A stretch of DNA of 64,000 nt from an uncultured Bdellovibrionales bacterium (GTDB lineage: Bacteria > Myxococcota > XYA12-FULL-58-9 > CAYXVF01). The notes under the pieces are model-generated. The model was not told the DNA's origin. It ran no database searches and saw only the letters and a list, made by a program, of their open reading frames with translations. The position numbers and the translations under genes were made by a program. This document shows positions 1 to 64,000 of the stretch, piece by piece (within the stretch, counting starts at the first letter, position 1; each line of letters opens with the position of its first letter). Location: NCBI GenBank assembly GCA_964468125.1, contig CAYXVF010000020.1, forward strand, positions 2,468-66,467, given 5' to 3'.

Positions 1-1
1 G

Positions 2-3000
2 AGCGACGAGGTCTTCGACTTCATCCTCGCGAACTACCCGGCCGCCCCCGCTGTAGATTCGCCTTACGGGATCATTGGCGGTACCTCGATGGCCTCGCCG
101 CACGTAGCGGGCGCCGCCGCACTCCTGAAGCAGGCACGGCCAACCTGGACCGATGCGGAGGTGCTCTCCGCCCTGCAAACCACCGCCGTTCGCTCGCTCA
201 CGACCGAGGGGGTGCCTGCGACTCCGCTCGATATCGGCGCCGGCCGAATCCAGATCGACCGCGCGCTGCGGGCGGGCCTGCTCCTAGATGAGACTCCGGA
301 GAACTTTGAGCTGGCAGATCCCCAGGGATCCCCGGCTGGCGACCCGCGCACGCTGAACGTCGTGGGTCTCGTCGACCGCCAATGCGTCGAGAGCTGTAGT
401 TGGACGCGAACCGTGAGTGCGGTGACCGACGACACCTGGGACCTCACGACGAACCAGCCTTGGCTATCGGTGACCCCCGCGTCGATCACGCTTGCGGCCG
501 GCGAAACCGCGACGATCACGGTCACCGCGGACGTCAGCGGGTTTGATACCACCGCCTTCCAGGCGGCCGAAGTGTTGATGACCCCGCGGTTCGTCACCTC
601 GCCGGTGCAGCACCTCACGGTTTCCGTGGCCGCGTCCTCCGGCTCGATTCCGGAGGTCGTGGAGCTCCTCGCCGCGCGCGATCAAGGCTCACGTCGGGTT
701 CGCGATGTGACGTCCATCGCGGTGGAGAGCTTTAGCTCCACCGTCTTTGGTCCCTTTGAGCGTGTCGCAACCGCGCAGAGCGTGGGGCAAGACAGCGACA
801 ACAGCAGCCCTTACGACGACACCACCGACGGGGTGGTGGAATCGTTCGTGACCGTTCCGGCGGGTGCGCTGCGTTTCGTCGTCGAGACTTTCGATTCGTC
901 ATCGCCCGACCTCGACTTGTTCGTGGGAGTCGACTTCAACGGCAATGGTGCCGCTGACGCCAACGAGGAGATCTGCTTCTCGGCGACGGCGACCAATGCC
1001 GAGGTGTGCGACATTGCCCTGGGCGGTGTGAACCCCGAGCTGCCCTTCTGGGTCCTCGTGCAGAACTGGCAGGCCAGCGACACTCCGCCGGACAGCTGGC
1101 AGCTCGGAACCGCCATCGTCGAAGCCACCGAGGGTTCGGCGGTAACGGTCAACGGACCGGCCGGCGCACTGGACGCGCTCGTCTCCTACAATCTCGATTT
1201 CGAGTGGGATCTCCCCGCAACTGAGGGGCAGGCCTTCTATGGCTTTGTGGAGTACTTTGCTGACGCGGCGAAGACGCAGCCGATCGGCTTCAGCGACTTG
1301 AACGTGATTCGTGTCGCGGACGATTCCAGCATCTCAGTGGCACCCAACCCGGCTAGCACCGGCGACGTGGTCGACGTGACCATCGAGGTGGGCCGCAACT
1401 TTAATGAGTTCGGCCGCAACCTGACCGTCACCCATACGGTGCCGGACGGTCTGACCCTAGTGGGCGGAAGCATCAACCAGGGTGGCGCCGAGAGCGGCGG
1501 AACCATCACCTGGAGTCTGCCGCAGCCGGGCTTCTTTGACCCGACCTTGGAGGGCGCCTACTCGGTAACCACCTCGCTCGAGTCCGCTGACTGCGTCACG
1601 CCGTTTGGGGTGCAAGGCTACGTCGACTTCGCCGCCGCGAACCCCGGATTCCCGTTTGAGCCGGTGGACCCGCAGGATGATTTTTCGGCCTATTCGTTCA
1701 CGTCGGAGTACTTCAACGCGGAGCGCAACTTCCTCGTGTTCGCGACCGGCGGTTTCATGGGTCTGAGCGCGGATGCGCTACCGGTGGATGGCACTCCTCA
1801 ACCCTTCCCCAACGTCGACCCGCCGAACGATCTGATCGCGGCCCTCTGGAACGATTGGACCGTCGTGAGCGCCCGCGATGACAGCGTGGTTCCGCCGATC
1901 ACCGATGGCCTCTACGTCGGCGCGTTCGGTGGGGGCATTCTCTGGGGTGGCCAGTGGCAGAACGTGCAGCTCGGGACCGACACCGCGAGCTTTGAGATCT
2001 TCTACTGGACCTTTGTCGACGACACTCCGGGGGCCTATGAAATTATCACGACCATCGGGCCCAACACGACCGCGACGGGACTCCAGGGCCTCGAGAACGC
2101 CACCGGAACCATCGGCACCAACCGGACAGGCCCGCTCCCCGAAGACCTGGTGGTCTGTTACGACTTTGTGGGTCCCTCGCCGATCACGCTGGCCTACCAG
2201 GCGACCGTCGACGGCGACGCCACCGGCGTGCTCACTCTCGAGTCCACCGACTCGGATGATGTTCCAAACACAGTCGCGGAAACCCGCAGCACCACCCTGA
2301 CCATTGAGAACGACCCGGGCGTGCTCGTGTTCAACCCCGCGACCTACGACGTCGATGAGGACGACACCGTCACCGTCACCGTCGAGCGCGTCGACGGTGG
2401 GGATGGCCCGGTCACGGTCGATGTCGTGTCAAGCGGTGGCACTGCCACAGCGGGAACGGATTACACCGCGGTCTCCGAGAGCCTGTCCTGGGCAGACGGG
2501 GAGCGCGGAGCGAAGACCCTCATCGTCACCACCCTCGCGGACGGTGACCCCGAGGGGACCGAGACCATCGCGTTGACCTTCGAGAATCTAACCGGCGCAA
2601 GCTCCGGTGGCGCGGATACGGCGGTCGTTTCGATCGCCGACGCGTCGGACCCGGGAACACTGCAGTTCGAGGCCGCTGTCGCATCGGTGTCCGAGTCCGA
2701 GACCGAGGTCGTCGTCAATGTGACCCGCACCGGTGGGACCGCGGAAGCGGTCTCGGTCGAGTTCACGACCGCGGACGGTACCGCAACCGCGGGCGAGGAC
2801 TACACCGCCAACAGTGGAACTCTGAACTTTGCCGACGGCGACGCGACCGCGCAGATCATCACGGTGGCGCTCCTGTCCGACGGCGTCTTCGAGGGCGACG
2901 AGACCTTCAGCATTGCCCTGAGTAATCCGTTGACGTCGCCCTTGGGTGACCCCGCGACGATCGAGGTGACCATCACCGAGGACGACGCCCCGGCGTCGAT

Positions 3001-5815
3001 CGGTTTTGGCTCGGCGTCCGCGTCGGTCTCGGAGAGTGGTGGCTCGATCGTCCTCGAGGTCGCGCGAACCGCGAACAGCGCGGGCGAAGTCACCGTCAAC
3101 TACCAGACCGTGGCTGCAACGGCGACCGAAGGCGAGGACTACACCGCGTCGAGCGGAACCCTCACCTGGGCGGACGGTGTGGATGGTCCTCAGGAGATCA
3201 CCATCGACATCCTCGATGATGCGATCGGTGAGCCCGATGAGACATTCGTGGTCGAACTCTCCGACGTCTCGGCCAACGCCACCCTCACCAACTCCACTGC
3301 GACCGTCACCATCGAGGACGACGACACGAGCGTACAGTTCGTGACGACCTCGGCCACGGTGGCGGAGGGTGACGGCGCCGTCTCCCTCGACGTGGAGCGT
3401 ACGGGCACCGTCGGTGAGACCACCGTCGACTACCGCGTGGTCTACATCACCGCGTCGCCCGGTGACATCGCCAACACCAATGGGACGCTCACCTGGGCGG
3501 ACGGAGTCGCGGACGATCAGACTATCGTCATCGACATCGTGGACGATGCCTTGGTTGAAGGGGCGCAGCAGTTCCAGGTGGAGCTGGTGAACCCGATCAA
3601 CGCGTCGCTCGGTGATCCGGTGCTGTCGACCGTGACCATCACGGACAACGACTCTTCGGTGGAGCTCGCCACGACGTCGGTGGCCGCGGGTGAGGGCGAC
3701 GGGACCGTCGACCTCGCGGTGGTCCGCGTTGGCAGCTCGGTGGGGCCGGTGACCGTCGACTTCGCTACGGTTGATGGCAGCGCGGCCGCGGGCAGCGACT
3801 ACACCGTGGCCAACGGTACGGTCAGCTTTGCCGACGGAGACACCGCACCGAAGACCATCTCCGTAACCCTAACCGACGACGCGCTCATCGAGTCGCCGGA
3901 GGACTTCACGGTCGTTCTGAGCAACGCCGTGGGCGTGGCGTTGGGTGAGAACAGTGAGGCGACGGTGACCATCGTCGACAACGACGCCACCGCGGACACG
4001 GTCGGCTTTGTCGAGAACCGCGTCACGGTGAGTGAAAACGACGGCAACGCCGTGTTGACCGTCGAACGCACGGCTGGCACGGGCGCGCTCGCCATCGCGT
4101 ACGCGACCGGGGACGGGTCGGCTCTCGCCGGCTCCGAGTACGAGGAGACGAGCGGGACGCTCACCTGGGCGGACGGTGAGACCGACCCTCAGACCATCAG
4201 CATTCCGCTGCTCGACGACGAGATCGCCGAAATGCCTTCGAGCTTCTTCGTGTTCATTCCGGGCCTGGGCGCCGAGTCCACCGCCGAGGTGACCATCACC
4301 GACGACTCCTTCGAGGTCGGCTTTGCCGCCGCCTCGGACGTCACCGTCGACGAGTCGGTCGGCACCGTGAGCTTCACGGTCGAGGCGTCCGGCGACGGCG
4401 ACGGCGGTACGGTGGAGTACGGCATTCTCGCCGACACCGCGGATGCGTCGGACGTGACCAACGCGACCGGGACGATCACCTACACCGGTGGCGACCTGAG
4501 CGCTCGGACCATCACGGTCGACGTGGTCGACGACAACCTCATCGAGAATGAAGAGTCGCTCTCGGTGGTGTTGTTCGGTGCCTCGGGCGAAGCGACGGTT
4601 TCGGCAACCGCCGGGGCCGCGGTATTGACCATCACCGATGACGATGTGGCGGGCACCGTCGAGCTCGCGGCGGCGACCGCCATGGCTACGGAAGGCAACG
4701 GTACAGTCACGATCACTGTGAATCGCACCGGCGGCATCGACGGCGCGGCGACGGTGGACTACGCCACCGCGGCGGGTACGGCTGACGCGACGGACTTCAC
4801 CGCGGCGTCCGGTACGCTCTCCTGGGTGGATCAAGACGGCGCACCGAAGACCTTCACCATCGACCTCTTGGATGATTCCATCCCAGAGTCGATGGAGACC
4901 TTCACGGTCACCCTGTCGAATGCGACAGGTGCTGCCCTCGGGACGCAAACCGACGCGACGGTGACCGTGGTAGACGACGATGGTGACTTTGCGGTGGTGG
5001 CGTTCGCCGAAACCGCGCTGGACGGCAACGTTGATGACGGCAGTGTGGAGCTCACCGTGGTTCGTAGCGCCAACACCGGCGGTCCGGTGACCGTTGACTA
5101 CGCGACCGCGGATGGTACCGCGACCGCGGGCGACGACTATTCCGGGACCACCGGCACCCTGAGCTGGGCCGACGGAGAAGGTGGAGCGCGCACCATCACC
5201 GTCCCGCTCTCTGGTGACGGCGATGCAAGCGAGGACTTCACGGTGGCTCTGTCGAACGTGACCGGCGCGGCGGCGCTCGGCGTCGACTCCACCGCGACGG
5301 TGACCCTGGTTGAGGGTCCTCCCGCCGATGTACCTGCGGTGATCATCGCGCGCGCGGGCATTACCGTTGGCGAGGGTGACGGTTCGGTCGAGGTGAGCCT
5401 CTCCCTCGACGCGCCGTCGGCCGGAATGACTTCGGTCTCCTACACAACCGTGGATGGCACCGCGACGGCGGGCAGCGACTACACCGCGGCCAGTGGCTCG
5501 GTGACCTGGATGGACGGAGAAGACTCGGCGAAGACCTTTACCGTCGACATTCTCGACGACTCCGATACGGAGCCGGGCGAGTCCTTCACCATCGAGCTCA
5601 CCTCCGATGACCTCAACGTGCCGCGTGACACGGTGGGCGTGATCATCTCGGACAACGATGGCTCCTCGGGCGGCGGCTCCGGTGGCGGTGGCTCCGGTGG
5701 TGGCGGCTCCGACGAAGGTGACGACGACGGCGGTTGTGCCGCAACTCCGGTTGAGCCGTTCGCTCTCCTGGGGGTGGCGTTCCTGTTCCGCCGTCGCCGA
5801 CGTCGCGAGGGCTAA
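2..5815 (+). CDS. Large surface-anchored S8 (subtilisin-like) peptidase, 5'-partial, with about 10 Calx-beta repeats and a MYXO-CTERM-like anchor
   Basis: The frame is open from base 2 (SDEVFDF...YGIIGGTSMASPHVAGAAALL, the S8 catalytic Ser motif). Repeated Calx-beta units (TADGTATAGEDY...GTLxW/FADG...ETFxVxLSN) run from about 2314 to 5660. The C-terminus is a Gly/Ser linker, DDDGGC, a hydrophobic helix and RRRRRR. Confidence 0.9.
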   Translation, partial: SDEVFDFILANYPAAPAVDSPYGIIGGTSMASPHVAGAAALLKQARPTWTDAEVLSALQTTAVRSLTTEGVPATPLDIGAGRIQIDRALRAGLLLDETPENFELADPQGSPAGDPRTLNVVGLVDRQCVESCSWTRTVSAVTDDTWDLTTNQPWLSVTPASITLAAGETATITVTADVSGFDTTAFQAAEVLMTPRFVTSPVQHLTVSVAASSGSIPEVVELLAARDQGSRRVRDVTSIAVESFSSTVFGPFERVATAQSVGQDSDNSSPYDDTTDGVVESFVTVPAGALRFVVETFDSSSPDLDLFVGVDFNGNGAADANEEICFSATATNAEVCDIALGGVNPELPFWVLVQNWQASDTPPDSWQLGTAIVEATEGSAVTVNGPAGALDALVSYNLDFEWDLPATEGQAFYGFVEYFADAAKTQPIGFSDLNVIRVADDSSISVAPNPASTGDVVDVTIEVGRNFNEFGRNLTVTHTVPDGLTLVGGSINQGGAESGGTITWSLPQPGFFDPTLEGAYSVTTSLESADCVTPFGVQGYVDFAAANPGFPFEPVDPQDDFSAYSFTSEYFNAERNFLVFATGGFMGLSADALPVDGTPQPFPNVDPPNDLIAALWNDWTVVSARDDSVVPPITDGLYVGAFGGGILWGGQWQNVQLGTDTASFEIFYWTFVDDTPGAYEIITTIGPNTTATGLQGLENATGTIGTNRTGPLPEDLVVCYDFVGPSPITLAYQATVDGDATGVLTLESTDSDDVPNTVAETRSTTLTIENDPGVLVFNPATYDVDEDDTVTVTVERVDGGDGPVTVDVVSSGGTATAGTDYTAVSESLSWADGERGAKTLIVTTLADGDPEGTETIALTFENLTGASSGGADTAVVSIADASDPGTLQFEAAVASVSESETEVVVNVTRTGGTAEAVSVEFTTADGTATAGEDYTANSGTLNFADGDATAQIITVALLSDGVFEGDETFSIALSNPLTSPLGDPATIEVTITEDDAPASIGFGSASASVSESGGSIVLEVARTANSAGEVTVNYQTVAATATEGEDYTASSGTLTWADGVDGPQEITIDILDDAIGEPDETFVVELSDVSANATLTNSTATVTIEDDDTSVQFVTTSATVAEGDGAVSLDVERTGTVGETTVDYRVVYITASPGDIANTNGTLTWADGVADDQTIVIDIVDDALVEGAQQFQVELVNPINASLGDPVLSTVTITDNDSSVELATTSVAAGEGDGTVDLAVVRVGSSVGPVTVDFATVDGSAAAGSDYTVANGTVSFADGDTAPKTISVTLTDDALIESPEDFTVVLSNAVGVALGENSEATVTIVDNDATADTVGFVENRVTVSENDGNAVLTVERTAGTGALAIAYATGDGSALAGSEYEETSGTLTWADGETDPQTISIPLLDDEIAEMPSSFFVFIPGLGAESTAEVTITDDSFEVGFAAASDVTVDESVGTVSFTVEASGDGDGGTVEYGILADTADASDVTNATGTITYTGGDLSARTITVDVVDDNLIENEESLSVVLFGASGEATVSATAGAAVLTITDDDVAGTVELAAATAMATEGNGTVTITVNRTGGIDGAATVDYATAAGTADATDFTAASGTLSWVDQDGAPKTFTIDLLDDSIPESMETFTVTLSNATGAALGTQTDATVTVVDDDGDFAVVAFAETALDGNVDDGSVELTVVRSANTGGPVTVDYATADGTATAGDDYSGTTGTLSWADGEGGARTITVPLSGDGDASEDFTVALSNVTGAAALGVDSTATVTLVEGPPADVPAVIIARAGITVGEGDGSVEVSLSLDAPSAGMTSVSYTTVDGTATAGSDYTAASGSVTWMDGEDSAKTFTVDILDDSDTEPGESFTIELTSDDLNVPRDTVGVIISDNDGSSGGGSGGGGSGGGGSDEGDDDGGCAATPVEPFALLGVAFLFRRRRRREG

Positions 5816-5911
5816 AGAGGGGCCTCGGTACACCCATATTGAGCTAGAGAAAGCCGGGTCCTGTGAGAGCAGGGCCCGGCGTTTCTCATCATGGCACGCG
5901 CCGAAATCGCG

Positions 5912-6145
5912 CTAGTGCAGTCCCCCCCCGACGAAGCCGCCGTCGACCTCGAGGAACTGTTCGGTGGACAAAGCGAGGTAGAAGCGGTTAGCGCGAAGCT
6001 CGTAGAATCCGGCCTCGTCCATGAAGAACGAGTCGTCAACCCTGTAGCCGTGAACGTTGACCAGCGTGCCCTCATGCGACGTGTGAAGCGTTTTAAGGTC
6101 GCCGGTGACGTCGCCCCAGTTGGTTGAAATCGTGCGATCGGTCAC
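5912..6145 (-). CDS. Small hypothetical protein (77 aa)
   Basis: GTG start preceded by purine-rich GAAGAAGAAGAG, in-frame stop just upstream, protein-like composition. No family recognised. Confidence 0.5.
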   Translation of the reverse strand: MTDRTISTNWGDVTGDLKTLHTSHEGTLVNVHGYRVDDSFFMDEAGFYELRANRFYLALSTEQFLEVDGGFVGGGLH

Positions 6146-6290
6146 AGCTCTTCTTCTTCCCGGCTCAACAGACCTTCACGGTCTCGAACAGTCTGCCTGT
6201 CTCGATGCGGGTACGAATTCGCCCACAGCACCCACCTCGGCTCACACAGGACATTCACCCGGGCCGCACCGAAAAGGCGTACTCGCGGCC

Positions 6291-6737
6291 CTAGAGCTCG
6301 ACCGAATCGAGCCAGAGAGTGACCGGACCGTCGTTGACGAGCTCGACGTTCATAATCGCGCCGAAGCGTCCGGTCTCAACGGGCAAGCCGCGTGCGCGCA
6401 GCTGGTCGCAGAAATGCTCGCACAGCGCGTTGGCTCGCTCCGGGCCTTCGGCGTTGCCGAAGAACGGGCGGCGGCCTTTGCGCACGTCCGCGTGCAGCGT
6501 GAACTGACTGACGACGAGCACCTGCCCACCTATGTCCTCGACGGAAAGGTTCATCTTGTCGTCGCTGTCGGCGAAGATCCGTAGCTCCGCCACCTTCTTC
6601 GCCAAGCTCACCGAGTCACGCTCCGAGTCCCCCTTCCCCACGCCGAGGAGCACCAGAAGTCCCCTATCGATCCGACCCACGTTCTCGCCCTCGACATGCA
6701 CCTCCGCCCGGGACACGCGCTGTAGCAACGCTCTCAT
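6291..6737 (-). CDS. dtd: D-aminoacyl-tRNA deacylase
   Basis: [17 protein letters not shown] and NDGPVT motifs. Confidence 0.97.
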
Positions 6738-7795
6738 ATCTCCATCTCGATCTCGCGGGTCTCGTCTGGAACATCGGGCACAGACCCTTGCTCGCCCCAG
6801 CGCAGAAGCTTCAGAATCGACGAGCCGAGCACGTCGACCTCCGTGGACACAAACTGCTCGCCGCCGAGCTCCCGCGTGCGCCGGGTCTGCTGCTCGAGAA
6901 TGCGCGCATCCTGCTCGACGATACGCTTCGCCACGGGCTCGGCCAGCGTCGCCACCACGCGTGTCGCCACCGGCAGACGCAGCGCGACGACCGTGAACAT
7001 GCGCGTCTCGAAGGGACCGACGGGCGAGAGCAGATTGGTCACCACTACGTGGCTCTCCTCCCCCAAGCGGTATTCGACCTGGGCGATTCCCGGCATGATG
7101 AATCGGTCGACGTGCTCGAGCTCGCCGCCCTGCGGGGCGAGCAAACGACCGATGAGCCCCTCCGGCCGCGGCTCGCCGATGAAGCGTGCCTCCGCCCGGT
7201 CCCGCCCTCGCGTGACACGCACAGTCACCCGGTTTCGCGCCCCTGCCCCCCTAAACAAACCTTTATGTAAGTAGCTCGTGTGCGGGACATCGAGGATGTT
7301 CTCCGCTGTCGCGTAGAGCGTCGCCTCGAAAGTCGCATCGTACTCGATGAGTCGATAGCGCGCATCGCCCACGCCTGGGATCAAATAGGGCTCCTCCACC
7401 GGCTCGCCGAGAAGCCAGACCCAGATGAATCCCTGCGACTCGCGGCAAGAATAGACGCGCGCATAGCGAGCGGGACTGGAGGGGTCGACGAGAGATGCAG
7501 GAACGGCCACACAGCGTCCGTGACCGTCAAAACGCCACCCGTGATAGGCGCACTCGAGCTCGCCCCGTACACATCGGCCGAGGCTGAGGGGCGTGTTTCG
7601 ATGAGGACATCGGTCCAGAAGCACCGTAGGAAGGCCGCGACGATCCCGGAAGGCCACGAGCGGAATGTCAAAGAGGCGGAGCGCTAGAGGACCGTCTCCG
7701 AGATCCCTCGAGCGGGCGACCGGATACCAGTACCGAGCGGGCCCGGTGCTCGAATAGCGCCCGCTCGGCGCCGGGAGCGAGGCGTCTCGGCTCAT
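6734..7795 (-). CDS. Rieske non-heme iron oxygenase alpha subunit (VanA-like)
   Basis: Rieske motifs DRCPHR and CAYHGW; mononuclear iron motif [13 protein letters not shown]; distal EQD. Confidence 0.9.
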
Positions 7796-7802
7796 TCTTC
7801 CT

Positions 7803-8258
7803 TCAGCCTGCGACTCGGCGCATGAAACTCAACGCATCATCCACGTGCTTGTTGGCGCGGAGTCGGTAATCGAAGACCGCGGCGATCGTGCCCTCCGGGT
7901 CGATGACGTAGGTGACCCGCGAGTTCATCGGTAAGAAGCCACTGCGGCCGGCTTCGTAGGCTTTCGTAACCGCTCCGTCCTCATCGGCGAGCATCGGAAA
8001 CTCAACGCCGTATTTGTCCGCGAAGCTGCACTGCGTGCTCATCTTGTCCGTCGAGACTCCAATCACCTCGGCCCCGAGCTCATCGATCTCCGCGTAGCTC
8101 GACTGAAACCCTTTGGTCTCGATCGTACACCCTGGCGTGAACGCCTTCGGGAAGAAGTAGAGGACTACGTATTTGCCGCGCAAGGCGTCGAGCGAGAGAC
8201 GCTCGCCCTTCGTGGTCGCGGCATCAAATGCCGGCGCTTTCTCACCTACCTTCAACAC
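7803..8258 (-). CDS. bcp: Peroxiredoxin, BCP/PrxQ family
   Basis: YFFPKAFTPGCTIE peroxidatic Cys motif. Confidence 0.92.
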   Translation of the reverse strand: MLKVGEKAPAFDAATTKGERLSLDALRGKYVVLYFFPKAFTPGCTIETKGFQSSYAEIDELGAEVIGVSTDKMSTQCSFADKYGVEFPMLADEDGAVTKAYEAGRSGFLPMNSRVTYVIDPEGTIAAVFDYRLRANKHVDDALSFMRRVAG

Positions 8259-8301
8259 GTCGTCCGAACGTCCTTTCTCTGACGGCTCCGCTCGAGGAGC
8301 C

Positions 8302-11300
8302 TCAATTCAAGGTAGCCGCCGCGGCGGTCTTCTTCTCGCCGAGCTCCAGAGTGACCGACCGTGCTTGCGTGCTCACCCCGTCGCCGAGCAACGCTTCCTC
8401 CACCAACGCCTCCTGCTCGGCCGCGTGGCGCCGCGACGAGCCCGTAGCTGGTGATGCCGCCGACGGACGCCCCACGTAGCGCAGGGTTTGGCCCGGGTCG
8501 ATGGTCGCCAGAAGGCGTTCATCCAGGAAGTCCCAGGCGCCCATATTGCGCGGCTCTTCCTGGACCCAGACGATGTCTTTCGCGTCTGAGTAGTGATCGA
8601 GCGCCTCCCGAAGCTCGTGTTCCGGGTAGGGGTAGTACTGCTCTACGCGAATGATCGCAACGTTTGTGATCTCCTGCTTTCGACGGTGGCTCAGCAGGTC
8701 GTAGTAGACCTTGCCAGCGCAGAGCAGCACACGACGCACGTTCGCGAGCTTGTCCGCGTCCGGATCCCCGAGCACCGGTTTGAACGCGTCGTGGGTCAGC
8801 TCATCGGCCGTGGACACCGCGACAGGATTTCGCAACAGGCTCTTCGGAGTGAAGACCACCAGTGGCCGCGGATTACCTGCATGCACCTGGCGACGGAGCA
8901 GGTGGAAATACTGCGCCGGCGTGCTCGGATAGCTCACGCACATGTTGCCCTGGGCGCAGAGCTGCAGAAATCGCTCAATCCGCGCACTCGAATGCTCGGG
9001 GCCCTGCCCCTCGAAGCCGTGCGGCAGGAGCATCACCAAACCGCTCTTCTGGCCCCACTTCATTTCTGCGCTCGAGATGAACTGGTCGATGATCACCTGC
9101 GCGCCGTTGACGAAGTCGCCGAACTGCGCCTCCCACATCGTGAGACCGCCCATGCGATTGACCGAGTAGCCGTATTCAAAGCCCAGCACACCAAACTCGG
9201 ACAGGAGCGAATCGAACACCACGAAGGGCGCCTGATCGCCGTCGATGTGATTCAGCGGAACGAAAGGCTCACTCGTTCGATTGTCGTAGAGCACCGAGTG
9301 GCGTTGGCTAAACGTGCCACGTCCGCTGTCCTCGCCACTGAGTCGCACCGGATGGCCTTCCAGGCAGAGCGATCCAAAGCTCAGGGCTTCGGCGAGTGCC
9401 CAGTCGATCTTGCCCTGCTGGAACTTGTCGTCGCGCTTGGCGAGCTGCTTCTCGAGCTTGGGATGTACCTGGAAGCCTTCCGGTGCCCGACCCATCGCCG
9501 TGAGAATCTTCTCGAGAACCGCGCGTTCCACACCGGTATCGGTCACCTTGCGCTCGGCGAGACCGAAGCCTTCTGTCGACTCCTGATCCTCTGGCACCGG
9601 AGGGGCCGAACGATCGAGCGCCGCACGCACGGCGTCGTTGATTTCCTGGAGCTTCGAGCGGTAGTGCTCGAGCGCCTTTTCGGCCGTCTCCGGCGCGATG
9701 TCTCCCCGGCGCAACAAACGCTCGGTGTAGAGCTTGCGAACAGACCGGTGGTTTTCGATCGCCTGGTAGAGTCCAGGGTTCGTGTACGACGGGTCGTCGC
9801 CCTCGTTGTGTCCCCAGCGCCGGTAGCAGATCAGGTCGATGACGACGTCGCGTCCGAAGAGTTGCCGGAAGCGCAGAGCGAGTTTTATCACCCGCACCGC
9901 GTCCTCCGGAAAGTCCCCGTTCACGTGGAAGATCGGAGCATGAATCGTTTTGGCCACGTCGGTGGCATAGAGCGACGAGCGCGAGGACTCGGGACCGGTC
10001 GTAAACCCGATCTGGTTGTTCACGACGATGTGTACCGTGCCGCCGGTCCGGTAGCCAGCGAGCTGCGACATGGAGAGGGTCTCGGCGACCACCCCTTGAC
10101 CACTGAACGCCGCATCGCCGTGGATCAGAATGGGCAGGACTTTCTTGCGGTCAAAGCCGAACTCCGCGTCCTGCCTCGCCCGCGCCAGTCCCTCGACCAC
10201 GGGATTCACCGCCTCGAGGTGCGACGGGTTTCCCGCCACCGACACCTTCACCTTCTTGCCGCCGATCGACTCGAGAACGCCCTCCGCGCCGAGGTGATAC
10301 TTCACGTCGCCCGAGCCGTGGGCGCTCGTCTCCATGTCGCCCTCGAACTCGCGGAAGAGCTGTGCGTAGTCCTTGCCGATTATGTTCGCGAGGACGTTTA
10401 GGCGTCCGCGGTGGGCCATACCGATGATCGCCTCTTCCACCCGGTCCTCTCCCCCGTCCGCGGCGTCGGAGAGAAGAATGTCGAGCATGGGGATGAGGGT
10501 CTCCGACCCTTCGAGGGAGAAGCGCTTCTGCCCCACATAGGTCGTGCCGAGGAATTTCTCGAACGCTTCCGCGTTGTTCAAACGAGTCAGGATTCGCTCC
10601 TGCACCTCCCAGGGCAGCGGGTCCGAAAGCCGGTCCTTCTCCATGTTGACCTGGAGCCAATCGCGCTGCTCCGGGAAGGGAATGTGCATGTACTCCGCGC
10701 CGATGTGACGACAGTAAGTTTCACGGAGCGTGTCCATGATGTCGCGCAGCTTCATCGGGTTTGGGTTGCCCCCGAGCTCACCGGACATGAACGGGCGGTC
10801 CAGGTCCCAAACGGAGAGACCGTAGGTCGACAGCTCGAGCTCCGGGTGTACCTGCGGTTGTTCGAGGCGTAGCGGGTCGAGGTGAGCGTAGAGGTGGCCG
10901 CGCACGCGGTGGACCCGAATGAGCTGCAGCACGTAGGCCTGCTTGCGGATCGCATCCAAGTCGCGCGTCCCGGCCAGAATCGCCGGGTTCTGGTCGCCGG
11001 CCCAGTTGAGGGGCTCGTGAGGCACACCGAGCTCTTCGAAGATCGAGCCGTAGAAATCATCCGCACCGAGCAAGAGCTGCTCGATTTCCTTCAGGAACGC
11101 GCCGGACTCCGCACCCTGGATCACCCGATGATCATAGGTGCTCGTGATGGTCATCGTCTTGGAAAGGCCGAGCTCGCTGATGACCTCCCGCGACATGCCC
11201 GTGTACTCCGCGGGGAAGCCGATCGAGCCGACGCCGATGATCGCGCCCTGCCCCGCCATCAACCGGGGCACGCTCAGTGCTGTTCCGATCATGCCGGGGT

Positions 11301-12021
11301 TGGTCAACGTCACGGTGGTGCCCGCAAAGTCATCGATCGCGAGCTTGTTCGCGCGCGCCTTTTTGATCAGCTCGTCGTAGGCGGTCAGGAACTCGCGGAA
11401 GCTCAACTCCTGCGCGTTCTTGATGTTCGGCACGAGCAAAATTCGCTCGCCACGCTTTTCCATGTCGATGGCGAGGCCGAGGTTCAGGCCCGGCCGGTCC
11501 AGCCGTGCCGGCTTGCCGTCCTGAACCGCGTAGCCTGCGTTGATGCCGGGAGTCTTCTTCACCGCCTTCGTGATCGCCCACGCGATCAAATGGGTGAACG
11601 AGACCTTTCCGCCCGCCACCGCCGCCTGGTGACGATTGATGAGCGAGCGGTTCTCTTCGAGCATCTTGACCGGAATCGTCCGCACCGACGTTGCCGTGGG
11701 CACGCCTAGGCTTTGCTCCATGTTTTCGGCAATCTTAGACGCAATGCCAACGAGTGGCTTCGCCCCTTCGACGTCGGTCAGTGCCGCGATGGGGGCGTGC
11801 GCCACGGGAACCGGCTCAGGGCTCGGTGCGGGAGTCGCCTCTGGTACCCTCGCGCTCGCAGGGGCCTGTGAGACGCTCGGCCCCGGGGCGCCGGTAGCGG
11901 TTCCCGGTTTGTAGTCGGCGAAGAACTCCCGCCAGTTCTCGCTCACACTGTTCGGATCTTCGAGGTAGCGGGCGTAGAGCTCGTCGACGAACCCCGCGTT
12001 GAAACCAAAACTGCTGCTCAT
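8302..12021 (-). CDS. kgd: Multifunctional 2-oxoglutarate dehydrogenase/decarboxylase (E2 catalytic domain fused to E1; KGD/OdhA type)
   Basis: N-terminal FGFNAGFVDELY helix; E2 motif TYDHRVIQGAESG; E1 motifs GMAHRGRLNV, HGDAAFSGQG and GQGPEHSSAR. Confidence 0.93.
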   Translation of the reverse strand: MSSSFGFNAGFVDELYARYLEDPNSVSENWREFFADYKPGTATGAPGPSVSQAPASARVPEATPAPSPEPVPVAHAPIAALTDVEGAKPLVGIASKIAENMEQSLGVPTATSVRTIPVKMLEENRSLINRHQAAVAGGKVSFTHLIAWAITKAVKKTPGINAGYAVQDGKPARLDRPGLNLGLAIDMEKRGERILLVPNIKNAQELSFREFLTAYDELIKKARANKLAIDDFAGTTVTLTNPGMIGTALSVPRLMAGQGAIIGVGSIGFPAEYTGMSREVISELGLSKTMTITSTYDHRVIQGAESGAFLKEIEQLLLGADDFYGSIFEELGVPHEPLNWAGDQNPAILAGTRDLDAIRKQAYVLQLIRVHRVRGHLYAHLDPLRLEQPQVHPELELSTYGLSVWDLDRPFMSGELGGNPNPMKLRDIMDTLRETYCRHIGAEYMHIPFPEQRDWLQVNMEKDRLSDPLPWEVQERILTRLNNAEAFEKFLGTTYVGQKRFSLEGSETLIPMLDILLSDAADGGEDRVEEAIIGMAHRGRLNVLANIIGKDYAQLFREFEGDMETSAHGSGDVKYHLGAEGVLESIGGKKVKVSVAGNPSHLEAVNPVVEGLARARQDAEFGFDRKKVLPILIHGDAAFSGQGVVAETLSMSQLAGYRTGGTVHIVVNNQIGFTTGPESSRSSLYATDVAKTIHAPIFHVNGDFPEDAVRVIKLALRFRQLFGRDVVIDLICYRRWGHNEGDDPSYTNPGLYQAIENHRSVRKLYTERLLRRGDIAPETAEKALEHYRSKLQEINDAVRAALDRSAPPVPEDQESTEGFGLAERKVTDTGVERAVLEKILTAMGRAPEGFQVHPKLEKQLAKRDDKFQQGKIDWALAEALSFGSLCLEGHPVRLSGEDSGRGTFSQRHSVLYDNRTSEPFVPLNHIDGDQAPFVVFDSLLSEFGVLGFEYGYSVNRMGGLTMWEAQFGDFVNGAQVIIDQFISSAEMKWGQKSGLVMLLPHGFEGQGPEHSSARIERFLQLCAQGNMCVSYPSTPAQYFHLLRRQVHAGNPRPLVVFTPKSLLRNPVAVSTADELTHDAFKPVLGDPDADKLANVRRVLLCAGKVYYDLLSHRRKQEITNVAIIRVEQYYPYPEHELREALDHYSDAKDIVWVQEEPRNMGAWDFLDERLLATIDPGQTLRYVGRPSAASPATGSSRRHAAEQEALVEEALLGDGVSTQARSVTLELGEKKTAAAATLN

Positions 12022-12157
12022 GGTGCCTCGTCTTCAATCGGCGCTACTCTTTATTCCTCTCCCCGAGGACTCGCGCTGCTCTACATGGGCCAAGACTGCA
12101 TGCCGCACCTGCTTATATTACGGACGATTGAAGGGGTCACCCGAGGAGAAGCGGAAA

Positions 12158-13441
12158 ATGTCAGGAAAAGTGCGCGCGGATCGGAAACACCACGTAGTCG
12201 TCGTAGGTGGCGGCTTCGGAGGTTTGGCCTGCGCAAAGGCCGCGCAGGATGCCGCGGTACGGGTTACCGTGGTCGACCGGCGTTCCCACCAGGAATTTCA
12301 GCCGCTCCTGTTCCAGGTGGCGACCGGCGCCCTTTCGCCCGATGCGGTGCGCTACTCGCTGCGAGACGCCCTACCGGCGAGTGTTCGCTTTGAGCAAGAC
12401 GTCGTCTTGGGCATCGATTCAACGGCGCAGCGGCTGCAGCTGGGCCGCGGCGCGCTCGACTACGATTCGCTGGTCCTGGCCTCCGGTTCCTACGTCGAGG
12501 TACCCCAGCTGTTCCCGGAAGCGCTGCCGTTGAAGGATCTGGCCGACGCGGTCACGCTTCGAGACCACCTCTTCGAGCAGCTCGCTCTCGCCTACGATCA
12601 ACACGATCCGTCAGCCGCCACCTTCGTGGTCGTCGGCGGGGGCCCGACGGGCGTCGAGCTCGCCGGGGAGATTCGACGCCTCGCCGACGAGGAGCTCGAG
12701 GCCTCGTCCCTAGTCCCGCGGGTGGTCCTCGTCGAGCAAACCGACAAGCTCCTCCCCGGTTTCTCGCGCCGCGCGAGCATCGCCGCCGAGCGATTCCTCG
12801 ATCGACTCGGCGTGGAGATCCGCCTCGAGTCCACCATCGACAGCGACCACCCTCACCGCTACCAAATTCGCGGACCTCGCGGGCATTTGCTGATCGACGC
12901 CCGAACTCTCGTATGGGCCGCCGGCGTGCGCCCGAGCGTTCTGAATCCATTGCTCGGACCCACCGATGACGCGGGGCGAATTGTCGTGGACACCAAGTGT
13001 CGCGTCGTTGACCAGCCCAATGTCTACGCGATCGGGGATACGGCGCGCTTCGAGTCGGACGAGGGCCTGCTCCCCTGGATCGCTCCCGTGGCGATGCAAC
13101 AAGGCGCGTACGTAGGCCGCTCGATCGTGCGCTACCAGCGTCGGCGCAGGGTTCGGCCGTTCGAGTACTTCAATCGCGGTATGATCGCCCATGTAGGGGA
13201 AGGCTTGGCCGTCGGCGAGGTCCTCGGCGTTCCGCTCGAGGGCGTAGTGCCCTGGCTGCTGGGGGAGCTGGTTCATCTCGCCTATCTGCCGGGCGTTGAA
13301 AACCGCATTCTCGCGGCCAGCGACTTCATCGCGAGCGCGCTCGGCCGACGACGACGTCCATCCGTGACGTCGAGAGGAGCTAATGTGCAATTCGATGCCC
13401 CCAAAACACCCTCGCCCGTGGAGACGCCCACCCTACATTAG
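12158..13441 (+). CDS. ndh: Type II NADH dehydrogenase family oxidoreductase
   Basis: VVVGGGFGG, FQPLLFQVATG, VGGGPTGVELAGE and YAIGD motifs. Start placed at ATG 12158. Confidence 0.88.
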   Translation: MSGKVRADRKHHVVVVGGGFGGLACAKAAQDAAVRVTVVDRRSHQEFQPLLFQVATGALSPDAVRYSLRDALPASVRFEQDVVLGIDSTAQRLQLGRGALDYDSLVLASGSYVEVPQLFPEALPLKDLADAVTLRDHLFEQLALAYDQHDPSAATFVVVGGGPTGVELAGEIRRLADEELEASSLVPRVVLVEQTDKLLPGFSRRASIAAERFLDRLGVEIRLESTIDSDHPHRYQIRGPRGHLLIDARTLVWAAGVRPSVLNPLLGPTDDAGRIVVDTKCRVVDQPNVYAIGDTARFESDEGLLPWIAPVAMQQGAYVGRSIVRYQRRRRVRPFEYFNRGMIAHVGEGLAVGEVLGVPLEGVVPWLLGELVHLAYLPGVENRILAASDFIASALGRRRRPSVTSRGANVQFDAPKTPSPVETPTLH

Positions 13442-13465
13442 ACGCGTTTGAGAAAGGATGCGGCG

Positions 13466-13952
13466 ATGGGACAGATGATCGACGGCGAGTGGCGACGAGG
13501 ATACTTCACCGACAGCGAAGGGTCCGACGAGTTTCAGCGTGTCCCCACGGTCTATCGCGACTTTGTTCGCGCCGATGGATCGACGGACTTCGAGCCGGAG
13601 CGCGACCGCTACCACCTCTACGTCGCCTCCGCCTGCCCCTGGGCGAACCGCACGCTGATCCTGCGCCGATTGAAGGGGCTGGATGACGCGATCACGACGT
13701 CGTTTGTGGCCCCGCAAATGGGGGACGACGGCTGGGTCTTCGATGAGACGCATCGCCGACTATGCGAATCTCGCCGCCTATCTGCGCGACCTCTACCAAA
13801 CACCCGGCTTCGGCGAGACCGTGCAGCTCGATGAGATCAAGCTGCACTACTACTGGAGTCACACCTCCATCAATCCGACGCGGATCGTGCCAAAGGGGCC
13901 AACGCTCGACTTCAGCGCGCCGCACGGACGCGAGTCCCTATCGCGTAACTGA
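13466..13952 (+). pseudogene. yqjG: Glutathionyl-hydroquinone reductase (YqjG/ECM4 family), internally deleted and frameshifted
   Basis: The N-terminal part (RYHLYVASACPWANRTLI...GWVF) is in one frame and the C-terminal part (RRIADYANL...HYYWSHTSINPTRIVPKGP) in another. The central part of the family sequence is absent. Confidence 0.85.
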
Positions 13953-14029
13953 TGTGCTCTTCTTGCCGCGCTCGGCCCCCGCATGACCCAGAAGAAATCC
14001 CCCTTCGAAACGTGTGAGGCCCCATTTGA

Positions 14030-14235
14030 GTCCTAACTCGGTGTCTTTGCCGCTTTAGCTGCAACAGCCCCTGCTGATGGGCGCTCTTCAACACGTGCTC
14101 GTTCAAGGCAACCATGCCGTCCTCGCCCATCAGCTCCGTGAAGTCCTGAATCGTCGTGTGATCCGGGCTCCAAGTCGAATCGGTTAGACCACACAGAAAC
14201 CGCGCCGGCGTTTTTCTGACCGAAAAACCCGACAA
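14030..14235 (-). mobile_element. Transposase fragment (IS5/IS1182-like, DUF772-type segment)
   Basis: ARFLCGLTDSTWSPDHTTIQDF resembles the RxFcG...PDhtTixxF segment of these transposases. No DDE domain or inverted repeats were seen. Confidence 0.55.
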
Positions 14236-14242
14236 ACCTTGG

Positions 14243-14710
14243 CTAGCGCAGCTGCCTGAGTGCTTCGTAGGTGGCGATCCCGACGCTCGTGGAAAGGTTC
14301 AGAGAGCGAAGCTCGCTGTCATATTTCCGCAGGGTGACCGAATGCTCCGGGCCGATTTCCTCGTGCATCCACTGCGGAACGCCGGAGGTTTCGCGTCCAA
14401 ACACCAGGCCATCCCCATCGGCATAGCTGACGTCCCAATGATCGCTTCGCCCCCGGGTGGTGAAGAGCCAGAGGCGCGTAGGCGCCGTCGGACTGTTTTT
14501 GAACGCCTCCCAGCTCGCGTGCTCGTGCACGTCCAGCGAGAACCAGTAGTCCATTCCGGCCCGACGCAGATTCTTGTCGCTGATCTCGAATCCAAGGGGA
14601 TGAATGAGATGGAGCCGGCTCCTCGAATAGGCGCACAGGCGCCCCACGTTGCCCGTGTTCTGCGGGATTTCCGGTTGAAACAACACGACGTGCAGCATGG
14701 GGTCGCTCAT
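14243..14710 (-). CDS. trmL: tRNA (cytidine/uridine-34 2'-O)-methyltransferase
   Basis: PEIPQNTGNVGRLC, LRRAGMDYW, FGRET and RSLNLS SPOUT motifs. Confidence 0.95.
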   Translation of the reverse strand: MSDPMLHVVLFQPEIPQNTGNVGRLCAYSRSRLHLIHPLGFEISDKNLRRAGMDYWFSLDVHEHASWEAFKNSPTAPTRLWLFTTRGRSDHWDVSYADGDGLVFGRETSGVPQWMHEEIGPEHSVTLRKYDSELRSLNLSTSVGIATYEALRQLR

Positions 14711-15034
14711 TCCAGAAGCGATGCGCTATTTCTAGTGCGTGGCGCTCTTGTTGGTTCTCAGCTTCCTCGCGCACCCGGGCCATGGGACCGCTCAGTATCT
14801 CGGCAGTGCGGGGGTTCACCTCTAAGCCCCCGCCCAGGCGATGGCTCAGCTGCGCCGGGCCGCGGGTCGAAACGCTTCCCGTCTCGGTCCCCGACTTCAC
14901 CCGGTCGCCCTCGACTACGGCGATCCAGCCTACCGGCACACGCGTGGAACCGTCAGCGTGGAGGCGGTTCGCATCCCTTACCGCGCAGCGAACGAAAGAA
15001 CCCAGAACCAGACCTCTTCACACGCCCTGGTGAG

Positions 15035-15229
15035 TCACGGCGCATCGAGCACGCGCGATGATTCAGACGCCGTCTCTTCCTGCGAAGGCTTCGGCGAGCT
15101 CTCGAGTTGCCGGTAAGGCGCGCAACGCCACACGGCCCACATGATCAGGCTGACCGTGAAGATGAGCAGCGTCGTCATCACCTGGCGATCGTTGCCCGTG
15201 GGGCGCCGGTTTCTGTAATTGCGTCGCAT
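15035..15229 (-). CDS. Small putative single-pass membrane protein
   Basis: Basic N-terminus, one hydrophobic stretch (LLIFTVSLIMWAVW) and a polar tail. Confidence 0.35.
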   Translation of the reverse strand: MRRNYRNRRPTGNDRQVMTTLLIFTVSLIMWAVWRCAPYRQLESSPKPSQEETASESSRVLDAP

Positions 15230-15318
15230 GGTTCCCTGCGCTTTACCACTTTTACCTACAACAGACGATCCGCTAAGCTCGACGGCTGTGACCACACGCT
15301 TCTGAGGCCACCTTTCCG

Positions 15319-17538
15319 ATGAGCTCCGCCGCGCCCACCGCATCTTCGCTGTCCAGCCGTGAGCAAGGCCGCGCGAGCGGCTTTGGCACGTTCACCGGGG
15401 TCTTCACGCCGAGCATCCTGACGATCCTCGGCGTCATCATGTATCTGCGCCTCGGCTGGGTCGTCGGCAATGCCGGGTTGCTCCAGGCTCTGCTGATCGT
15501 CGTGGTGGCGCACACAATCACCGCGGCGACCGGGCTCTCCGTCTCGAGCATCGCTACCAACCGCACCGTCGGCGCTGGGGGAGCCTACAACATCATCAGT
15601 CGAAGCCTCGGTGCCCCAGCGGGCGCCGCAATCGGCATTCCCCTCTATTTCAGCCAAGCACTGAGTGTCACTTTTTACGTCGTCGGTTTTGCTGAGTCCC
15701 TCGGCTACTTGGTCGAAGGGATTCCGGTCAGGCTCACCGCGACGGTCACACTGATCGCTCTCGCGGTGCTCTCGTTCAAGAGCGCCGCCCTTGCCCTCAA
15801 GGCGCAGTTCTTCGTCATGGCCGCGATCATCGCGAGCCTCTTCGCGGTGTTCACCGGCACACCGGTCGAGGAGAGCTTCTCTATCGGCTGGATCGCCCCG
15901 GACGATGCGCCGGGCTTTGCGACCATCTTCGCGGTCTTCTTCCCCGCCGTTACGGGCATCATGGCGGGGGTGAGCATGTCGGGCGACCTGAAGGACCCGA
16001 GGCGCGCCCTTCCCCTCGGCACCATGCTCGCTATCGGTACGGGCTTCGTCGTCTACATCGTCTTCGTCATCTTTTTTGCGGTCATGGCGCCGCTCGAGCT
16101 CCTGCGCGAAGACAACCGGGTGCTGTTCGCGGTTTCCTCGGTACCGGCGCTCATCTACGCCGGGGTCTGGGGCGCGACTCTCTCTAGCGGTCTCGGCAGC
16201 ATTCTCGGCGCGCCGCGAATTCTACAAGCCCTAGCCCTCGATGGCCTCGTCCCCCGCTTCCTCGGCCAAGGCTCCGGCCCTGCGAACGAGCCGCGCACCG
16301 GCACCGTCGTCACCTACGCGCTCGCTCAGGCGGGCATTTTGCTCGGCGATCTCGACGCGATCGCTCCGGTCCTCACGATGTTCTTCCTTGCCACCTACGC
16401 GGTCACGAACCTCGCCTGCGGTTTGGAGCGCTGGGCGGCCTCGCCGAGCTTTCGCCCAGACTTCAAAGTGCCCGCATGGGCGAGTCTCTTTGGGTTCATC
16501 GGCTGCGTCTACGTGATGAGCATCATCCATCTGCCAGCGATGATCGCTGCGCTCGTATGCTGTGCCGGCATCTACCTGTACGTCCAGCGCACGGTGCTCA
16601 ACACCGCCTTTGGCGATGCCCGTCACGGGATCATCTCCGCGATTGCACAGACCGCGCTCCACCAGCTGCGCCGCGTTGACTACCACGCGCAGAACTGGCG
16701 ACCGAACCTCGTAATCGCCGGCGGAAGCGACAAGCGTCACTACCTCCTCGAGCTCGGCTCCACCATCGTCCAAGAGCGCGGAATGGTGACCTACTTTCAC
16801 CTGCTCCGGGGCGAGGTCAGCGAGCTCGCGGACGCGCGCACGGAGCTGCTCAACACCCTCGAGAAAGAACACGGCGACGACTTTCCAAACGTATTCTTCC
16901 GCGTCGACATCGTCCCGCAGATCTATTCAGGGATCGTAACCGTTTCCCAATCCTACGGAGTCGGGAACTTTGAAGCGAACACAGTGATGGTCGGGTGGAC
17001 CGCGCGCGAGGAGCGACGACGGAGCTACATCAAGATGCTCCAAGACCTCGTCCGACTGGAGCGCTCGGTGATGATCGTACGTCGCCACCCCACGCGCAAA
17101 TTCGGAGCGCACAATCGAATTCAGATCTGGTGGGGCGGGCTGAAAGGCAACGGCGGTCTCATGCTGCTCATCGCCTTTCTCCTGACCAATCACCCCCGCT
17201 GGCGTGGAGCTTCGGTCGAGGTGATCACGGTCGTCGAGTCGGAAGCGGCCAAAGCCAAAACCGACATCGCGATCCGCAAGGTGCTTCAGGGCGCGCGCCT
17301 AGAGGCCGAGCCTGTCGTGATCGTTCGCGACGGACGCTCCTTGCCGGAGATCATGCGCGAGGTGAGTCCTCGTGCAGACCTGGCGATTATCGGGATTCGC
17401 GTTCCCGACGATGACTCGAGCATCGATCCCTTCTTCGACCGAATGGGCGCCATGCTCGAGGAAATGCCCACGACCATCATGGTCCGGAGCGCCCGCACCT
17501 TCGTCGGTACTCCGGTGCTCTTCGACCAAGAGGAGTAG
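15319..17538 (+). CDS. Cation-chloride cotransporter (SLC12/CCC-like amino acid permease family)
   Basis: FGTFTGVFTPSILTILGVIMYLRLGWVVG, SIATN, FFPAVTGIMAG, PSFRPDF, NWRPN and IQIWWGG motifs; about 12 TM helices plus a soluble C-terminal domain. Confidence 0.9.
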   Translation: MSSAAPTASSLSSREQGRASGFGTFTGVFTPSILTILGVIMYLRLGWVVGNAGLLQALLIVVVAHTITAATGLSVSSIATNRTVGAGGAYNIISRSLGAPAGAAIGIPLYFSQALSVTFYVVGFAESLGYLVEGIPVRLTATVTLIALAVLSFKSAALALKAQFFVMAAIIASLFAVFTGTPVEESFSIGWIAPDDAPGFATIFAVFFPAVTGIMAGVSMSGDLKDPRRALPLGTMLAIGTGFVVYIVFVIFFAVMAPLELLREDNRVLFAVSSVPALIYAGVWGATLSSGLGSILGAPRILQALALDGLVPRFLGQGSGPANEPRTGTVVTYALAQAGILLGDLDAIAPVLTMFFLATYAVTNLACGLERWAASPSFRPDFKVPAWASLFGFIGCVYVMSIIHLPAMIAALVCCAGIYLYVQRTVLNTAFGDARHGIISAIAQTALHQLRRVDYHAQNWRPNLVIAGGSDKRHYLLELGSTIVQERGMVTYFHLLRGEVSELADARTELLNTLEKEHGDDFPNVFFRVDIVPQIYSGIVTVSQSYGVGNFEANTVMVGWTAREERRRSYIKMLQDLVRLERSVMIVRRHPTRKFGAHNRIQIWWGGLKGNGGLMLLIAFLLTNHPRWRGASVEVITVVESEAAKAKTDIAIRKVLQGARLEAEPVVIVRDGRSLPEIMREVSPRADLAIIGIRVPDDDSSIDPFFDRMGAMLEEMPTTIMVRSARTFVGTPVLFDQEE

Positions 17539-17572
17539 GCGCCCTAGTGGCTCTGGAACACAAAGGGGTATT

Positions 17573-18031
17573 TCACCTCCACGGTGCCGCCGCCGGCCGG
17601 GGCCGGGAAGCGGACCCCGAATGGCGAGGCCACGCGGAGTCCCCGCGCTGGGCCCTCGAAGTGCCGCCCCCATGGCCGGAATCACGCCTCGGCTCGAAGC
17701 TCGGCAAAGGCATCAGCGTCGCCGTGTGCTGCACGAGCGAATGAATCGCCTCGGCGTCCCGTTCGATGTCGGGCTGCACGAGGAGGGTCAGCACCATGGA
17801 GCGGAAAGCGTCGAGCGCCACGACCTCGTCGCCGCGCAGCACGTGCGCCCGGGTGGTGGGTGAGACACACAGGACGATTTCCCGATCCAACGCCCGCAAC
17901 ACCGGCGCCCGTCGCCAGCGGCGCGGTTCCTGTCCCGGCTTGGGTTGCTCCGCCTGAAGCAGTGACGCGGTCAATCGCTGCTGCTTGACGAGCTGGCCCG
18001 CCTCCTCCAGCCGAACGTCCAAAACTCGCAT
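17573..18031 (-). CDS. Hypothetical protein
   Basis: The most plausible ORF between the CCC gene and ychF; no motif recognised. Confidence 0.3.
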   Translation of the reverse strand: MRVLDVRLEEAGQLVKQQRLTASLLQAEQPKPGQEPRRWRRAPVLRALDREIVLCVSPTTRAHVLRGDEVVALDAFRSMVLTLLVQPDIERDAEAIHSLVQHTATLMPLPSFEPRRDSGHGGGTSRAQRGDSAWPRHSGSASRPRPAAAPWR

Positions 18032-18163
18032 GAAATGCACTCTCGTCTTCGAGTCCCAAGTACCGATACGCGGCGGAGAAGGCGCTGGGGTTCACCGGAT
18101 TTCGGTCCCCCTTGACGGGAGGGGAGCAAAACCGCTTAACGGCGTGTCCCGAGGAGAAGCGAC

Positions 18164-19273
18164 ATGGCGATCAACATCGGAATCGTGGGACTGCCCAACG
18201 TCGGCAAGTCCACCCTCTTCAACGCGCTCTCGAAGGCCGGTGCGGAGTCCGCGAATTTTCCTTTCTGCACGATCGAGCCGAACGTGGGCGTCGTGCCCGT
18301 CCCGGACCCGCGCCTCGAGCAGCTCGCGGCGATTTATTCGTCAGAGTCGGTGATCCCCGCCTCGCTCGAGTTCGTTGACATCGCCGGGCTCGTGAAGGGA
18401 GCCTCAAAAGGCGAGGGTCTCGGCAACCAGTTCTTGAGCCACATTCGCCAGGTCCACGCGGTCGCGCACGTGGTGCGATGCTTCGAAGACGAAAACGTCG
18501 TGCATGTGGATGGCTCCGTCGATCCGGTGCGAGACGTGGAGGTCATCGACACGGAGCTCCTCCTCGCGGACCTGGAGACCGTGGAAAAGCGCCTCGACCG
18601 CACCGCGAAGGCCGCCAAGGCGTCGGGCAAGGCTGGCGAGAAGGCCAAAGCGGAGCTCGCCGTCCTCGAACGACTTCAGGCCCATTTCAACGAGGGAAAC
18701 CCGGCGCGGACACTCGAAGCTAACGACGACGAGGCGCTCATCATTCGCGACCTGCACCTGATCACCCGCAAACCGGTGATCTACGTCGGCAACGTCAGCG
18801 AAGAGCACGCTCCAAATCCCGACGAGAGCCCCGCCTTCCGCGCCCTCTCCGATCTCGCCGAGAGCCAGGGAGCCGAGCTGCTCGCCGTCAGCGCTGCCAT
18901 CGAAGCGGAAGTGGCGCAGCTCGACGCGGACGAAGCCGGGGAGTACCTCGAGTCGATGGGCCTCGAAGAGCCCGGTCTCCATCGCATCATCAAGGCAGGC
19001 TACGCGACCCTCGGCCTCATCACCTTCCTCACCGCAGGACCGAAGGAATCGCGGGCGTGGCCCATTCGCATCGGGACCAAAGCCCCGCAGGCGGCGGGCA
19101 CGATCCACACGGACTTCGAGCGCGGTTTCATCAAGGCTGAGGTGATGCGCTGGGAGGACCTGGTGGAGCTGAAAGACGAGGCCTCGGTGAAGGCCGCGGG
19201 CAAGCTCCGAATAGAGGGCAAGGAGTACGTGGTCCAAGACGGTGACGTGATGCACTTTCGCTTCAACGTATGA
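18164..19273 (+). CDS. ychF: Redox-regulated ATPase YchF
   Basis: [41 protein letters not shown] and TGS domain [11 protein letters not shown]. Confidence 0.98.
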
Positions 19274-20171
19274 ACAGGCGTCCCCCTTCGATCTCCACCA
19301 CACGGTCCTCCTGCCGGACCTTCCGCCACTCAAAGTCGAGGTCTCGGAGGGCCAAGGGCTCGGGGCGGTCGACGAGGTCTGCCGCGTGGGCCAGGACACC
19401 CAGCAGATCCTGCGGGCGATAGTGCGTTCTCAGCTCCCGTGCCCCGATGGCGCCGTGAAGCTTCGAAAGCTTCTGGTCGCGGCGTTCGAGGAGCAGGAAA
19501 TGATGGTGGTGACTCGGGACCGAAAGGCCTAGGAGCGAGCGCAGACCGTTTTGCACGAGCGTGCTCGTCATGAGGTCGCGCCCGCGAACCACCCGCGTCA
19601 CCGCCGACGCCTGGTCGTCGACAATGGACGCGAGCTGGTAGCTGATCGCACCGTCGCGACGGCGTACCACCGGGTCGCCGAAGGCATCGAGGCGGTGCTC
19701 GAGCACCTGTCCTGAGTCGTCGTCGAGCCGTTCGCGGCGATCCGGCAGCATGACCCGCAGGGGCTCGTCGCTCGCTCGCCAACCTGCGGGCGGAAGCGCG
19801 CGTCCTCGACCGCTGTTCCCGTAGGCCCACGACCCGTCTGGCGCCCGTCTCCCCGCCTCTTTGAGCTGCGAGCGACTCACGCTGCAGGGGTAGAGCACAC
19901 CGAGCTCCTCGAGCTGCTCCAACGCCTGTTCGTGCGCGTCACGGTTTCTCGACTGAATCGTTTCCAGGTCGAACTCGAGTCCGAGCCACTGAAGGTCTTC
20001 ACGCATCTGCGGCAGAAACTCTGGCCGGCAGCGCTGTGGGTCGAGATCCTCGAAGCGCAGAACTGTCTCCAGACCACGGGAGCGCGCGTCGAGCAGCACT
20101 AGCATTGCGGAGAGGAACGTTCCGGGGTGCGCCTCCCCGGTGGTGGAAGGCGCGAAGCGCGAGCGCGTCAC
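19263..20171 (-). CDS. gluQ: Glutamyl-Q tRNA(Asp) synthetase-like protein
   Basis: [37 protein letters not shown] and KLSK motifs; no anticodon-binding domain. Confidence 0.85.
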
Positions 20172-20172
20172 G

Positions 20173-20835
20173 TCAGCCCTTGCGGCGCGCCGCCAAATCC
20201 TGGCGAACCAGCTCCACGAGCTTCCGAACGTGGAGCGCGGTCGCCCGCTCGTCGATCAGGAACTGAACTCCCATTCCCGGCGAGTCGCCCTGGCGCACCC
20301 ACATGACTTCTGCATCGATGGAGATTGGCTCTGGCCCACTGAGGGTCACAGGCAGGACCGAGTGGACCTCCGCGAGCCTCGAGCTCGCGATGAAGGCGCC
20401 CGTGTGGGAGATGTTCTGCGTCCGTGCGCGCATCTTCGCGCCGCCCATCAAGAGCTCGAGGTCGAGCTGGGCGGGAAAACGGCGGGCGCGCTGCTGAAGC
20501 TGTGGGATGGACTCGCCCTTGGCGAACTTTACCAGTAGATCGCGTGTTCCCGCCTCCTCGGGCAGAAACTCCACTCCGATTCCAGCGGCGAGATTGCGCG
20601 AAGCTTTCGAGCGTTTCCAGCGCACGACCCCCTTCGAGCTGAAGGTGAGTGCGGGATCGGAGAACGCGACCTCGATGACGACTTGCGTCCCGGAGGGAAT
20701 GTCGACGTAGCCCGGAACGAAGAGCGTTCCCACGCCCCGTTCGGTGTAATAGTCGAGAAAGGACTCCGCGGATTTCAGAGGAATCAGAACGGATGGTTTA
20801 GAGCTGGTCATCGGAAGTGCTGCGGCGGTCCCCAT
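20173..20835 (-). CDS. Double PilZ-domain protein (TIGR02266-like, myxobacterial)
   Basis: GVVRW...[21 protein letters not shown] and GMGVQF motifs. Confidence 0.85.
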
Positions 20836-20975
20836 ACGAGAACTGTTAACACGTTCTTACAATTCCCGGAACCCGGTTTTTTGGAGTACCACGAATCCTG
20901 TTCCCGGGGTAGCGACATTGCGTCATCGCGCTTCGCCGAGTAACGTCCGCCGTCGATCCGACGCGAGGAGGTCAC

Positions 20976-21722
20976 ATGCACAAGCTCGTTCTACTTCGTC
21001 ACGGCCAAAGCGCCTGGAACCTCGAAAACCGCTTCACCGGTTGGACCGATGTGGACCTGACCGACCAAGGCCTCGCCGAGGCCAAGGAGGCCGCGCGTCT
21101 GCTACGCGAGGGCGGCTATCGCTTCGACATCGCCTTTACGTCGGTCTTAAAGCGCGCCATCCGTACCCTTTGGACCGTTCTCGATGAAATGCACATGATG
21201 TGGCTACCGGTCGAACGCCACTTCCGTTTGAACGAACGCCACTACGGTGACCTTCAGGGGCTGAACAAAGCAGAGATGGCGGAGAAGGCAGGCGAGGAGC
21301 AAGTCAAAATTTGGCGGCGCAGCTTTGACGTTCCTCCACCTCCCCTCGCCGATGGCGACGAACGCCTCCCGCACAACGACCCCCGTTACCGAGACATCGA
21401 CCCGGCGCTCCTGCCGCGCACCGAAGCACTGAAGCAAACCGTGGAGCGCGTTCTGCCGTTTTGGAACGACCGGATCCGGCCGCAGATCACCGCCGGTCGC
21501 AACGTGCTCATCTGCGCGCACGGCAACTCTCTGCGCGCCCTGGTCAAGCATCTCGACTCGATCAGCGACGAGGAAATCGTGTCCCTGAACATTCCCACCG
21601 GTGTCCCCCTGGTCTACGAGCTCGACGAAAAGCTCGCGCCCGTGAAGCACTACTACCTGGGTGACGCGGAGAAGGTGAAGGCCGCGGCCGAAGCGGTCGC
21701 CGCACAGGGCAAGTCGAAGTAG
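20976..21722 (+). CDS. gpmA: 2,3-bisphosphoglycerate-dependent phosphoglycerate mutase
   Basis: [30 protein letters not shown] and AHGNSLR. Confidence 0.98.
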
Positions 21723-21789
21723 CGGGTTTCTGTCCGAGGGGTCAGGGCCGCAGGTTCGCCCTTCGCGATGCCGGCTCCGGACTCCTCAG

Positions 21790-21814
21790 GAGGAACGGTT
21801 GGCCGACCGTCCTC
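21790..21814. terminator. Hairpin between convergent gpmA and hemolysin-family genes
   Basis: GAGG-A-ACGGT-TGGCCG-ACCGT-CCTC stem; no clear U-tract. Confidence 0.3.
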
Positions 21815-21823
21815 GCAGCTGTG

Positions 21824-23113
21824 TCAGCCTTCCGCTTCCTTTGCTTCTTCTTCCTCGTCTCGGGCGAAGACACTGAGTCGCGTGATGCGCGCGCCGGAGA
21901 CGTCGTTCACAACCAGCTCATAGCCTGGAACGGAAACCAGGTCCCCGCGACGCGGGGCGCGCCCGAGCGTATTGAACACGAGCCCGCCGAGCGTATCCCC
22001 TGGCTCCGCTGGCACGTCCCAGCTCGTTTCGCGATTGAAGTCCAAAACCTTCAGGCGTCCGATGGCTTCATAGGCGTCTTCACCGATGGGCTTGATCGCC
22101 TGCAGCTCCTCCGCGTCGAACTCGTCACGGATCTCGCCGACGAGCTCTTCTAGGATGTCCTCCTGGGTGACCAACCCCTCCGTCAGCCCAAATTCGTCCT
22201 TCACGATCGCCATGTGCAAGAAGCCGCGCTGCATGTCCGCGAGGAGGCGAAGAATCGGCTTGCGCTCCGGAACCCGGAGGACCGGCTTCAAGATGCTGTG
22301 CAGGTCCGTTCCGCCGCTGCGCTCGTGGGCGACGAGATCTTTCAGGTGGATGACCCCGACGATGTGGTCGATGTCGTTGCTGTAGACCGGGACGCGCGTG
22401 TAGCGCTCTTCGAGCATCTGGTCGAGGAGCTCCTCCGCGGTCAGCTCGATCGGGAAGGCCGCCATCTCCGCGCGGGAGATCATGATCTCGTCCACGGTCA
22501 TTTCCGCTGCGTCCGCGACCGCTCGAATGATCGAGACCGGCGTGTTCGAGTGGTCGTCCTCCGCGTTCTCATCGGGGATCGCGCTCTTGGCGAGCTCCAG
22601 GATTTCATCCGGCGACGGACGGAAGTCAGTGGCCGTTGTCCCGGTGATCATCCGGATCACGGGCTCTACGACCTTTCCGATCACGAAGTGCGCCGGCCGC
22701 AAGAGCTGATGCACCAGGTAGAGGGGAACCGCTACGAAGTAGGAGGCGCTCTTCGGGCTCCGTGCAGCGAGCGCTTTCGGCAACAGCTCGCTGAAGATCA
22801 GGACCACGATCGTCATCACGATCGTCGCGGCGATGACGCCCCGCTCGGGCCCGAGGAGCTGAATGGCCACGGCCGAAGCAACCGCGGAGCCGAGGATATT
22901 GACGACATTGTTGCCGAGCAAAATCGTGATCAGAAGACGCGACGTATTGCTGATCAAATCGCGCGCAGCGATCACGGACAGGCCGCGCGAGTTTTCGAGA
23001 TCCCGCTCGACCTCGTGCATGCGGAGGCGCATCAACGCCGTCTCGCTCCCGGAGAAGAACCCCGAGAGCACCAGACACGCGACGATGATGATGATTTCGG
23101 TGACGAGCTCCAT
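21824..23113 (-). CDS. Hemolysin-family/CNNM (DUF21-CBS-CorC) membrane protein
   Basis: SGFFSGSETA, ILLGNNVVN, FSELLPK, YTRVPVY, DEFG and EDILEELVGEIRDEFD motifs. Confidence 0.93.
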   Translation of the reverse strand: MELVTEIIIIVACLVLSGFFSGSETALMRLRMHEVERDLENSRGLSVIAARDLISNTSRLLITILLGNNVVNILGSAVASAVAIQLLGPERGVIAATIVMTIVVLIFSELLPKALAARSPKSASYFVAVPLYLVHQLLRPAHFVIGKVVEPVIRMITGTTATDFRPSPDEILELAKSAIPDENAEDDHSNTPVSIIRAVADAAEMTVDEIMISRAEMAAFPIELTAEELLDQMLEERYTRVPVYSNDIDHIVGVIHLKDLVAHERSGGTDLHSILKPVLRVPERKPILRLLADMQRGFLHMAIVKDEFGLTEGLVTQEDILEELVGEIRDEFDAEELQAIKPIGEDAYEAIGRLKVLDFNRETSWDVPAEPGDTLGGLVFNTLGRAPRRGDLVSVPGYELVVNDVSGARITRLSVFARDEEEEAKEAEG

Positions 23114-23241
23114 GCAGACTCGAGCCGTCCCTCACCCCTGAGTGCGGGGCCGACCCACACCCTTTCTGCCACGAGCGGGAGGGAACGAAAACCCACATTT
23201 ACGCGTAGCCAAGCCCTTCGCTTTGTGTTTGAGGGCGGGGC

Positions 23242-24306
23242 GTGAGCACGGAGATTTTGCCCCCCAGCGAGCGAGCCATTCGGGCGGCTGCCGAACGCCT
23301 CCGCGCTGGAGACGTCGTGGCGCTGCCGACCGAGACGGTCTACGGACTCGCAGGAATCGCCACCCGCGAGGAGGCGGTGGCGCGCATCTTCGAGGTAAAA
23401 GAACGGCCGTCATTCGACCCGTTGATCGTGCACGTGCCCGACCGGGCGCGCGGCCGACTCCAGGCGATGGTGGATGCGGGCTGGGTGGACCGTGGCCCCC
23501 TGGACCAAAACGCGCTCTCGCGCACGGAAACCCTCCTCGAGGCCTTTTGGCCTGGCCCTCTCACCCTCGTCTTGCCTGCGGGGCCGGTGATCCCAGGAAT
23601 CGTCACCAGCGGCCTGGACACGGTGGCCGTCCGCTCCCCGAATCATTCGGTCTTCCAGGCGGTCCTCGAGGCGGTCGGCGAGCCCTTGGCGGCTCCGAGC
23701 GCCAACCGATTTGGCCGGATCAGCCCGACCTGCGCCGGCGACGTGTTGGAAGAGCTCGCTGGGCGGATTCCGCTGATCATCGACGGCGGCCAAACCGTCG
23801 TCGGGGTCGAATCGACCATCGTCCGCGTCGAGCCCGATGGCGCGCTCACCCTCCTTCGCGCCGGCGGAACGGCCGTCGAAGCGGTCGAAGGGGCGTCAGG
23901 TTGCCATTTGCGCGGCGCTGATGCGCACGACGCGAGCGCTCCGGGACGCCTTCACTCCCACTACGCGCCTGGACACCGCATGTGCCCTCTGCCGGCCCGC
24001 GTCACCGAGCTCGACCGCACGACGGTCCTCGACTTGCTCGCCGACAGCGATCCGCGAGCACCGGTGGGGATCTTGGTGTTCGAGTCCCTGAGCGAACCGG
24101 AGCGCGAACGCGTGCGCGCCCTGTTCCAACGTCCAGTGGAGCTGCGCGAGCTCGGTGCCGATAGCGCCACCGCCGCCCGAGCGCTGTTTCGAAGCATGCG
24201 CGAGCTCGACCGCCTGCCCGAAGTGCACCTCTTTGCCGAACCGGTCACGCGGACCCACGACCTTTGGCCGGCGATCGCGGAGCGCTTGAGTAAAGCGATG
24301 GCGTGA
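23242..24306 (+). CDS. sua5: L-threonylcarbamoyladenylate synthase (Sua5 type)
   Basis: VALPTETVYGL, KERP, FWPGPLT, AAPSANRFG, ESTI and PG...HYAP motifs. Confidence 0.93.
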   Translation: MSTEILPPSERAIRAAAERLRAGDVVALPTETVYGLAGIATREEAVARIFEVKERPSFDPLIVHVPDRARGRLQAMVDAGWVDRGPLDQNALSRTETLLEAFWPGPLTLVLPAGPVIPGIVTSGLDTVAVRSPNHSVFQAVLEAVGEPLAAPSANRFGRISPTCAGDVLEELAGRIPLIIDGGQTVVGVESTIVRVEPDGALTLLRAGGTAVEAVEGASGCHLRGADAHDASAPGRLHSHYAPGHRMCPLPARVTELDRTTVLDLLADSDPRAPVGILVFESLSEPERERVRALFQRPVELRELGADSATAARALFRSMRELDRLPEVHLFAEPVTRTHDLWPAIAERLSKAMA

Positions 24307-24386
24307 GGCAGTGCATGTCCCCCCTTTCTAAGCGAGGAAACGATGTTATTTTCCCGCGACGTGAGACCCTGGAGTTGGAGAAGCCG

Positions 24387-26357
24387 TTGAAGTCCGCAGA
24401 AAAAGACATTCGGAAGTGGAGCGTTGCTGACAGTGCCGAGCTCTACCAGGTCAAGGCCTGGGGGCAGGAGTACTTCGGGATCAACCAGCGAGGCGCGCTC
24501 ACCGTTTCGAGCCCAGACGTCGACGGGGAAATCGACATCCTCACGCTCGTCAAGGACTTGGAACGACGCGGCTACGCGACCCCCCTCCTTCTGCGCTTCT
24601 CGGACATACTTCGCCACCGAGTGGCAAAGCTATCTGGCTCCTTCGCCAAAGCGATCGCCGAGTATGAATACAACGGACGCTATCGACCGGTCTTCCCGAT
24701 CAAAGTGAATCAACAGCGACAAGTCGTGGAAGAGTTGGTCCGCGTCGGGCACCAATTCGAGCTCGGGCTCGAGGCGGGCAGCAAACCGGAGCTGCTCGTC
24801 GCGCTCGCCATGAATGAAAACCAGAGCGGCCTGACCATCTGCAACGGTTACAAGGACGACGAGTACATAGAGATGGCGCTCTACGCGCAGAAGCTCGGTC
24901 GCGAGATCTACCTCGTAGTCGACCGCTGGGCCGAGATCGATCACATCATCAAGGTCAGTCAGCGGATGGGCATTCGGCCGCGGATCGGCGTTCGCGCACG
25001 CCTCTCCACCCGCGGTGCGGGCAAGTGGGTCGAGTCCACTGGCGACCGATCGAAGTTCGGACTGGCTCCAGCGGAGCTCGTGGCCGCAGTGGAGCGTCTC
25101 CGCGAAGCGGACATGCTCGACTGCCTGCAAATGCTGCACTTTCACATCGGCTCGCAGATCACCGCGATCCGAGCGATCAAGGACGCTCTTCGCGAGTCGA
25201 GCCAAATCTACGTGGAGCTCGCACGCCTCGGGGCGAACATGAGAATGGTCGACGTGGGGGGAGGTCTCGGTGTCGACTACGACGGCTCGCAGACCAACTT
25301 CCATTCGTCGATCAACTACACCACCCAGGAGTACGCCAACGACGTGGTGGCCGCGATCCAAGCGGCCTGCGACGAGCGCGAGTTGCCGCACCCTGACCTC
25401 GTGAGCGAATCGGGTCGCGCCCTCGCCGCCCACCACTCACTGTTGGTCTTCAAGGTCCTCGGGACCGATTCGCTGTGGGACAGTGCCCCGCCCCCGAAAT
25501 TCGTGCCGGACGATGCGCACGAGGTCCTCAAGGAGAGCTTTGAGGTCCACAAGAACATCAATCGAAAGAACTTTCTCGAAGCCTATCACGACGCCCTCGA
25601 GCTCAAGGAGCAGGCGGGGAATCTCTTCAAGCTAGGCTACCTCGATTTGAACGCGCGCGGCGATTGCGAACGCTTGTTCTGGTCGAGCTGCGCGAAGGTC
25701 CAAAAGATCGTCCAGGACCTCGACCACCTGCCCGAAGACCTCGAGGGGCTCGAGAAGGCGCTCTCGGACACCTATTATTGCAACTTCTCCGTGTTCCAAT
25801 CTGCGCCCGACCACTGGGCCGTGGACCAGCTCTTCCCCATCATGCCGCTCCACCGCCTCAACGAGCAGCCCCGGAGGCGAGGGATCCTGGCGGACCTGAC
25901 CTGTGACAGCGACGGCAAGGTCGACGAGTTCATCGATCTGCATGACGTGAAGAGCACCCTCGAGCTCCATGCGCTCAACGACGAGCCCTACTACCTCGGC
26001 ATGTTTCTCGTGGGTGCCTATCAGGAGATCCTCGGCGACCTTCACAACCTCTTCGGAGACACGAACGCGATCCAGGTTCGCATCGATGACAGTCCGCTCG
26101 GCTATCTCATCGACAACGTCGTCGAAGGCGACACGGTGAGCGAGGTTTTGGGCTACGTGCAGTATGAGAAGCCGGATCTGATGAGGCGTCTTCGCCACAT
26201 CACGGAGGAGGCGCTTCGCGAAGGTCGGATCGACATGAAGGAGTCGGCGCGGCTGCGCAAACGCTTCGAGAACGAGCTCTCCGGCTACACCTACCTGGAG
26301 ACCGAAGAAGAAGACGATCACCCGGAAGAGGACGTTCCCGAAGCCGCGGCACGATGA
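24387..26357 (+). CDS. speA: Biosynthetic arginine decarboxylase
   Basis: PVFPIKVNQ (PLP Lys), GLEAGSKPEL, HFHIGSQI, DVGGGLGVDYDG and DLTCDSDG motifs. The start is uncertain (TTG 24387 has GGAG upstream; the ORF is open from 24303). Confidence 0.96.
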   Translation: MKSAEKDIRKWSVADSAELYQVKAWGQEYFGINQRGALTVSSPDVDGEIDILTLVKDLERRGYATPLLLRFSDILRHRVAKLSGSFAKAIAEYEYNGRYRPVFPIKVNQQRQVVEELVRVGHQFELGLEAGSKPELLVALAMNENQSGLTICNGYKDDEYIEMALYAQKLGREIYLVVDRWAEIDHIIKVSQRMGIRPRIGVRARLSTRGAGKWVESTGDRSKFGLAPAELVAAVERLREADMLDCLQMLHFHIGSQITAIRAIKDALRESSQIYVELARLGANMRMVDVGGGLGVDYDGSQTNFHSSINYTTQEYANDVVAAIQAACDERELPHPDLVSESGRALAAHHSLLVFKVLGTDSLWDSAPPPKFVPDDAHEVLKESFEVHKNINRKNFLEAYHDALELKEQAGNLFKLGYLDLNARGDCERLFWSSCAKVQKIVQDLDHLPEDLEGLEKALSDTYYCNFSVFQSAPDHWAVDQLFPIMPLHRLNEQPRRRGILADLTCDSDGKVDEFIDLHDVKSTLELHALNDEPYYLGMFLVGAYQEILGDLHNLFGDTNAIQVRIDDSPLGYLIDNVVEGDTVSEVLGYVQYEKPDLMRRLRHITEEALREGRIDMKESARLRKRFENELSGYTYLETEEEDDHPEEDVPEAAAR

Positions 26358-27097
26358 TCGACGCGATGGCGCACCTCGAGGACCCTCGGGTAGAGGACCC
26401 GAGGCGTCTGCTCGAGCGGGCCTACCGCTGCGGCATCACCGACGTCATCAACGCCTCTTTTTCCCCAGAACGCACTTTGCCGCCGCTCGAGCGGACCGTT
26501 CGCGTCCACCGCTGCACCGGCTTGCATCCGATGGCAATCGCGCCAGCGTGCTGGCGCTCCCAGCTCGACGCCGTCACCGATGCGTGTCCCGATCACGTGG
26601 CGGTGGGTGAAATCGGCCTCGACGCCCGCGATGGGGCGCCGCCCCTCGACCTGCAGCGCGAGGTCTTCGAACATCAGCTCGCGATCGCACGGATCCAAGA
26701 GAAGCCGGTGATCATCCACTGTGTCCAGGCCTGGGGAGCGTTGCTGAATTGCCTAGAATCCTTCTGGCCACTCAAAGGCATCATCCACGGCTACGGCGGC
26801 TCACCGGAGCTCCTCGCGCGGGTGGCGAAGATCGGGCTGCTGCCGAGTTTTGGGGGCTCCGTGACGCACCCGCGCTTCAAGAAAGCGGTGGCGTCCGCCG
26901 TCGCCGCGGAGAGGTTCTGTATCGAGAGCGACACGCCGGATCATCCGCCGGCCGGCTGCGAACAGAGCGAGCCCGCGGAGCTGCCACGGGTAGTGGAGAC
27001 GCTGGCCCGCCTTCGGAACGAATCCGAGCGCTCGGTCGTCGATACGAGCCGAGATGCGGCGCTCTGGGTCTTCGGGATCGGGCGCGAACCGGAATAG
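26354..27097 (+). CDS. tatD: TatD family hydrolase
   Basis: GLHP, AVGEIGLD, PVIIHC, IIHGY and IESDTP motifs. Confidence 0.9.
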   Translation: MIDAMAHLEDPRVEDPRRLLERAYRCGITDVINASFSPERTLPPLERTVRVHRCTGLHPMAIAPACWRSQLDAVTDACPDHVAVGEIGLDARDGAPPLDLQREVFEHQLAIARIQEKPVIIHCVQAWGALLNCLESFWPLKGIIHGYGGSPELLARVAKIGLLPSFGGSVTHPRFKKAVASAVAAERFCIESDTPDHPPAGCEQSEPAELPRVVETLARLRNESERSVVDTSRDAALWVFGIGREPE

Positions 27098-27185
27098 ATC
27101 GCTGAAATTCCTGGTTTTTTTCTTTTTTGCGATCGAGTCGGGAGGTTGCTCCCCCTGGCGCGTCGTGAACATTATCTTCTCGCCG

Positions 27186-29408
27186 ATGGCCCGTGACCGA
27201 AAAGCCCTGCGCCCCCTCATCGCCGACGGCATCGCGCCGGAGCGCGCGTTGGGAATCGGCATGAATCTCGCGCTGGTAGTCGGAAGCCTACACTCACGGG
27301 GCCGGATTCACGGCTCACTGCATCCTGGGATGATCACGGTCGGAGACGACGACACGGTCGCACTCGACGACGGCAGCGACGAGCTCGATCCCACGCTCGC
27401 AGTCCTCGAGGAGCTCGCGGGCCACCGCGCGGATGCGGACACACCTCTCGACCGACTCGCCTACCAGAGTCCGGAACAGCTCAGGGGCACAGCCCCGCAG
27501 CCAACTAGCGATGTGTTCAGCGTTGGGTGCATTCTTTACGAGATGGTCACCGGCAGACCGCCATTCAGCGGTGAGACGCGGGAGGCCTTGATCGCGGACG
27601 TGTCGCTCGCCTCGCCTGTGGACGTGCTCGAACTCGCCCCTCAGGTCTCTCGAGCCTTCGCTCGCGCGATTCACTCCTGCCTCGAGCTACGACCGAGCGA
27701 CCGCTTCGCCTCCCTCGACGCTCTCGCAGACGAGCTGCAAGGAGTCACGGGACCGCGGGCCAAGCACCGAACCACGGTCAAGACCCAGCCCGTGTCGAGC
27801 ACGCTCGTTAGCGAACCAGACGCCTTCGACGACGTACCAGATGACCTGCTCCCCTCCGCCCGCCCAGACACCTTCTCGCCCGCGGAGACCGCCCCGCCGC
27901 CGGCGCCCGTCGCTGCCTCCGTTCCGAGCCGTCTGCGCTTGGCTGTCTTTGCTCTCGCATTGCTAGCCGTGGCGTCGGTCTCCGTTGCCGTCTACCTCGG
28001 GACGCGAGGACCGCCCGTGGCTCCTGCCGTGGCCGTGGACAGCGATACGCTCCTCGTCGTTCCCATGGAAGTTCGTGGGGAGAACAGCGGCGCGGATTAT
28101 CTCGGGCGCGCCTTTGCGGAAGCCATCGCCATCAATCTGGCTCTGGATGGGACACTCAAAGTCCTTCCGGTGCCGACGGAGGACGAGCTCACGAAGGTTG
28201 GCTCCCTGCAGCGCGCGACCCTCGCCCGCAAGACCGGAGCTGGCAAGCTCATCACCGGCTCGATCACACGCACCCCGGATCGCTTGAGCGCATCTCTGAG
28301 CTTGGTCGATACGGCAGAGAATCGAATTCTCTGGGGCGCGACCGAGCTCGCCGGTGAGTCGGACTACACCCAGCTCGCGGTCACGCTCGTTCGTCGCTTG
28401 GGCGAGCATTTGGGGTCCGATTTCCCGCAGATGTACGACTACATCACGAACCTCACGGGCGGACCGGCGATGGCCGCTTCGCCCACGACCGCGGCGGTGA
28501 TCGCGGCGCTGCGCGACGGCAACATCGAATCGGCGGTGACGAAGACCGAGGCCTTGATCACCGCCTTCCCAGAGGAGCCGGACGCTTGGGCCCTGCGCGC
28601 GCACTCGCTCCTCCTGAACTGGGATGCACGCCCCTCCACGCAGAACATGGAGCGGCTGGAGAATGCACTGAAGCGCCTGCGCCGGATCGATCCGCGCTCA
28701 CCCTACGATACCTTCTACCGCGGCTACGTGGCGCAGCGACGCGGGGACCGCCGCGACGCGGTCCTCACCTACAGCTCGATCCTCGAGCGCGACGATCTGT
28801 CTCCGAGAGCGCGCGCCTGGGTCCTGAAATACCGCGCCAACGTAGAGCAGGAGCTCGACAACGACACCGCAGCGCTCGAAGACCTGCAGGAAGCGTTGCG
28901 GGCAGACCCGGCCAATCCCTGGACCCTCGCGATATTGAGCGAAACGCTGCGCAACGCCGGGCGCCTGGAGGAAGCGCTCGTCCGTGGGCGCCAGGCGGTC
29001 AATCTCGCCCCCCGCTTCTGGCGCAACCATCAATCCGTCGGACTCGCGCTCTCGGAGCTCGGCCGCTTCGATGAATCCGCCGTCTCCTTCGCGAAGGCCT
29101 GTGAGCTGAGCGGCGCCCAGAGCCCCTGCGCCCTCACAGCGATTAGCCTCTGGCGCACCGGCGACACCGATGCGGCCGAGACAGCCGCCGCACACGCCGA
29201 AACCCTCTCTCCGCGGCCTTGGGGACTCTACAATCTCGCGTGCTTCCACGCGCTCTCCGGCGAGCGAAATCGCTCGATGGAGCTGCTCGAGGGTGCCGCG
29301 GAGATCGGCCTCGTCTATGACCAGGTGGCGTCAGATGCCGATCTCGCGAGCCTGAAGGGTGATCCGCGCTTCGACGCCGTAGTGGCCAAGGTCGCACCCA
29401 AGAATTAG
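27186..29408 (+). CDS. Membrane pseudokinase with TolB-N-like domain and TPR repeats
   Basis: Kinase C-lobe motifs YQSPEQL, SDVFSVG..LYEMVTGRPPF and CL..RPSDR; degenerate catalytic loop HGSLHP; TM helix LAVFALALLAVASVSVAVYL; TPRs; C-terminal YNLACFHAL. Confidence 0.8.
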   Translation: MARDRKALRPLIADGIAPERALGIGMNLALVVGSLHSRGRIHGSLHPGMITVGDDDTVALDDGSDELDPTLAVLEELAGHRADADTPLDRLAYQSPEQLRGTAPQPTSDVFSVGCILYEMVTGRPPFSGETREALIADVSLASPVDVLELAPQVSRAFARAIHSCLELRPSDRFASLDALADELQGVTGPRAKHRTTVKTQPVSSTLVSEPDAFDDVPDDLLPSARPDTFSPAETAPPPAPVAASVPSRLRLAVFALALLAVASVSVAVYLGTRGPPVAPAVAVDSDTLLVVPMEVRGENSGADYLGRAFAEAIAINLALDGTLKVLPVPTEDELTKVGSLQRATLARKTGAGKLITGSITRTPDRLSASLSLVDTAENRILWGATELAGESDYTQLAVTLVRRLGEHLGSDFPQMYDYITNLTGGPAMAASPTTAAVIAALRDGNIESAVTKTEALITAFPEEPDAWALRAHSLLLNWDARPSTQNMERLENALKRLRRIDPRSPYDTFYRGYVAQRRGDRRDAVLTYSSILERDDLSPRARAWVLKYRANVEQELDNDTAALEDLQEALRADPANPWTLAILSETLRNAGRLEEALVRGRQAVNLAPRFWRNHQSVGLALSELGRFDESAVSFAKACELSGAQSPCALTAISLWRTGDTDAAETAAAHAETLSPRPWGLYNLACFHALSGERNRSMELLEGAAEIGLVYDQVASDADLASLKGDPRFDAVVAKVAPKN

Positions 29409-29498
29409 CGCGCGCTTTCTCAAGCTGCGCGAGCTCGGAGTCGAGCCGGGACTAACCTGCCACGAAGTGTCTGACGAGTCCTGACAAAGGACTGAGAG

Positions 29499-31031
29499 TC
29501 AACGACTCAGCAGCTTGCATGTCTCTTGGCTGTCCATACGGCGGCGGATGTCGCGTTCGAGTAGCCGAGGGAGCGCTCGTTCGTACCAACTCGTCGGACA
29601 TCCGGTTCGGCCCGACAAGTCATCGCCAAGACTGCTCAGTGATCGAGACGCCATCGCGACTCCGCGTTGATGACCGTCGGGTTCTCGCAAATCCACGTCG
29701 GCTCTCTCGATCAGCTGTCCGGTTCGGTCGAATGGGAGACATTTTTGCAGCCAATCGCTCAGGTCCGGGCACTGACTTCGGCTCGTGCTGTTTCCCTGAA
29801 ACAACGCCCTATTGATTTGAGTCAAGCCTCGTCTCCGGATCTTCGAGATTCCGTCGGGGCGACGACGTGCTGCCTCTAACGCCGTGCTGTCGATTGTAAT
29901 CGTGCCGAACACCTTGCCATCAACGACACGAGTACCTTCGAGCCAGATGAGCTCATCGTCATCGAGTGGGGCCGGGAGTTTTCCCCAAACACGCCGCTTT
30001 CGCGTACCTTCAGGACACTGCAGCCGAGCGTTCTCCATGCCCTCGGGAGGGGTACCCAGCGCAAGGGAATAGACAGTACCGTCGGGCGCCCAAAAATGGT
30101 CTACAATGCTGACACCACTCATGGTCGCCGCAGAGAATGTCTTGAGCGACCGAGTCCCCCCTGACTTCGCTTCGGATTGATGAAGGCTCCAGAACTTGCC
30201 GACCTCGTTGCGAGCGCGGTTGTCCGCGGCTTGCGTTGCGAGCGCTTCATTTTCCGTTGCTCCCATCGAGCCGACCGCGAGGATCTTCGAGTCCTCACCT
30301 GTCCTGCAATGAACGACTCCAATGAATGTCCAGGCAGGAAAGTCGGCTTCGACATGGGCGTATACGTAGACGTTACCAAGGGCCTGGGCGAGAGCCAGGG
30401 CGCCATCTGCTCGATTGCTCTCAGCGGAAGCCTCTTTGCCCATCGCAACTTTCAGTGTCTTTCGTTGGTCTGGCGGTAGGCTCTCGATCTCTGTCTGGAG
30501 GAAGAATGGAACTGGCCGCTCACTGACCTCTCCAAGCGAGCCAACACTCGATCCCAATCTGCTTCCCCGGTTTACGATGAGGGTGGGAGGTCCTAGCTCC
30601 ATCAAACGACGAAGCGCCTCATCCCTTGCTTTCCCACCGCTCGGTAGTTTGCCGTGGGCGTTTCGAAAGAATACCCGCGATTCGGACAGCACGAGCTCGG
30701 TCGGTGCATCGCGGGTCAACCAGTGAGATGCTGGAGAGCCCTTGCTTCCTCGTGCAATCGTCATGCGCAGGCTCGTGACCCCACAGGATTTCCACTCGCT
30801 CAGCAGTTCGGCGGCGAGCCCAAACCCCGACCTCGGCTCAAAATCGAGCTTCAGGTGGGGCACCGACCCATTGAGCTTCTTACACTGCCCCGGGGTGGGT
30901 GCGATGGGAAGAAAGGGTTCGCCGTCCAGGGTGAAAGCGCCGCGCTCGAACCCTCTCAACCAGTCACCGCTGATCACCGGAGCGTTCGTGCCACTGACGA
31001 TGAAAAGGCCCAGCAGAAGCTCGATCGTCAT
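29499..31031 (-). CDS. Hypothetical exported protein with an LPP20-like segment
   Basis: N-terminal hydrophobic stretch. ALATQAADNRARNEVGK...SGVSIVDHFWAPDGTVYSLA resembles LPP20-type lipoprotein domains. Confidence 0.6.
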   Translation of the reverse strand: MTIELLLGLFIVSGTNAPVISGDWLRGFERGAFTLDGEPFLPIAPTPGQCKKLNGSVPHLKLDFEPRSGFGLAAELLSEWKSCGVTSLRMTIARGSKGSPASHWLTRDAPTELVLSESRVFFRNAHGKLPSGGKARDEALRRLMELGPPTLIVNRGSRLGSSVGSLGEVSERPVPFFLQTEIESLPPDQRKTLKVAMGKEASAESNRADGALALAQALGNVYVYAHVEADFPAWTFIGVVHCRTGEDSKILAVGSMGATENEALATQAADNRARNEVGKFWSLHQSEAKSGGTRSLKTFSAATMSGVSIVDHFWAPDGTVYSLALGTPPEGMENARLQCPEGTRKRRVWGKLPAPLDDDELIWLEGTRVVDGKVFGTITIDSTALEAARRRPDGISKIRRRGLTQINRALFQGNSTSRSQCPDLSDWLQKCLPFDRTGQLIERADVDLREPDGHQRGVAMASRSLSSLGDDLSGRTGCPTSWYERALPRLLERDIRRRMDSQETCKLLSR

Positions 31032-31828
31032 CTACGAGTCCTATCCAGGGCACGCCGTTCGCGATGCCGTTGCAGCAGTTGTTCTCGTTGGCGGCTCGTT
31101 CCTGGATCGAGCACTTTCCCGAGAGAATAATCTGTCTCGACGCACTCCGTGTACTTGCGCGTCAATTCTCGCTGGTCTGGATCGAGACTTACTTCGATCC
31201 GCCTCTCGTCGAGATAGCTGAGCCGGAGAGTGACCACTCTGTTCCGGTTGTTGCGCTCCAACTTCCTGCAGCATCTACCGACCATCATGCTGTTCACGTA
31301 TTGAAACGGTGGCGCAGGGTCCGTGCCGCCCAACACGTCGACAAAGTCAGGTCGGTCGCAGCTAAACATGAGAACGAGGTCGAAATTCGACGAGCCACTG
31401 GGACCCGACGTGCGCGCGCCAGACACCGGTCGAATACGCATGCAGTTACCGACACAGCTCCCTGAGTTCACGTCATAGACGCGTAGCTTTGTCGGGATAC
31501 TCTGTGGCCGGTCCGTGCCCGCTGGGATCAAGAGGCTCTCTAGAATCTTAACCTGAATCCTTGAGGGGAACTCAAACGGTTGAGTCACGACCAAGGTGTT
31601 GAATCCACCGACTTCCATGAAATGGTCGACAGTGACGTCCTCCTTCGGACCTAAAGCTGTCTTGACTGCGTTGACCCATGTTTCGATGTCCTTCTCACTG
31701 ACCGCACGCAGCTTTCCCTGTCGAACCAACTGGGAGAGCGCCTCGATCTCGGGCGACGATGCGGCTCGCGCAGTCGTCGCGCTGGCGAACAACACGAGCA
31801 ATGCAGCCGAAATCCACCTTCCGTTCAT
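31028..31828 (-). CDS. Hypothetical secreted protein
   Basis: Signal peptide MNGRWISAALLVLFASATTARA; 4-bp overlaps with both neighbours. Confidence 0.65.
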   Translation of the reverse strand: MNGRWISAALLVLFASATTARAASSPEIEALSQLVRQGKLRAVSEKDIETWVNAVKTALGPKEDVTVDHFMEVGGFNTLVVTQPFEFPSRIQVKILESLLIPAGTDRPQSIPTKLRVYDVNSGSCVGNCMRIRPVSGARTSGPSGSSNFDLVLMFSCDRPDFVDVLGGTDPAPPFQYVNSMMVGRCCRKLERNNRNRVVTLRLSYLDERRIEVSLDPDQRELTRKYTECVETDYSLGKVLDPGTSRQREQLLQRHRERRALDRTRR

Positions 31829-32802
31829 TGCTTGTCCTCGAGGTGTCGCTCGAGGTCCATGGTACGAAGCTTGGAACGGAGTCTCTGAGCGAGCACGAAC
31901 GCCGGCGTCGCCGGGTCAGGGGTGGCTAACCAGCTGTCTCCCGAGAGATCCACCGTCGACGAAGTACCATCGAGGTATTCGAACGTGACACTGGCCTGTG
32001 CGGAAACATTGTAGGCCAACGTTCCTTCCTGGAGTTTGATACCGGGGCCTATGTTGGCTGGGCGTTTTGTGGACCTTTGGATTTGAACGTCGCCGCTGAG
32101 CCGAATCGCGATATCCGGAGGACGTTTCTTCTTGCGATCTGCGTCGGAGAGCATTTCGAGCCCGACGCGGGTTAGCTCCTTCTCAATGACGTCCTCCAGC
32201 GACCGTCCGTCTTCGGTGCTCAAGTTCGGAACATCAATGTACACTGTGACAGCCGGGCGGTGTACCAGATGCCTTTGCTTGATAGAACGCACCGCGTTGC
32301 GGGCGCACTCTAAGTCAGGGTCCCTGGCATAGCTGTCAGCCTCGTGGGTAACGACTTCCTCGACAGTGTATGGCGCAAAGCCCGTCTCGCGATGAACGCG
32401 GACTTTGAGCTCGGCGGTGTGTTTGGGTAGCCGGGCGGTATTATCGGTTTCGCGCGGCTTCATCACGCTGATCACCTCAACGCTCACAGCCACATCGAAT
32501 TTGCTCATCGCTCGCTTCGACGGCGGCGCGTCGAGACCCTTCTGTCCACGGTAGGTGATGCGACGTTTTCGGTCCTGGGCGAGCAGCTCATCGGCGAGCA
32601 TCGCTTCCACTAGCTCGACGTAGAGGTCGGTGTGGCGATTTTTCTTCACGTCAGGGTCTAGCCCGACCCAAATCAGAGCGGAGCCATTTCTAGAGGGGGC
32701 ACTCGGGTGTGCACGCCTCTTGCGCTTCTTCGCGTCAGCCACGGACGCGGCCAGCACCACGGCGACCAGCAGTGCGACCCGCCACATTGGTTTCGGTATC
32801 AA
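31825..32802 (-). CDS. Hypothetical secreted protein
   Basis: Signal peptide MWRVALLVAVVLAASVADA; RBS-like GGGGG upstream of the TTG start. Confidence 0.65.
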   Translation of the reverse strand: MIPKPMWRVALLVAVVLAASVADAKKRKRRAHPSAPSRNGSALIWVGLDPDVKKNRHTDLYVELVEAMLADELLAQDRKRRITYRGQKGLDAPPSKRAMSKFDVAVSVEVISVMKPRETDNTARLPKHTAELKVRVHRETGFAPYTVEEVVTHEADSYARDPDLECARNAVRSIKQRHLVHRPAVTVYIDVPNLSTEDGRSLEDVIEKELTRVGLEMLSDADRKKKRPPDIAIRLSGDVQIQRSTKRPANIGPGIKLQEGTLAYNVSAQASVTFEYLDGTSSTVDLSGDSWLATPDPATPAFVLAQRLRSKLRTMDLERHLEDKQ

Positions 32803-33122
32803 CGTGCCCCCCTTACGGTGTCATGCCCGAAGTCGACATACCCCCGACGAGCATCACCCGCGCCGTATTCACTCTCTCCCTCCCTTGAAGCCTTGGGCCG
32901 GCTGTTAGCTCTGCTACGGCCACTTTACGGGTTTGAGGGAGACGCGCTTTTCCCAGCTCGAGTGAGTCGGCGGAGGCTGCTCCAGCCGCAAAGTTGCGCC
33001 CTCGTGGCCGTGACCGGATCGCGCCTGAAGCGCCGCGTGCGCACGACCCGTGCCGAGCGAGAAGCGATGCGAAAAGAGTCGAAGCAGCTCATGAACAGCT
33101 TCGGCAAGGGCGGCCGACGAAC

Positions 33123-34157
33123 CTAGCTTCCCTGCCCCACCGCCTCGCGCAGGTGCGCAAAGCCGTCGCGTTCGAGGCCTTCGAGGATCGCGAGGTTTAG
33201 CTCTCTCACGAGGGCCGTGCCCGCATAGATGAGCCCGGTGTAGAGCTGAATCAAAGATGCGCCTGCGAGGATCTTCGTGTAGCCCTGCTCCCGCGACACA
33301 ATCCCACCGACACCGACGAGGGGCAGCTTCCCTTTGCTCGCACGGTAGACGTCTCGGAGCACTTCCGTCGAACGCTCGAACAGCGGTCCGCCACTGAGTC
33401 CTCCAGGCTCACCCTTGAGCTCATCCGGTAAGCTGTCCGGTCGCGCGATGGTCGTATTGGTCACGATCAGGGCATCGACGCGTTCCATCGCCAGAGCAGT
33501 GATGTCGGCTAGGTCCTCATCCACCAGATCGGGGGCGATCTTCAGAAAGAGCGGCACCGTCGGGGCGGCCTCGCGGACCGCGTAAAGAATCGCTTCGAGG
33601 GCACCGCGTTCCTGGAGCGCTCGAAGCCCGGGCGTGTTGGGGCTCGAAACGTTGACCACGAGGTAGTCGGCCAACGGACCGAGACGCGCTGCACCGATTC
33701 GATAGTCGGCGACCGCGTCCTCGCTGGTCTTGTTCTTGCCCAGGTTGACCCCAACAACGCCCGCTGAGCGGTCACGCCCCTCCAGGCGACGCGCCGCGGC
33801 TTCGACCCCTTCGTTGTTGAAACCCAAGCGATTGATCGCCGCACGCTGCGACGTGATGCGAAACACCCGGGGCTTCGGGTTGCCGGGTTGTGGCTTCGGC
33901 GTGACGCTCCCGATCTCGACATAGCCAAAACCCTGCGCGAGCATCTGCCGGTACACCCGAGCGTTCTTGTCGAAACCCGCCGCCAGTCCTACGGGATTGG
34001 GGAAACGCAGCCCGGCGACCTCCATTTCGAGGCGCGAGTCCACCACCGGAGTCATGCGGCCCCCAAGACCGCGCTCGAGGGCCCACAGGGTGACGTCGTG
34101 GGCACGTTCCGCGGAGAGGGAGCGGACCAGGGGGCCCGCGATCGCGTAGAGATCCAT
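33123..34157 (-). CDS. pyrD: Quinone-dependent dihydroorotate dehydrogenase
   Basis: GLAAGFDKNA, GNPKPRVFR, INRLGFNN, VNVSSPNTPGLR, KIAPDL and GGLSG motifs. Start set at MDLY. Confidence 0.96.
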   Translation of the reverse strand: MDLYAIAGPLVRSLSAERAHDVTLWALERGLGGRMTPVVDSRLEMEVAGLRFPNPVGLAAGFDKNARVYRQMLAQGFGYVEIGSVTPKPQPGNPKPRVFRITSQRAAINRLGFNNEGVEAAARRLEGRDRSAGVVGVNLGKNKTSEDAVADYRIGAARLGPLADYLVVNVSSPNTPGLRALQERGALEAILYAVREAAPTVPLFLKIAPDLVDEDLADITALAMERVDALIVTNTTIARPDSLPDELKGEPGGLSGGPLFERSTEVLRDVYRASKGKLPLVGVGGIVSREQGYTKILAGASLIQLYTGLIYAGTALVRELNLAILEGLERDGFAHLREAVGQGS

Positions 34158-34236
34158 GCGGCGCTCTCTACCCCAGCGGTCCGACGAGGCAAAGGCGCCG
34201 TGTTGACGCGCCCGGCGCGCCATGGGCGAATGGGTC

Positions 34237-35433
34237 ATGAGTTTTGCACCGGAACCGGCCCTGGAGGAGCTCCTGCTCCAGATCCGTGAATACGTCAATT
34301 CGCGTTTGATCCCGCTCGAGCGCGCGCTCCTCGACAGCGGCACCGACGTCGTCCCCCTCCTCGCCGAGGTTCGAAACGAGGTGAAGTCCAAGGGGCTCTG
34401 GGCGCCCCATTTGCCGAAGGAGCATGGCGGCATGGGCCTGAGCCTGATGCAATTCGCCCGGGTCAGTGAAGAGCTCGGTCGAACGCTCCTCGGCCACCAT
34501 GCGTTCTTTTGCCACGCACCGGATGTTGGAAACATCGAGATTCTGATCGAGCACGGAACGGCCGCCCAGAAGGAGCGCTTTCTCGCGCCGCTCCTGACCG
34601 GAGAGACTCAATCCTGCTTCGCCATGACCGAGCCCGACACCGCAGGCTCGAACCCCCTGCTCCTCGCGACGACGGCGCGGAGAGATGGCGACAACTACGT
34701 CATCAACGGGCACAAGTGGTTCGCCACCGCGGGAGACGGCGCGGCCTTTGCCATCGTGATGGCAGTTACCCAGCCCGACGCGGAGAATCCCTACGCCAAG
34801 ACCTCGATGCTCCTCGTCCCGACAGACACTCAGGGGTACGTGCACGTTCGCAACGTACCTGTGATGGGGGAGGCCCACGGGGGCTACTTCTCACACGCGG
34901 AGCTTCGCTTTGAGGATTGCCGGGTTCCGGCGGAGAATCTGCTGGGTCCAGAGGGCGGCGGCTTCCTGATCGCCCAGCAGCGACTGGGCCCGGGACGGAT
35001 TCATCACTGCATGCGCTGGATCGGGATCTGCGAACGCGCGCTCGAGCTGCTATGCCGGCGCGCGGCCAGCCGCGAGATCGCGCCGGGCAAGCCCTTGGCC
35101 ACGCGGCAGATGGTGCAGCAGTGGATCGCCGAGTCCCGCACGGAGATCGATGCGGCGCGATTGCTGGTGCTCGACACCGCCGAGGCGATCGATCGCGAAG
35201 GAGCCTCCGCGTCGCGCGTGCAGATCTCACAGATCAAGTACTTCGTGGCCGGGGTCTTGGACCGGGTTCTCGATCGCGCGATCCAAACGCACGGCGCCCT
35301 GGGCCTCACGGAAGATACGCCTCTTGCGCATTGGTACCGGCACGAGCGGGCGGCGCGGATCTACGATGGAGCGGACGAGGTGCACAAAGCGGTAGTCGCA
35401 CGCCAGGTGCTCGAGGAGTACGGGAAGCGCTAG
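34237..35433 (+). CDS. Acyl-CoA dehydrogenase
   Basis: APDVGNIE, SCFAMTEP, INGHKWF, RLGPGRIHHCMR and RIYDGADEVH motifs; alternative start at 34222. Confidence 0.94.
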   Translation: MSFAPEPALEELLLQIREYVNSRLIPLERALLDSGTDVVPLLAEVRNEVKSKGLWAPHLPKEHGGMGLSLMQFARVSEELGRTLLGHHAFFCHAPDVGNIEILIEHGTAAQKERFLAPLLTGETQSCFAMTEPDTAGSNPLLLATTARRDGDNYVINGHKWFATAGDGAAFAIVMAVTQPDAENPYAKTSMLLVPTDTQGYVHVRNVPVMGEAHGGYFSHAELRFEDCRVPAENLLGPEGGGFLIAQQRLGPGRIHHCMRWIGICERALELLCRRAASREIAPGKPLATRQMVQQWIAESRTEIDAARLLVLDTAEAIDREGASASRVQISQIKYFVAGVLDRVLDRAIQTHGALGLTEDTPLAHWYRHERAARIYDGADEVHKAVVARQVLEEYGKR

Positions 35434-35442
35434 CCCGCTGGA

Positions 35443-35955
35443 TCAAAACCCTTCGGCGGTCATCGCGAAATCGAACTCCTCCTGCGTGCCAACCTTCCAA
35501 TCGCGGCTCTGGGAGATCGTCTGAAACGGCGCTTTGCTGACCCGCACGGTGACCTCGAAGCGCTCGCCGCTGAGATTCGCGCCGGCGCACCAGGCGAACT
35601 TGCCATTTCCGTCCGTCCGCGTCTCTCCGAGGAGGGCTGCACCCATGAAAAGGCTGACCTTGGCGTTCTTCACCGGCACGACGATGTCGCCGCGCGCCTG
35701 GACTCGCCCGGTGACGCAGCGATTGCTCTTCGCCACCGCTGGAGCAGCCTCCGCGAGGGGAACAGGCTCCGTCGGATCTGGCCGAGGTGCGATCGAAGCT
35801 TTCGGCTTGGGCCGAGAACCGCGAGTCTTCCGTTGCGGCGCTTCGGGCTCCGGCGACTCCTCCACCACCGGCTCCGGCGCTGGTTTCGGAGCATCAACGG
35901 GAGCTGCACAGGCAGACGTGGCGAACGTCGCGAGCAGTAGGAATGAGCCTCGCAT
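35443..35955 (-). CDS. Putative lipoprotein with carboxypeptidase-regulatory-like domain
   Basis: Lipobox-like TSAC; Pro-rich linker; VTGRV...PVKNAKV...TRTDGNGKF. Confidence 0.65.
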   Translation of the reverse strand: MRGSFLLLATFATSACAAPVDAPKPAPEPVVEESPEPEAPQRKTRGSRPKPKASIAPRPDPTEPVPLAEAAPAVAKSNRCVTGRVQARGDIVVPVKNAKVSLFMGAALLGETRTDGNGKFAWCAGANLSGERFEVTVRVSKAPFQTISQSRDWKVGTQEEFDFAMTAEGF

Positions 35956-36087
35956 TTCATGAGTCTGGGTAGGCTCCCGTAAATGCGCAAGTTTTTAGGT
36001 CCAACGGAATCGACGAGGGTGTTGCAGCGTCGTTCCAGAGACGGATTTGACCGCCCCCCCCTCAGCAGATGAGGATGCGAAGCCACG

Positions 36088-37224
36088 ATGTGGATATGGA
36101 CTCTCACCGCGACGCTCTTCGTTCTTGCCACCGAGGCCGAGGCTCCGAAACCGCCGATCGAGCCGAATCGAAAGTGGGAGGTCCTGAGCCGACCTCGCAC
36201 GGACACCCAGCGTCGGGAGGCGCTCCGTATCGCCGCCGAGAGGCTCGGCGATGACACCCTTCTCAAGCTCGCCGGATTCGACGTCACGCCCGAGCTTCTG
36301 CGTACTCTCGCTCAGACGCCGGCAGAAGAGCCCTTGCTCCGCGCCATTCGAGAGAAGACACGTCGCCCGATCGACCTAGACGATTTTCTTCTGTTCTTGG
36401 ATGACGTGCTCGCGATGCCCGAGGATTATCGTTCGAGCGGACTCTGGGTGTCCGGTGGCCGCGCCCGGGCTGAAGGGATCCTCCTGCACCCAGACGACAT
36501 CTACAAGAAGCGCCCCCGCCGCTACGGCACACGGGGCCAGCCGCTCGCTGTGGATAAACCCGCGCGCCCAGACAAGCTCCCGCCTGCGGCGGATGGTGAT
36601 CCCCTCGGGCCGAACTGGAGTGCTCGCTTCGAGAATCCCAGCGACCGGGAAGGCCTCGAGGCGGCTCTGAGCGAAGTCGCGCCCGATTTTCGTGCGCGCG
36701 TTGTGAACCTCCTCGACCAACTCGAAGCACAGGGAGCCGAGGTCTACCTCACGTCCACCGTACGCAAGCGCGAGCGCGGCTACCTGATGTGGGGCGCGTT
36801 CTACCTGAGCCGAAGCCCGAACGATGAGGTCCTCGCGGCGCGCGTGCGAGAGATCACCGCTTTAAACGAGAAGTGGAAGCTCAACATTCCCATTCAGTGG
36901 CAGCACCCCGAAGGACTGGCGGCAACCAAAGAAGCGGCGCGACAAATGAGTGACGCCTATGACGTGGTCTATGCCACCCGACGCGGGGCACAGTTCTCGG
37001 ACCACTACGACGGCGATGCGGTGGACTTCGTTGCCCTCGGCCTGCCGCGCACATTGTCTCTCGAGGCCCCGGACGGCGCGAAGAAGACCTTCAATTTGAG
37101 CGACCCGTCGCAGCCTCGAGACATCAGCCTGACCCCTGGTCTCGTGCGCTGGGTGGAAAGACACTTCGGCTTCAAGAAGCTCCTGAGCGACTACCCGCAC
37201 TGGAACGACGCCGCGAAGAACTGA
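36088..37224 (+). CDS. Secreted protein with M15-like (zinc D,D/L,D-peptidase) motifs
   Basis: Signal peptide; TSTVR, SDHYDGDAVD (SxHxxGxAxD) and C-terminal DYPHW. Confidence 0.65.
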   Translation: MWIWTLTATLFVLATEAEAPKPPIEPNRKWEVLSRPRTDTQRREALRIAAERLGDDTLLKLAGFDVTPELLRTLAQTPAEEPLLRAIREKTRRPIDLDDFLLFLDDVLAMPEDYRSSGLWVSGGRARAEGILLHPDDIYKKRPRRYGTRGQPLAVDKPARPDKLPPAADGDPLGPNWSARFENPSDREGLEAALSEVAPDFRARVVNLLDQLEAQGAEVYLTSTVRKRERGYLMWGAFYLSRSPNDEVLAARVREITALNEKWKLNIPIQWQHPEGLAATKEAARQMSDAYDVVYATRRGAQFSDHYDGDAVDFVALGLPRTLSLEAPDGAKKTFNLSDPSQPRDISLTPGLVRWVERHFGFKKLLSDYPHWNDAAKN

Positions 37225-37237
37225 GCGAAGGACCGCA

Positions 37238-38800
37238 GTGGATACCGGCTACGTCCTGTCCTGGGTAGTGGCGCTGAGCTCCGGTCTCGCGCTGATGCTC
37301 GGTCTTCGTCGGGGCGGGCGGCCGCGTGGATGGGTGGTCGTCCATGGCGGCCTGCTCGCGATTCTCGCGGTCGCCGCGACAGTCTCGGACCTCTCGCTCG
37401 CGGGACTCGTTGCAGGCGCGGTTTGGGTGCCTTCGGTGCTCATTCCCATCCTGCTGGCTCGACAAATTCCGAAGTGGATCGGTGTGCGGCGCTATCGCAT
37501 CGCTTCTTGCGCTGCTCGCGCGGTCGCGCTCCTCCACCCGGCGGACGGCTGGCAGCATCAGCTGACCTCGGTCCGTGTTCTCGCCGCACTCGACAACGGT
37601 CGGCTCGAAGCTGCGGATGCATTGATCCGAGCCCTACCGGAGCACAGCCCGGCCCGGCGCGCGCTGCGTGCCCACTGGTGGCGCGCCTCAGGACGTTACG
37701 AAGAAGCCGCTCAGTGGCTGAATGAAATGCGAAGGCCAGGATCGCGCCTGGAGCCGGCTCTGCTCTCGCTGGAAATACGCGTGGCTGGCGAGCGGGGCGA
37801 TTTCTCTCAGCTGCTTGGAGCGATGAATCGGATCGCCGCGTTGATGGGCCCCGCCCCCGATCGCGCCTCTACCTCGCTCATGCTCGCCGCCTTTGCCGGA
37901 GACACAGCCCTGACGGCTTCGCTCTTGGAAGAGGCTCTGCCTGATCTCCCGGCCGACGCGGCGGCCTTCTGGCGCCTCACCGCGGCGCAACGGGCAGGAG
38001 CGGACACCTCCGAGGCCCTGGCGGTCCTCGAGCATTCAACCCATCCGGTCACCCGCGCCGCGACAGTACGACGCAGGAGAACCCCGCTCGCCCGTCTCGA
38101 TGACACCTCCCGGAGCCTTTGCGCACCGGCACTCAAGCGGATCGCGGAGGAGCTACAGGCGGGGCTCCTGATCCCACCGAGCCGGGCGCGCCCCTGGGCC
38201 ACCTGGGGGATCTGCGCGGTGTTGCTCATCGCTTTCGCCGTAGAGCTCCCAGGCGGCGTAGAAAACCTTGAAAACCTCGCGACCCTCGGCGGGCTTGTTC
38301 TTCCGGTCTCGCTCACGCCGGGCGAAGGGTGGCGCGTGATCACCGGTGGTTTGCTTCACTTCGGATGGCTTCACCTGACACTCAATGTGGTTGCGATTCT
38401 GTTCTTTGGCGCTCGGGTAGAGCGGCGGGTCGGAGCCATCTGGGTCTTGGCGGTCTTCGCCTCGAGCAACATAGGCGCCATGCAGCTGATCGTGAGCACC
38501 ACGACCGCGAGCGCGGAGAACCCGGGCATTCTGATCGGCGCCTCCGGCGGGGTCATGGGGATTCTGGGCGCGGTTCTGGCCGGCGTTTTGTTGCACTATG
38601 TCCGCCACCGCTCGCCGCGAGAACGGCGGGAGCTCTTCGTTCTGGTCGGCATCGTCGCGCTTCAATCCCTCTTCGATGCTGCCACCCCAGAGGTCAGCGG
38701 GCCCGTGCACCTCTTTGGGCTGCTCATCGGACTCGCGCTCACCCTATCGCGCTTTGGGCTCGTAGCTCTCTTCGACACGAGGCCAACACGAGCACGCTGA
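37238..38800 (+). CDS. Rhomboid intramembrane serine protease with N-terminal membrane/helical extension
   Basis: WR, LHFGWLHLTLN, GASGGVMG and VHLFG motifs. Confidence 0.88.
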   Translation: MDTGYVLSWVVALSSGLALMLGLRRGGRPRGWVVVHGGLLAILAVAATVSDLSLAGLVAGAVWVPSVLIPILLARQIPKWIGVRRYRIASCAARAVALLHPADGWQHQLTSVRVLAALDNGRLEAADALIRALPEHSPARRALRAHWWRASGRYEEAAQWLNEMRRPGSRLEPALLSLEIRVAGERGDFSQLLGAMNRIAALMGPAPDRASTSLMLAAFAGDTALTASLLEEALPDLPADAAAFWRLTAAQRAGADTSEALAVLEHSTHPVTRAATVRRRRTPLARLDDTSRSLCAPALKRIAEELQAGLLIPPSRARPWATWGICAVLLIAFAVELPGGVENLENLATLGGLVLPVSLTPGEGWRVITGGLLHFGWLHLTLNVVAILFFGARVERRVGAIWVLAVFASSNIGAMQLIVSTTTASAENPGILIGASGGVMGILGAVLAGVLLHYVRHRSPRERRELFVLVGIVALQSLFDAATPEVSGPVHLFGLLIGLALTLSRFGLVALFDTRPTRAR

Positions 38801-38916
38801 GCAGCAATTCGCGAAAAGATCTCAAGTTCTCTCGCGATGGGCGGGATGCGCCGCGGCCAGCGCCCCTCGTGGTCGCGAACGCGGGCCTCGAGATCCCGGC
38901 GCCCGGCTCGCGCAAA

Positions 38917-38951
38917 TAAAAACGCCCGGGCGAATTCAATCCGCCCGGGCG
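38917..38951 (-). terminator. Rho-independent terminator of the fasciclin gene
   Basis: CGCCCGGGCG stem (38923-38932 / 38942-38951) followed by a U-tract on the minus strand. Confidence 0.75.
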
Positions 38952-38973
38952 CATTCTATCCGATCAGCGAGAC

Positions 38974-39951
38974 TTACTCGGTCGGGGGGAGCAGCACACC
39001 GTCGATGATGTGCACGATGCCGTTGCTGGTGACCACGTCGGTGTACACGACGTTGATCGTGCCATTCAGCACCACACCGTTGCTGGTGTCGATCGCGATG
39101 TCCTGGCCGCTCGCCATCGTCTGCGAGGTAGCCGGCGGCGGGCCGACGATGTCTGCCGCTGCGACCTCGGTCCCGAGCACCGCGTGGTAGAGCACCACCG
39201 CCTCGACATCTTCGTCGGGAAGGATGTCAACGACCGGAGCCACCGCGTTCACAGCGGGGTTGATCGGCGCGAAGAGCGTGAGCGCACCGTCGGCATCCGC
39301 GAGCGCGTCCACGACCGTATTGGCGGTCAGGTCGCCGGCGACACCGGCGATGGCGCTGAAGATCGGGTAGGTGGTGAGAAGCTGGAGGGTGGTTCCCGGA
39401 AACTCAGGTACGAGGGCCTCCGGCAGGAGCACGCCGTCGATCAGGTGCACGACGCCGTTTGTGGCGAGAATGTCGGTGGTGGTCACCTGGATCACTCCGT
39501 TCAACGCTACGACAGTCTCGCTGCCAACGGTGTAGACGTTGATATCGATGCTCGAGCCGCTGAGCGCGGTCCCGACACTCATGCCGTTCATGCCGACGAC
39601 GTCGCTCGCGGTCACCGTGTCACCGGCAATCACGTGGTAGTTCACGACGTCCTCGAGGATCGCGCTCGGGTCTGGAACCAAGGCGAGCAAGGCGGTGAAC
39701 GCGTCGTTGGTAGGCGCGAACACGGTGAACTCACCTTCTGAGCCTAGGAGTTCCGCCTGCGCGGTGCTCAGGCTGTCCACCAAGGTCGAGAGCTCGGGCG
39801 TTGCCGCGGCGATCTCAGCGATGGTCTGGGTCGGCGCGCTGTCGCCGGTGCCATTGTTGTTGTTGTTTTCCGTCTCATCGTCGTCGCCACAGGCTGCGAT
39901 GAACAGGGCGCCGACACAGGCCAGCACGCGAAATGAATTCTTCAGATGCAT
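38974..39951 (-). CDS. Lipoprotein with two fasciclin (FAS1) domains
   Basis: Lipobox IAAC-GDDD; TVFAPTNDAF/TLFAPIN and twice NG[VI]VH[LI]IDGVLLP. Confidence 0.92.
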   Translation of the reverse strand: MHLKNSFRVLACVGALFIAACGDDDETENNNNNGTGDSAPTQTIAEIAAATPELSTLVDSLSTAQAELLGSEGEFTVFAPTNDAFTALLALVPDPSAILEDVVNYHVIAGDTVTASDVVGMNGMSVGTALSGSSIDINVYTVGSETVVALNGVIQVTTTDILATNGVVHLIDGVLLPEALVPEFPGTTLQLLTTYPIFSAIAGVAGDLTANTVVDALADADGALTLFAPINPAVNAVAPVVDILPDEDVEAVVLYHAVLGTEVAAADIVGPPPATSQTMASGQDIAIDTSNGVVLNGTINVVYTDVVTSNGIVHIIDGVLLPPTE

Positions 39952-40200
39952 TGTGGAGTCTCCAAAAACTGCTCGGCGCCTCCGCGCCGTCGTGAGACGA
40001 GCCCCACGCGTCCCCTGCGGTCACCCGCACGAAGAGTCTCGTCGTTTTATCCTTCCCCCATTGGGGGCAGCCGGCCGGTAAACTAAACGGCAAACGCTTC
40101 CTGGCAAGGTGGAACCGACAGTTGAATCGCCGAAAAGCGCTGTTTTTAGGTTCGTTTTCGCGAACCGTGCGATCGACGGGAAGTGCTCGGGTGGGTTTGC

Positions 40201-40581
40201 CTAGGCGGGTGCCCCACCCTGCATATAGGCTGTGCTTGCCTCTGGCGTCGTCAAGCCGGCGCTTTCAAACCACACGCGCACGTCCGGATCTCGGAGCAGA
40301 ATCCCGACCTCGCCCGCGTGCAGGCGCCACTCGAGCCGTGCTGCTATCTCGTGGATCTCTGCGACGAGGCGATGGTACTCGCCGCCGGGCTCGGACTCGA
40401 GCGAGAGGATCACCTCGCCGAGGCGGCGATGCTTGAAGAGACTGCGTCGGACCGCTGCGACGTGGCGCCATACCAGCAGCGCAGCCCGATTCTCCCGCTC
40501 CTGAAACACCTCGAAGTGCCGGTTGCGAGACATCGAGATCCCACGGGCTTCGAGCTCCAGAATGCGCGCCACCGCGCTCAT
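40201..40581 (-). CDS. Hypothetical protein
   Basis: 126-aa ORF with GAGGA upstream; SRNRHF motif; no function recognised. Confidence 0.6.
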   Translation of the reverse strand: MSAVARILELEARGISMSRNRHFEVFQERENRAALLVWRHVAAVRRSLFKHRRLGEVILSLESEPGGEYHRLVAEIHEIAARLEWRLHAGEVGILLRDPDVRVWFESAGLTTPEASTAYMQGGAPA

Positions 40582-40658
40582 CGCTTGCGTCCTCGATGCA
40601 TGGTCTGAAACGATAACGTGAACGGCGGCTCTGTCAAACCGCCCGATGAGGGACCCTC

Positions 40659-40844
40659 ATGACCACGAGGTTTGCGATCGCTCTGCCCAACGGGAAGCCC
40701 GTAACCGCCGACTACCCGACCGCGGCCGAAGCGTGGCGCGAGCTGATCGCGGACCTGCCGACCGACCCGGACGCCGCTCGCACGCTGACGCTGAAATGGG
40801 TCGGCAAGGGGTATCGAGTGATCGATCGCGGTCAGGGGACGTAG
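40659..40844 (+). CDS. Small hypothetical protein (61 aa)
   Basis: GAGGGA upstream of ATG; host-like codon usage. Confidence 0.5.
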   Translation: MTTRFAIALPNGKPVTADYPTAAEAWRELIADLPTDPDAARTLTLKWVGKGYRVIDRGQGT

Positions 40845-42295
40845 CGGTAGTACTCGATCCCCACGTCATCGAAACCCGTGCCGTTCATGCCGCCCACCCG
40901 GTCAACGACGAACGCGTTCTTGATCACGTCAGCGACCTCGACGTCGATCCCGTCGTGAATCGCTTCGTACTGCTCCCGCGTGAGGTCGAGAGCCCCTTCG
41001 AGGCTCTCCGCGAACCGGATCCGGCGCGCAGCCTCCTCGAAACCCTCGACAACAGACACCGGGATCGCCTCGGCGGCATCCCCGCTGCCGTAACCCACGA
41101 GCAACCAGCTCCGTCCGGCGTTGCCCTGCTCTACCGCTTCTTCCAAGGCCGCGGCGAGCCATGCGGGAAGCGAAGCGGTGTAGAGGTTGCCGAGCTCCAT
41201 CATCGGGTCTGAGCCGAGGGCGAGCTTCTCATCCACGAGCTCACGATGACGCTCCTGCGAGCGGAAGGCGCGAAGCACGCGCATCGTGCACGGAAACGGA
41301 TCGTCATCGAGGCGCCCTTCCTTGGTCGCGGCGAACAAATCTCTCGGGCGGTCGAGCTCTGCGAGCACCGTGTCGAGCTCCACGTCCGCCACGGCGCACA
41401 GCTCGGCGAGCTCGGCTTTCTTCTCTTCGGTCCGCGACATTTCAACCAGCGTGCTCATCGCCCAGGCGGTGATCGGGATCTTCCGATAGGGCCGATGGAA
41501 GAACACCCGGTCGACGTTCGCGCTGAGTGTGTCGCGCTCGCTTTCGGGCAGCTTCGCGCGCATCGCGTCGAGTGCGGCCAAAACCTCATCGAGATAGCAG
41601 GCCGTTGAGTACTTGCCGTTGAACACCGGGAAGTCGTGCACGCGGTTCACGCTCGCCGTGTACTCGGGCTCCATGAACCGTTGAAACGGCTTGCGAAAAT
41701 CGGGTCCGCGATAGCGCGAAGCGCTGCCCGAATGACGCACGTCGATCGCGAGAAGTTTTGGATCCTCCTCCACGAGCATGGCGACCGCGCCTGCCCCCTG
41801 CGTGGGCTCCCCGGTGCTCCCGCGCTCGTATTCGGCGATGTCCGCGGCGACTACGATCGCTTTGCGGCCCGCGCCGTCGACGTGAAGATAACGCGCGGCT
41901 TGCTTCAGTCCGTACATGCCACCGAGGCAGGCGTGCTTGATCTCCGGGACCTCCATGTCACGGGCGAGAGGGGGCAGTCCTTTTTGCTGCAGACCCTCGT
42001 CGATCATTCCGCGAAGAATCACCGCCCCAGCGGCGTTGTCCGTGCTCGATTCGGTCCCGAGAATGAGCATGCCCACGGACGAGGGATCGATGTCGTAGCT
42101 TTCGATCAGCCGCAGCACCGCACTCGCAGCCATGGTGTAAAGGCTCTGCCCGGGGCCCTTGACGCGAAAGCTTCGGCCGACGACCGCCGAAACTTTGTCC
42201 CAATTTGAATCGGTCCATTCGCACCAATCGCGAAGGTTCACCCGGTGAGGCGGGACGTAGACCGAGAAGCCGCTGATGCCTACTGTTGCTGCCAT
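40832..42295 (-). CDS. mvaS: Hydroxymethylglutaryl-CoA synthase family protein
   Basis: GTES (Glu), KHACLGG (Cys), DIAEY...GEPTQGAGAVA, FHRPY (His), GNLYTAS and YGSG motifs. Confidence 0.85.
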   Translation of the reverse strand: MAATVGISGFSVYVPPHRVNLRDWCEWTDSNWDKVSAVVGRSFRVKGPGQSLYTMAASAVLRLIESYDIDPSSVGMLILGTESSTDNAAGAVILRGMIDEGLQQKGLPPLARDMEVPEIKHACLGGMYGLKQAARYLHVDGAGRKAIVVAADIAEYERGSTGEPTQGAGAVAMLVEEDPKLLAIDVRHSGSASRYRGPDFRKPFQRFMEPEYTASVNRVHDFPVFNGKYSTACYLDEVLAALDAMRAKLPESERDTLSANVDRVFFHRPYRKIPITAWAMSTLVEMSRTEEKKAELAELCAVADVELDTVLAELDRPRDLFAATKEGRLDDDPFPCTMRVLRAFRSQERHRELVDEKLALGSDPMMELGNLYTASLPAWLAAALEEAVEQGNAGRSWLLVGYGSGDAAEAIPVSVVEGFEEAARRIRFAESLEGALDLTREQYEAIHDGIDVEVADVIKNAFVVDRVGGMNGTGFDDVGIEYYRYVP

Positions 42296-42432
42296 GTGCG
42301 TGATTCTCCTGTGCGAGGCGCAAAAAAACGCTCGGATAATCGGCGCTCCTCCCCCCGGAGTCGGTCTAACATGTGGACCAATTGGCCGGAAGGGAAGGCC
42401 ACCCGATCTAGGTCAATCGGAAGTACTACTCA

Positions 42433-43176
42433 ATGCTGATTCGCCTTGAAACATTTCTGTTCGTCCTTGGGGCGCTGATGGCCTGTTCAGTGTCTGCGCC
42501 GCCCTGCCCTCAGGGCCAACGATTGGCTCAGAACGAACGTGAAGGCGCATTGATTCGCTACTGCGTCTCGCTCGAAGATGGCAAGGCCACCGGAGATTTC
42601 AGTTGCCGCCACGAAGACGGTCGCGCGGTAACGGGGACCTATGACCACAACCGCAAGGTCGGTGAATGGCGTTTTTTTCACCGAGGTGGCGAGCTGCTAC
42701 GGACGGAGCGCTGGGAGCGCGGAGAGCGAGTGCTGGCGACGCTCTTGGTCGAGGAGGAACGCCCTCCCCTGCGCTGCGGCAAACACGTGATCGTCGAAGC
42801 TCCTCCAGGATTTCCGGACATCGACGCAGGTTGGCAAGTCGCGGACGGTGAGTCGCGTCGCTATTTTCCAGACAGCGATGTGATCTGGATGCGCGGTCGC
42901 TATGAAAACGGCCTAAAAGACGGAGAGTGGCTCTACCAGAGACGCAGCGGCGAGCCCTTCATCACGGGTCACTACCGCGCCGGGCTTGCGCACGGACGTT
43001 GGAAGCGTCATCGATTGAATGGTACCGTCGATTCGGCTCGATACGACCGCGGTCGACTCTTGAAGGGTCTCGATCTCGCCGCTGCAGCTCCTAGCGTTCG
43101 GGGCCTGGTGAGCAAGGACCCGAGCGAGCTGACCCGCAACGAGGTACGCACAGCGCTCGAGGAGGCATTGCATTGA
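42433..43176 (+). CDS. Lipoprotein with MORN-variant/YwqK-like repeats
   Basis: Lipobox LMAC; repeats GTYDHNRKVGEW, GRYENGLKDGEW and GHYRAGLAHGRW. Confidence 0.7.
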   Translation: MLIRLETFLFVLGALMACSVSAPPCPQGQRLAQNEREGALIRYCVSLEDGKATGDFSCRHEDGRAVTGTYDHNRKVGEWRFFHRGGELLRTERWERGERVLATLLVEEERPPLRCGKHVIVEAPPGFPDIDAGWQVADGESRRYFPDSDVIWMRGRYENGLKDGEWLYQRRSGEPFITGHYRAGLAHGRWKRHRLNGTVDSARYDRGRLLKGLDLAAAAPSVRGLVSKDPSELTRNEVRTALEEALH

Positions 43177-44174
43177 ATCGCCGCACTCGAACACGCGTGC
43201 GCGAGGCCCTAGAGGCGCACCCCTATGTGCCTGCCCACGGTCTCGCGAGTCGCCACGCCCAAACGATCTACGCGCCCTTCTTTCGCCGACGCCCAGAGGT
43301 CGCCTTCGCGCGCGAGATCTGGAACACCCCCGACGACGATTTTCTGAGGGTCGCTCTGAGCGAGGGTCGACCCGATCGTCCCGTCGCGATCTTGATTCAT
43401 GGTTTGGAAGGCAGCGTCGAGGCCCCCTATGTTCCGGGGATCGCGCACCTACTGGAGTCGCGCGGATACACGGTTATCGCCTACGACCAGCGCGGTTGCG
43501 GTGGAGAACTGAACCGAGCGCGACGGCTCTATCATTGCGGTGTCACAGAAGACATCGAGCTCGTGGTGCGCAGAACGATCGAGCGCTTCCCCAACCGACC
43601 GGTGATGCTCGCCGGAGTTTCCTTGGGCGGCAATCAGCTAGGCAAGTGGCTCGCCACACACCAGGTCCCCGACGCGATCCGCGCGGCGGCGATCATATCC
43701 CCGCCCTTCGACCTCGTCACGAGCGGCGCGCACATGGATTCACGCATGTGGCTCTACGTTCGCCACTTTCTCAAGACACTGATTCCCAAAGCTCTGGAGA
43801 AGGAGCGCCAGTACCCCGGCTCCATGGACGCTCGTGCGGTGAAAGAGTCGAAGACCTTCGCCGAGTTCGATACTCACGCTACCGCGGCCCTGCACGGCTT
43901 CCGCGATTCCCACGACTACTATTCGTCGGTCGCCTGCGGCCAGTACTTGTCGGATGTTCGTGTGCCCACGCTCGTGCTCGCCGCCGAGGACGACCCGTTC
44001 AATCCGGGGGAGACGATTCCCCGCGACACGGTGAAACAAAACGATTCTCTCTTTGGACTCTTCCCGCGCCACGGCGGGCACGTGGGGTTCATCTACGGAA
44101 CGATGCATCAACCTCGCTTCTGGGCCGAGGAGCAGACCGCTCGCTTCTTCGAGATTCAGCGCGAGCTGGCATAG
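43173..44174 (+). CDS. YheT-family alpha/beta hydrolase
   Basis: HAQTI, HGLEGS, GVSLGG, DDPF and GGHVGF motifs. Confidence 0.92.
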   Translation: MNRRTRTRVREALEAHPYVPAHGLASRHAQTIYAPFFRRRPEVAFAREIWNTPDDDFLRVALSEGRPDRPVAILIHGLEGSVEAPYVPGIAHLLESRGYTVIAYDQRGCGGELNRARRLYHCGVTEDIELVVRRTIERFPNRPVMLAGVSLGGNQLGKWLATHQVPDAIRAAAIISPPFDLVTSGAHMDSRMWLYVRHFLKTLIPKALEKERQYPGSMDARAVKESKTFAEFDTHATAALHGFRDSHDYYSSVACGQYLSDVRVPTLVLAAEDDPFNPGETIPRDTVKQNDSLFGLFPRHGGHVGFIYGTMHQPRFWAEEQTARFFEIQRELA

Positions 44175-44216
44175 GGCACATCTCACACCCGCTATCGTCG
44201 TCAATTCAGCGCTCGC

Positions 44217-46490
44217 TCAAGGCTTCGGCTCCGGCCGTGGCATGCCCGCGATAGAGGCTTCAATGGCCGAGTTACTCTTCAGGAGCGCGGCCAACACCTC
44301 GTCCCGGTCCTTGAGACCGTCCGTGCTCGGTCGGCGATGATCCTGGTCGATGAACGGCCAGAGCGGCTCCCGCACACGTTCCGGCAAGACGCTCTCAAGA
44401 TACTCGAGGGCTGTCCCCCGCAGGTTTTGGTCGTCCGTATGTATGCCGCGAAAGGCAATTCGAAGCGGTGCAGACGGCAAGACCAGCGCCAGCAAGGTGA
44501 ACACGTGCTCGAGTCCACGTCCGGTGCGATCCGCGAGGTATTCATTCAGCCACTCAGTACCCAAGGTCTCTTCTTCGCCCTCCTCGTCCTCGTCCATGGA
44601 GTCCAAGAGCCGGTAGCTCTTCCAGACCCGCTCGTCCACGGCGACTTCCCGCACCACCGCCGTGCAGACGGCATCGCGGTCGAATTCAATTTCCGGATGG
44701 CGGTGATGAATGCGCGCCAGCGCGCGCCCACACTGGTAGCGGACCTCGAATCGTTTGTCGTGGAGGCCGGCCAGGAGTCCCGCGGCAACCCACTGCTCAC
44801 TGGACACGGACAGAACCCGCGGCACTCGCCGTCGAATGGTGAACTCCTGCTCGCCATCGAGAAGTGCGTCCAAGAGCGCTCCGGCGCATCGGGGCATCAG
44901 CTCGCGCAGCGCGCGCGTCACCAAACCGCTGACCTCGTCCCACGCCAAGAGCTGGATCAGTTGAGGGACGTGCACGAGCTCGAAGGGACCGGGGTCTGTC
45001 AACGCTTTGCTCACGCGCGCGAGGTCACCGCTTCTGAGCCCCACCAGACGGCGCACGGAGCCATCCTGAAGCTCGGGCTCCGTGATCGCCGACTGGTCTT
45101 CTATCCGACGCGCACTTTGCCGGAGCGCGCGCAGCTCTTCCCGGGCCCCCGCCACCCCGCTCCTGCTCGTGACCAATCGACCGAGGTCCACGGTAGCCAT
45201 CGTCTGCATCACCGCGCCGGTCCGAAGCACGTCGTCGCCCGGGTTGAGATCGAGATCGGCAGCGCGTTCGAGGAGTCGCTTCTCGAGCGAATCGACGTAG
45301 CCCCGATGGAGCAGCATCGAGAGGAAAACTGCGATGCCAGCGGCGACGCCCGCGAGGAGCACCAGTGCGCCGCTCGCTTCGGTCGGAGCGATGAAGATCA
45401 GGCCGCTGATGATGAGCCCCGCGGCCGCGTCACCCAGGCGATCAAAGCCGGCGTCGATGATCGTCTTCGCCGAGCGTTTGTCGCGCTCCGCCACGGGTGT
45501 GTAGAGCAGCTCGTAGCCCGTGCGAAACAAAGAGTTCCTGAACACCGCCTCGGCGGCGCGCGCAAAGGTCGCCGCTGCGAGCCCCGGGACGATCATCATC
45601 ACCCCGACGCCGGTCACCATCATCAGGGGCAACGATGAGACCGTGCGTGCAATCCCGAAGCGTTGGAGCACCGGATTCGCCAGGACGGATTGAATGGCGA
45701 AGGTAGCGAGGCCGAGGATGGTGTAGAAGGCAGCGAAAAACTGCATCAACGATTCGCCGTCACCAAAGCTCTGACTCGCCACATCTTTGAACACGTAGTC
45801 GAGGAATCCAGCCGCTACGGTGACTACGAGCAGCAGTAGCGCGATCTCCCGAAGATAGGCGTCGCGCGCGAGCACCTTGAAGCCATTCTCGCTCTCGCTC
45901 GGTTTCGCCTGACTCGGCGTGAGCGAGTCGCCGCCGATCGACCAGACCAGGATCCCTCCCAAGACCTGCAGTGCCGCAAAGATGGGCAGCATCGTCGCCA
46001 CTGTACTCAGGGCAGCGACCCGTTCGGCGAGCAGTCCGCCGATCACGCCGCCTGCGGTCGCTCCGATCGTGATCCGCGCGATCTTCGGCTTCGCCGTACG
46101 CGGATCAAATCTTTCGTTCACCACCGACCAGAGTCCGGAGATTAGAATGATCCCGAACACCGCGAAGTGAATGTACGCAGCCGCCGCAACCGCCCGGGGC
46201 TGCTCATCGATGTAGGACCACTCGAGCAGCGAGAGCCCCGCCGAGACGTAGAAAGCGATGGGCGTGACGGTCGAGGGACCAAAGAGACCGAAGAGTCGAC
46301 TCGTCGCGACGACGACGAGCACGGAGATCACCGACGAGATGATCACCATCGTCGGCAGGTCTGTGACTGGAAACGAGCTCAGGAACAACGCGTCGCGGGT
46401 GGCCTTGCCGGCCACCTGAGCAGCGATCGCCAGCATCGCCGCGGCGATCGCAGCATATGTTGCCCGCTCATTGCTCCGGCTGATCACCAC
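44217..46490 (-). CDS. Npt/TLC-like MFS transporter with C-terminal HEAT-like repeats
   Basis: RDALFLS, W..VNERFDPRTAK and YELLYTPV...KRSAKTIID...RLGD motifs; about 12 TM helices then helical repeats (RFEVRYQCGRAL, LRGTALEYLE). Confidence 0.8.
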   Translation of the reverse strand: MVISRSNERATYAAIAAAMLAIAAQVAGKATRDALFLSSFPVTDLPTMVIISSVISVLVVVATSRLFGLFGPSTVTPIAFYVSAGLSLLEWSYIDEQPRAVAAAAYIHFAVFGIILISGLWSVVNERFDPRTAKPKIARITIGATAGGVIGGLLAERVAALSTVATMLPIFAALQVLGGILVWSIGGDSLTPSQAKPSESENGFKVLARDAYLREIALLLLVVTVAAGFLDYVFKDVASQSFGDGESLMQFFAAFYTILGLATFAIQSVLANPVLQRFGIARTVSSLPLMMVTGVGVMMIVPGLAAATFARAAEAVFRNSLFRTGYELLYTPVAERDKRSAKTIIDAGFDRLGDAAAGLIISGLIFIAPTEASGALVLLAGVAAGIAVFLSMLLHRGYVDSLEKRLLERAADLDLNPGDDVLRTGAVMQTMATVDLGRLVTSRSGVAGAREELRALRQSARRIEDQSAITEPELQDGSVRRLVGLRSGDLARVSKALTDPGPFELVHVPQLIQLLAWDEVSGLVTRALRELMPRCAGALLDALLDGEQEFTIRRRVPRVLSVSSEQWVAAGLLAGLHDKRFEVRYQCGRALARIHHRHPEIEFDRDAVCTAVVREVAVDERVWKSYRLLDSMDEDEEGEEETLGTEWLNEYLADRTGRGLEHVFTLLALVLPSAPLRIAFRGIHTDDQNLRGTALEYLESVLPERVREPLWPFIDQDHRRPSTDGLKDRDEVLAALLKSNSAIEASIAGMPRPEPKP

Positions 46491-48362
46491 TCACGCCGTC
46501 GATTCCAGGCCACGGATCCACTCGGCGAACTGCTCACTGAGCCGGTCGTAGCCAGCACTCGACGTCGCGACCTCGTCGTTGCCGTGCATGATTCGGATGT
46601 TCGCGTGAAGGTCTACCTCGCCCTCAGGCTCAGGAATGCTCGAGAGGCGATCGATGCGATCAGCCGCCTCGGACAAAGCTTCTTCGACCGTGCGGTTCAC
46701 CGAGCGGGCGAGATGGGTGGCGCTCAGCTCCTCACCCGTGAGGTCGCGAACAAACTCTCTGAATGTCTTGGCGTTTCCACGCCTCCAATAGGCTTCTTCG
46801 AGCGTCGGACCGATCTTCGGATTGTCAACGAGGTGTCCGTCTCGGTCGAGGAAGAAGGCGCGGGTTTGATGTACCGCAACCTCCGCCAAGACGTAGCCGT
46901 GATAGTAGGCGCTCGACTCGCCGCTCAAGAGGTGGGGCACGCTCAGGACGGGCCGAGCGCTCCCTTCGTCGAGAAAGAGGAAGCGACGCTCCACCTCACG
47001 CACAGTCTCGAGGATCTTCTCGGGCGTTAGCTCCTCGTCCGACAGCTCGTAAATCGCCCGCTCCGCATAGGGTACGACCATCATCGCGCGCAGCTGCCAG
47101 GCTGCGGCGGGCTGACGCATTCGGATCGCCTTGTCGATCAGCTCGCGCGGGAGTGGCTCACCGCCCTCGCTCCGCGCATAGCGCGTCTGCCAGTCTGCGT
47201 CGTCGAGAAGCGAATCCAGGAACATGCTCTGGGTTTCCGCGAACGCCACTGAGGTGGGCGCAAACTCCTGGGCGAAGCAGGGCGCGGGCATGTCGATGTT
47301 CGCAAAGTGCGCCGCGTGTCCGCCTTCGTGCAGGAGTGTTTGTAGCGCACGGTGGCCCGAACCCACCTGCCCGGGGACCGCATTCGCCGTGAACTGTATG
47401 CGTGCGGGCTTGCGCTCACCCCGATCGCGCCAGCCGCAGACCGGGCCGTGCATGAAGCCGTTCTCGTACTTGCCCTTTCGGTCGACGAGATCGAGGACCA
47501 TTTCGGCCCCGTGGTAGCGAATCCCGAGCGCTGAAAAGGAGCGGGTCCAGACGTCGACGGCGCGGCTGAAAGGAAAGTAGGGCTCTTGCTCCGCCGTGAC
47601 GTCCCCGCTGATCAGATAGTTGATGTTCCAGGGTGCGACCGACGCACCGTGCTGATCGCGTAGCGCCTCGACGCTTTCCTCCGCGCGCGCGCGCGTGAGT
47701 GCGTCGAGCTCGTCGAGCACCTCGAAGATCTCCGCTTTGGACAAGCCTTCGACCCGTTTCACGGTCCAGTCATAGAAGTCCTCGCCCCCCATCATTCTCC
47801 CGAGCGCGTTTCGCCGCTTCACGACGTCGATGAAGCCGTGCTCGAGCACATGGTCTTCGATGCTCCGCAAGCCAAGCCACGCCGCTTTGCGCGTCTTCTC
47901 CTCTTTGCCGTTTCGAACCATCAAACCGAGACGAACCGAGCTTGCCGGATGAAACTCGCCGGCTACCGTGTAGCCCAGCTCCATCGTCGCGCGGGCGCGC
48001 GAGAGCTTGCCTTCCTCCTCGATGATTTCCTCTGCCAATGACTGGCCTTCTTCACTCGGTATGGAGTGGGCGTCGAGAGTCCGGGCCCACCCCCGAAGTG
48101 CGACGAGGTCGTCTTCGCCGACGGAAGGGTCGCCGGACTCCACCGCCGAGAGCGTCTCGTGCACCTGGCGGCGGCGCTCGACATCGCGAAGCCAGCGCTG
48201 AAGTGCGATTTCCGCCGCCTCAAACCGCTTTTGCGCGGCGGCGGGATCTCTAGTCAGTCCCATGTACGAGGACCAAAACGCATCCTCTTTCTTGGTGTGC
48301 AGCGCTTCGTATTCGTGATTGAGCTGGTCTACGAAGGCAGAGACATCGTTTCGCACGTTCAC
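46491..48362 (-). CDS. M3-like zinc metallopeptidase
   Basis: RKGKYENGF, HEGGH, AETQSM and SAYYHGY motifs. Confidence 0.85.
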   Translation of the reverse strand: MNVRNDVSAFVDQLNHEYEALHTKKEDAFWSSYMGLTRDPAAAQKRFEAAEIALQRWLRDVERRRQVHETLSAVESGDPSVGEDDLVALRGWARTLDAHSIPSEEGQSLAEEIIEEEGKLSRARATMELGYTVAGEFHPASSVRLGLMVRNGKEEKTRKAAWLGLRSIEDHVLEHGFIDVVKRRNALGRMMGGEDFYDWTVKRVEGLSKAEIFEVLDELDALTRARAEESVEALRDQHGASVAPWNINYLISGDVTAEQEPYFPFSRAVDVWTRSFSALGIRYHGAEMVLDLVDRKGKYENGFMHGPVCGWRDRGERKPARIQFTANAVPGQVGSGHRALQTLLHEGGHAAHFANIDMPAPCFAQEFAPTSVAFAETQSMFLDSLLDDADWQTRYARSEGGEPLPRELIDKAIRMRQPAAAWQLRAMMVVPYAERAIYELSDEELTPEKILETVREVERRFLFLDEGSARPVLSVPHLLSGESSAYYHGYVLAEVAVHQTRAFFLDRDGHLVDNPKIGPTLEEAYWRRGNAKTFREFVRDLTGEELSATHLARSVNRTVEEALSEAADRIDRLSSIPEPEGEVDLHANIRIMHGNDEVATSSAGYDRLSEQFAEWIRGLESTA

Positions 48363-48403
48363 TCCTTGACCGTCGCCGCCCCCAGGGGCTACCCGCGGCG
48401 TTC

Positions 48404-49729
48404 ATGGTGGCCCGAGAGGCGGAAGACCTGACGAACCGAACCGAGCTCCGGCGGCGATTCTTGAGGCTAACGGCCTTGAACGTAGCGAGCAACCTCACCG
48501 TGCCCGTAGCCTCCCTCGTGGATACGGCGATGCTCGGTCACCTAGACGAGGTCCGCTTTCTCGCCGGCGTCGCGCTCGCGTCGATCATCTTCGACTACCT
48601 CTTTTGGGCCTTCGGCTTTCTGCGGATGGGGACCACGGGCATGGTTGCCATGGCGCACGGGCGTGGGGAAGACGAAGAAGCGGCGCGCGTCTTCCTGCGC
48701 AGCCTCGCGGTGGGCCTGTGCATCGGGGTTCTCGCGCTGCTCCTCGCCCCAGTGATCCGGGAGGGAGCCTTCGCCCTGTTGGCTGGCTCCGAGGCGAGCG
48801 AAGCGGTGGGACGGGTCTACTTTGGAGCCAGAATCTGGGGCGCCCCCGCGGTCTTCGCAAACTTGGCGCTCGCAGGCTACTTCATTGGTGTCGGTCGCAG
48901 CGCGTCCGCCCTGGCGATGGCGTTCGCACAGAACCTCGGCAACGCGGCGCTCAACGTCTGGTTCATCTGGGGATTGGGCCTCGAAGCCTACGGGGCAGGG
49001 CTCGCGTCGATGACGAGCCAATATCTGGCGGTCCTCGTCGGTGCTGGCGCAATGGTGCGTACCCAGCCCGTTTGGCCGAGCACGCTTCGGGCGCTCTTCG
49101 AGCGTCGAGCCTTGCGCTCGCTGTTCGACCTAAATCGCGACATCTTCATCCGAACCCTCTCGATGCTGACCGTCTTCGCGGTATTCACCAACTTGAGCGC
49201 CTTGGGTGGTGAAGCAAGGCTCGCTGCCTTTGCGATTTTGATCCGCTTGCTCACCGCCGCCGCCTACGTCGTTGACGGCGCGGCCTTCGCCCTCGAATCT
49301 CTCATCGGCGGAGTATGGCACAGCCGCGACTACGACACGGTGCGCTGGCTCGTCCGCTACGCGATGCAACTCGGACTCTGGGTGGCTGCGTCGCTGGTCG
49401 CCATGTTGCTGCTGGGCGGCGAGAACGCCTATGCCGTACTCACGGAGCACGAGGAAGTCGTGACGATCGCTCGGCGATACGAGCTGTTCATGGTAGCGAC
49501 ACTGGCCTTCGGGGTCGTGGCATGGATCTACGACGGGGTTTTCATCGGTCTGACCTGGGGTGCGCGCCTGCGCCAGGCCGCGCTCTGGTCCGCGAGTGCG
49601 TTCACCCCCGGCGCGCTCTACGCCTGGTCCACGGGGTCCGCAACGGCGCTCTGGCTCGCGTTCCTCGCGTTCACCGGCGCCCGTGCGCTGACCCTCGCTC
49701 TCGCCTGGCGCGTTGCGCTCCGCGTCTGA
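48404..49729 (+). CDS. dinF: MATE family efflux transporter (DinF type)
   Basis: SNLTVP..SLVDTAMLGHL, FGFLRMGTTG, NRDIFIRT and YDGVFIG motifs. Confidence 0.88.
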   Translation: MVAREAEDLTNRTELRRRFLRLTALNVASNLTVPVASLVDTAMLGHLDEVRFLAGVALASIIFDYLFWAFGFLRMGTTGMVAMAHGRGEDEEAARVFLRSLAVGLCIGVLALLLAPVIREGAFALLAGSEASEAVGRVYFGARIWGAPAVFANLALAGYFIGVGRSASALAMAFAQNLGNAALNVWFIWGLGLEAYGAGLASMTSQYLAVLVGAGAMVRTQPVWPSTLRALFERRALRSLFDLNRDIFIRTLSMLTVFAVFTNLSALGGEARLAAFAILIRLLTAAAYVVDGAAFALESLIGGVWHSRDYDTVRWLVRYAMQLGLWVAASLVAMLLLGGENAYAVLTEHEEVVTIARRYELFMVATLAFGVVAWIYDGVFIGLTWGARLRQAALWSASAFTPGALYAWSTGSATALWLAFLAFTGARALTLALAWRVALRV

Positions 49730-49806
49730 TGCCTCGGCCCCGCGTCAATTTCCTCCTTCTGGTTGGGGGGTCGAGGTCTTATCTTCCGTCGAGGAGCAAT
49801 TGACCG

Positions 49807-50541
49807 ATGAATGTCCCCGAGCAACTCTTCGAGACCCCTATTTTCGCCATCCGTGACGAATGCCGCGCCGGCGACGTACGAACCTTCGTGCTCGAGCGCC
49901 CTGCGGGCTTTGAGTTCCAACCGGGACAGTACGTCTGGTTCTCCGTGTCCACCCGCGACGCCTATCCGATGGCAATCGCCTCCGGGATCGAAGACGAACG
50001 ACTCGAATTCTCCATCCGGAAAGGCTCCGGTACCGCCGCGCTCTTCGAGAAAGCAACGGGGGATCGGGTTACGATCTCTGCCCCTTCCGGCACGGCCTTC
50101 CCACTCGCCGAGATCGAACCGGGACAGCCGGTCGTTTTGGTGGCAGGGGGCACGGGGGTCACCCCGATTCGCGCGACCCTGCGTTCCTTGCCGCCGGAGC
50201 ATCCGATCCGAGTGGTCGTGGGTGCCCGGAGCGGCGCGGACCTCCTCTATGCAGATGAGCTCCTTGCGCGTCCTGGCGTGACTTTGACCGTCGAAGACGC
50301 AACTGATTGGCCAGGAGCGGTCGGACGGGTCACCGAGCACCTCGCGAATGTAGACTCGAATGCGATCGCGTTCGTATGCGGCCCAGACCCGATGATGCTC
50401 GCCGTAAGAGACGCCCTGCTCTCCGCGGGCGTCGCCGCTTCCCGCATCTACCTGAGCGTGCAAGCGTTGAACGCAGCGGGTGATGTGGTGGGGCCGGTGC
50501 TCTCCACAGACGACCCGGTCTTGGTCGAAACCCTCTCTTGA
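49807..50541 (+). CDS. Ferredoxin-NADP reductase-like FAD/NAD(P)-binding oxidoreductase
   Basis: FQPGQYV, VAGGTGVTP and FVCGPDPM motifs. Confidence 0.85.
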   Translation: MNVPEQLFETPIFAIRDECRAGDVRTFVLERPAGFEFQPGQYVWFSVSTRDAYPMAIASGIEDERLEFSIRKGSGTAALFEKATGDRVTISAPSGTAFPLAEIEPGQPVVLVAGGTGVTPIRATLRSLPPEHPIRVVVGARSGADLLYADELLARPGVTLTVEDATDWPGAVGRVTEHLANVDSNAIAFVCGPDPMMLAVRDALLSAGVAASRIYLSVQALNAAGDVVGPVLSTDDPVLVETLS

Positions 50542-50544
50542 GCT

Positions 50545-51507
50545 TCAATGGGCCTGCGGTCTGCGAGACAAGCGCTCGAGCCCCAAGACGCCCACGAACC
50601 CCACGATGAGTACGAGGAGCGCGACGACGAACATCGGCTCACGCCCGGTGAGCTCTAGGTACTCGAATGGCGAAACGTTCTCCTGGACGAGGGGCTTGGT
50701 GACGCCGTGCCGGTCCACGTAGGTCTCGAGGGTGTGTTTCCAGGGCCAGATCTTCGGCATCGAGCCGACGAGAAATCCCGTGATCGATGCGACCGTGACG
50801 TCGTGGTAGCGACGAAAGAGCCAGGAGAGAACGTGGGAGAAGGCGAGCAGGCCGATCCCGCATCCCGCGGCAAACGCGAAGAGTATGTCGAGCTCGAGCG
50901 CTTTCACGGCCGTCAGCACGTACTCGTATTTTCCCATCAGCACGAGGATGAATGAGCCCGAGATACCCGGAAGGATCATGGCCGAGATCGCGATCACGCC
51001 GGTGAGAAACACGAAAGGCACATTTTCGGGCGTCTGACTCGGTGTCGCGCTGACGATGAAGTAGGCGATTCCTGCGCCGAGCGCCGCGGCGGCGCCGACC
51101 ACGGGGGTCAGGACGCGGATCTGCTTCCAAACCACCCAGATCGCACCGATGAGGAGACCCACGAAGAACGCCCAAAGCAGCTCGCCATAGTTGTCCAAGG
51201 CGAAGAGCACGCCGCGGGAGAGGGTCAGGATGCTTGCGCCGATCCCGCAGATGAGGGCGAGCAAAAAGGTCCCGTTCACCGCGCTCCACGCCCCCCGGAG
51301 ATCCCACTTCAACACGCGCCGCAGACCGTCGCCGACGAAGGCGAGAATCGCGTTGAGGAGCTCCTCATAAATCCCGGTGATGAACGCGATCGTTCCGCCG
51401 CTCACCCCAGGAACGACATCCGCCGCGCCCATCGCGAGGCCCTTCAAAAAAACCAGGCCATAGCCGGAAAGCGTACGTGAGGCTTGCGCAGGGGAATGCT
51501 CTTTCAT
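50545..51507 (-). CDS. DUF368 protein (undecaprenyl-phosphate translocase family)
   Basis: MGAADVVPGVSGGTIA and AMILPGISGS repeats; KIWPW. Confidence 0.92.
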   Translation of the reverse strand: MKEHSPAQASRTLSGYGLVFLKGLAMGAADVVPGVSGGTIAFITGIYEELLNAILAFVGDGLRRVLKWDLRGAWSAVNGTFLLALICGIGASILTLSRGVLFALDNYGELLWAFFVGLLIGAIWVVWKQIRVLTPVVGAAAALGAGIAYFIVSATPSQTPENVPFVFLTGVIAISAMILPGISGSFILVLMGKYEYVLTAVKALELDILFAFAAGCGIGLLAFSHVLSWLFRRYHDVTVASITGFLVGSMPKIWPWKHTLETYVDRHGVTKPLVQENVSPFEYLELTGREPMFVVALLVLIVGFVGVLGLERLSRRPQAH

Positions 51508-51549
51508 GGCGCGTCTTTTGAGCAGACGAACGCGCGGCGCACAAGGGCG

Positions 51550-59315: not shown

Positions 59316-61223
59316 ATGCTGGCCTGGCTTCGGAATACGTGGAAGACGCAACCCGCCATTACGGGGATCTACTGCTCGGATATCGGCGTGAAACGCACCA
59401 GCGAGCAGATGTTCGAGATCAACAAGGCGGGGTTCTTCGACGCCCTCGACGATGAGACCAAGGAGCTGTACGAAAAACTGCTCCTGAAGCATCCGGACCG
59501 CACGCGTAAACTAGTTCGACCCTACGAAGACATCGTTGCGACCGGGAAAGACGGCGCGAAGCGACAGGCGGAGTTTGAGCGCGTAGCGCTCGAGCTCTTG
59601 GAAGATGCGGCGCGCGGCGTCATGGCGCGTTGCAGTCTCGAGCCTGAAGACATCGACATCGTCATCTGCAATTACATGGCCGGCCAGACTCTGCCTTCCC
59701 TCACCGCGCACATCTCGGGCAAGCTCGGTCTGCGCGACGATGTCTACACGGTGAACATGGGCGACATGGGCTGCTCCGCTGCGGTTGCTTCACTGGACGT
59801 CGCGACCCGCGTGTTGAGGAGCTTCAAAGGTCCGAAGCGCGCGCTCGTCATCTCCACCGAACCGGTGAGCAATCTCTTCCGACCGGCGGACAACGCCGCG
59901 GGCGCCGTCGGCAATGCGCTCTTTGGTGAAGGCAGCGCGGCGATCATACTGTCCACCTACCGCGAGCCAGCACTCTACACGATCCGCGCACAGCAGCGTG
60001 TACACCGAACCGACCCGGATAGCCTCGACGCGATCAAGACCGTCTGGGCGCACGGCGGTCCGATGATCCAACTCTCGAAAGACATCCCCGCCGTCGCAGG
60101 CAAAGCGATCGAAGCGAACCTCAAGCGCTTGGTACCCATGCTGCTCTCTCCTTGGGAAAAGCTGAAGTACCTCGTCACCCGGAAGATCCCGAAGTGGCAG
60201 CGCAAGATCAGCCGTTGGGCCCTGCACCCGGGCGGCATGGCCGTCCTGCGCGGCCTGCAGAAGCAGCTTCGCCTCGCCGAGGCGGACCTCGGACCGAGCT
60301 ATCGGGTCTTTCAAGAGCGCTCGAACATGAGCTCGCCATCGGTGGTCTACGCCCTCGACCACATCGAGAGACAGCGTCCGAAGGCCGGTGAAAAGGTGCT
60401 GATGATGAGCTTCGGCTCGGGCTTCAAGGTCAACTCGATGGTGCTGCAGAAGTCGAAGAAGTACATCTACGACAAGGCCGAGAAGTTCGCGGTCGTCGCT
60501 GGTGGAACGAGCGGGATCGGTCTCGACGCAGCGAAGCAGCTCGCCGAGCAAGGCTACCACCTCTTCATCGGCTCGCGACGCGTGGCGCACAACGGGAGCT
60601 TCGAGCGAATCAAAGGCGCCACTTATCTGCCCCTCGACATTACCGATCCGGAGTCCGTGGACAGCTTCGTGAATGAAGTGTGGAAGCGCAGCTTCGGAAT
60701 CGATGCGCTGATTGTGAGCTCGGGCGTGGCGCCAAAACCTAAGCTGCAAGGCCAACAAAACCCACACGATATCGTTAATGCGGTGCAGACCAATCTCACG
60801 GGCGCGATGATGCTGGTCAACGCGTTCATTCCGAAGATGCGGGTGAAGGGCAAGGTCGTGCTCCTGAACTCGATCCTCGGCCAGATTCCACTGATGGGCA
60901 ACGCCGCCTACTGCGCTACGAAGGCGGGGCTTCATCACTTTGCCGAATCCGTCGGCGTGGAGCTCAAGCGCGCAGGACGAGGCGTACAGGTTCACTCGCT
61001 CTATCCGGCCTACGTGAAGACTCCCATGCTCGAGGGCGTGCAGAACGGTGGGCGAACCTTCTTGAAGCCCGTAGAGCCCGAGGTGGTCACTCGGCAGATC
61101 GCGCGCATTCTCGCAGGTCGAGCACGGGAGGCCGACGGCTTCATTCTGAAGCGCGACAAGCTCATTGCAGGCTTCTATCACTATCTGCCCGGACCCTTTA
61201 AGAATCTGCTCTCCGCCATGTAG
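59316..61223 (+). CDS. FAE1/type III PKS-like condensing enzyme fused to an SDR reductase
   Basis: Cys-His-Asn triad (MGCSA, LHPGG, SNMSS) and FGSGFKVNS, then SDR motifs AGGTSGIG, NS and YCATK. ATG 59316 is preceded by GGGAG/GAGG. Confidence 0.88.
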   Translation: MLAWLRNTWKTQPAITGIYCSDIGVKRTSEQMFEINKAGFFDALDDETKELYEKLLLKHPDRTRKLVRPYEDIVATGKDGAKRQAEFERVALELLEDAARGVMARCSLEPEDIDIVICNYMAGQTLPSLTAHISGKLGLRDDVYTVNMGDMGCSAAVASLDVATRVLRSFKGPKRALVISTEPVSNLFRPADNAAGAVGNALFGEGSAAIILSTYREPALYTIRAQQRVHRTDPDSLDAIKTVWAHGGPMIQLSKDIPAVAGKAIEANLKRLVPMLLSPWEKLKYLVTRKIPKWQRKISRWALHPGGMAVLRGLQKQLRLAEADLGPSYRVFQERSNMSSPSVVYALDHIERQRPKAGEKVLMMSFGSGFKVNSMVLQKSKKYIYDKAEKFAVVAGGTSGIGLDAAKQLAEQGYHLFIGSRRVAHNGSFERIKGATYLPLDITDPESVDSFVNEVWKRSFGIDALIVSSGVAPKPKLQGQQNPHDIVNAVQTNLTGAMMLVNAFIPKMRVKGKVVLLNSILGQIPLMGNAAYCATKAGLHHFAESVGVELKRAGRGVQVHSLYPAYVKTPMLEGVQNGGRTFLKPVEPEVVTRQIARILAGRAREADGFILKRDKLIAGFYHYLPGPFKNLLSAM

Positions 61224-61305
61224 AGCGTACCGCTCCACTGAGGGGCGGTGGGGCTCCCTTGCAACGCGCGTTTTCAGCACGCTCCAACGTGTCCATACTC
61301 TGTCA

Positions 61306-61572
61306 GTGGAGTCAGGCGAGAAAGATCCACGTCGAGTCGAGCTCGATACGATGTGGCGCGACATGGTTCGCGTCGTTGGCCGCATCAGCAACCATCCCGC
61401 CTTCTGGCTCGGAGGCTTCGGGGCTGGCGCGCTCGGCGTCGTGGCAGCTTGGTTCTGGGTCGATGGTCCCCCTCCCTTCCGCCTCCTGGTGGGTGTCCAC
61501 TTCTTCTTTTACCTTTGGCTCGGGGTCGGTTATCTAACGGCAAAGCTCGCACTCAGGCGAGCTGGCCAGTGA
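61306..61572 (+). CDS. Small two-TM membrane protein (paralog 1)
   Basis: Two hydrophobic helices; aligns with the next ORF; start uncertain (61306 or 61351). Confidence 0.65.
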   Translation: MESGEKDPRRVELDTMWRDMVRVVGRISNHPAFWLGGFGAGALGVVAAWFWVDGPPPFRLLVGVHFFFYLWLGVGYLTAKLALRRAGQ

Positions 61573-61841
61573 GAGTCAGTGTGCAAGAAGAAAAGGAACC
61601 AGAAACCCCCGAAGAAGTCATGGATGCGGTCTTCAAGGACGCCATTCACGGTGTGGGGTATCTCTTCAATACCCGAGCGTTTTGGATCCCTGGCCTCGTA
61701 GCGGGCTTCATCGGCGTCCTCGCGTCGCTCTTTCTCGTTCCGGGTGAGCCCGCAATGCGTCTCCTCGTCGGAATGGTTTCCTTCTTGGTCTTGTGGATCG
61801 GCGTCGGAGTCACCTTCTCGCTGCTCTCGAAGAAGGGCTGA
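61569..61841 (+). CDS. Small two-TM membrane protein (paralog 2)
   Basis: GTGA start/stop overlap with paralog 1; shared AFW..G..AG..GV.A and RLLVG...F...W.GVG. Confidence 0.7.
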   Translation: MRVSVQEEKEPETPEEVMDAVFKDAIHGVGYLFNTRAFWIPGLVAGFIGVLASLFLVPGEPAMRLLVGMVSFLVLWIGVGVTFSLLSKKG

Positions 61842-62195
61842 GCGCTCGACCTGCAATCTGCGCGGCTTTGGCCGCTTCCGCTCGCTCCGTGGACTCGTAA
61901 TACAGGCCCACGGTCACCCGCGAAGAACGCGGCCTTCTCGGGCTCGTACTCTTCCGGCCGACGAATCTGCTCGGAGAAGCGTTGGCTCGCGGCGAGCTCC
62001 CAAAGTGAAAATGGGCCGCGTGCCCCATCGTGTCTGCGGTTTCTTGTGACTTTCCGGTGAAGTTCTGCCGATTCCCGCACCCCGTCGGCGGCCTGGCCGA
62101 TATCTAGAGACGATCCCAACAACAACCGGACGCATTCCACGGGGCCCGAAGGGCCGCGAGGAGAGTGGTGCGCCCGGCCAGTCAGGAGTCGGTTG

Positions 62196-63908
62196 ATGCA
62201 GCTCGCAGTTCCCGTCACGGGGGAGACGATCCCGTCGGCCAAACCCCGCATGCTCACCATCCCCGAGATCCAGGGGCTCGGGCACATCTCTCCCGTGGAG
62301 GGCGAGCGTGTCGCAACGGCGGGGGTGGTCACGGCGGTTCAGCGCGACGGCTTCTACCTGCAGGACCGCGGCGACGGGAGCGAGCTCACCTCCGACGCCG
62401 TGTTCATTTATACCGGCCGGCAAATGCCGAATGTCGAACGCGGAAATCTCGTCTGGGCCGAAGGCACCGTCGAAGAATTCGCACGCGATCGAAACGCTCT
62501 GAGCAGCACGCAGATCAGCGGTCGAGAGCTGAGGATCGTCAAGCTCGCCGACAAAGCCGACCTCCCGGAGGCGCTCGAGCTCGGCAAGGATCGCCCCCTG
62601 CCCCACCGCGGCATTTACGAAGCGGGGCTTGCCTACGAGTCCATGGAGGGGATGCGGGTCCGGGTCCCCGGCGCACGGGTGATCGGCGCTAGCAACAAAT
62701 ACGGTGACGTCTATATCGCCCCCGACGTCGAAGATTCGCCACTGAACGTCACCACGGACGGCGTACTTCGTGGGAGTCCCTATAGCGCACACCCGCAGCG
62801 CCTGAAGCTCACCTTCGATCCGAAAGTGTTCGGTGCCGAGTCACCAGCCCTCAACGCCGGCGACTACGTTGGACCAATGGAAGGTGTTCTGTTTCACGGA
62901 TTCGGCTTTTACGGGATCAAGCCCGTGGGCCCGGTGGACATTCGTCCCGGCAAGCGCAAGCCAGACGTGACGAAGCTCGAAGGCACGAGCTGGGGCATGA
63001 CGCACGCGAGCTTCAACCTGGAGAATCTCGACGCGAAGGTAGAGGACCCCAAACACCTGCCTCCAGGCGGCCGTCCTGACGACGACGTCGGGAGCGGAAA
63101 GCTCCAGGCGATCGCCGAACAGATCGTGAAAAACCTGAAGAGCCCGGACTTGCTCAGCCTTCAGGAGATCCAGGACAACGATGGAAGCGAAGACCGCGGC
63201 GTCACGGACGCATCGAAGACCTGGGAGGCGCTGATCGAAGCCATCGTCGCAGCGGGCGGCCCCCGCTACGAATGGGCCGACAGCGAGCCTCGCGCCGCGA
63301 ATGAGGACGGTGGCCAACCGGGCGGAAACATCCGGGTCGGCTTCCTCTACAACCCGAAACGCGTCGAGCTCGACCGCGCCTCACTCACGCGCGTCGGTGA
63401 AGATGAGCCTGGCTTTGAGGGCGGTCGCAAGTCGCTCTCCTCACGGTTCACGTTCAAGCCAACAGGGAAATCGGTGCACGTGATCAACAATCACTGGGCG
63501 TCCAAGTATGGAAGCACGCCAACCTATCGCAATCCGAACATGCCCGAGATCATCGGTGGCGAGGCGGAGCGAAAGGCGCAACAGGAGGTGATCGGGCGGC
63601 ACGTGGGCTTGCTTCTGCGCAACGACCCCGCCGCGCGAATTCTGTCGGTTGGTGACTTCAACGCGCCCGAATACGAAGCCCCGCTTCTCGCCCACGGTGC
63701 CGGCGCTCTGTTCAATCTGGGCGATACCGTTCCGGACTCTGAGCGTTACTCCTATGTCTTTCAGGGGATCGCGGAGGCGATCGACCACCAATTCGGGAGC
63801 CGGAACCTCGCCGACAAGGTGGAGTTCGAGTACGTCCACATCAATTCGCCGTTCGCGAAGAAAGCGACGGATCACGACCCGAACATCTCTCGCATCGACA
63901 TGCGTTGA
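62196..63908 (+). CDS. Endonuclease/exonuclease/phosphatase family nuclease (ExeM/YhcR-like OB fold plus EEP)
   Basis: TIPEIQG...SP..G, GVVTA, FYLQD, YESMEGMRV, SFNLENL, LQEIQD, NHW.SK, GDFN and TDHDP motifs; AGGAG RBS. Confidence 0.9.
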   Translation: MQLAVPVTGETIPSAKPRMLTIPEIQGLGHISPVEGERVATAGVVTAVQRDGFYLQDRGDGSELTSDAVFIYTGRQMPNVERGNLVWAEGTVEEFARDRNALSSTQISGRELRIVKLADKADLPEALELGKDRPLPHRGIYEAGLAYESMEGMRVRVPGARVIGASNKYGDVYIAPDVEDSPLNVTTDGVLRGSPYSAHPQRLKLTFDPKVFGAESPALNAGDYVGPMEGVLFHGFGFYGIKPVGPVDIRPGKRKPDVTKLEGTSWGMTHASFNLENLDAKVEDPKHLPPGGRPDDDVGSGKLQAIAEQIVKNLKSPDLLSLQEIQDNDGSEDRGVTDASKTWEALIEAIVAAGGPRYEWADSEPRAANEDGGQPGGNIRVGFLYNPKRVELDRASLTRVGEDEPGFEGGRKSLSSRFTFKPTGKSVHVINNHWASKYGSTPTYRNPNMPEIIGGEAERKAQQEVIGRHVGLLLRNDPAARILSVGDFNAPEYEAPLLAHGAGALFNLGDTVPDSERYSYVFQGIAEAIDHQFGSRNLADKVEFEYVHINSPFAKKATDHDPNISRIDMR

Positions 63909-63947
63909 GGCTTGAACCTACACCGGCGGGTTGGCTATCCCCCGCCC

Positions 63948-64000
63948 ATGTCACCCACCTACACCCGAGTCTTGGGGTTGGGCCTGGCCCTGTCCTTCTA
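63948..64000 (+). CDS. Possible start of an exported protein (3'-partial)
   Basis: MSPTYTRVLGLGLALSF, a signal-peptide-like start running off the window. Confidence 0.3.
   Translation, partial: MSPTYTRVLGLGLALSF

Follow-up and report, generated by a model that had tools for sequence, protein, structure and literature searches.

A rare bacterial fusion of a ketoacyl-CoA synthase-like condensing domain with a short-chain dehydrogenase in an uncultured member of the Myxococcota

The fusion gene and its surroundings

The window analysed here is a stretch of 64,000 nucleotides from the metagenome-assembled genome of an uncultured bacterium of the phylum Myxococcota. On its forward strand, positions 59316–61223 form a single open frame of 635 codons plus a stop codon, without any internal stop, whose product (P0001) joins a condensing domain to a domain of the short-chain dehydrogenase/reductase (SDR) family (Table 1). 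A purine-rich stretch lies just ahead of the ATG at 59316, and the start methionine is shared with the nearest homologue, P0002, which has 93% identity and likewise 635 amino acids. A longer reading frame from a GTG at 58983 was rejected, as it would overlap the divergently oriented M3 peptidase gene and is backed by no homologue. The region between the two divergent genes is the presumed promoter region; since the promoter scan gave no sigma-70-like site within 58900–62300, a promoter at this position is what we infer. All motifs quoted in the initial annotation of this locus (LPSLTA, NMGDMGCSA, ALVISTE, LSKDIPAVAGKAIEANL, KIPKW, FGSGFKVNS, GGTSGIG and YCATK) are present in the translation.

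Table 1 Features of the fusion gene and its upstream region. Positions refer to the window.
Feature	Position	Strand	Basis
Intergenic region of 253 bp separating the fusion gene from the divergent M3 oligopeptidase gene	59063..59315	.	ORF map, neighbour Pfam
Complete gene for P0001 (bifunctional, 635 aa), stop codon included	59316..61223	+	open frame, homologues, AF2, contigs
Condensing domain (KCS-like / type III PKS fold), residues 1–385	59316..60470	+	Pfam, PDB matches, Foldseek
Catalytic Cys153 codon (GDMGCSA)	59772..59774	+	aligned to plant KCS Cys; 21/21 invariant
KCS-type insertion, about residues 270–297 (KRLVPMLLSPWEKLKYLVTRKIPKWQRK)	60123..60206	+	21-row alignment
Catalytic His304 codon (LHPGG)	60225..60227	+	plant KCS alignment; 21/21 invariant
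Catalytic Asn337 codon (SNMSSPS)	60324..60326	+	plant KCS alignment; 21/21 invariant
FGSGFKVNS loop, residues 366–374	60411..60437	+	KCS-like, vs GFGPG of chalcone synthases
Classical SDR (ketoreductase) domain, residues 388–635	60477..61220	+	Pfam adh_short
Nucleotide-binding glycine motif GGTSGIG, residues 396–402	60501..60521	+	21/21 invariant
Active-site YCATK (Tyr532...Lys536), Asn493 and Ser519 upstream	60909..60923	+	N493, S519, Y532, K536 21/21 invariant

AF2 folded P0001 into one compact model (pLDDT 85.7, pTM 0.88), in which the catalytic fold begins directly at the N-terminus. No transmembrane segment was found: the highest 19-residue Kyte-Doolittle mean of the first 120 residues is 0.76, compared with maxima of 2.1 and 2.5 in two plant 3-ketoacyl-CoA synthases (KCS). 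This agrees with the earlier remark that the N-terminal membrane helices are missing, and judged from its sequence P0001 is soluble, without a membrane anchor.

The three loci compared for synteny, the window, L016 and L017 (L023 is contained in L017), have nothing but the fusion gene in common. No dehydratase or enoyl reductase partner adjoins it. A PTPLA-type dehydratase was found in 0/3 fusion-bearing genomes, but the same search also gave 0 in the control genomes and is thus uninformative. Genes of the Steroid_dh/TECR family occur in all three fusion-bearing genomes; however, they are common in the phylum (124/401 genomes), and hence show no association with the fusion. At L016, a sterol methyltransferase gene adjoins the fusion gene. 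As Sterol_MT_C is present in only one of the three fusion-bearing genomes, this sterol link is not general.

Conservation and spread of the fusion

The search for relatives yielded 20 full-length homologues with the same architecture and 52–93% identity. Across the resulting 21 fusion proteins, the domain junction is free of gaps, and no catalytic residue of either domain varies (21/21). The gene is nevertheless rare: it is present in 2/401 genomes of the phylum. Two genomes of other lineages carry it at 68% and 58% identity. Among the other fusion genes, some are located on metagenomic contigs as long as 366 kb and 896 kb. Several long candidates were discarded as relatives, namely P0123 (4818 aa, 12 matched stretches), which consists of twelve tandem chalcone-synthase units, as well as P0182, P0186, P0217, P0247, P0260, P0197 and P0153 (570–880 aa, two SDR stretches), which are double SDRs and not fusions. 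In the ESM Atlas, clusters of bacterial proteins of 619 aa and 902 aa combine ACP_syn_III domains with adh_short, which we regard as a lead only. A metagenome scan built on the fusion alignment, which settled on the generic patterns V[AIV]GGTSGIG and VGN[TA]LFGEG, returned 0 fusion loci and 80 ordinary SDR loci (28–33% identity), and therefore added no further synteny.

The gene family is known by generic database names alone. Homologues are labelled 'predicted naringenin-chalcone synthase/NAD(P)-dependent dehydrogenase' by JGI, and a cluster look-up of ten representatives gave generic names or no name. Among the titles and abstracts of the openly accessible literature covered, we found neither a bacterial KCS-SDR fusion nor a bacterial FAE1-type KCS.

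The condensing domain combines a complete active site with KCS-type features

Among the Pfam profiles, the condensing domain matched FAE1_CUT1_RppA best, with 119.8 bits over residues 89–288 (profile positions 81–284 of 290; cut-off 27). Chal_sti_synt_N (47.7 bits) and Chal_sti_synt_C (46.3 bits) also exceeded their cut-off of 27, but were weaker, and ACP_syn_III and ACP_syn_III_C gave 25.4 and 41.5 bits, respectively. The comparison of profiles suggested by the initial annotation thus comes out on the side of FAE1_CUT1_RppA. Proteins of the fusion clade and of a clade of unfused gammaproteobacterial relatives scored 103–137 bits with this profile, their matches reaching profile position 283–284, whereas those of five ordinary type III polyketide synthases (PKSs) scored 51–76 bits and ended at position 206–213. 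In bactC, another bacterial clade, the four proteins reached 44–64 bits. As seven eukaryotic KCS obtained 250–405 bits, the match of the fusion is intermediate.

A similar picture emerged from proteins of solved structure. By sequence, plant KCS6/CER6 come first (E 4.5e-38 to 5.9e-33, identity about 27%), followed by Pks11 as best match outside the KCS (E 5e-24) and chalcone synthases (about 1e-19). In the Foldseek search, the top matches were Pks11 and CER6/KCS6, all with E-values between 4e-25 and 4e-23; normalised to target length, the TM-score was 0.84 for Pks11, the top match, versus 0.75–0.78 for KCS. The top E-values being all alike, the fold search was set aside as a means of separating KCS from type III PKSs.

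The thiolase-fold enzyme with a Cys-His-Asn triad proposed initially is confirmed by alignment with citrus KCS6 (9kqg), in which Cys153, His304 and Asn337 are in register with the catalytic triad of plant KCS. For KCS6, this triad (C224/H391/N424) is reported to bring about the conversion of acyl-CoA and malonyl-CoA to 3-ketoacyl-CoA (PMC12716393). With the FAE1-type KCS of known structure (citrus KCS6, 9kqg/9lgy; maize CER6, 9uu3), the fusion shares the thiolase fold and the triad, and presumably also the reaction of acyl-CoA with malonyl-CoA described for KCS6 (PMC12716393).

Two further features are common to KCS and the fusion, a segment following the LSKD motif and the GSGFK(V/C)NS loop. 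The former is an insertion located after LSKD and before the His strand, through which the FAE1 match of the fusion passes. Besides the eukaryotic KCS, it occurs in four bacterial clades, namely the fusions, the gamma clade, P0028/P0029 and P0148/P0183/P0191/P0212, but is missing from all six ordinary type III PKSs in the alignment of 21 rows. Residues F366, G367, S368, G369 and F370 of the loop are invariant among the 21 fusions. On the other hand, the eukaryotic enzymes have about 12 residues more at the insertion, carry N-terminal membrane helices, score far higher with the FAE1 profile, share only 26–33% identity with the fusion and have no reductase fused to them; eukaryotic KCS and ketoacyl-CoA reductase (KCR) are separate membrane proteins. 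Long-chain type III PKSs, such as Pks11/Pks18 of M. tuberculosis and the alkylresorcinol/alkylpyrone synthases, are soluble like the fusion and similar to its condensing domain in length and fold, but lack the insertion and the reductase and have a GPG-type loop.

Placement of the condensing domain

In the best maximum likelihood trees, the fusion clade is sister to the eukaryotic KCS and lies outside the eukaryotic KCS clade (100/100). Support for this sister placement is SH-aLRT 91 in the 77-row tree and UFboot 53 / SH-aLRT 93 in the 51-row tree. The fusion falls outside the clade of type III PKSs (15 rows, 98/100); yet, in the AU test, the alternative in which the fusion clade groups with type III PKSs was not rejected (p-AU 0.337). 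The tree thus sets the condensing domain beside the eukaryotic KCS only weakly. Its mean identity amounts to 29.2% with KCS (range 26–33%) versus 25.5% with type III PKSs. The initial proposal that the enzyme is closer to plant KCS than to type III PKSs thus holds for the Pfam and PDB scores, the insertion and the GSGFK loop, while the tree and the difference in identity of about 4 points lend it little weight; the phylogeny recommended at the outset returned the sister relationship in the best trees, but at the low UFboot value and the AU result given above.

The nearest kin of the condensing domain are unfused gammaproteobacterial KCS-like proteins, namely P0024 from Microbulbifer, P0025 from Marinobacter and the metagenomic P0023, P0026, P0027 and P0126. 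These marine proteins share 40–45% identity with it (trimmed alignment) as well as the insertion and the loop, and form the sister of the fusion clade (support 81/89). In place of the SDR, they carry a tail of 100–140 aa without a Pfam match. This tail resembles the SDR strand-helix near VWKRSFGIDALIVSSGVA over 40 columns only (hhalign probability 62.6%), and keeps no nucleotide-binding or catalytic SDR motif.

The SDR domain is complete but generic

The second half of P0001 matched adh_short with 122.7 bits (residues 390–575), adh_short_C2 with 101.1 and KR with 42.1 bits. Together with the invariance of GGTSGIG and of the Asn-Ser-Tyr-Lys tetrad in all 21 fusions, this verifies that the frame continues into a classical SDR. 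Following the second strand, S420-R421-R422 are also invariant (21/21), which we take, from general SDR cofactor rules, to suggest a preference for NADPH. The glycine motif, the tetrad and the length of the domain are those of FabG, PhaB-type acetoacetyl-CoA reductases and eukaryotic KCR. However, while many NCBIfam SDR/FabG models matched (FabG up to 98.7 bits), none of these specific models reached its cut-off. Among the best 120 free-standing SDR relatives (fusion fragments aside), identity was 28–35% and never above 35%; none of them carried the name KCR, and the named ones are 'uncharacterized oxidoreductase'. The SDR half is predicted to be a catalytically complete classical SDR of generic type. 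Of the KCS-KCR fusion postulated in the initial annotation, the soluble synthase-SDR fusion remains, but a specific kinship of the reductase with KCR was not recovered among these relatives.

Proposed function and alternative explanations

Based on these sequence features, we propose that P0001 could act as a soluble stand-alone enzyme converting acyl-CoA and malonyl-CoA via 3-oxoacyl-CoA to 3-hydroxyacyl-CoA, a reading to which we assign a probability of roughly 55%. The acyl group of an acyl-CoA would be loaded onto Cys153, and decarboxylation of malonyl-CoA would yield a 3-oxoacyl-CoA longer by two carbons, as in plant KCS. The SDR, attached by a short ungapped linker, would then reduce the labile 3-oxo group to 3-hydroxyacyl-CoA, probably with NADPH. 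With condensation and 3-oxo reduction in one chain, the first two steps of the elongation cycle would be united in a single polypeptide, and the 3-hydroxyacyl output could supply hydroxy-fatty-acid lipids, polyhydroxyalkanoates or further elongation. In this proposal, we infer the substrates, a single or repeated condensation, the cofactor, the stereochemistry and the physiological role. Against the elongase reading stand the low UFboot value and the AU result, the small difference in identity, the generic SDR, the missing dehydratase or enoyl reductase partner, the lack of a conserved neighbour and the fact that Pks11 is level with KCS in the Foldseek search.

The strongest competitor, possible but in our estimate rather unlikely, is a reducing type III PKS. 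Such an enzyme would extend a fatty acyl starter several times with malonyl-CoA, in the manner of Pks11, Pks18, ArsB and SrsA, while the SDR would reduce one keto group, either in the poly-beta-keto intermediate or in the pyrone or resorcinol after its release; instead of an elongation intermediate, a specialised lipid or pigment would result. It would resemble plant PKSA/B, which work with a tetraketide pyrone reductase. Both Chal_sti_synt domains above their Pfam cut-offs, the long-chain alkylpyrone synthase Pks11 at the top of the Foldseek list by TM-score, the grouping with type III PKSs that passes the AU test, the chalcone synthase label given by JGI and a patchy, rare spread (2/401), which is typical for specialised metabolism, are all consistent with this explanation. 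However, the product loop reads GSGFK as in KCS instead of GFGPG, the KCS-type insertion is there, the E-value favours KCS by 14 orders of magnitude, and neither conserved tailoring genes (methyltransferases, transporters) nor a gene cluster surround the gene.

We consider it improbable that P0001 is a FabH-plus-FabG-like fusion working on acyl carrier protein, which would serve as an initiation or bypass enzyme of type II fatty acid synthesis and prime or supplement membrane or 3-hydroxy fatty acids (lipid A, ornithine lipid). The ACP_syn_III, ACP_syn_III_C and FabG scores, as well as the look-alike clusters of the ESM Atlas, point in this direction, but every NCBIfam score for FabG or FabH falls far short of its cut-off: the FabH model TIGR00747 gave 35.9 bits here against a cut-off of 292.1, while a genuine FabH with 368.6 bits is encoded elsewhere in the genome and shares 17% identity with the fusion. 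Furthermore, a housekeeping gene would not be this rare in the phylum.

Finally, an assembly or frameshift artefact, considered at the outset, or a decaying gene can be practically dismissed: although the metagenome-assembled genome comprises 261 contigs and both gene-holding runs come from one study, the contigs of these two runs cover the gene and cross the junction without an indel (the contig record of the second sample covers 59820–61500 with 2 substitutions and 0 indels), and the same architecture recurs in the 20 full-length homologues from several sources and in the two genomes of other lineages, with an ungapped junction, invariant catalytic residues and a confident AF2 model. The first of the two runs may be where this DNA comes from, and the runs listed as holding the gene included none of RNA. 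The bacterial gene is real and intact.

Implications for the origin and use of FAE1-type synthases

FAE1-type KCS are usually described as plant-specific; in plants, they fix the chain length in wax, suberin and seed-oil synthesis. A bacterial clade with KCS-specific features bears on the eukaryotic origin of this elongase type. One scenario, which we put forward as doubtful, would see in the fusion clade and its gamma sister the prokaryotic lineage that, of those still living, stands nearest to the FAE1-type KCS of eukaryotes. Eukaryotes would have obtained KCS from a bacterial, soluble, CoA-dependent ancestor and later added the membrane anchors and the roughly 12 insertion residues; the Myxococcota protein, with KCS and KCR in one chain, would be a soluble 'half-elongase' made by nature, producing 3-hydroxyacyl-CoA, possibly long-chain, without a membrane complex.

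For the Myxococcota, the fusion adds one more eukaryote-like lipid gene to this phylum. Plant FAE1-type KCS are membrane-bound, and thus difficult to study and engineer. A soluble bacterial relative with its own reductase would lend itself readily to work on structure and mechanism, and would also be a candidate part for the bacterial production of long-chain or 3-hydroxy fatty acids. Altogether, P0001 appears to be a rare two-step lipid or polyketide enzyme, which may rank among the nearest bacterial kin of plant KCS.

The fusion gene and its product

The fusion gene reads through 635 codons without interruption before its stop, and all eight motifs quoted for it in the initial annotation were found in its translation (8/8). 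A purine-rich stretch precedes the ATG at 59316, and the closest homologue, P0002 (93% identical, 635 aa), has the same start methionine. The longer frame from an alternative GTG at 58983 was rejected, as it collides with the divergent M3 oligopeptidase gene and has no support from homologues. The condensing half scored 119.8 bits with the Pfam model FAE1_CUT1_RppA, above Chal_sti_synt_N (47.7), Chal_sti_synt_C (46.3) and ACP_syn_III_C (41.5); the reductase half, a short-chain dehydrogenase/reductase (SDR), matched adh_short (122.7 bits), adh_short_C2 (101.1) and KR (42.1). No NCBIfam model reached its cut-off, so the protein has no curated protein-naming family. As previously proposed, it lacks N-terminal transmembrane helices and thus a membrane anchor.

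When the window protein is aligned with 20 full-length homologues, the condensing-domain residues Cys153, His304 and Asn337 are invariant, as are GGTSGIG (396-402), Ser420-Arg421-Arg422, Asn493, Ser519, Tyr532 and Lys536 of the SDR, and the domain junction is ungapped. Each of the two active sites is intact, and they are conserved as a pair. The Ser-Arg-Arg segment follows the second strand, which we take, by the SDR cofactor rules, as a sign of NADPH use. AlphaFold2 run on this alignment gave a single compact model (mean pLDDT 85.7, pTM 0.88).

Among the best 120 of 210 matches in a collection of 5.8 billion proteins, 20 (P0002-P0021; 602-682 aa) carry both FAE1 and adh_short domains, with 52-93% identity to the window protein over 95-100% of the query. 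They derive from NCBI, JGI, ENA and Logan assemblies, three being labelled by NCBI as Myxococcota MAG proteins. The gene also occurs in two genome records of other lineages (loci L016 and L017; 68% and 58% identity) and is covered by contigs of two runs labelled microbial mat metagenome (X1 and X2). X1 possibly provided the DNA of the window, and X2 stems from another sample in that study; record 3 of X2 spans the junction (59820-61500), differing by two substitutions and lacking indels. Since homologues, other lineages and the second-sample contig all carry the fusion, an assembly or frameshift artefact, considered in the initial annotation, is excluded as far as sequence data go and seems to us extremely improbable.

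Relationship to 3-ketoacyl-CoA synthases

The condensing domain had been described as looking closer to plant FAE1-type 3-ketoacyl-CoA synthases (KCS) than to ordinary bacterial type III polyketide synthases (PKSs). Among solved structures searched by sequence, plant KCS came top (E 4.5e-38 to 5.9e-33), followed by M. tuberculosis Pks11 (5.4e-24) and by Steely1 and chalcone synthases (~1e-19). The FAE1_CUT1_RppA score is graded across protein groups: 250-405 bits in seven eukaryotic KCS, 103-137 bits in the fusion proteins, their gammaproteobacterial relatives and P0028/P0029, 51-76 bits in five ordinary type III PKSs, 44-64 bits in four members of another bacterial clade (bactC), and 63 and 48 bits in the own two type III PKSs of the window's genome. 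The match ends at profile position 284 of 290 in the window protein versus 206-213 in ordinary type III PKSs. In an alignment of 21 representatives, the segment at about residues 270-297 of the window protein (KRLVPMLLSPWEKLKYLVTRKIPKWQRK) also occurs in eukaryotic KCS, with ~12 more residues, but is missing in ordinary type III PKSs; the loop FGSGFKVNS resembles FGSGFKCNS of KCS, whereas ordinary type III PKSs have GPGF. The described closeness is thus borne out by structure-sequence E-values, profile, segment and loop, but it is tempered by a small identity margin in the trimmed alignment (mean 29.2% to 14 eukaryotic KCS vs 25.5% to 15 type III PKSs), by Foldseek, which does not separate the two groups (Pks11 3.9e-25, CER6 6.5e-25), and by an only suggestive phylogeny.

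A quick tree was built from 77 rows, comprising 16 fusion proteins, 8 bacterial relatives lacking the fusion, 21 KCS from eukaryotes, 18 + 10 type III PKSs, two odd rows and, as outgroups, two FabH-like proteins. It grouped the fusions with the gammaproteobacterial proteins (96) and placed this pair beside eukaryotic KCS (SH-aLRT 91). A careful tree of an author-selected 51-row subset recovered the fusion clade (91/99), the gammaproteobacterial clade (100/99), both together (81/89), eukaryotic KCS (100/100) and ordinary type III PKSs (98/100), with the fusion and gammaproteobacterial pair sister to KCS at only UFboot 53 / SH-aLRT 93. The root is unsafe owing to the great length of the FabH outgroup branch. 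In these trees the fusion clade falls outside ordinary type III PKSs and also outside eukaryotic KCS, which makes a recent transfer from a eukaryote unlikely. It appears to be an intermediate bacterial lineage, whose best, though unproven, position is beside KCS.

Forcing the pair together with the type III PKSs cost 3.18 log-likelihood units and was not rejected (p-AU 0.337). A reducing type III PKS would fit this result and the Foldseek comparison, but agrees less well with the FAE1 profile and the KCS-type segment; we consider it unlikely, while taking it seriously.

Two further metagenomic clades, P0028/P0029 and P0148/P0183/P0191/P0212, are type III-like proteins of 370-396 aa with a KCS-type insertion; their FAE1 scores are low or their tree position is unsettled, and none has a named function. 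P0123 (4818 aa) was discarded as a relative: it comprises twelve tandem chalcone-synthase units, probably the genes of a tandem array merged into one model.

The reductase half and its relatives

When the SDR half was searched alone, high-identity matches were only fusion-family fragments on contigs of 1.3-2.6 kb, namely P0266 (62%), P0267 (81%) and P0129 (48%). The next matches were free-standing SDRs of 28-35% identity, unnamed or called 'uncharacterized oxidoreductase', and the best PDB matches were NADPH-type alcohol dehydrogenases and FabG. As these relatives are generic, no specific relation to the eukaryotic very-long-chain 3-oxoacyl-CoA reductase (KCR) is demonstrated. Of the KCS-KCR fusion initially suggested, a soluble condensing enzyme joined in frame to an SDR is supported. 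The reductase half is a ketoreductase-type SDR of generic character whose catalytic set is complete. An ACP-dependent FabH/FabG-like module, which could draw on the FabG and ACP_syn_III_C matches although no NCBIfam FabH or FabG model reached its cut-off, is improbable, and any other explanation somewhat more so.

The gammaproteobacterial relatives (P0023-P0027, P0126; Microbulbifer, Marinobacter and metagenomic) are unfused and end in a tail of 100-140 aa without Pfam match. Forty profile columns of this tail aligned with the fusion SDR region VWKRSFGIDALIVSSGVA (hhalign probability 62.6%, E 7e-5), and BLAST extension gave the same picture. The tail may be the vestige of a lost reductase domain, in which case the fusion would be ancestral to both clades.

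Distribution and genomic context

The window's genome (6.4 Mb, 261 contigs) is 97.6% complete. In 40 relatives belonging to its order or phylum, no orthologue was found (best non-self match 32% identity), and an even sample of the phylum contained the gene in 2/401 genomes (G000, G071). Among 15 billion proteins clustered at 50%, the family has one full-length representative (P0010), with only 32 proteins below E 1e-30.

Genomic features at the fusion loci and elsewhere
Feature	Location	Coordinates	Strand	Remarks
Fusion gene	window	59316-61223	+	condensing domain and SDR
M3 oligopeptidase	window, upstream	56984-59062	-	Peptidase_M3 455 bits
MnmC	window, upstream			
Small tandem ORF 1	window, directly downstream	61352-61572	+	73 aa; terminal hydrophobic stretches AFWLGGFGAGALGVVAAWFWV...LLVGVHFFFYLWLGVGY
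Small tandem ORF 2	window, downstream	61621-61841	+	73 aa; terminal hydrophobic stretches AFWIPGLVAGFIGVLASLFLV...LLVGMVSFLVLWIGVGV
Endonuclease/exonuclease/phosphatase-family protein	window, downstream			
ORF	window	53778-55181	+	467 aa; high GC3; no Pfam match
Sterol methyltransferase	L016	4492-5649	-	divergent from fusion gene; Sterol_MT_C 87.4 bits
Arginase-family gene	L017			
Steroid_dh homologue	G000, C48 (L104)	10921-11364		

The neighbours differ in each of the three loci; the gene therefore acts as a self-contained unit, and its context points to no pathway. At L016, a Myxococcota MAG locus, the adjacent sterol methyltransferase is a eukaryote-like lipid gene; this adjacency is not general, as the family occurs in 1/3 fusion-bearing genomes. 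Searches for two eukaryote-type partners of an elongase gave no information: PTPLA went undetected in the control genomes as well as in the fusion-bearing ones (0/3), and Steroid_dh (3-oxo-5-alpha-steroid 4-dehydrogenase / TECR family) in 3/3, but also, as strong homologues (E 1e-37 to 1e-59), in 124/401 genomes of the phylum.

The tandem ORFs have similar terminal stretches and may encode paralogous small membrane proteins with two helices; neither has a Pfam match (longer frame tested) or a counterpart in L016 or L017. The ORF at 53778 ends in a low-complexity tail of 180 residues rich in Pro, Ala, Thr, Arg and Lys.

Proposed reaction and novelty

We favor, with a probability of about 55%, KCS-like condensation to 3-oxoacyl-CoA followed by SDR reduction on one polypeptide. 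As homology with KCS and type III PKSs suggests, Cys153 would take up the acyl group from acyl-CoA, and His304 and Asn337 would promote malonyl-CoA decarboxylation and Claisen condensation to 3-oxoacyl-CoA; chemistry of this type is described for plant KCS6 in PMC12716393. The tightly attached SDR would then reduce the 3-oxo group, probably with NADPH, and the fusion could protect or channel the labile intermediate. We infer the use of CoA instead of ACP substrates and a single condensation instead of several, as well as chain length and product fate.

The enzyme classes themselves, KCS and type III PKS on the one hand and SDR ketoreductase on the other, are already known. A literature search, mostly at abstract level, yielded no description of the conserved KCS-like + SDR architecture, of its soluble form or of bacterial clades carrying such a KCS-type insertion, and database names of the homologues are generic. 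The ESM Atlas lists, as whole-protein look-alikes at 0.93-0.97, clusters whose proteins have 619 aa (Bacteroidota) or 902 aa (Acidobacteriota); they combine ACP_syn_III domains with adh_short and may represent an analogous FabH-type/SDR fusion family. Consequently, fusions of condensing enzymes with SDRs may recur in other families.
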